Source: Bdellovibrionia bacterium (GTDB lineage: Bacteria; Bdellovibrionota; UBA1018). Taken from it: 31,190 nt of DNA. The stretch spans positions 1-31,190 of the forward strand of contig JBJMMA010000139.1 in NCBI GenBank assembly GCA_045805065.1. The letters run 5' to 3'. The notes beneath the pieces were generated by a model. The model was not told the origin of the DNA. It did no database searches and saw only the letters and a program-made list of their open reading frames with translations. This document shows positions 1 to 31,190 of the stretch, in pieces (within the stretch, counting starts at the first letter, position 1; each line of letters opens with the position of its first letter). Both the position numbers and the translations under genes were made by a program.

Positions 1-2
1 AA

Positions 3-131
3 TGCTCGATTCCGGCCAAGCGTCTCGAAATCAGTCCGGAAGCGCGTCTTTGCGTCGATTGCCAAGCTGAAGAAGAGCGTCATTTCGGTCGCTCAGCCGT
101 CAATCGCGGCGACTTCGCCTTCGCAAGCTAA
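3..131 (+). CDS. 3' end of a DksA/TraR C4-type zinc finger protein (partial, runs off the window)
   Basis: Frame starting at base 3 reads CSIPAKRLEISPEARLCVDCQAEEER...FAS*, matching the I-x-x-x-RL-x3-P-x-A-x-x-C-x-x-C signature; stop TAA at 129-131. Confidence 0.85.
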   Translation, partial: CSIPAKRLEISPEARLCVDCQAEEERHFGRSAVNRGDFAFAS

Positions 132-165
132 GTAGCTGACAAAGCAGAAAAAAATACAGAATCCC

Positions 166-193
166 TCAAGTTTTTGTCGTTTATTACCGATGA
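166..193 (+). promoter_or_regulatory. Putative sigma-28 (FliA) promoter TCAAG-N15-ACCGATGA
   Basis: Resembles the TAAA/TCAAG...GCCGATAA consensus; lies just upstream of RBS GAGGGA and the GTG at 212. Confidence 0.55.
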
Positions 194-211
194 ATATTTG
201 AGGGATTTTCC

Positions 212-994
212 GTGCCTAATGCCCGAGAACTGCAATGTCAGGTGCTTGAACTTCGTTGGCTCACGTCTACAGTGATGGGCATTCGCCTTCGAGCCAAGAA
301 GGCAGTTCGTTTTGAAGGTGGCCAGTTTGTCGCGGTGAAAGTACCCAATGGCCCAAAGAGGCTTTACTCTTTTGCGTCGCCTCCCAGTGAACTTCTCCAT
401 CCAAATGAATTTGAACTTTGCGTAAAATATCTACTCGGCGGTGCAGGCTCTGAGTATCTCGCGGGTCTCAAGCCTGGCGACTCCATGGAAGTTTGGGGTC
501 CGTACGGAGACTTTATTTACGAAACCGATCCGTCGCGTTCGGCTTGCTTTATTGCAACCGGAACCGGGATCGCGCCGATGCGCTCGATCGTGCTTTCAGA
601 ACAGTTTCAGAAAGACCCACCTTTGAGCGCGACTCTTCTTTTTGGCGCAAGGGATCAGTCCGATATCTTGTATCCCGCAGTTTTTGAGAAGGCCGGATGC
701 GAGGTGATCTATGCTCTTTCTCAAGCCAGCGCAAAAGTTTTGCCAATCGGAGCGCCTCAAGCCACTTCTCAGATTTTCAAGGGCCGCATCACCGCTTATC
801 TGGAGTCATTGCCAAAGCACACGGATTTCCGGACAACGGATTTTTATCTTTGCGGCAACAACGAGATGATTTCCGATGTTACTGCGATTCTCACGCAGGG
901 CTTTGGCGTTTCTCCACAGGCAATCCATGCTGAAGCATTTGGATCCACAGTGGTTACGCCTTCTCTCATCAGCCCTCTCAAAAAAGCTGCTTAA
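212..994 (+). CDS. FAD/NAD(P)-binding oxidoreductase, ferredoxin-NADP reductase (FNR) family, no 2Fe-2S domain
   Basis: Motifs RLYS, GAGS, GPYG, ATGTGIAP, LLFGAR, YLCG and a terminal EAF. Confidence 0.9.
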   Translation: MPNARELQCQVLELRWLTSTVMGIRLRAKKAVRFEGGQFVAVKVPNGPKRLYSFASPPSELLHPNEFELCVKYLLGGAGSEYLAGLKPGDSMEVWGPYGDFIYETDPSRSACFIATGTGIAPMRSIVLSEQFQKDPPLSATLLFGARDQSDILYPAVFEKAGCEVIYALSQASAKVLPIGAPQATSQIFKGRITAYLESLPKHTDFRTTDFYLCGNNEMISDVTAILTQGFGVSPQAIHAEAFGSTVVTPSLISPLKKAA

Positions 995-1074
995 TCCTCT
1001 CCACTCGCGCAACTTTTTAGTGGGTTGTTCCGTAAACCGTAATCCTAAGGCAATTTCATAGGAGTACGGCAGAA

Positions 1075-1833
1075 TTGAACCGCTTTTTTAAAGAACCTGT
1101 CTGGATTTTCGCGCTTTTTGCGGCAACTTTATTGAGCTCCTGTGGCTCACAGAACGCTTCGGATCCTTCCCGCGCTGTGACAGGGGATCCTGTGAGCTCT
1201 GATCCTGCCATGGCATCCACCATCAATCCGAGCCCAACCCCTACTCGTACAAGGACAGCCACGCCGTCGCCATCACCTACGATCACGGCAACTCCTACGC
1301 CGACGCGGACAGCATCGCCCACTCCGACAGCAACTCCGACGACAACGCCAACAAAAGTTCCCACAGCAACACCTACGACTGGAACAGGCTCAGGCAGTGG
1401 CCTAACGGGTTCAGCTACACTCGATAGCGAAGAAGTCGCGTTCCTTGGGCTGATTAATGATTACCGCGCACAAAACGGGCTCGCGCCTCTTCAAGTCTCG
1501 GTCGCACTCACGCAGGCGTCAGACTGGATGAGCACGGATATGGCTTCCAAAAATTACTTCAGCCATACCGATTTGCAGGGTCGTGATCCCTTTGTCCGAA
1601 TGGCCGCGTTTAACTACAACTACTCCTGGGCCGGTGAGAACATCGCCGCAGGTAACGCCACTGCCCAGGCTACCTTTACTCAATGGAAGAATTCTCCGGG
1701 GCACAACGCCAATATGCTCAATGCCAACTACAAGGTCATCGGGATTGGCCGTGCCCAAAACTCTTCATCCACCTACAACTGGTACTGGACCACTGACTTT
1801 GGTGGCACGGTCGACACGACGGTGAGCTTTTGA
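1075..1833 (+). CDS. CAP/SCP-domain lipoprotein with a Thr/Pro-rich linker
   Basis: Lipobox LLSSC, TP-rich linker, CAP motifs INDYRAQNGL, YFSH, GENIA, WKNSPGHNANML, IGIG, WTTDFG. Confidence 0.9.
   Translation: MNRFFKEPVWIFALFAATLLSSCGSQNASDPSRAVTGDPVSSDPAMASTINPSPTPTRTRTATPSPSPTITATPTPTRTASPTPTATPTTTPTKVPTATPTTGTGSGSGLTGSATLDSEEVAFLGLINDYRAQNGLAPLQVSVALTQASDWMSTDMASKNYFSHTDLQGRDPFVRMAAFNYNYSWAGENIAAGNATAQATFTQWKNSPGHNANMLNANYKVIGIGRAQNSSSTYNWYWTTDFGGTVDTTVSF
1228..1380 (+). repeat. Low-complexity Thr-Pro linker within the CAP lipoprotein
   Basis: PSPTPTRTRTATPSPSPTITATPTPTRTASPTPTATPTTTPT. Confidence 0.8.
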
Positions 1834-2228
1834 TTCCTGCGCTTAAAAAGAGTCAGGCATGCCTAGCTGCGCTTTGCGCGTCTGTTCTCATCAGTTCGTG
1901 TCATTTGACTCCGGCGGCTCCAGAGATGGCAAGTAACGGGATGAATGCACCAAGAACAGTAGAAACCGCGAAGAAGTCTCCAACACCTGCTCGATCAAAA
2001 CCTTCACGCTCATCCCATCCTTTCAAAGGAGGGAGAAGTGTCGCCCGATTTAAAGGTAGGAAGAAATCACAGGACTCAAAGCCCAGTCCGTTGAACGCAA
2101 GTACTCTACCTAAAGGCAACTACCAGATCGCGGGGATCGGCCGAGCGCGGGATCCCTCAGCCATTTACAATTGGAACTGGTCCACCGACTTTGGCGGAAC
2201 GGTTGATATGGTAACGATCAGCTTTTGA
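1830..2228 (+). CDS. Small lipoprotein retaining only the C-terminal ~35 aa of a CAP domain (truncated paralog of the upstream gene)
   Basis: Lipobox LISSC; C-terminus NYQIAGIGRARDPSAIYNWNWSTDFGGTVD is close to upstream NYKVIGIGRAQNSSSTYNWYWTTDFGGTVD; TTG start overlaps the upstream TGA. Confidence 0.65.
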   Translation: MIPALKKSQACLAALCASVLISSCHLTPAAPEMASNGMNAPRTVETAKKSPTPARSKPSRSSHPFKGGRSVARFKGRKKSQDSKPSPLNASTLPKGNYQIAGIGRARDPSAIYNWNWSTDFGGTVDMVTISF

Positions 2229-2304
2229 TAACAAGCGGCTATACGGCGACAGCCTTACCTTTGGCATGCGATCTCCCTCGTATTGTGATAAGAACGAGGG
2301 ACGA

Positions 2305-3180
2305 ATGCAATCCAAGCGCGACCTGGCCATCATTCTCAAGTCGATCCCTTATGAAGAGCGAAACCGAATTGTTACCGCCCTGACGGAAACTCATGGCGTG
2401 GTGTCGGCGCTCGCGCGCAATGCGATTCAATCCCGTCGCTTTGGCGGAACCCTTGAGGCCTTTGTCGCCAGTGAATGGACCTTTGTCGAAAAGCCAGGCA
2501 CCGAACTGCTGCGCCTTGAAGAAGCAGTAATCCGTCGAGCCTATGATGGCATTCGCGCCGACTTTGACCTGCTCTCAGTGGCCAGCGTGATGAATGAACT
2601 CATGCTGAAAGTGGCTCCGAAGCATGAGCCTTGTCCTGATCTCTTTCGCTTGCACGCCAATGCGCTGGCGTATCTTGAAGAGACCGCTCTTAAAGGAAAG
2701 AAGTCGCAGCCTCTCAAAGCTCCTGGAGCACTCAATATCGAAACTCTGGCGCTTTTGAATGGCTACATGACGAAGCTTCTTCAGTGGAGCGGAAATCAGC
2801 CGCAACTGGAGCACTGCTTGGGTTGCGAGACATCGATTTCCCATATGCAAAAAAATCAGAGCCTCAATTGCGTCATCAATGATGCAGGCTGGATTTGTGC
2901 CAATTGCAGAAGCTCCGATACGCAGCATGTGCGCGATCGCGAGGGACTGGGCTTCCGCCACGCTTCTCTGCGCGTCACCCCTGCCGCGATTCGCGATTTT
3001 CAGATGAGCATGCACTTGCCGATTCGCCAAATTCCAACAGCAGCGGAAGCTTCAGTTCGCGAGCATCAGGACCTCTTCAAATTTCTTGAAGCGCTGGCCA
3101 TTTTCCATCTGCCGGGCTTTGAGCAAAAGCCTTTGAAAAGCATGCGGTTTATTGAGTTGGAATCAGTACTTCCTCATTAA
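2305..3180 (+). CDS. recO: DNA repair protein RecO
   Basis: AIILKSIPYEERNRIVTALTETHG N-terminus, SRRFGG, C4 zinc motif CLGC...CANC, terminal LKS; ATG 2305 follows GAGGG. Confidence 0.93.
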   Translation: MQSKRDLAIILKSIPYEERNRIVTALTETHGVVSALARNAIQSRRFGGTLEAFVASEWTFVEKPGTELLRLEEAVIRRAYDGIRADFDLLSVASVMNELMLKVAPKHEPCPDLFRLHANALAYLEETALKGKKSQPLKAPGALNIETLALLNGYMTKLLQWSGNQPQLEHCLGCETSISHMQKNQSLNCVINDAGWICANCRSSDTQHVRDREGLGFRHASLRVTPAAIRDFQMSMHLPIRQIPTAAEASVREHQDLFKFLEALAIFHLPGFEQKPLKSMRFIELESVLPH

Positions 3181-3248
3181 AAATATCTTCACAACTTGAG
3201 CTCCACTAAACAGTCGACCGTGCATTTATACATTGATATAGTTTAATA

Positions 3249-3467
3249 ATGCACAAGTATAGCATCTGGGTAATTGCATCGACGGTTTTATCGATGATCG
3301 GTGTGCTGGCGTTTTCCCTGTATTCAGGGCCCCTGCTTGCGGTCGGCGGATATTACGCCTGTTATTATGACGGAAGTGATCGCTGCGGGTACGTCCGCGA
3401 TCAGTACGGGGAAACCTACGAAGGCTTCTCATCCTACGCGGCCTGCGACAGGTATTGTGCCTATTAA
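3249..3467 (+). CDS. Small exported or membrane-anchored Cys/Tyr-rich protein (72 aa)
   Basis: Hydrophobic N-terminus, then 4 Cys; fills the intergenic gap; stop shares TTAA with the convergent gene. Confidence 0.65.
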   Translation: MHKYSIWVIASTVLSMIGVLAFSLYSGPLLAVGGYYACYYDGSDRCGYVRDQYGETYEGFSSYAACDRYCAY

Positions 3468-4993
3468 GGCGTGACCTTACGTTGGGACAAGATCCAGTCT
3501 GCGGCTTCACTCAGCGTGTTAGCTGAAAAGTCAGCTTCGTTCAGATGGAAAGATTTATCCGCCGTGTTGGTTCTCAGGAAAACCGATCCAGCGCACCCGG
3601 CTGCCTTCCCGGCATTCACATCCGAATCACGATCGCCCACCATATAAGAGCGAGAAAGATCCACACCCCAACGCGCACCACTGTCGAGCAGAAGCTTTGG
3701 CTTGGGCTTGCGGCATTCGCACTCATCATCCGGGTGGTGGATGCAGAACTCGTAATGATCGATCTTCACGCCATGAGCGGAAAGAAGCTCGTCCATGCGC
3801 TGATGAATCAAAGGAAGCTTCTCCAGCTGGATCAATCCGCGCCCAACGCCTGATTGGTTGCTCACCACGATCAAAAGAAAGCCCGCTTTCTTCAAGCGAG
3901 CCAAGGCTTCACCTACTCCTGGCAAAAGCTTCACCATCGAAGGATCAGACAAATAGCCTGGATCTTCGTTAATTGTTCCATCGCGATCTAAAAAGATCGC
4001 AGGACGAAGTCCCTTGGCAAGCTTTTGCTCCCACTGCCAGGCGGAGCCAATGATGACTTTCAAGGAAGTTCGAGTTGGGCGATAGCCCAGCTCTTTTTTG
4101 GCCAGAGTCGAGTCGCCTACAAGCATCGGCGGATCGCCCGGGCGGCGAGGTTTTTCAATTGGCTTCACCTCCCGACCCGTCACCTCGGCGCAGGCTTGAA
4201 TCATCTGGCGGACGGAGAATCCGTTCTCGCTTCCCAAGTTAAATGCTTCAAAGCGGCCCTGGTTTTCAGGCAGAGCCAGGAGTCGCTTGAGCGCTGCTTC
4301 GTGAGCGGCAGCAAGATCTGTCACATGAACATAATCCCGAATGCAGGTGCCATCGGGTGTCGGATAATCCGTTCCGTAGATCTCAACGGCCTCGCCGCGC
4401 AGAATGGACTTCAAAACGCGCGGGATCAGATGGGTCTCGCAAGGATGCCACTCGCCGACTCGGTACTGAGGCTCAGCGCCTGCTGCATTGAAGTATCGAA
4501 GCGCAACGGATTGAAGCCCCTGGGAGGCCATTCGCTCGAGCATCTTTTCGACTTCAAGCTTCGTTTCGCCATAAGGGTTGATGGGCTTCTTGGGAAGATT
4601 TTCAGAAATTCTTGGAGTTCCCGGGTCGCCAAAAACCGCGCAGGTGGAAGAAAAGATAAAGCGCCGTGTGCCGGCCTCGAGCATCATCTCAAGAAGCAAG
4701 CGGGTCTGCTCGACATTGTTCTCGTGATACATCTCTGGAAACTGAACGCTCTCGCCGACCAGGCTTTTAGCGGCAAAGTGCATGACAGCATCAAAGCGTT
4801 CGCGCTTTAAAAGAGGCAGGACAACCGATCGGTCGCCCGCCCGAGCCTGAACAAAAGAAGAACCCAAGACAAGTTCTTGATGTCCGGTCGACAAGTCATC
4901 GAGAATCCAGACGTCGTGTCCTTGATCCAGGAGCCACGCGCATGCAGCGCTTCCTACGTAACCTGCTCCCCCGATGACAAGAATTTTTGGCAT
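3464..4993 (-). CDS. galE: Fusion of UDP-glucose 4-epimerase GalE and D-glycero-manno-heptose-1,7-bisphosphate phosphatase GmhB
   Basis: N-terminal GGAGYVG, HFAA, YGETK, LRYFNAAGA, DGTCIRDYVHV; C-terminal HAD motifs FLDRDGTIN, SNQSG, CIHHPDDECECRKP, GD; ATG 4993 follows AGGAAA. Confidence 0.93.
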   Translation of the reverse strand: MPKILVIGGAGYVGSAACAWLLDQGHDVWILDDLSTGHQELVLGSSFVQARAGDRSVVLPLLKRERFDAVMHFAAKSLVGESVQFPEMYHENNVEQTRLLLEMMLEAGTRRFIFSSTCAVFGDPGTPRISENLPKKPINPYGETKLEVEKMLERMASQGLQSVALRYFNAAGAEPQYRVGEWHPCETHLIPRVLKSILRGEAVEIYGTDYPTPDGTCIRDYVHVTDLAAAHEAALKRLLALPENQGRFEAFNLGSENGFSVRQMIQACAEVTGREVKPIEKPRRPGDPPMLVGDSTLAKKELGYRPTRTSLKVIIGSAWQWEQKLAKGLRPAIFLDRDGTINEDPGYLSDPSMVKLLPGVGEALARLKKAGFLLIVVSNQSGVGRGLIQLEKLPLIHQRMDELLSAHGVKIDHYEFCIHHPDDECECRKPKPKLLLDSGARWGVDLSRSYMVGDRDSDVNAGKAAGCAGSVFLRTNTADKSFHLNEADFSANTLSEAADWILSQRKVTP

Positions 4994-5107
4994 AAGTTTC
5001 CTGAAGCATACAAACAATGGTGTTTTGCGGCAAGATCGGTTAGCGTGATCGCACGCATACTGGTCAGTTTTTGTTAGGAATTTATAAGGTTAGTCCAAGG
5101 TTAGTTC

Positions 5108-6829
5108 ATGAAATCGCTGCTGCGTTTAAAACCCTATCTGCGCCCGTATCTTTGGATGATCATCACCAGCGGGCTGCTGGCCATCCCCCTTTCGGCGTTG
5201 CGAGCAAGTCCAGTGCCGCTGATCAAGTATTTCGTCGACCATCTTTTGGTCGAAAAGAATTGGCAAAAGCTGTACCTGTTCCCATTTCTCATTCTCGCAA
5301 TCTATTTTGCGAACTTCATCGTGCGCTTCTTTCATTATTACCTGCTTCGAATTGTCATCATCCGGGTCAATGAGAAGCTGAAGAACAATCTTTTTGACCA
5401 TCTTCTGGGTCTCTCCGCTGATTATTACACCACCCAAAGCACGGGCGGACTGATTGCGCGCGTGGGATCGGACACGGCCACCATTGATGGCGGCGTTTCT
5501 GCGATCAACATCATCATTCGTGAACCCATTACCTTCATTGTGCTTTTCGTCTATGCGTTAAAGCTCAACTGGCGCCTGACTTTGATTACGCTTCTTGTGT
5601 TCCCTCCTTTGGCCTGGGTGTTTTCGGTCACTGGGAGAAACCTCAAACGCTACATCCATAAGATGAACGAAGAGAACGGTCGTCAGTTCTCGACCCTTCA
5701 AGAGACCTTCACCGGGATCCGCATCGTCAAGATGTTCCGCCTGGAAGGCTATGTTCGTCGCAAGTTCCAGGAAAGAAGCGGCAATTTCGCAGCCACCCAT
5801 AAAAAGACCGCAATTCTTGAAGAAGCCTCCCATCCCATGGTTGAGCTTTTGAGCGCATTTGTGATCGCAGCGGTAGTCTTCTATGGGGGCGTGCAGGTTT
5901 TGAGCGGCAAAATGACGCCCGGCGACCTCATGGCGTTCTTTGTGACTTTCGGACTTTTGCAGAACCCGATTCGGCAGATGAACGAAGTGAACATCAAGCT
6001 CAATCAGGCAGCCGGCGCATGCGAACGCGTGTTTGAGATCTTTGATTGGAAGTCACGCCTGCGCGAGACCCCGAATCCTTTGCCACTCAATGGCTTTGAC
6101 AAAGAGATCAAAATTGATCACGTCACCTTTGCCTATCCCGACTCTCCTGAGCGCCAGGTATTGAAGAATGTGAGCTTCACCGCGCCTAAAGGATCGATTA
6201 CGGCACTGGTTGGCGCAAGCGGCGCCGGCAAGAGCTCGATGGTTAGCCTGCTTCCCCGCATTTTTGATGTGACGGAAGGAAAAATCGAGATCGATGGCCA
6301 CGATATCCGTGATTATAAGCTCGATGATCTGCGTCGCCAGATCGCGGTCGTCAGCCAGGATGTGTTCTTGTTCAACGATACGATCGAAGAAAACATCCGC
6401 TGCGGAAAGCTCAATGCAACTCATGAAGAGATCATGGCAGCCGCACGCAAGGCGCATGCGCTCGACTTTATCGACAAGCTTCCCGAAGGTATGAACACCA
6501 TCATCGGCGATCGCGGTCAGAAACTTTCGGGCGGCGAGAGACAGCGCCTCTCGATTGCCCGCGCCTTTCTTCGCGAGGCTCCAATTTTGATTTTGGACGA
6601 AGCGACTTCAAGCCTGGATTCGGCTTCGGAACGCGCCGTGCAAAGCGCTCTAGAAGTACTCATGGTCAACCGAACGACTCTTGTGATTGCCCATCGACTT
6701 TCCACAATCCGTAACGCCGATCAGATTCTGGTTATGCGTGAAGGTCAGATCGTCGAACGAGGGACTCATCAAGGGCTGCTCGATTCTGAAGGTGAGTACG
6801 CCCGGCTTCACGGAATTTATACGACCTGA
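5108..6829 (+). CDS. msbA: MsbA-like lipid A/lipid exporter ABC transporter (TMD + NBD)
   Basis: Multi-helix TM N-terminal half, Walker A GASGAGKS, LSGGERQR, ILDEATS, IAHRLST; adjacent to an LPS sugar gene. Confidence 0.85.
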   Translation: MKSLLRLKPYLRPYLWMIITSGLLAIPLSALRASPVPLIKYFVDHLLVEKNWQKLYLFPFLILAIYFANFIVRFFHYYLLRIVIIRVNEKLKNNLFDHLLGLSADYYTTQSTGGLIARVGSDTATIDGGVSAINIIIREPITFIVLFVYALKLNWRLTLITLLVFPPLAWVFSVTGRNLKRYIHKMNEENGRQFSTLQETFTGIRIVKMFRLEGYVRRKFQERSGNFAATHKKTAILEEASHPMVELLSAFVIAAVVFYGGVQVLSGKMTPGDLMAFFVTFGLLQNPIRQMNEVNIKLNQAAGACERVFEIFDWKSRLRETPNPLPLNGFDKEIKIDHVTFAYPDSPERQVLKNVSFTAPKGSITALVGASGAGKSSMVSLLPRIFDVTEGKIEIDGHDIRDYKLDDLRRQIAVVSQDVFLFNDTIEENIRCGKLNATHEEIMAAARKAHALDFIDKLPEGMNTIIGDRGQKLSGGERQRLSIARAFLREAPILILDEATSSLDSASERAVQSALEVLMVNRTTLVIAHRLSTIRNADQILVMREGQIVERGTHQGLLDSEGEYARLHGIYTT

Positions 6830-6839
6830 AAAAAATATT

Positions 6840-7649
6840 ATGACAGATACGCTCGACCTTCAGTCGCTTCACCTCTTTGCGCGTGATCTTGCCTTGCAAG
6901 CAGGCGAAATCATCATGCGAGAGCGAGAGAGCCGGCAGGTTGAGCAGAAGTACAAGCAGGGCTCGGAGCTTGTGACATCCGCGGATCTTAAGTCAGATCA
7001 GCTGATCCGCGAGTCAATCCAAAAAGCCTATCCAACTCATCGGATCCTTTCTGAAGAATCCTCGCCTGATCTGAAGGACTGGACACAGGGCCCACTTTGG
7101 ATCATCGATCCGATCGATGGGACCGTCAACTACGCTTACGGCCACACGCAAACGGCAGTTTGTATCGCTTTTGCCATGAATGGCCGGATTGAAGTGGGAA
7201 TTGTCCACGTCCCTTTTGAGCGTGAAACGTTTACTGCGATTCGTGGCCAGGGCGCCTGGCTCAACGGCGAGAAAATTCAGACCAGCGGACAAACCGAGCT
7301 CAGGCGCTCACTGATCGCCACCGGGTTTCCCTATGAGAAGGAAGCCAGCATTGATCTTCTGATGAAGCGAGTTCGTACCGTTCTGCTCAATTGCCGTGAT
7401 ATTCGTCGAGTCGGCTCTGCAGCCATTGATACGTGCTGGGTCGCCATGGGGCGCCTGGATGGCTACTATGAAACCGTCAATCCATGGGACGTCGCAGCAG
7501 CGGGTCTGATTGCACGCGAAGCCGGAGCAAAAACGGGACATCTTGTACCGGTCCCTGCTGACATTCCCTCGGATCTCTTTAGCCAGGATGTCATCATCAC
7601 GACTCCTGGGATTTACGACGCTCTTTATCGCATCCTGACTGCATCCTAA
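6840..7649 (+). CDS. suhB: Inositol monophosphatase family protein
   Basis: VTSAD, SEE, WIIDPIDGTVNY, TGFPY, RRVGSAA, PWDVAA; start placed at ATG 6840 after the msbA stop. Confidence 0.9.
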   Translation: MTDTLDLQSLHLFARDLALQAGEIIMRERESRQVEQKYKQGSELVTSADLKSDQLIRESIQKAYPTHRILSEESSPDLKDWTQGPLWIIDPIDGTVNYAYGHTQTAVCIAFAMNGRIEVGIVHVPFERETFTAIRGQGAWLNGEKIQTSGQTELRRSLIATGFPYEKEASIDLLMKRVRTVLLNCRDIRRVGSAAIDTCWVAMGRLDGYYETVNPWDVAAAGLIAREAGAKTGHLVPVPADIPSDLFSQDVIITTPGIYDALYRILTAS

Positions 7650-7718
7650 TTTAAGCAGCGCATCATAGTCCTGATCCCAATTGATATGCTTGCGGGTCAG
7701 TGCTATCCCCAAAACATC

Positions 7719-9098
7719 ATGAGCGAATCTGAAAATAAGACTCCCGCTGTCGAAACTCCAAAAGGCCCAGTTCAAAACCTTAAGGACATGGCCGATCTGG
7801 TTTCCCTGTGCAAACGCCGGGGATTCGTTTTTCCGTCGAGTGAAATCTACGGCGGTATCAATGCTTGCTGGGACTACGGACCGCTGGGCATTGAGCTCAA
7901 GCGCAACGTGAAAGAAGCCTGGTGGCGCGCCATGACGGATCGTGAAGACATCGAGGGTCTCGATGCCGCGATTCTCATGCACCCAAAAGTCTGGGAAGCT
8001 TCGGGACACGTTTCAGGATTCGTCGATCCATTGGTCGACTGCAAAAAGTGCAAAGGCCGCTTCCGCGCGGATAAGCTCGACATGGCTCACTGCTTGGAAA
8101 AGCCAAGCAAGAAACCAGGCGAAGGCCCAGAGTGCCAACTCACGGAACCCCGTCAGTTCAATCTGATGTTCAAGACCCACATGGGTCCGCTTGAAGACGC
8201 AGCAGCCATTGTTTATCTGCGCCCAGAAACCGCTCAAGGCATTTACGTCAACTTCCTCAACGTGCAACAATCCGCACGTCAAAAGGTTCCATTCGGCATC
8301 GCTCAAATTGGTAAAGCGTTCCGTAACGAAATCACGCCAGGCAATTTCATTTTCCGCACGCGTGAGTTCGAGCAAATGGAAATGCAATTCTTCGTCAAGC
8401 CAGGCACCGACATGGATTGGTTTGAGAAGTGGAAGCAAACCCGCATTCAGTGGCACCTGGATAATGGAATTCGTCGCGAGAAGCTTCGTTTCCATGAGCA
8501 CGGCCACGGTGAGCTTGCTCACTACGCAAAAGCCGCGTTTGACATCGAGTATGAATTCCCATTCGGCTGGCAGGAGCTTGAAGGCATCCACAACCGCTCG
8601 GACTTCGACTTGGGCCGCCACCAGCAGTTCAGCGGAAAGAAACTCGAGTACTTCGACGAGGCCTCCAAGGAGCGCTACGTCCCTTATATCGTTGAAACCT
8701 CTGCAGGCTGCGACCGTACCTTGCTCGTCGCACTCGCCGACGCTTATCGCTTTGATGGCGATCGCACTTGGCTAGCCCTGCATCCGCGCCTTGCTCCGTA
8801 CAAAGTCGGTGTTTTCCCGCTCATGAAAAAGCCTGAGCTCCTGGAATACACAGACAAGGTTTATGCGGACATCCGTAAAAAATTCCGCGCGACGACCGAC
8901 GATGCGGGATCCATCGGCAAGCGTTACCGCCGTCAAGACGAAATCGGTACCCCCCTTGGAGTCACGATCGATTATGACACTCTCTCAAACAACACCGTCA
9001 CCGTCAGACACCGCGACAGCATGGCGCAAGAAAGGATCAGTGCTGAAAACCTCGTCCGCTACATCGAAGACCAATTCCAAAACTGGAAAAATGGCTAA
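7719..9098 (+). CDS. glyQS: Glycine--tRNA ligase, homodimeric class IIa type
   Basis: [55 protein letters not shown]. Confidence 0.98.
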
Positions 9099-11841
9099 TC
9101 CAAGCGGTCGCGAGCGTTTTGTTTATTACTTCGGCGGCGGCAAAGCAGATGGCGCAGAAACCATGCGCGATCTGCTGGGCGGCAAGGGTGCCAATCTTCA
9201 CGGAATGACCAAGCTGGGACTACCTGTCCCTCCCGGCTTTACGATCACGACGGAAGTCTGCACGCACTTTTACGAGAGCGGAAAAACCTATCCACGCGCG
9301 CTTGAAGCACAGGTGAAAAAATCCCTGGCTCAGGTCGAGAAGCAGATGGGTCGCAAGTTCGGCTCCCGCAAGAGCCCGCTTCTGGTCTCTGTTCGTTCAG
9401 GTGCTCGCGCATCGATGCCTGGAATGATGGATACGATTCTCAACCTGGGCTTGAACGACGATACGGTTCAAGGTCTTGTAGAGGAGTCCGGTGACGCGCG
9501 CTTTGCTTACGATAGCTATCGCCGTTTCATCACGATGTACTCGGACGTCGTTCTGAACATTCACGCCAATCAGTTCGAAGCAGCTCTCGAAGACATGAAG
9601 CATTCTCGCGGTGTAGAGCTCGATACCGAGCTTACCGCGGAAGACCTTCAACAGCTGGTGCGCGAGTTCAAGCAAATCGTCCGTCTGGCTGGCAAGCAAT
9701 TCCCTGAAAGCCCATGGGAGCAACTCTGGGGTGCGATCGGCGCCGTGTTTGGCTCTTGGATGAGCCCGCGCGCGATCACCTATCGCAAGCTCAATGAGAT
9801 TCCTGAAAGCTGGGGCACCGCCGTCAACGTCCAATCCATGGTCTTTGGAAACATGGGCGATGATTGCGCAACGGGTGTTGCGTTTACCCGTGATCCATCC
9901 ACGGGCGAAAAGAAATTCTTCGGTGAATTCCTTGTGAACGCTCAAGGCGAAGACGTTGTGGCAGGCATTCGCACGCCACAGCCAATCAATGAATCTTCTC
10001 GCCATGCCGGCGCTGAAGAACTTCCAACGCTTGAGCACGTCATGCCTAAGGCATACAAGCAGCTTGTTGCGGTTTATCAGAAGCTTGAGAAGCATTATCG
10101 CGACATGCAGGACATCGAGTTCACGATCGAGCGTGGCACGCTGTACATGCTTCAGACCCGCAACGGCAAGCGTACTGCAGCCGCCTCTCTCAAGATCGCC
10201 TGTGATATGGTTCGCGAAAAGCTGATCTCCAAGGATGAAGCCATTCTGCGCGTCAATCCAGACCAGCTTGACCAGCTTCTGCACCCAACGCTTGATCCAA
10301 ACGCGAAAAAAGAAGTCATCGCCAAGGGTCTTCCGGCATCTCCGGGCGCAGCAACAGGTCAGATCGTGTTCGATCCAGAGACTGCTGAACGCTGGGTGAA
10401 AGAAATGAACCGCAAGGTCATTCTGGTTCGCCTGGAAACCTCACCAGAAGACATCGGCGGCATGTCCGTCGCGCAAGGCATCCTCACCGCTCGCGGTGGC
10501 ATGACCTCCCACGCTGCAGTCGTTGCTCGCGGCATGGGCAAATGCTGTGTCTCTGGCTGTAGCGCAATCAAAGTCAGCTACGAGCGCAAGGAATTCAGTA
10601 TCGGCAATCGCATCTTCAAAGAAGGCGATTACATCACTCTCGACGGAACCGCTGGCGAAGTGATCAATGGACGTGTTCCAACCATCACTCCCACGCTCAA
10701 CAAAGACTTCCAAGAGCTCATGAAGTGGGTGGACGAGAAGCGCCAAATCGGTGTTCGCACCAATGCGGATACTCCAAACGATGCTCGCGTCGCCAGAAAC
10801 TTTGGCGCCGAAGGCATTGGCCTTTGCCGTACCGAGCACATGTTCTTTGAAGCAGATCGAATCGACGCTGTCCGCGAAATGATCCTTGCTGATACTCCAG
10901 CAGGTCGTGAGCGCGCACTTGAGAAGATCCTTCCAATGCAACGCGTGGACTTCAAGGGCATCTTCCGTGAAATGAAGGGCCTGCCGGTCACGATTCGCCT
11001 TCTTGATCCGCCTCTGCACGAATTCATCCCTCATTCGGATGACGAACTTCATGCCTTAGCGAAGAAGATCGATGTTTCTTTTGATCGCTTGAAGCGCAAG
11101 GCGGAGAGCCTTCACGAGTTCAACCCAATGCTGGGTCATCGTGGCGTTCGTCTGGGCATCAGCTTCCCTGAGATCTACCGTACGCAAGTACGCGCGATCA
11201 TCGAAGCTGCTTGCGAGCTCTCTCGTGACGAAGGATTCAAGGTTGTTCCTGAAATCATGATCCCGCTGGTCGGCGATTGGCGCGAACTCAAGTTCGTGCG
11301 CGATTACTGCATCGATGAGTCGGAAAAGGTCATGGCTCGTTTTGGCCAGAAGATCAAATACACGATCGGAACGATGATTGAGCTTCCTCGTGCAGCGCTC
11401 ACCGCTGATGAGATTGCTCAGTACGCGGAATTCTTCAGCTTCGGAACCAACGATCTCACGCAAACCACTTATGGCTTGTCTCGCGACGACTCGGGCATGT
11501 TCCTCAAGGATTATATGGACGCCAAGATTTATGAGCGCGATCCATTTGCATCCCTTGATCGCGTGGGGGTTGGACGTCTGATGAAGATCGCGATCGAGGA
11601 CGGCCGCAAAACGCGTCCTGATCTGAAGGTTGGAATCTGTGGCGAACATGGTGGCGATCCAGCCTCTGTTGAGTTCTGTCATCTGGCAGGACTTAACTAT
11701 GTGAGCTGCTCTCCTTACCGCGTGCCGATCGCACGTTTGGCAGCTGCACAGGCTGCGATTCGCTTTTCCCAAAAGAGTGCAAAGAAGCCTGCAAGAAAAG
11801 CAAAAGTCGCATCCAAAGCACGTAAGAAAACGCGTCGCTAA
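9091..11841 (+). CDS. ppdK: Pyruvate, phosphate dikinase
   Basis: [60 protein letters not shown] 9091 overlaps the glyQS stop. Confidence 0.98.
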
Positions 11842-11870
11842 GACGCACCGTTAAAAAATTGACGCCATCC

Positions 11871-11913
11871 AAAAGGCCGATGTCTCACCCGACATCGGCC
11901 TTTTATATTTTTT
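11871..11913 (+). terminator. Intrinsic terminator after glyQS-ppdK
   Basis: Perfect inverted repeat AAAAGGCCGATGTC-tcaccc-GACATCGGCCTTTT followed by a T-rich tract. Confidence 0.9.
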
Positions 11914-12000
11914 ATGTAGTTTTGCTTCACAATCCCTTCACACATTGCCGCTCGACATGGTACAAATTAACTATATCGTCCACCCTGCAACGAGCCAAAA

Positions 12001-12726
12001 ATGACAACATCCGGATCTACACAACTTAAGCTTAAGACTCGAAAGCCTGGGCGTCCCCGTAAAACCCCTTCGGTTGAGGGGAAGCCTCGGGACATCAAGA
12101 ATGACATTCTCGACGCGACTGTTTCTTTGATCGCTGAGTTTGGCTTTGATGGGTTCGTCCTGCGAGACGTCGCAGACGCTGTAGGCGTTCACACCGCATT
12201 GGTGGGCTACTACTTCAAGACAAAGCAGCAGCTTGAGAAGGCCGCGCTAGATCGGCGCATTGAGCAACTCGAGAGCCTTTTTCCACAGCTTCATTCTTCT
12301 GAAGGTCTTCCGCCTTCCGAGGCAATTCGGTCAATCTTTGTAAGCTTGGCTAAAATGCTGGATCAAGGCGAAGCCGGTCACCGCTTCAACGGATGGACCT
12401 TTGCTAAAGGTGGCCAATATGCGGATGAGATCACGTCTCGCTTCTGCTTGCCAACCATCGCGTTGATTACAAAGCATTTCCAGAAGCTGCTTCCTGATCA
12501 GGATCCAATGGATTGCTCAACTCGAGCTCTTCTGCTTTTCACGCTGGCCCAGAACTGTGCAGCCCTAAAAGCCTGCCAGCTCAAGGTGTTCAAAATGGAA
12601 TACGATCACGAGCTCTTTGCGGACAAGTATTATCAATTGATTGAGCGTCAACTGATCCCGCAGGTTTGCGTATATCAGGCGGATGGATTCGGAGCGATCG
12701 CTTCGGATTCAGTTACGACGAACTAG
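12001..12726 (+). CDS. TetR/AcrR family transcriptional regulator
   Basis: GRPR, then ILDAT..LIAEFGFDG..LRDVADAVGV..ALVGYYFKTK helix-turn-helix. Confidence 0.9.
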   Translation: MTTSGSTQLKLKTRKPGRPRKTPSVEGKPRDIKNDILDATVSLIAEFGFDGFVLRDVADAVGVHTALVGYYFKTKQQLEKAALDRRIEQLESLFPQLHSSEGLPPSEAIRSIFVSLAKMLDQGEAGHRFNGWTFAKGGQYADEITSRFCLPTIALITKHFQKLLPDQDPMDCSTRALLLFTLAQNCAALKACQLKVFKMEYDHELFADKYYQLIERQLIPQVCVYQADGFGAIASDSVTTN

Positions 12727-12740
12727 ACCTCTTTCTCAAC

Positions 12741-13577
12741 TTAAGCTTCATCAATCAGCGCGAGAAACAGATTCTCAACCGCTGGCACCTGGCTCTTGAG
12801 CTGGGACTTGAGTGCCATGACAGCATGGCTATGGATCTGAGAGACGCGTGATTCGGTCACGCCCAGGATCGATGCGATCTCCCGCAGATTAAGCCCACGA
12901 TAATAGTAAAAATTAAGAACCATGCGGTCCTGTTCGGGAAGCCCCTGAAGCATCTTATCGACAACCGCCTTGGCTTCTTTGCGCACGACCTGGCGGAATG
13001 GATCCGGAAGCGATGAATCCTCCTGCTCCCAGCCATCAGGCATATCTTCCATGTTCACCAAAGACTGCGATCCAAGGTCACGCATCATCTCGTGGAACTT
13101 TTTAAGGGGGATTTTCATTTCTTTGCTGATTTCATGCGCCTCAGGACGCGAGCCCTTGCGCGCTTCAACGGCCTCGGCCGCGGCATGAAGCGCATCCATC
13201 CGGTCGCGCGCGCTGCGCGGAACCCAGTCTTGCTTTCTGAGCTCATCAATAATGGCTCCACGGATACGGAATTCGGCATAAGTATCGAACTTGGCGCCTT
13301 TGCGAGGATCAAATTTCTCGGCAGCATCCATGAGACCCAAGAAACCCATGCTGAAGAGATCATCTGTATCGACAGACGCAGGGAGCTCACGAGCCAGTTT
13401 CATCGCAATCGCTCTGACCTTGTAGCGATATTTTTCGATGACCTCGGCCTTGGTCAGGCCCATCGCAAACTTTTGACCACGACGTGATCCGAACCCAGGA
13501 GCAGACCGTGGGCGGGAGCGACGATCGTTGCGGGAAATTTTTGATGCGATGGTCTTAGCAGTAGCAACCTGGCTCAT
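12741..13577 (-). CDS. fliA: FliA/WhiG family RNA polymerase sigma factor
   Basis: DDL..GFLGLMDAAEKFDP, FDTYAEFRIRGAIIDELRKQDWVPRS, LREIASILGVTESRVSQIHS; ATG 13577 follows GGAGAAG. Confidence 0.92.
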   Translation of the reverse strand: MSQVATAKTIASKISRNDRRSRPRSAPGFGSRRGQKFAMGLTKAEVIEKYRYKVRAIAMKLARELPASVDTDDLFSMGFLGLMDAAEKFDPRKGAKFDTYAEFRIRGAIIDELRKQDWVPRSARDRMDALHAAAEAVEARKGSRPEAHEISKEMKIPLKKFHEMMRDLGSQSLVNMEDMPDGWEQEDSSLPDPFRQVVRKEAKAVVDKMLQGLPEQDRMVLNFYYYRGLNLREIASILGVTESRVSQIHSHAVMALKSQLKSQVPAVENLFLALIDEA

Positions 13578-13615
13578 AAAAGACTTCTCCATTCGTTATG
13601 TATGAGCACTAGTAG

Positions 13616-13631
13616 AGCAAGCCATATGCCG
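13616..13631 (-). promoter_or_regulatory. Putative sigma-54 -24/-12 promoter for the fliA-like gene
   Basis: Minus strand reads CGGCATATGGCTTGCT: GG-N10-GC with TTGC, about 40 nt upstream of the start. Confidence 0.65.
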
Positions 13632-13771
13632 CACCGCGTCGCCATGTGTCTGTTAAGACACGGATTAATTCCATTAGAGGAATTCCGTTTGAGCCCCGGC
13701 GCGCTTCTAAATCGCCGTTTAGGAGTTAGTCAGTTGACTGACCAAATGAGCAGCATCAAGCTGGAGAAAGG

Positions 13772-15043
13772 ATGACAATTCAAGCGCATGCAGTGACTCA
13801 CCCAGGAACAACTCGCCAATCCAACGAAGATAGTTGGCTCATCGACCCTGAGCTTGAGCTCTGTATCGTGAGTGATGGCAGCACTCACCCGAAAGGCTCC
13901 GCCTTCAGTGATTTGGCCTGTAAAGGAATTCAGAAATTCATCCAAGAGAACAAAAGGATCGTTGAGGCCCATCATAGAACTGGCTCCTCCGCGGACCGCC
14001 AGGCCCTGCTCGATCTGGTGAGGCAAGCCGTTGAAACGGTTTCTGCCTCCCTCTACCTGGAAACGCAGTCCCGACCAGAACTCAAGGGTGTCATCGCAAC
14101 CGCATGTCTTACGCTCTTTTCAAAGGGCTATGCATTTATCGCGCATCTGGGGGACAGTCGCGCTTACTCGGTTCGAGAGGGAGTTTTCCAGCTTCTGACT
14201 CGTGATCACACCTATCTGAACGCGCTCATTGCTGAAGGCAAAACCCTGGAAGAAGCCCGCCGTGTCACCTATGCCGAAAATCTTTCGGCAGCGATGGGAT
14301 ATCAGCCTCATGCGCGCGCAGCTGCGCAAGCCCGCGAGCTTGCGCTCGGTGAGCGAATCGTTCTCTGCACGGACGGTGTTTCAGACTTCTTTGGCCACAC
14401 GAGCTTTCGTGCGGCCGAATGGGCCAAAATCGAAACCGCTCCCCTGGCCGCCGCACTCAAGGATTATGCGCTCAGCAAGAATGCTCGCGATAATCTCACG
14501 GCAATTGCCATCGAATGGCTTCCGACAAAACAAGAGGCACCCAAGCCCACAAAGGATGTGTTGGCCAAGCTCGGTACCGTCAGCGGCATCAGGCTTTTCC
14601 AGCATTTTGGCGAGCGCTCTTTGATGAAGCTTCTCACTCTTTCAGACACGCGAGAGCTTGCTGAGGGTGAAACCCTGATTCGTCGCGGTGAGATCCTTAA
14701 CGAGATGTTCATCGTTCTCAGTGGAGAGCTCTCCATTGATCTTGGGAAAGGCCCGATCAATGCGACCGTGAAAAAGGGCGAAGTCGTGGGTGAGATGTCT
14801 TTGTTTGAGGGCTCACTTCCTTCAGCAACTTTGATCGCAAAGAGCCCCGCAACGGTTCTGACCTTTCATCGAGATCAGCTCTTCCAAGCGATGAAGGAAG
14901 ACGTGGAGTTTGCCGCGCGCCTGGAACTCGGTCTTCTTCAGGCCATTATCCGTCGTTTAAGAGAGCGAACCGAGACGGATGATGAGGCAAAAAGCCTTAA
15001 AAATTACACAGTTGTTTCCATCCTCCCCCCAGAGCAAAACTAA
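13772..15043 (+). CDS. PP2C/Stp1-type Ser/Thr phosphatase fused to a C-terminal cyclic-nucleotide-binding domain
   Basis: NEDS, VSDG, HLGDSRAY, LTRDH, CTDG, RDNLT; then GETLIRRGE...MFIVLSG...GEVVGEMSL. Confidence 0.9.
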   Translation: MTIQAHAVTHPGTTRQSNEDSWLIDPELELCIVSDGSTHPKGSAFSDLACKGIQKFIQENKRIVEAHHRTGSSADRQALLDLVRQAVETVSASLYLETQSRPELKGVIATACLTLFSKGYAFIAHLGDSRAYSVREGVFQLLTRDHTYLNALIAEGKTLEEARRVTYAENLSAAMGYQPHARAAAQARELALGERIVLCTDGVSDFFGHTSFRAAEWAKIETAPLAAALKDYALSKNARDNLTAIAIEWLPTKQEAPKPTKDVLAKLGTVSGIRLFQHFGERSLMKLLTLSDTRELAEGETLIRRGEILNEMFIVLSGELSIDLGKGPINATVKKGEVVGEMSLFEGSLPSATLIAKSPATVLTFHRDQLFQAMKEDVEFAARLELGLLQAIIRRLRERTETDDEAKSLKNYTVVSILPPEQN

Positions 15044-15168
15044 GCTGCTGTACTCGAAATCAACAGTGCCTGATTTAGTCTATTAATTCAGATTGTTAGA
15101 TTGTCTAAATTATGCATATTGCATTGCGTCACAGCTTTGATAATCTGGATACATCGGAGGCAATTCAG

Positions 15169-15240
15169 ATGCGCAGAACGTATCATCAGATTGGCAAAAT
15201 TCTCGAAACCCCGGAAACCGGCCCCCCGCGCACGCGATAG
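15169..15240 (+). CDS. Candidate 23 aa small ORF MRRTYHQIGKILETPETGPPRTR
   Basis: Perfect GGAGG at 15156-15160, 8 nt before the ATG; stop TAG at 15238-15240. Confidence 0.4.
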   Translation: MRRTYHQIGKILETPETGPPRTR

Positions 15241-15581
15241 CGTGAGCTAAACCGCTCCCAGCGAAAGGCGCTGACAAACCGCGACTCTCTCATCCAGAGT
15301 TTCGGGGGAAAAGCCCAAGTAGCACGAGCTCTGCGGTGCTCACGAACTGCCGGATGGATTCTAGGCCAGGATTCACCGCGACAGCTAATTCAATCCAAAA
15401 CAAAATAGTTTTCTTATAAACCCCAAGAAGAGCGGTACGCCGTGAGGCGCGATCCGAGGGCCGTGCGCCCGATCTCAGCTGGGGACATACAATGACGGTC
15501 TCTTTAAGGACCGTTCGAGTGACAGACTCAATAGAGACGGGCCCGGACCAGGCGATACCTGATACCGGGCCCGCATTATTT
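15200..15581 (+). ncRNA. Candidate large structured non-coding RNA of unassigned class
   Basis: At least 8 local hairpins (one with a GUGA GNRA loop) and several long-range 5-7 bp complementarities in a gap lacking any long ORF; G-U wobbles favour the plus strand. Confidence 0.6.
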
Positions 15582-15582
15582 T
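15538..15582. terminator. GC-rich hairpin, possible bidirectional terminator or 3' end of the structured RNA
   Basis: CGGGCCCGG-ac-CAGG-cgata-CCTG-ata-CCGGGCCCG followed by CATTATTTT; abuts the stop of the convergent PilZ gene. Confidence 0.55.
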
Positions 15583-16259
15583 AAAGGACAAGAATTCACG
15601 AACTGAACGCCGACTCCACGAGCAGGACTGCGAGCATCTTCCCCATCACTGATCCAAATGACTTTCGCCCGCGCCTGAAAGGTTTCCTTTACTACCCGCA
15701 AATCGCGGCAAGTCAGGCTGATATGAATTTCATCGCCTACCTGGAGCGAGATGCCGCGATACTCGAGAAAAGCGCCGCCTGCCGAATAATTCCTCATTCG
15801 AGTGGGTATCAAAAGTCCAGTACGCAGCTGCATCATTCGCGCTTCTTCATCTGTGGCAAAGCGAGGGCAAACCTTGGGTTTGAAGTCCTTGCCGGCCGCC
15901 ACTTTTTCAAGAAGGCCCTCAAAATTTCTCACATCAAAAGGTTTCTGAAGTGTCACTGCATTCTGAAGCGAGTGCACGCGGTCATACGATGAGAGCGCAA
16001 CTTGATTGGCCAGGATCAGAATCGGCGCGTTTGAAGTCAGACTAGAAAGCTGCTGGACGATTTCCAACTCATTTTGACCAAGTGCCACGCAATCGAAGAT
16101 GCATGCATCAAAACGGTACTCATCAAATAAGGTCGTTTCTTCCAGATCGGATTTGCCTAAATAGGCGGTGCGATAACATGTGAGAGATTCGATCACCGGC
16201 TCAAGATGAAAACGAGTATCAACGTCGGGACCCCCGACAATAAGAACTGTTTTCCTCAT
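15576..16259 (-). CDS. Degenerate receiver (REC) domain plus PilZ domain protein
   Basis: VLIV, IFDC, PILIL and QKPF receiver-like elements; KVCPRF, NYSAGGAFL, AKVIW and GVGVQF PilZ elements. Confidence 0.85.
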   Translation of the reverse strand: MRKTVLIVGGPDVDTRFHLEPVIESLTCYRTAYLGKSDLEETTLFDEYRFDACIFDCVALGQNELEIVQQLSSLTSNAPILILANQVALSSYDRVHSLQNAVTLQKPFDVRNFEGLLEKVAAGKDFKPKVCPRFATDEEARMMQLRTGLLIPTRMRNYSAGGAFLEYRGISLQVGDEIHISLTCRDLRVVKETFQARAKVIWISDGEDARSPARGVGVQFVNSCPLK

Positions 16260-16279
16260 AAATTTATTCCTTAAATTAT

Positions 16280-16307
16280 CTATCGGAACAATTTATGAAG
16301 CTCTTGA
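16280..16307 (-). promoter_or_regulatory. Putative sigma-28 promoter TCAAG-N15-TCCGATAG
   Basis: Same architecture as 166-193; about 20 nt upstream of the PilZ gene start, which has RBS AAGGA. Confidence 0.6.
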
Positions 16308-16333
16308 GTTCTATGTGATGAACTCGAGCAATC

Positions 16334-16975
16334 TCAATTCTTGAGCTTTAAAGTTACGCTGCCCGAGGATCCCCATGCCAGTCCTGGAGCCTCTTCGTGC
16401 ACATACACCCAATTCACGAGAGCTTGAGAGTTAGGCGAGAATGGCAAAACCGCATAGGTATCAGGCGAAATTTTCTGAAGCGTTGAGGCCATCGCAAAAT
16501 TCGCTGGCGAAATCCCCTCAAAAGCAGGCTCGGCTTCGATATAAAGTGAAGTCCCTTTGCCGTGCACAGCGCTCTTGAGCTCGAAAGTGGTATGAGTGCT
16601 TCCTATGACGCTTTTACCTTCCAGATTGCTTGCGGAACATGGCGCATCTCCCGGCTTTGCCACAGAGTCGACAACGTTAGCCGTCCAAGGCAGCGTTTGC
16701 GCTACCGTTTCGCCGGTACGAATGTCGCGCGCTTGAATCTGAATTTTACCGAGCTCAAAGCTCACCTGAGTCTTGCAGTAAGAGCTCACCTCCTCGACTT
16801 GCGCAGTTCCGATGATGTCCGTACGAGGAAGAAACTGAACCGACAGTTTGAAGCGACGGTCGTAGCTCACTCCTGAGTAAGAAGTCCCCTTGGATTCAAA
16901 CGTTCCTTCGTACTGCGAAGCATTCGCAATTCCAGTTACGAAAACGATACTGAGAATCGACAAAACTCGCGTCAT
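16334..16975 (-). CDS. Hypothetical secreted beta-rich protein
   Basis: ATG 16975 follows GGAGG; signal peptide MTRVLSILSIVFVTGIANA; two Cys. Confidence 0.8.
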   Translation of the reverse strand: MTRVLSILSIVFVTGIANASQYEGTFESKGTSYSGVSYDRRFKLSVQFLPRTDIIGTAQVEEVSSYCKTQVSFELGKIQIQARDIRTGETVAQTLPWTANVVDSVAKPGDAPCSASNLEGKSVIGSTHTTFELKSAVHGKGTSLYIEAEPAFEGISPANFAMASTLQKISPDTYAVLPFSPNSQALVNWVYVHEEAPGLAWGSSGSVTLKLKN

Positions 16976-17073
16976 AAACGGGCCTCCAAAACCTTTGGCT
17001 AAGCGGCTGATCAGTGAACTATTGCACAATTGAGAGGAACCGACTGATCATTACCCGCCCGATTATGCATTGT

Positions 17074-17094
17074 CCAATTATTTCAAATAATTGG
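17074..17094. promoter_or_regulatory. Perfect 21 bp palindrome, candidate operator
   Basis: CCAATTATTT-C-AAATAATTGG between divergent genes. Confidence 0.5.
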
Positions 17095-17131
17095 CTCTGC
17101 ATTTGTTCTTAAAAAATCTTTTGCCCGTCCC

Positions 17132-17159
17132 TTGCCTTTTTCGGCCTGCTTGTTACATT
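17132..17159 (+). promoter_or_regulatory. Putative sigma-70 promoter of smc
   Basis: TTGCCT-N16-TACATT with an extended TGn motif. Confidence 0.45.
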
Positions 17160-17251
17160 GCTCGAATCGCAAAACTAGCGAAGTGGGGACCGCTCTAGGC
17201 ACATTACGAGCCGAAAGTGGGGCTTTCTTTAAGAGTGGGGAATAGTAATTC

Positions 17252-20200
17252 ATGCGCGTTAAACGTCTCGAGATTCAAGGTTTCAAATCGTTCAAGGACA
17301 AGACCATTGTCCATTTCGATCACGGCATCACGGGTATCGTTGGTCCAAACGGTTGCGGTAAATCCAATATCGTCGACGCATTCTTCTGGGTCATGGGCGA
17401 GCAGTCCTACAAGCACATGCGCGGAAGCGGATCGGATGACCTGATCTTCAACGGAAGCACGCGCTACTCTCCGCTCGGCATGGCCGAAGCAACCCTGGTC
17501 ATGGAAACCAGCACTCCTGCAGCCTCGGGCGAAGACGCCGCCGCTGGCGCAACCGTTTCCGATATTCCAGCTCACCTTCTTAAAGGAAAAGAAGTTGCTG
17601 TTACCCGCCGACTTTATCGCGGTGGCGAAGGTGAATACTTCATCAACGGCGTTCCTGCCCGCTTGAAAGACATTCAAGAACTTTTCATGGATACCGGTGT
17701 TGGCGCTAAAGGCTACTCGGTTATCGAACAGGGCCAGATCGGTAAGATCGTTAACGCAAAACCTGAAGAGCGCCGCCTTCTCATTGAAGAAGCCGCAGGT
17801 ATCGCCAAGTACAAGGCTCGTAAGAAAGAATCGCTTCGCAAGATGGAAGCGACTCAAGGTAATCTTTCCCGCTTGAATGACGTCATTCAAGAAATCGAGC
17901 GCAGCCTGGGTTCCTTGGAACGCCAAGCTCAGAAAGCTCGCCAGTTCAAAAAATTCAAAGAAGAGCTCCTCGATAAGGAAATGACCTGGGGTCGCCGCAA
18001 GATTCGCGTCCTTCGTCAGAAGCTCGAAGGCCTGACCAAGCAGAAGGAACTTCTCGAGATCGAACTCGTGGGTCTTCGCGCAGAACTCCAAGTGGCTGAA
18101 AACGCAATCGAAGTCGATCGCGTTGAACAAGTCACCGATTCCAAGATCGCTGAAGAGTGGCAATCCAAGATCCAAATGCTCTCCGATGACCTCACTCACG
18201 AGAAGAGCGCTCTGGATCTTTCCCGCCGCCGTCAAAGCGATTTGAACTCTCAGCTTGATGCCCTCACCCAAGAGAAGGAAGACCTTACCGTCTCTCTCGA
18301 AACCGAGCGTGAGCGCCTGGCTGCTCGTACTGAAGAAGCCAGCCACTCTGACGAAGATTTCACACAAGCTGCTGAACAAGTTCGCGCCATGGACCAGAAG
18401 GTCCGCGCTGTTCGTTCTGAAGCCGACGCTTTGCGCCGCGAACTTGAGAGCACGAAGCGCGATCTCATGAACGGCATCACCAATTCGAGCGCCTTGACCT
18501 CCAAGGCCGCATCGCTTTTGGGCCGCATGGAATCCGCTCAGTCCAAGATTCAACGCCTTGAACAACAAGTCGAAGAACACTCAAGCCGCCTCGAAGGCCA
18601 GCGCGAAGAAGCAACCCGCGCCGCAACCGAGGCTGAAGAAACCCGCGTTCAAATCGAATCGCTCCGTAACGAGCGTCGCGAGCAGCAACAAGCTGTTCAA
18701 AGCCATGAGCAGAACCTGCGTCAGCTTGAGAAGTCCCGCGATGAATCTCTTCGCGGCTTGACTCAACTCAAGTCCCGCCTTCAAAGCTTGGAAGAGCTGA
18801 GCGCAGCTCACGAAGGCTTTGGCGATGGTCCAAAGGCAGCTCTTGATTGGGCACGTGAAAGCGGCAACCAAGGCAAGATCTTGTCCCTGGCCGATGCCCT
18901 TGAAGTGACTCAAGGCTACGAAAGCGCCCTGGAAGGCTGGCTTGAAAACCGCCTCGAGAGCTTGATCTCGGCTGAAGGCTCACTGGCTCTCGATGCTGTT
19001 CAACAAGTATCTGCCGAGAAGGCAGGCCGCGTTGCGATCCAGGTCGCAGGCGCTGACAGCATGGCAGCTTCTGCTGCGGTCGATGCCGCTCAAGCACGCT
19101 CCATTTTGGAAGGCGCTGGCTTTGAAGTTTTGGGCGCACTTTCTGAGTTTGTTGGAATCAACAAGCGCTTGGACGCTGCAGTTCAAGACCGCGCATCCCA
19201 CACGATTGCAAACGTGATCGTGGTTCAAAGCTTTGATTCCATGGCAGCATTTGTCGCAAACGGCGGCCTGGCAAAGCTGGGCGGCTGGTCTGTCGTCAGC
19301 ATGGACGGAAGCGCCATGGGTGCCGACGGAATCCTCCGCGGCGGTCATATGGAAACCGACGGTGGCGCAAGCCTCCTTCGCCGTAAGAACGCGATTTCTG
19401 AACTGAGCGCACAAGTCGGTGCGGCTGAGTCCGAGCATCAGCTCAAGGAAACGGCAGTCACCGAAATCCGCCAGTCTCTCGAAATCGCTCGCGCACGTCT
19501 TGCAACTCTTCAATCTGAGCTTCAAGAGCTTGAAGTTCGCGTGGCAGCTCTTGATCGTGACGTTCACCAGATGAACCGCGCCGTCAAGGACGCCGAGCGC
19601 CAACTCGAATCCTTCTCCAACGAGCGTGAAGAGCTCGAAGCTGAAGCCCGCGCCGCAATCGAAGAGCGCGCTGAGATCGAGGAAGAACTCGCGACTTTCA
19701 ACGCAGCAAAAGCTGAGCTCGATGAAAAGATTGCTGAAGGCGAAGCCAAGGTTTCTGAAAAAGATGCCGAACTTCGCGCACAAGAAGAAGAGCTCAACGC
19801 CCTTCGCGTCAACGAAGCATCCCTTCGTGAGCGCGCAGGAAGCATTCAGCGCGAACTTCAATCCGCTAAGGCTCTGATCACTGATCGTGAGCGCCGCCTG
19901 AACGAAATCAACCGCACGCTCGAGCGCGCCACCCGTGAACGCGAAGAGTTCTCTGGCGGCGAGTCCGGCATGCAAGAGAAGATCGAAGAGCTCACGCTTG
20001 CTTTGGCCAAAGCCAAAGACGAGCTGGCTCAAGTCAAAGATCGCTTGGAGCAAAGCAACGCCAAAGCAAATGCTGCTCTGGAGCGCATCAAGTTCCTCCA
20101 TAAGACGGGCGATCACAAGACCGCTGAAACCAATCAGCTCGCTCTTGAAGTTGAGAAGCTTTCCTCTGAAATCACCCACCTCACGCAAAACCTTGAAGAG

Positions 20201-20950
20201 AAGTACGGCCCAGGCTGCCTTGAGCTTCCTGTGACCTCTCCAATTCAAGAAGAAATGCATGAGACGGTTGTGACGGCTGAAATGTCAGCTGAAGAAGAAA
20301 TCGCTCTCGGCGAAGAAGTCGAGCGCCTCCGTGAACGCATCCGCCGCCTGGGCGAAGTCAACGTCATGGCCATCGAAGAGTTCGAGGAGCTCAAGAAGCG
20401 TTATGACTACCTCCTTGGCGAAAAGAAGGACCTCGAGCATTCGATCGAGAACCTCCAGGAAGCCATCGAGCACATCAACAAGACCTCCGAAGAGCGTTTC
20501 AGAAAGGCTTTCGAAGCGATCGCAGATCGTTTCCAACGCCTCTTCCCGATCATCTTCGGTGGCGGTCAGGCAAAGCTTTCTCTGATCTACCCAGAAGGCT
20601 CCACCGATATCCTCGAAGCTGGCGTGGACATTCTCGCTCAGCCTCCAGGCAAGAAGGTCGTCAACATCGGCCTTCTCTCCGGTGGTGAAAAGGCTCTGAC
20701 CGCTGTGTCGCTGATCTTCGCGATCTTCCTCGTCAAGCCAAGCCCGTTCTGCGTGCTCGACGAAGTCGACGCGCCGCTTGACGATGCGAACATCGGAAAG
20801 TTCAACGCCTTGTTGCGTGAGATGTCGGCGAAGAGCCAGTTCATTCTCATCACCCACAACAAGAAAACCATGGAACTCAACGACACGCTCTATGGCGTCA
20901 CCATGGAAGAGCCAGGCGTCTCGAAGATGGTTTCCATCGAGATGCATTAA
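17252..20950 (+). CDS. smc: Chromosome segregation protein SMC
   Basis: GFKSF, GPNGCGKSN, long coiled coils with a central hinge, LSGGEK, LDEVDAPLD, ITH. Confidence 0.98.
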   Translation: MRVKRLEIQGFKSFKDKTIVHFDHGITGIVGPNGCGKSNIVDAFFWVMGEQSYKHMRGSGSDDLIFNGSTRYSPLGMAEATLVMETSTPAASGEDAAAGATVSDIPAHLLKGKEVAVTRRLYRGGEGEYFINGVPARLKDIQELFMDTGVGAKGYSVIEQGQIGKIVNAKPEERRLLIEEAAGIAKYKARKKESLRKMEATQGNLSRLNDVIQEIERSLGSLERQAQKARQFKKFKEELLDKEMTWGRRKIRVLRQKLEGLTKQKELLEIELVGLRAELQVAENAIEVDRVEQVTDSKIAEEWQSKIQMLSDDLTHEKSALDLSRRRQSDLNSQLDALTQEKEDLTVSLETERERLAARTEEASHSDEDFTQAAEQVRAMDQKVRAVRSEADALRRELESTKRDLMNGITNSSALTSKAASLLGRMESAQSKIQRLEQQVEEHSSRLEGQREEATRAATEAEETRVQIESLRNERREQQQAVQSHEQNLRQLEKSRDESLRGLTQLKSRLQSLEELSAAHEGFGDGPKAALDWARESGNQGKILSLADALEVTQGYESALEGWLENRLESLISAEGSLALDAVQQVSAEKAGRVAIQVAGADSMAASAAVDAAQARSILEGAGFEVLGALSEFVGINKRLDAAVQDRASHTIANVIVVQSFDSMAAFVANGGLAKLGGWSVVSMDGSAMGADGILRGGHMETDGGASLLRRKNAISELSAQVGAAESEHQLKETAVTEIRQSLEIARARLATLQSELQELEVRVAALDRDVHQMNRAVKDAERQLESFSNEREELEAEARAAIEERAEIEEELATFNAAKAELDEKIAEGEAKVSEKDAELRAQEEELNALRVNEASLRERAGSIQRELQSAKALITDRERRLNEINRTLERATREREEFSGGESGMQEKIEELTLALAKAKDELAQVKDRLEQSNAKANAALERIKFLHKTGDHKTAETNQLALEVEKLSSEITHLTQNLEEKYGPGCLELPVTSPIQEEMHETVVTAEMSAEEEIALGEEVERLRERIRRLGEVNVMAIEEFEELKKRYDYLLGEKKDLEHSIENLQEAIEHINKTSEERFRKAFEAIADRFQRLFPIIFGGGQAKLSLIYPEGSTDILEAGVDILAQPPGKKVVNIGLLSGGEKALTAVSLIFAIFLVKPSPFCVLDEVDAPLDDANIGKFNALLREMSAKSQFILITHNKKTMELNDTLYGVTMEEPGVSKMVSIEMH

Positions 20951-20969
20951 GCCGGCGGCAGCCTAAAAG

Positions 20970-21701
20970 ATGAAAGCAAAGACAGTAGCGATTTTAAATT
21001 TGATGGTTCTGATGGTGAGTACGCCCTTTTTAAGCAAGGGCGTACTTGCCGACGAACCCGTTGCTGTTCACACTCGCAAGACCCCAAATTCAGTTCCTGC
21101 CCAAAAGAAGTCCATCTCGCTTCCACCTCTCCTCAAAGAAGTCGAAGCCAAGTACTTCAAAGCATCCACTCTGATTGCTGACTTCATCGAAGCGGACCAG
21201 AGCAACACGACCAAGCAGACCAAGAAAAGCTCAGGCAAGATCCAGTTCAAGCGCCCTGGAAAGCTTCATTGGGAAACGCTGAAGCCAGATCACAACATCC
21301 TGATCAGCGACGGCAAGAAGTTCTGGTTCTACACTCCCCCTTTTGATGAGGGCGAGGCCGGCCAGTACATTGAAAAAGACGCATCCAAGGTTCAAACCAA
21401 GTTTGCTCAAGGCCTTCTAGCCGGAACGTTCTCTTACAACGTCTCCAGCGGCAACATGACCGTCACGCAAACAAACGCCACCGACTTTATCGTCATTCCT
21501 AAAAAGGGAACCGGCGGGACCGTAAAGCAAGCCACGCTGAAGGTCGATCCACAGCAAAAGCTCATCACCGGCGTTGACCTTCAACATCGCGGCGGCAACA
21601 CCAGCCACATCACTCTCAGCAACATCCAGCTCGGCAAACCTCTGGATGATTCGCTCTTCCACTTCACTCCTCCGCCTAATACGGAGCAGATGAAAGACTA
21701 A
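20970..21701 (+). CDS. lolA: Outer-membrane lipoprotein carrier LolA family protein
   Basis: Signal peptide, ADF, SSGKIQFKRPGKLHW, ISDGKKFWFY, FHFTPP. Confidence 0.88.
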   Translation: MKAKTVAILNLMVLMVSTPFLSKGVLADEPVAVHTRKTPNSVPAQKKSISLPPLLKEVEAKYFKASTLIADFIEADQSNTTKQTKKSSGKIQFKRPGKLHWETLKPDHNILISDGKKFWFYTPPFDEGEAGQYIEKDASKVQTKFAQGLLAGTFSYNVSSGNMTVTQTNATDFIVIPKKGTGGTVKQATLKVDPQQKLITGVDLQHRGGNTSHITLSNIQLGKPLDDSLFHFTPPPNTEQMKD

Positions 21702-21718
21702 AGGTCGTCCCGACCTTT
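21700..21718 (+). terminator. Hairpin after lolA, possible weak terminator
   Basis: AAAGGTCG-tcc-CGACCTTT. Confidence 0.45.
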
Positions 21719-21758
21719 GGGTTGAGACCTGCGTCATAAAAGTGAAGCAAGAGCTACT

Positions 21759-22283
21759 ATGTCGCCTGTTCATTTAAAAAAGCTAGAGGATGGCCAACAT
21801 CACGACGTCTCAGAACTCCAAAGAGTTCTAGAATCCGCACCACTTTACTGGAAACGAATCGCAAACAAGACGATCGAGTCAGATGGTGCTCAAAGCGTTC
21901 TTCAAGCCTTACCCGAAGGAAAAACACGCGCCGACAAGTACGTCCTTGGAATCTACCTCCCTAATCAATCGTCAGAACAAATGATTGGCTGCATTGATCT
22001 CATTCGCGGCTTTCCAGACTCACAAACAGCAATGCTGGGCTTATTGATCGTCTCTGAGTCGTATCAAAAACAAGGTCTTGGCAAAGCAAGCTACGAAGCG
22101 CTCGAGAAAGTCATCCGTTCCTGGCCAGAGATGCGAAAAGTCAGAATTGGCGTCATCGAAGCCAATGGCATCGTGCTCCCTTTTTGGAAATCGTTGGGTT
22201 TCGTCGAAACCGGGGTGCGCCGCCCCTACGAAGACAATGGCGTTGTCTCTGAGAATATCGTTTTGGAAAAATCATTAAAATAA
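21759..22283 (+). CDS. GNAT family N-acetyltransferase
   Basis: YQKQGLG acetyl-CoA motif, N....FWKSLGF. Confidence 0.9.
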   Translation: MSPVHLKKLEDGQHHDVSELQRVLESAPLYWKRIANKTIESDGAQSVLQALPEGKTRADKYVLGIYLPNQSSEQMIGCIDLIRGFPDSQTAMLGLLIVSESYQKQGLGKASYEALEKVIRSWPEMRKVRIGVIEANGIVLPFWKSLGFVETGVRRPYEDNGVVSENIVLEKSLK

Positions 22284-22315
22284 AAGCCCTGCCGAATTGA
22301 ATCGACAGAGCTTTT
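22282..22315 (-). terminator. Intrinsic terminator between convergent genes
   Basis: AAAAGCcCTGcCGA-attgaa-TCGaCAGaGCTTTT; the two C/A mismatches become G-U pairs on the minus strand. Confidence 0.65.
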
Positions 22316-22350
22316 GATGTGACTTGAAAGTCTTTTTAACTGCATTGCTG

Positions 22351-23349
22351 TTAGCGAACCGCACAATCCCAAACGTAAACATTTCCTGGATTAAAACCTT
22401 TGCCGTGAATCTGCATATTTGAACTGAGAATCTCATCCGATCTCACATTGCTAACACTCGGTCCCCAGCTCAGGCTTTCATTTGTATAAGAACCGTCACC
22501 GTTCATGAGCGCAAACTTAAGAGATCCGTGCTCCGGCGTCCAATTCAGTGAAAAGTCCTGATCAGAGTTATGCGTGATCACATCCATCCGATTATTTCCA
22601 AAAGCATGGCTTACTTGTGGCTGAGGCGTAATGAACTGACTGTATTTCACTTCAATAGAAGTTGCGAAAGCAACGTGAAGATCAGAGTTGACGTTAATGT
22701 AGATGACTGGATGGCCATCTCCCTCTTTCGGATAAATGGTAATACTGCACGTCTTGCTGAAACGGTTTAGATAATAGTCCTGAATGTATCCAGCGTCTTC
22801 TTCGCCAAAGCCTGCAAGATGCGCGAGCTCATGAAGCATCAACGCTGGAAGCTGAGATTTAAGCTCATCTTGAGGAAAGCGAGCCAGGCGCTCCCCACTC
22901 ATGCATATCTCTGCTGTTGAGGTAGAGCTAACGTTTTCCAAACGGGCAGATGCATCTTTCTCACTTGAGCCATCCAAGCACGCTCCACTGTTGAGAAAAC
23001 CGATTTTCAAACTCTCATTAAAACTAGGGCTTAAATAAAGATAAGGAATTTTTCCAGCAGGATCTAAGATCGGATTCCATGTCAGCTGAGGGAGTGCCAA
23101 AATCTTAGAGATGATATTTCTGGCCTTCGCATCCTTCACAGGCAAAGGCGCGCCCTCTGCCATAGAGGTATTCAATGCGGTCAAAACTTGAAGCGTATCC
23201 CACTCCAAGCTTCCGCTCACATACTGAGAGACTTCCTCGATGGTGCTCTTTTTAGCGTTCCCACCCCCGCCGCTCTCTCCACCTTGGCCAGCCCAAGTCG
23301 TGGTCGCAAGGATCAAAACCGAAGATAGCATCCAGGTTTTTTTTAACAT
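22351..23349 (-). CDS. Secreted hypothetical protein with an HExxH zinc-metallopeptidase-like motif
   Basis: Signal peptide ending TWA, then GQGGESGGGG; LMLHELAHLAGFGE. Confidence 0.75.
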   Translation of the reverse strand: MLKKTWMLSSVLILATTTWAGQGGESGGGGNAKKSTIEEVSQYVSGSLEWDTLQVLTALNTSMAEGAPLPVKDAKARNIISKILALPQLTWNPILDPAGKIPYLYLSPSFNESLKIGFLNSGACLDGSSEKDASARLENVSSTSTAEICMSGERLARFPQDELKSQLPALMLHELAHLAGFGEEDAGYIQDYYLNRFSKTCSITIYPKEGDGHPVIYINVNSDLHVAFATSIEVKYSQFITPQPQVSHAFGNNRMDVITHNSDQDFSLNWTPEHGSLKFALMNGDGSYTNESLSWGPSVSNVRSDEILSSNMQIHGKGFNPGNVYVWDCAVR

Positions 23350-23496
23350 CTTTTAAATCCTCTCTGGCGAATCGCCGTTTTCACTATCCGTTTATGTCTT
23401 ATTCGTCAAATTACTTGGGGGTTCCCTTCATCTCAAGACAGTGTTAATTAAAACTGACGATCAAATTTCAGTATTACTTACGATTGAGACTTTCAG

Positions 23497-24309
23497 ATGC
23501 GAAAAGACATCTTCGATTACGACGACTACAAGAAGTACCTGCACGACCTTTTTCTGTCACAACCCTCACAGGGCCATGGCTTTAGATCGCGCCTAGCGGA
23601 GGCCGCGGGTTGCCGCGTCTCTTATGTTTCACAAGTCCTTAATCAAGACGCGGACTTCAGCCTTGAGCAGGCCGAAAATCTCAATCCCCTGCTGGGACAT
23701 AACGCTGAAGAAAGCGACTTCTTCCTGCTCCTTATTCAATACGCGCGCGCCGGTAGTCATGCTTTGAAAACTCGTCTCAAAGAACAGATCTTAAGATTTC
23801 GGCAAAAGCGTTTAGTCCTCAAAGATCGGGTCGATATCAAAACAACCCTCTCGCCTGTGGATCAGATGACTTACTACAGCGCCTGGTACTACGCTGCCAT
23901 TCATATTCTTGTGATGATGCCCGAGTACAGAACGCGAGAAGCGATCAGCAAATATCTGAGAATGCCGTCAGAGAAAGTTTCAGAAGCTTTGAAATTTCTT
24001 ACATCTGTCGGGCTAGTTAAAAGTGACGGCAGCAAGTACTTACCTGGCGTTTCACGAATCTTTCTAGGAAATGATTCGCCAATGATTTCTAAACATCATA
24101 CCAACTGGCGAATGAGAGCTATTGACTCGCTTGATCGAGACCTCAAAAATGATCTTCACCTTTCGACAGTCCTCAGCCTTTCTCGCGAAGACGTAATCCA
24201 CTTGAAAGAGCTCCTGGCCAAGAGCATTGATAAAGGGCGAGACATTGCTGCCAAATCGCTCAAAGACGAAGAAGTCCACTGCCTCTGCGTTGATCTTTTC
24301 AAGATCTAA
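23497..24309 (+). CDS. TIGR02147/DUF4423-like HTH-containing protein
   Basis: IFDYDDYKKYL start, LAEAAGC..SYVSQVL helix-turn-helix, YYSAWYYAAIH, HHTNWR, terminal DLF. Confidence 0.8.
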   Translation: MRKDIFDYDDYKKYLHDLFLSQPSQGHGFRSRLAEAAGCRVSYVSQVLNQDADFSLEQAENLNPLLGHNAEESDFFLLLIQYARAGSHALKTRLKEQILRFRQKRLVLKDRVDIKTTLSPVDQMTYYSAWYYAAIHILVMMPEYRTREAISKYLRMPSEKVSEALKFLTSVGLVKSDGSKYLPGVSRIFLGNDSPMISKHHTNWRMRAIDSLDRDLKNDLHLSTVLSLSREDVIHLKELLAKSIDKGRDIAAKSLKDEEVHCLCVDLFKI

Positions 24310-25190
24310 ACAAAGCTCGACTTAGCGAACTGAAGAAAGTTCTTCAAAGCCTGAGAGCGATCTCCCTTACGCCACACAAGTCCCATTGGATAAGAAGGTG
24401 CGGGCTCTGGAACATCGATGAACTTCACGCCAGGACCAGCTTCGATGTTTCCAACGTATAGCGGGGCGATACCTAGGCCTGCAGAGACAAGCCAGACTTG
24501 AGTGGCGACGTTGGAAGTGTATTGCTGCACAAATGGCTCAAAGCCCGCATCACGACAATGATCATAAAGCTCATTGTAATAGCCTGGGCTTGCGATTTTT
24601 GGATCCACTAAGATGAGGGGCTCTGTGTTGAGATCCGACCACTCAATCCGCTTCTTCTTTGCGAAAGGATGAAGCGTTGGAACCGCAAGGCGTAACTTAT
24701 GAGAACGCACTTGATAGGTTTCGACGATTGCGGGCGTACTAAAACCGAGTCTTGAAAAGCCCACATCGATCTCACTGTTTTGAAGCGAATCCAGTTGGCG
24801 AAGTGTCGATTGCTCAACCAGGCGAACTTCCACATTGGGGTATTCTTTTCTAAACGAGCGCAAAAGCGCAGCAAACTCACTGGTTGCCAAAGAAGAAAGA
24901 ATTCCAATCGAGAGTCTTTCCGTCATTCCACGCTTGGCGAGCGAGACCTTTCTTTCCGCGCGCACAACAGCTTCCAAGATTTGCTTAGCGTCCGTCATGA
25001 ACTCACGCCCTGCATGCGTCAGAACAATGTGTCGGTGCGTGCGATCAAACAGCTCACACCCCAGCTCGCTTTCTAAAACCTGGATCTGTTGGCTTAAGGG
25101 CGGCTGCGCAATTCCCAAACGTTGAGCGGCCTTAGTAAAACTCAGTTCTTCAGCGACGGCTAGAAAGTAGCGAATATGGCGGAGTTCCAT
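24306..25190 (-). CDS. LysR family transcriptional regulator
   Basis: MELRHIRYFLAVAEELSFTKAAQRLGIAQPPLSQQIQVLESELG. Confidence 0.97.
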   Translation of the reverse strand: MELRHIRYFLAVAEELSFTKAAQRLGIAQPPLSQQIQVLESELGCELFDRTHRHIVLTHAGREFMTDAKQILEAVVRAERKVSLAKRGMTERLSIGILSSLATSEFAALLRSFRKEYPNVEVRLVEQSTLRQLDSLQNSEIDVGFSRLGFSTPAIVETYQVRSHKLRLAVPTLHPFAKKKRIEWSDLNTEPLILVDPKIASPGYYNELYDHCRDAGFEPFVQQYTSNVATQVWLVSAGLGIAPLYVGNIEAGPGVKFIDVPEPAPSYPMGLVWRKGDRSQALKNFLQFAKSSFV

Positions 25191-25192
25191 TC

Positions 25193-25209
25193 CATATCTA
25201 TTTCATATG
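25193..25209. promoter_or_regulatory. LysR-type T-N11-A operator
   Basis: CATAT-ctatttc-ATATG dyad in the divergent lysR/MFS spacer. Confidence 0.6.
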
Positions 25210-25266
25210 CTAAACTGCATTTCCATATATTTGTAGTCTAACCCCTGAAGGACTATATTGGTCAGC

Positions 25267-26490
25267 ATGAGCACCGCAGTTGCCGCTCCTACCCTTACAC
25301 AGACCCCTTTAAAGGCGATTGAACCCGCACGAGAAGGAATGGATCGAAAGCTCCTCTTTTTGCTGACGCTGACGGCCGTCATCTGTACGGGAAACGTCTA
25401 CTTTGCTCAGCCGCTTTTGGGACGAATCGCAACAGAGTTTGGACGCGCGCCAGGGTCAGTTGGTTTTATCCCAACACTCAGCCAGCTTGGATATGTCAGC
25501 GGGCTACTCTTCTTGACGCCCCTGGGAGATTCGCTTGAGAAAAAGAAGCTTCTCGTCTCTCTTCTCATTGCCGCTAGCGTTGGTCTTTTCCTCTTTGCTG
25601 TGTCGCCTACATTTGCGTTCTTATCAGTGTCAGCGTTTCTCATCGGGCTGACTGCCGTTCTGACGCAGATTCTGATTCCGTTCGTCGCCGTTCTAAGCAC
25701 GCCTAAGGAACGTGGGAAAAATCTTGGCGTTTTACTGAGCGGCGCCCTCATTGGCGTTCTGATCTCAAGAACATTGAGTGGCGTTTTAGGTGAACACATT
25801 GGCTGGCGTGGAGTGTTTTTCGTCGCAAGTGCGACCATGCTCATCTTCAGCGCTCTTCTTGCGATTGTACTTCCAAAGCACGAGCCCGAAACTCGACTCT
25901 CCTATCACCGGCTTCTTCATTCTGTTTGGCTTCTTTACAAAAGAGTGCCGGGAGTTCGCGCTATCGCAATCAATGGGGCACTCTGCTACGGAGCGCTCTC
26001 AGGTTTTTGGGCATCCCTTGCATTCTATCTCCAAAGCCCCGCTTATCATCAAGGCCCAGCCCTCGCTGGCGAGTTTGGACTCGTCGGTGCCGTGGGCGCA
26101 TTGGGAGCCAACATCTCAGGTCGCTACTCGGAGCGGATCGGAAGTCGAAAGCTGGTTCAGATCTGCGTCTATATGATGATGGCGGCTTTCCTGATTCTCA
26201 TGTTTTTTGGAAAGCATCTGTCCGGCATGATCGCAGGCGTGATTGTTCTCGATCTCTTTGCGCAATCAGCAACCGTCTCCAACCAGACGCAGCTTTACAC
26301 TCTCAACTCGGACGCCAAGACGCGGCTCAACACTATCTATAAGATGTTTTACTTCACAGGAGGAGCAATTGGCTCAGCTGTCTCAGCCATCTCCTGGCAG
26401 CACTTTGGATGGAATGGGGTCTGCGGCGCGGCCCTACTCTTTTTGCTCGCCGCATTAGCCTGGGAGCGAATTTCTCCACTCAGTCAATAA
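25267..26490 (+). CDS. MFS transporter (arabinose-efflux-permease-like)
   Basis: About 12 hydrophobic helices, NVYFAQPLL, QLGY..GL..L.PLGD, GWR, GG..GS. Confidence 0.93.
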   Translation: MSTAVAAPTLTQTPLKAIEPAREGMDRKLLFLLTLTAVICTGNVYFAQPLLGRIATEFGRAPGSVGFIPTLSQLGYVSGLLFLTPLGDSLEKKKLLVSLLIAASVGLFLFAVSPTFAFLSVSAFLIGLTAVLTQILIPFVAVLSTPKERGKNLGVLLSGALIGVLISRTLSGVLGEHIGWRGVFFVASATMLIFSALLAIVLPKHEPETRLSYHRLLHSVWLLYKRVPGVRAIAINGALCYGALSGFWASLAFYLQSPAYHQGPALAGEFGLVGAVGALGANISGRYSERIGSRKLVQICVYMMMAAFLILMFFGKHLSGMIAGVIVLDLFAQSATVSNQTQLYTLNSDAKTRLNTIYKMFYFTGGAIGSAVSAISWQHFGWNGVCGAALLFLLAALAWERISPLSQ

Positions 26491-26556
26491 TTCTGTCAAT
26501 TCTTTGGCTCACTTTAATTTTACAGTGAAGGCTTATTAATTCCGAAACGTCGTTAG

Positions 26557-28662
26557 ATGATCGCGACTTCCGAGCCATGCACGCTGAAGTTAAAGACACT
26601 CCAAAGAAACCTAGCCTTCCTGGGCATGTTTTTGGCGTTTGTCTTTTCCCTCTGCGCGCAGGCGATCCCGGTAGATCCCACAGATTTAGAGAAAGCAATT
26701 CAGGCACGGCGAATCAAGGTCGATGAGTTCAAAGCGGTCGCTACTGAGGCCCAAAAGCGCGGCTTGCGTGTTTTTCTCGCTGGCGGCTTGGCTGCAAGTT
26801 ACGGGGACTTCATCAAGCATCAGCTTTTAGCTGAGCAGGGCAAGATGAAGATCCAACCGAACCGCTTGGAACCTCTTTCAATCAATATCACCCTCCCTGA
26901 GCAGGACTTGGATCTTGTCATCACTCGAGCAGACGGAAAGCCGGAAAGCGTTGAGGAGATCAAAGCCTTCCGAACATGGTTAGAGAAGGATATTCCGAAG
27001 ACTTACGCTGGAAAAGGCCTCTGGGACGTCAATGGGCTTAAGACGGCTCAAGAAAGGCGCCTGGCCTGGAGTGGCGACCCTGATTTCGCGCGACAAAATA
27101 ATGATTCACTTTCGATCGGACTCATCGAGCTGACAGATCCACCTGCGGGAGAATCCATCATTCAGGAAGCCCATCACATCGCAAAGCCTGAGGGATCAAA
27201 GTCGCTCTTTCTTGAAGACTTGGCAGGTGACCACGTTCACTTTCTCAATTCCGCCCACCACGCGGACACTACGCGCGCCAAAGCCGGAACCAACCCAGAA
27301 ATCCTTGGGGCCATTCGTGTCCTCACGAAGGCTTTTCAATTCGACAAAGACATTCCCAAAAAAGATCTGATCGAAGTCGCAAAAATCATCCGAGACTTTG
27401 ATCCAACCCAAGTGGAGGCAGGTAGCTATGTCGATACCTGGCTCAAAACTCGTTCAAAACGCCTGGTCACGCATTCATACGCTCCTGAAATAACGAACAC
27501 GATCCTCGATCATCTGGGACTGAGGGAAAAACTGATTCGACTCGGCCAGAGAAGTTGGGATCCATCAACGATCAGTTGGTGGATGAACAAATCCCCCCTT
27601 CCGACATCGGCTCCAACAGAAATTAAAAATCCTTTGCCCGCTGTAACTGCGGGCGATCTCGGAATCTCTCATGTCGATCATATTACAGATCCTGAGGCGA
27701 CTCGCCTCATGACCTGGCGATATGATGGAGTGCCACGCGTCTTTATTTCGCGCGAAAACACTCCGGGTGAAACCGCCGCTCACGGGCCAGGATTTTACAC
27801 AAACATTATTGGGAGCCGTACATTTAATACAAAATCCGATGGAGCCTTCGTTCAAATGAGCGTTGACCCTCAGGCTCGTGAAGGAATTGATTTTCGCCGA
27901 ATCGGCGCCAACGGTGAGGGAGTTGTCTGGTTAAACGGCGCTCATCTTCGCGTGGTGCATCCACAATACAATGCTTCAGGAGAATGTAAGGACTTTGCGC
28001 AACGACTTGCCATCAACCTTGCCGCTGCCGCAAACCAATCTGCTCCTTCTCCGCAAACAAAACTGGCGAACCTTAAGCAAAACGCTGCTTTTGCAATTTT
28101 CTTAACCGGGTTCGTAGGACCCTTGGTCATGCCCCTTTATGACCATTACAAACAGCATGCTCAATCGGTACTATTTGACAGCTTTTTCCATGGCACTGAG
28201 GCGGAGTCCGATAAGGCATTCAAGCAACTCCTCAAAGATCAAGCCACCCCAGACTTCGAAGATATCCGAACACTGCGTAAACTTGTCTTATCTGGAAATA
28301 CCCTTCAGGCAACGCGCAGTCTGCGGCTATTAGTAAACGCCCCAAAGCACTACGCTACAACCGAGACTTTGATTCAAATCTTGGGAGAATCTAATCCAAA
28401 TCTTGAGCCTTCGGATCGTACGACGATTCAACAATCTATAGTCCAAGCACTTAGATCCCGAACCCTTGACGGGCAAAATCTGAACCAGCTCCAAATTGCC
28501 ATTCTGTCACTGAAGGATCCATCGATGGTTCCTTACTTCATCGAGGTTATTCAGACGCTAGATGAATCCAATTCGAAGCGCCTGCTTAAGGTTTTGACCA
28601 CAGACGTCGCTAATGACAGCGTCAGAAGTGCGGCAGCTCAACTCATAGGGAAGGATAAATAG
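26557..28662 (+). CDS. Exported multidomain protein: divergent class II nucleotidyltransferase-like, ART-like, TM and helical-repeat regions
   Basis: Signal peptide ending AQA; VFLAGG, DLDL, WDV, FLEDL, NPEILGAIR; HIT, HGPGFYT, EGVVW; hydrophobic segment at about aa 510-528. The ORF is solid, the domain calls are inferred. Confidence 0.6.
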   Translation: MIATSEPCTLKLKTLQRNLAFLGMFLAFVFSLCAQAIPVDPTDLEKAIQARRIKVDEFKAVATEAQKRGLRVFLAGGLAASYGDFIKHQLLAEQGKMKIQPNRLEPLSINITLPEQDLDLVITRADGKPESVEEIKAFRTWLEKDIPKTYAGKGLWDVNGLKTAQERRLAWSGDPDFARQNNDSLSIGLIELTDPPAGESIIQEAHHIAKPEGSKSLFLEDLAGDHVHFLNSAHHADTTRAKAGTNPEILGAIRVLTKAFQFDKDIPKKDLIEVAKIIRDFDPTQVEAGSYVDTWLKTRSKRLVTHSYAPEITNTILDHLGLREKLIRLGQRSWDPSTISWWMNKSPLPTSAPTEIKNPLPAVTAGDLGISHVDHITDPEATRLMTWRYDGVPRVFISRENTPGETAAHGPGFYTNIIGSRTFNTKSDGAFVQMSVDPQAREGIDFRRIGANGEGVVWLNGAHLRVVHPQYNASGECKDFAQRLAINLAAAANQSAPSPQTKLANLKQNAAFAIFLTGFVGPLVMPLYDHYKQHAQSVLFDSFFHGTEAESDKAFKQLLKDQATPDFEDIRTLRKLVLSGNTLQATRSLRLLVNAPKHYATTETLIQILGESNPNLEPSDRTTIQQSIVQALRSRTLDGQNLNQLQIAILSLKDPSMVPYFIEVIQTLDESNSKRLLKVLTTDVANDSVRSAAAQLIGKDK

Positions 28663-28756
28663 TCAGAAAGATCGGTCTAACTCGCTGAAATGGTTGAGTT
28701 TAGGTCGATTAAACTAGCAGTTGTTTTTAACTGACTATTTCTGTATACCACCAGCC

Positions 28757-29254
28757 ATGCCCTCTTTTGATGTCTCGTCGGAAATGAACTGGCAGGAACT
28801 TGATAACGCCATCAATCAGGCGACCAAGGAACTGACCCAACGTTATGATTTTAAAGGCGTAAAGTCTGAGATCAAGCTCGACCAAAAGGCCAAGACCGTC
28901 ACCCTTTGGGTGAGCGAAGAAGCTAAGCTCGACGCTTTGAAAGAAATCTTTGAAAACAAACTCATCAAGCGCGGTATCTCGCTGCTTTCGTTTGATTACA
29001 AAGATCTCGAGCCAGCCTTTGGCGGAAGCGTTCGCCAAGTCGCCACCATTCAAGCAGGCGTCTCTAAAGAGAAGGGCAAAGAAATCATCGCCACTCTTAA
29101 GGACAGCAAGCTGAAGGTCCAGGCTCAGATTCAAGATGAGCAAGTGCGCGTGACTGGAAAAAATCGCGACGACCTTCAAGAAGCCATCGCACTCCTTCGC
29201 AGCAAGCAAGACGCCATCAAAGTTCCAATGCAGTTCGGAAACTTCCGCGACTAA
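28757..29254 (+). CDS. yajQ: YajQ family cyclic di-GMP/nucleotide-binding protein
   Basis: [46 protein letters not shown]. Confidence 0.97.
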
Positions 29255-29293
29255 GACTCCCTCAGCCGAGAGAAAGCATTAAGTAGTAAAATT

Positions 29294-30787
29294 ATGAGCA
29301 GTACTGAAAAATCGAAGTCCCCCGTTTATTTCGTCAGCCTTGGCTGTCCTAAGAATCTTGTCGATTCTCAAGTGATGCTGGGCCTCCTGGAAAAGGATCG
29401 TTACACGATCTCCGATAATCCAGACGACGCGGAAGTCATCATCGTCAACACCTGCTCATTCATTCAGGCATCCAAGGAAGAATCGATTGAAACGATTCTT
29501 GAGATGGCTCAGCAAAAGACGGACGGAAACTGCAAAGTTCTCGTCGCCTCAGGCTGCATGCCTCAGCGCTACTCCAAGGAGCTTGAGCGCGAAATGCCTG
29601 AAGTCGATCTCTTCATCGGCACCGGCCAATATCATCGCATCACTGAGCTTTTGAATGCTCAGGCCAAAGCCATGGAAGAAGGCGCGCCACTTCCTAAGCG
29701 CAGCTACATCGATCAGCCTGCGTTTATTCACACCGAAAAAGACCCACGCATGCACACGGGCCCAGCTTATACGGCTTTCTTGAAGCTCTCTGAAGGCTGC
29801 AACCGCCGTTGCGCTTTCTGCATCATTCCAAAGCTTCGCGGAAACGTTCGCTCCCGCACGGTTGAGTCTCTGGTTACCGAAGCTCGCCAAATGGCTGAGC
29901 GCGGAGTCCGCGAGCTCAACCTCGTCGCGCAAGATCTCACCGAGTACGGCATGGAATGGAAGTACAAGGAGCGCCTTGAGACGCTTCTTCCAGAACTTTG
30001 CAAGATCGATGGAATCGACTGGATCCGCCTCCACTATGTGTATCCGGATCAGTTCTCCGATGAGCTCGTTGACATCATCGCTCGCGAGCCAAAGATCGTG
30101 AAGTACCTCGATATGCCAATCCAGCACACGAACGATCGCGTGCTCGCATCGATGAACCGCCGCCTCACCAAGACCAAGCTTTTCGACCTGGTCGGTAAGC
30201 TCAGAGCCGAAATCCCAGGCGTTGTGTTCCGCACTTCGATCATCGTTGGCTTCCCTGGTGAGACCGAGGAAGAATTCAACGAGCTTTGCACCGACCTTGA
30301 GACGCTCGCACTCGATCACGTCGGCGTGTTCCGTTATTCGAACGAAGAAGGAACCAAGGCCGCTGAGATGGATGGCCAGATTCACGCCAACACCAAGCGC
30401 CGCCGCGCCAAGAAGCTCATTGAGCTTCTTCAGAAGCAATCGCTCGTTCGTAACGAGAAGTTTGTCGGTCAGACCGTTCAAGTCCTGGTTGAAGGCACGA
30501 GCGATGAAACCGATCTCCTTCTCCAAGGCCGCATGCCAACGCAGGCACAAGAGATTGATGGCCACGTGCTCATCAACGATCTTGGCGATCTCGTGGATGC
30601 TGAAGGCAATCCACTCTTTGCGACGGGTGACTTGATTGAAGTCGAAATCACCGAAGCACAGCCACATGATCTTGTCGGCAGCGCTGTGAAGATTCTGTCC
30701 AAGAGCCGCGTTACAGCCGCTCAAGCAGGACTCACCACCGAAAACCGTGAATGGCGCGGCGACAAGCGCCCGGCATTCACTCACTAA
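29294..30787 (+). CDS. rimO: Ribosomal protein S12 methylthiotransferase RimO
   Basis: SLGCPKNLVDS, NTCSFI..KEESI, EGCNRRCAFCIIP, RLHYVYP, C-terminal TRAM domain. Confidence 0.97.
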   Translation: MSSTEKSKSPVYFVSLGCPKNLVDSQVMLGLLEKDRYTISDNPDDAEVIIVNTCSFIQASKEESIETILEMAQQKTDGNCKVLVASGCMPQRYSKELEREMPEVDLFIGTGQYHRITELLNAQAKAMEEGAPLPKRSYIDQPAFIHTEKDPRMHTGPAYTAFLKLSEGCNRRCAFCIIPKLRGNVRSRTVESLVTEARQMAERGVRELNLVAQDLTEYGMEWKYKERLETLLPELCKIDGIDWIRLHYVYPDQFSDELVDIIAREPKIVKYLDMPIQHTNDRVLASMNRRLTKTKLFDLVGKLRAEIPGVVFRTSIIVGFPGETEEEFNELCTDLETLALDHVGVFRYSNEEGTKAAEMDGQIHANTKRRRAKKLIELLQKQSLVRNEKFVGQTVQVLVEGTSDETDLLLQGRMPTQAQEIDGHVLINDLGDLVDAEGNPLFATGDLIEVEITEAQPHDLVGSAVKILSKSRVTAAQAGLTTENREWRGDKRPAFTH

Positions 30788-30801
30788 TAGAGAGTTTTAA
30801 A

Positions 30802-31116
30802 ATGGCGAACCAACCCGAATGGATCATTACGTCTCCTGAGCTTGAACAATGCATCAGCAAGGTCACCCTTGTTGATGTTCGTGAGCCAGAAGAGTTTGAA
30901 GAAAGCCGCATTGAAGGCTGCAAACTGATCCCACTGGGTGAGCTTCAGGCTCGCGCGAAAAATGAACTCAATCCTGAAGACGATATCGTCGTCTACTGCG
31001 CGCACGGTGTTCGCAGCTTGCAAGGCGTGATGGCTCTCAAGATGCTGGGCTTTAAGAGGCTTCGCTCGCTCGAAGGCGGAATCTGCGCCTGGCAGGAGTA
31101 CCTCGAGAGCCGTTAA
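30802..31116 (+). CDS. Single-domain rhodanese (sulfurtransferase)
   Basis: LVDVREPEEF, IPL, VVYCAHGVRS, LEGGI.AW; ATG 30802 after the rimO stop. Confidence 0.92.
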   Translation: MANQPEWIITSPELEQCISKVTLVDVREPEEFEESRIEGCKLIPLGELQARAKNELNPEDDIVVYCAHGVRSLQGVMALKMLGFKRLRSLEGGICAWQEYLESR

Positions 31117-31129
31117 GTCGTGGATTTCC

Positions 31130-31190
31130 ATTCACTCCTTCTGAAGTGCGCGATTGAAGAAGGATTCCCACTTGCTGGGGCGTTGGACAT
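31130..31190 (-). CDS. Possible 3' end of a convergent gene entering from outside the window
   Basis: A minus-strand frame reads VQRPSKWESFFNRALQKE*; too short to confirm. Confidence 0.3.

Follow-up and report, generated by a model that had tools for sequence, protein, structure and literature searches.

A Putative Coding and Structured RNA Gene with an Invariant Gly-Pro-Pro Motif and a Palindromic Loop in One Order of Bdellovibrionota

The intergenic region described here, from a Bdellovibrionia genome, contains a structured RNA that is neither an orphan nor purely non-coding. It lies in a stretch of 31,190 nucleotides (contig JBJMMA010000139.1 of assembly GCA_045805065.1), referred to below as the window. 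From comparison with its homologues, the unit is best explained as an independent coding and structured RNA gene that extends from about 15119 to 15582 on the + strand and gives an RNA of roughly 430 nt. It combines a translated-looking short ORF, in which Gly-Pro-Pro is the only invariant peptide element, with a covarying helical core that begins at a fixed distance from that motif and carries a palindromic loop.

Results

Locus, Promoter and Terminator

The region is flanked by a PP2C-cNMP gene (13772-15043, + strand) and a PilZ gene (15576-16259, − strand). An earlier, sequence-only reading of this DNA had given the gap as 532 nt without a long ORF, which the ORF list confirmed. It had also called the downstream gene REC-PilZ; PilZ is the only domain that Pfam sees in that gene, which leaves the REC part unconfirmed. 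The + strand folded with a minimum free energy (MFE) of −143.2, compared with a shuffle mean of −119.9 (z = −4.24), and none of 100 shuffles was as good, while the − strand gave z = −1.97, with 5 of 100 shuffles equally good. Frequent G-U pairs in the covariation alignment assign the RNA to the + strand, as had been argued from its wobble pairs.

A sigma-70-like promoter could be read from the sequence at 15119..15146 (+ strand), with a −35 element TTGCAT (15119-24), a 16-nt spacer and a −10 element TAATCT (15141-46). The same TTGCA-N16-TAnnnT layout is visible at the same distance in the homologues, and the transcript is predicted to start near 15153. A consensus promoter scanner did not flag the promoter at 15119-46. 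At the other end, an intrinsic terminator (15538..15582, + strand) consists of a stem of 15538-46 with 15565-73 followed by AUUAUUUU, and adjoins the stop codon (15576-78) of the convergent PilZ gene. With more than 8 nt, its loop exceeds the limit of the consensus terminator scanner, which did not report it for that reason. A strong hairpin followed by a T-run was found 100-250 nt past the core in 35 of 47 units.

Contigs from four soil metatranscriptome studies match the region between 15163 and 15525 only and leave both neighbouring genes wholly uncovered. The contigs start at 15163 or 15164, and those from two studies end at 15421 and 15427; they carry no information on strand, transcript ends or expression level, and the uncovered parts and contig ends are weak hints. 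The best explanation is that the element is transcribed separately from the flanking genes, from its own promoter-like motif to its own terminator.

Distribution of the Family

Covariance-model matches were found in 69 of 116 genomes of the order to which the window belongs, with one to four copies per genome, and in 55 of the 75 genomes of its family, so that the earlier description of the RNA as an orphan no longer applies. No match was found in 125 genomes from the rest of the phylum outside this order, and an RNA gene specific to one order of Bdellovibrionota is the best explanation of this distribution. The carriers in the order are labelled as Bacteriovoracaceae-like, Bacteriovorax and Oligoflexia MAGs. 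Against the sister species, blastn gave 83% identity, with 532 of 551 query bases aligned. Among relatives it matched only 7 of 60 other genomes, in two short blocks only, which made a covariance model necessary. Fifteen of 45 contig matches from a pattern scan, in GC-rich Actinomycetota, Pseudomonadota and others, failed the covariance model and were rejected as chance.

The whole window had no match in Rfam 15 at the gathering thresholds. A permissive search (E ≤ 10) of 14950-15700 returned only a chance-level snoRNA match (E = 4.8), and 15 homologous loci gave five sub-threshold matches, none of which covered the core. No riboswitch or ribozyme family of Rfam matched even at E ≤ 10, and OLE, ROOL and GOLLD had no Rfam match in the window or the homologous loci. 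ARAGORN found no tRNA or tmRNA in the window, and 6S RNA was located elsewhere in the same genome. Open-access literature yielded nothing relevant on sRNAs of Bdellovibrio or Bacteriovorax or on an smc-linked short ORF. The sequence-only reading of a stand-alone, highly structured + strand RNA that is not a normal cis riboswitch is thereby supported. Its suggested connection to c-di-GMP and merRNA is not supported, as no GEMM signal was found, and we saw no evidence of the ribozyme activity that it had also considered. Like the B. bacteriovorus merRNA, which contains a c-di-GMP-I riboswitch, the RNA described here is a stand-alone structured RNA in the same phylum; unlike merRNA, it has no GEMM match at E ≤ 10, and its family was not found in the 125 genomes outside the order.

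The Short ORF and Its Gly-Pro-Pro Motif

The 5' quarter of the RNA, which had been taken as non-coding, appears to be a conserved, translated short ORF with a ribosome-binding site. In the window, a Shine-Dalgarno sequence GGAGG (15156..15160, + strand) is placed 8 nt before the ATG of an ORF of 23 codons and a TAG stop (MRRTYHQIGKILETPETGPPRTR; 15169..15240, + strand), in the same frame as the listed ORF 15112..15240. A ribosome-binding site, a start codon and an ORF of 19-36 aa are found in 66 of 67 units, and a Shine-Dalgarno match of at least 4 nt precedes the chosen start in 66/67. Conservation of the ORF shows a three-base period, with the third codon positions free to vary.

The invariant core of the peptide and presumed pause site is encoded by the Gly-Pro-Pro-Arg codons GGC CCC CCG CGC (15220..15231, + strand). 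For the 66 ORF-bearing units, the entropies of the nine positions in GGN CCN CCN are 0, 0 and 1.98 bits, 0, 0 and 1.52 bits, and 0, 0 and 1.26 bits. Gly-Pro-Pro is invariant in all 66 of these units and thus in 66 of 67 homologues, a count that is partly circular, as model R1 and the pattern scan both include the GGNCCNCC positions; weak matches (25-40 bits) nonetheless carry the motif. The following residue is Arg in 39 and Lys in 22 of the 66, so that Arg (CGN) is exchanged for Lys (AAR) and back in this place. Ahead of Gly, Thr predominates (42 of 66), followed by His (6), Ala (4), Arg (3), Ile (3), Val (3) and Pro (2), with Ser, Leu and Lys once each. The stop codon falls 1, 2, 3 or 6 residues past the motif (1-3 in 65 units, 6 in one). 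The 12 nt from Pro-Pro to the first conserved helix, P1, have nevertheless neither gained nor lost a base in 66/66 units, and the sequence of this spacer is nearly random (1.76-1.9 bits). The distance from the Gly codon to the first P1 pair is exactly 21 nt, wherever the stop codon falls.

Within the main family, a longer peptide motif, (S/A)xPY(W/F)xRAxxE(F/W)xETGPP, is conserved, and across 33 aligned peptides the conservation of its E and T, ahead of the G, reaches at least 90%. Between families, the N-terminal two thirds of the peptide are completely different and only Gly-Pro-Pro is invariant. Metagenome gene callers have predicted 28 related proteins of 29-67 aa, and a profile search of 1.84 billion representatives returned only members of the family, plus one spurious 775-aa repeat protein. 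The efp gene is present in this genome.

Three other readings of this part of the RNA were set aside. Pairing of the GGAGG with a CCUCC of the Pro codons would require U as the third base of the first Pro codon, and only 33 of 66 units have it. A stop codon of variable position, together with early in-frame stops in homologues, speaks against read-through or recoding at the UAG that precedes P1. Type I toxin-antitoxin mRNAs encode hydrophobic membrane peptides and are paired with an antisense RNA, whereas the peptides here are, by inspection, charged and polar.

The Structured Core

Covariation was assessed on 67 distinct sequences, over 25 base pairs in two hairpins (P1/P2 and P3/P4). The pairs are formed in 90.6% of cells, compared with 32-44% when the partners were slid, and none of 500 shuffles reached the observed values; 22 of the 25 pairs show compensatory changes on both sides. 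The P1/P2 hairpin is a GC-rich helix in which P1 and P2 are coaxial. Its 5' strands (15241..15255, + strand) comprise P1 (15241-47), a 3-nt bulge UAA (15248-50) and P2 (15251-55), and are matched by the 3' strands of P2 (15333-37) and P1 (15338-44) at 15333..15344 (+ strand), by covariation and in the fold. P1 is paired in 98.7% of cells, with five of seven pairs changed on both sides, and P2 in 88%, with five of five. The tip of P2 holds a genus-specific, multi-hairpin insertion of 77 nt (15256..15332, + strand), which among the homologues aligned is found only in the window and in L002 and L045 of the same genus, compared with 8-25 nt in other genera. The P3/P4 hairpin (15347..15384, + strand) consists of P3 (15347-53/15376-84) and P4 (15355-62/15368-75), closed by the loop A-GGCC (15363-67); here, six of seven pairs in P3 and all six in P4 have changed on both sides. 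The core also includes near-invariant helix sequences.

The core is followed by a single-stranded linker (15386..15420, + strand) that is A/U-rich in essentially all units and often AAAAAUUAAAUA-like, and then by domain 2 (15421..15484, + strand), which has a closing helix CCCCA/UGGGG, a GNRA hairpin CGCC-GUGA-GGCG (15438-49) and a hairpin GGGC/GCCC (15458-70). In 31 of 54 domain-2 sequences, a GNRA loop caps a stem of 4 bp or more, whereas shuffles averaged 3.7 such sequences and never exceeded 9; these stems are of at least eight sequence types. Domain 2 differs in other families, so only the ORF and domain 1 can carry a function shared by all of them. The fold contains two further hairpins (15494..15515 and 15517..15529, + strand), and many homologues of the same family have a comparable GC-rich hairpin ahead of the terminator.

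Many of the helices listed in the sequence-only reading were recovered, both in the MFE fold and in a fold constrained to the conserved helices: the hairpins at 15259-73, 15284-300, 15438-49 (GNRA), 15458-70, 15494-515 and 15517-29, the terminator at 15538-73, and the CCCCA/UGGGG helix (15421-25/15480-84). The proposed pseudoknot and long-range pairs fared worse, being either lineage-specific or in conflict with covarying helices. The hairpins CACGC/GCGTG (15231-44) and AGCAC/GTGCT (15321-40) and the long-range pairing ACCGCTC/GAGCGGT compete with the covariation-supported P1 (15241-47/15338-44) and P2 (15251-55/15333-37). The CCCCCG at 15223-28, for which a long-range pairing had been suggested, consists of two proline codons, and its proposed partner is located inside the 77-nt insertion.

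A Palindromic Loop

The P4 loop contains a self-complementary tetranucleotide GGCC (15364..15367, + strand), a candidate contact for a symmetric kissing dimer. The loop is a palindrome in 67/67 units, being GGCC in 53, GAUC in 10 and CGCG in 4, with no other variant. Seven switches between these sequences are required on the best tree, and well-supported branches force at least two. An intramolecular partner was sought as a repeat of the tetranucleotide in a constant position, and by eye the outcome was inconsistent. The loop is probably the signature of a symmetric kissing dimer, in which the RNA would pair with a second copy of itself. A contact of 4 bp is short. A kissing loop is likely, but it is not the one proposed earlier: of the two sequences originally suggested to kiss, CATCC is inside the 77-nt insertion (15256-15332) and GGATG (15352-56) belongs to P3/P4.

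PMC12286853 invokes switching between GGCC and GAUC in OLE RNA as support for a symmetric kissing loop between molecules that had been observed by cryo-EM. As in the homo-oligomeric "ornate" RNAs OLE, ROOL and GOLLD treated in that paper, the loop tetranucleotide switches only between palindromes here. The RNA described here differs from them in its smaller predicted size (about 430 nt, of which about 100 nt form the core), its phylum and its translated-looking 5' part.

Neighbouring Genes

The downstream ORF picked was smc in 20 of 45 homologous loci, and smc is also visible downstream in members of other families. The absence of a downstream gene on the + strand, which had been noted for the window, holds there, but the sister species (L045), like the 20/45 loci, has smc downstream on that strand. 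A conserved promoter-like motif (of the TTGCC...TAGAGT type) is located between the terminator and smc. The synteny with smc could instead mean a cis role. Extra copies adjoin unrelated or convergent genes. Only two of the 45 other loci have a PP2C-cNMP gene upstream, and the sister species lacks the PilZ gene. The "signalling neighbourhood" thus gives way to smc as the conserved neighbour, which has a promoter-like motif of its own, and the signalling genes in the window are incidental. Hfq was not found in this 94%-complete genome, which is no proof of absence in an incomplete assembly; a classical Hfq-dependent sRNA mode is accordingly without support.

Discussion

As a tentative interpretation, one that we hold with less than even confidence, the RNA may be a stand-alone, dimerising regulatory RNA gated by a ribosome that pauses at Pro-Pro against P1. 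A ribosome on the short ORF would slow at Pro-Pro, which forms an XPPX motif such as EF-P helps ribosomes to pass, and during the pause P1 would stand at the mRNA entry channel, parking the ribosome at the foot of the folded RNA with P1 unmelted. The dwell time would depend on the capacity of the cell for proline translation, and would determine how the downstream RNA folds, how long it lasts or whether it dimerises; this RNA would work in trans as a symmetric kissing dimer, either as a regulator or as a ribonucleoprotein scaffold. Diprolyl XPPZ motifs stall ribosomes (PMC4176338), and a GPP motif in IleS stalls without EF-P (PMC13602936). Gly-Pro-Pro-Arg/Lys fits the XPPZ pattern, and its Gly and two consecutive prolines are invariant in 66/66 ORF-bearing units. 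The EF-P-relieved motifs of PMC4176338 and PMC13602936 occur within ordinary proteins for structural reasons, whereas nothing in the present peptide but the motif is invariant, and the motif is set relative to an RNA helix. In a more speculative version, which we regard as decidedly unlikely, the functional form would be a dimer of ribosome-loaded RNAs: the Pro-Pro pause would dock a ribosome on P1 and the P4 loop would join two RNAs, either to sense proline-translation capacity (EF-P, Pro-tRNA) or to tether or sequester ribosomes, with the dimer state, rather than a downstream cistron, as the output.

Dual-function (coding) sRNAs are known from RNAIII/hld, SgrS/SgrT and SR1/SR1P. A promoter-like motif, a terminator, a coding signature and covarying structure are all present here, and the RNA may belong to this class: as in these examples, a stand-alone transcript with its own promoter and terminator would combine a short translated ORF with a conserved structured part. 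Unlike them, the RNA described here has Pro-Pro at a fixed distance from a helix and a self-complementary loop, and it has no homology to them in sequence or structure.

We considered the possibility that the locus is an ordinary small-protein gene, in which the peptide of 19-36 aa is the effector and the folded 3' region merely stabilises or terminates the mRNA. The clear coding signature, the longer motif conserved within the main family and the predictions of the metagenome gene callers are all consistent with this. However, Gly-Pro-Pro alone is invariant while the N-terminal two thirds differ completely between families, and constraint on the peptide alone would not predict a tail that varies in length at a fixed nucleotide spacing to P1. 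The covarying helices, near-invariant helix sequences and palindromic loop also go far beyond the needs of a stabiliser, and we consider this explanation unlikely. A reading of the peptide as a robust arrest peptide, the long-lived stall of which silences or activates something, is quite improbable. PMC12992588 and PMC7897499 describe ApdA, ApdP, ApcA and SecM, with the cores RAPP, RGPP, RAPG and RAGP, and in PMC12992588, RAPP and RGPP are enriched near the C-termini of very small ORFs. The ORFs here resemble these in being very small, in ending close after an x-G/A-P-P core (xGPP, 1-3 residues from the C-terminus) and in being followed by RNA secondary structure, and three of 66 members have RGPP itself. 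In PMC12992588, Arg is essential and AGPP and AAPP serve as non-arresting comparators, whereas the position before Gly here is Thr in 42, His in 6, Ala in 4 and Arg in only 3 of 66. Since the Arg needed for robust RAPP/RGPP-type arrest is missing in 63/66, any pause may be brief. Nor is there a downstream cistron whose ribosome-binding site would be unmasked, or a regulated gene in the same direction ahead of the terminator; in the window, the gene that comes next is convergent. The peptide has no secretion signal, the RNA that follows the ORF is a large conserved fold with a terminator at its end, and a nascent chain of 14-31 residues at the first Pro leaves no exported domain to release a stall by pulling.

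Were the unit a leader acting in cis on smc, ribosomes on the short ORF would govern whether transcription runs past the terminator into smc, as in an attenuator. The succession of leader ORF, structure, terminator and gene is the classical layout, and smc is downstream in 20/45 loci, also in members of other families. This is nevertheless improbable, considering the conserved promoter-like motif between the terminator and smc, the distance of about 300 nt from the ORF to the terminator, for which no conserved antiterminator was found, and the extra copies (up to four per genome) next to unrelated or convergent genes. Moreover, the window has the convergent PilZ gene in that place, yet keeps 83% identity to the sister species. 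The attenuators of trp and his combine several regulatory codons in a row with antiterminator and terminator structures that exclude each other close to the leader, and they precede a co-directional operon that has no promoter of its own. An attenuator of this type was rejected on account of the mere two or three Pro codons, the terminator about 300 nt away, the promoter-like motif before smc and the convergent neighbours. Finally, the sequence-only reading, in which an untranslated, stand-alone ncRNA acts as a sensor of a c-di-GMP-like ligand or as a ribozyme, draws on the strong z-score of the fold, the apparently independent transcription and the adjoining PilZ and cNMP-domain genes. It is most improbable in view of the three-base periodicity and ribosome-binding sites in 66/67 units, the lack of a riboswitch or ribozyme match in Rfam even at E ≤ 10, and signalling neighbours that are not conserved (PP2C-cNMP in 2/45, PilZ absent in the sister species).

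If the interpretation of a stand-alone, dimerising RNA gated by a paused ribosome is true, an undescribed, order-wide RNA gene, present in soil metatranscriptome contigs from four studies, would be added to the predatory Bdellovibrionota. The fixed spacing between Gly-Pro-Pro and P1 would be an unusually clean natural case in which the position of the ribosome is selected relative to RNA structure, and would offer a handle on the regulatory use of proline pauses beyond the paradigm of Sec/YidC arrest peptides. From the switching between GGCC, GAUC and CGCG, an RNA of fairly modest size (core of about 100 nt) is predicted to form a symmetric dimer, and the quaternary structures made of RNA alone, which have been recognised recently, would then come to include a translated RNA.

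A structured RNA between convergent genes

A 532-nt gap separates a gene for a PP2C-plus-cNMP-binding protein (13772–15043, + strand) from a convergent PilZ-domain gene (15576–16259, − strand). The sequence-only reading had described this gap as unusually structured and without a known family, and had proposed checks against Rfam and against dinucleotide shuffles, both of which bore it out. The + strand of 15200–15581 has a minimum free energy (MFE) of −143.2 kcal/mol, compared to a mean of −119.9 for the shuffles (z = −4.24; 0/100 were as stable), and the − strand has z = −1.97. Rfam 15 gave no match in the whole window at gathering thresholds, a search of 14950–15700 at E ≤ 10 gave a single chance-level match and nothing else, and ARAGORN gave no match. 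The 6S RNA of the same genome sits on a different contig (C143), and the assembly, which is 94% complete, gave no match to Hfq (PF17209).

Distribution of the family

Homologues were sought, as had also been proposed, by blastn and then with covariance models, and were found, with covarying helices. Among relatives, blastn aligned the element at full length only once, to the sister species (532/551 bases, 83% identity), and otherwise recovered two short conserved blocks in six more genomes of the family. Since the blocks adjoin each other in those six genomes, 15256–15332 is a genus-specific insertion. Of 75 genomes from the family, 55 were positive with a covariance model built on the shared core (R1), with 1–4 matches each, as were 69 of 116 from the order, so that the element is not the orphan it had been taken for. 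A broader model (R2), run on 151 genomes sampled across the phylum, was positive in 17, all within the window's order, with no match in 125 genomes from other orders and classes. A pattern scan of the genomes of 185,579 species yielded 45 loci, 30 of which fit the covariance model; these were MAGs or isolates labeled Bdellovibrionia, Bdellovibrionales, Bacteriovoracaceae, Bacteriovorax, Oligoflexia or Bdellovibrionota, and one Pseudomonadota. (The other 15, from GC-rich unrelated phyla, failed the covariance model and were rejected as chance matches.)

The conserved core

The core consists of two adjacent hairpins on the + strand. P1 (15241–47 with 15338–44) has P2 (15251–55 with 15333–37) stacked on it across a 3-nt bulge, and P3 (15347–53 with 15376–84) carries P4 (15355–62 with 15368–75) on top. 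In an alignment of 67 distinct sequences (A4), which was fitted to the model and is thereby biased toward pairing, standard pairs occupy 90.6% of the cells, compared to 32–44% when the 3′ partners were slid by 1–3 columns. Both-sided changes occur at 22 of 25 pairs, and none of 500 column shuffles matched the observed pairing values. Despite the model-fitted alignment, the result of the slid controls and the variety of pair types speak for real helices. G-U pairs are frequent (one P3 pair has 23 U-G and 30 C-G), identifying the + strand as the RNA strand.

In the window, the insertion (15259–15332) adds three or four extra hairpins atop P2. Enforcing the conserved helices gives −150.8 kcal/mol, versus −153.3 for the free MFE, a cost of 2.5 kcal/mol. 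The free fold uses three competitors of P1/P2 (15231–44, 15321–40 and ACCGCTC/GAGCGGT), all of which the sequence-only reading had listed as helices of the element; they have no comparative support beyond the genus. The insertion also creates competing helices no more than 2.5 kcal/mol away from the conserved fold, which could represent a lineage-specific conformational switch, or else chance.

A palindromic loop on P4

The apical loop of P4 (A-GGCC, 15363–67, + strand) is five nucleotides long and contains, besides one extra base, a tetranucleotide that is palindromic in 67/67 units: GGCC in 53, GAUC in 10 and CGCG in 4. There were no single-step intermediates among the 67 units; positions 2 and 3 change together from GGCC to GAUC, and positions 1 and 4 from GGCC to CGCG. 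The loop columns are unpaired in the model, which therefore does not bias them, and because the loop includes an extra base, the palindrome is not the by-product of a spacer-free inverted repeat. On the best tree from the remaining core columns (130 columns, poorly resolved), the loop type switches seven times, and at least two switches are forced by well-supported branches.

Adjacent loop bases are unable to pair with one another in a single chain. The simplest interpretation is that the RNA forms a symmetric dimer or higher oligomer. Inspection by eye gave no consistent repeat of the tetranucleotide elsewhere in the transcript. Loop L9.3 of OLE RNA has the same GGCC/GAUC switching, which was taken to support a symmetric kissing loop between molecules, observed by cryo-EM (PMC12286853).

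A short open reading frame with a fixed Gly-Pro-Pro

In all homologues inspected, a strong ribosome-binding site and a start codon introduce a short ORF whose end lies just before P1. In the window, these are GGAGG at 15156–60, ATG at 15169 and TAG at 15238–40 (+ strand), with Gly-Pro-Pro codons at 15220–28 and the predicted peptide MRRTYHQIGKILETPETGPPRTR. The ORF is present in 66 of 67 units (19–36 aa, median 28), the lone exception being the weakest match, and Gly-Pro-Pro in 66/66 ORFs, a count (66/67) that is partly built in, as the GGNCCNCC positions were included in both models and in the pattern scan. This does not apply to the variation at third codon positions or to the exchange of Arg and Lys. 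The entropies of GGN CCN CCN are 0,0,1.98 / 0,0,1.52 / 0,0,1.26 bits, the Gly wobble position takes all four bases, the codon after Pro-Pro is CGN (Arg) in 39 units and AAR (Lys) in 22, and the E-T codons before Gly vary mainly at position 3. An alignment of 33 peptides shows no variation in G, P and P and at least 90% conservation of E and T; the longer motif of the main family is (S/A)xPY(W/F)xRAxxE(F/W)xETGPP(R/K). On comparative grounds, the region varies as coding sequences do, contrary to the earlier view of an untranslated RNA. When 1.84 billion representative proteins were searched with a profile, there were 29 matches, 28 of which were family members of 29–67 aa, all gene-caller predictions; the 29th was a spurious repeat protein, and nothing else matched.

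A few members (proteins P0022 and P0027, locus L094) have a sense codon where the stop usually stands, and their frame runs on into P1 (for example, ...GPPRCIQRE; a 67-aa product), so the stop position is not under strict selection. In another family of the order (L091, L093, L095, L096 and L098), the peptide ends ...GPPR right before the stop.

The number of residues between GPP and the stop is 3 in 53 units, 2 in 6, 1 in 6 and 6 in one, whereas the nucleotide count from the Gly codon to the first P1 pair is identical in 66/66 units, and the intervening 12 nt are nearly random (1.76–1.9 bits per position). If selection acted on the peptide only, the stop codon would be constant and 3-nt insertions or deletions would be tolerated. 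The fixed quantity is instead the position of the Pro-Pro codons relative to P1, which points to the ribosome. When the second Pro codon occupies the P site, P1 starts 15 nt downstream, and ribosome footprints place the edge of the mRNA entry channel at about this distance. The genome has an efp gene. Diprolyl XPPZ motifs slow peptide-bond formation and EF-P relieves them (PMC4176338), and a GPP motif in IleS is described as stalling without EF-P (PMC13602936). We would expect an EF-P-sensitive pause here, milder than that of the RAPP-like arrest peptides considered below.

Domain 2, promoter and terminator

Only the ORF and domain 1 (P1–P4) are universal. The core is followed by an A/U-rich linker (15386–15420) and, in the main family, by a domain 2 with a closing helix and a GNRA-capped hairpin (CGCC-GUGA-GGCG, 15438–49, + strand). 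Such a hairpin occurs in 31 of 54 domain-2 sequences (shuffles: mean 3.7, maximum 9), with at least eight different stem sequences. Other families have a domain 2 of another, G-rich/C-rich kind; in L091, L093, L095, L096 and L098 it is replaced by a module of G-rich and C-rich runs, GGGAGCC ... CACCCCAACCCCCC, which looks pseudoknot-like.

A promoter-like TTGCA-N16-TAnnnT lies at a conserved distance upstream of the ribosome-binding site, and a strong hairpin with a T-run lies 100–250 nt 3′ of the core in 35 of 47 units. In the window, this hairpin (15538–73, followed by AUUAUUUU, + strand) ends 2 nt short of the convergent PilZ stop codon (15576–78), and 15538–15582 may terminate both transcripts, although the − strand side lacks a good U-run.

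Genomic context

We surveyed the longest flanking ORFs within 1.5 kb of 45 homologous loci. The downstream ORF was SMC in 20; upstream, a PEP-utilising enzyme was encoded at 9 loci and PP2C-cNMP at 2. Members of other families also have smc 3′ of the element. In the sister species (L045), smc lies directly 3′ of the element; in the window it is at 17252–20950, beyond two − strand genes, the PilZ gene and one without a Pfam match (16334–17029), and compared to L045, 15576–17029 looks like a local insertion or rearrangement. The signalling neighborhood proposed from the window is therefore incidental. Up to four dispersed copies occur in other genomes, the extra ones adjoining unrelated genes, some convergent. 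One locus (L034) has two complete tandem copies upstream of smc, about 450 nt apart (1055–1184 and 1501–1633), both of the GAUC loop type.

Expression

Nine RNA-library runs share sequence words with the stretch. Contigs from four soil metatranscriptome studies were mapped onto 14500–16200. They cover 15163–15395 (one mismatch), 15164–15421 (identical) and 15219–15427 (identical), with related variants in the fourth study at 15218–15368, 15226–15391 and 15376–15525, and none covers either flanking gene. Such element-restricted cover would be expected of a stable, abundant RNA; the contigs give no strand, ends or level, and DNA carry-over is possible. One soil contig (run X9, record 6) matches only 15210–15254, with unlike sequence on both sides, and looks like an insertion-free family member expressed in the same sample.

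Interpretation

Sequence comparison shows an independent gene. It combines a short ORF that appears translated, with Pro-Pro at a fixed distance from a helix, and a covarying core of two hairpins with a palindromic loop, and it has a terminator. A plain small-protein gene would account for the coding pattern and leave the constant distance to P1 aside; we consider it unlikely. That the element is a cis leader of smc fits the frequent position of that gene, and is improbable in view of the dispersed copies and of a conserved promoter-like motif between the terminator and the smc start codon (TTGCC, about 17 nt, then TAGAGT/TACAGT, in loci L064, L046, L030, L034, L059 and L045).

A robust arrest peptide would likewise use the Pro-Pro codons. 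Among named classes, the RAPP-like arrest peptides come closest; they arrest most strongly with RGPP, cluster at the C-termini of tiny ORFs and require Arg before G/A (PMC12992588). Here, the residue before Gly is Thr in 42/66 and Arg in only 3/66, so we do not file the element under that class, and we hold strong arrest to be distinctly improbable. The structured core would suit an untranslated riboswitch or ribozyme, which the coding pattern makes very improbable.

Searches of Rfam 15 and of a library of open-access papers gave nothing on the element. Its components have precedents in dual-function sRNAs, XPPX pauses and symmetric kissing dimers; we know of none for their combination or for the spacing rule. 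Our preferred picture, held tentatively, is that a Pro-Pro pause at P1 gates a trans-acting RNA dimer: the ribosome would pause on the Pro-Pro codons with its entry channel at P1, for a time set by EF-P or Pro-tRNA capacity, and this dwell time would gate the folding, stability or dimerisation of an RNA that may act in trans as a dimer.
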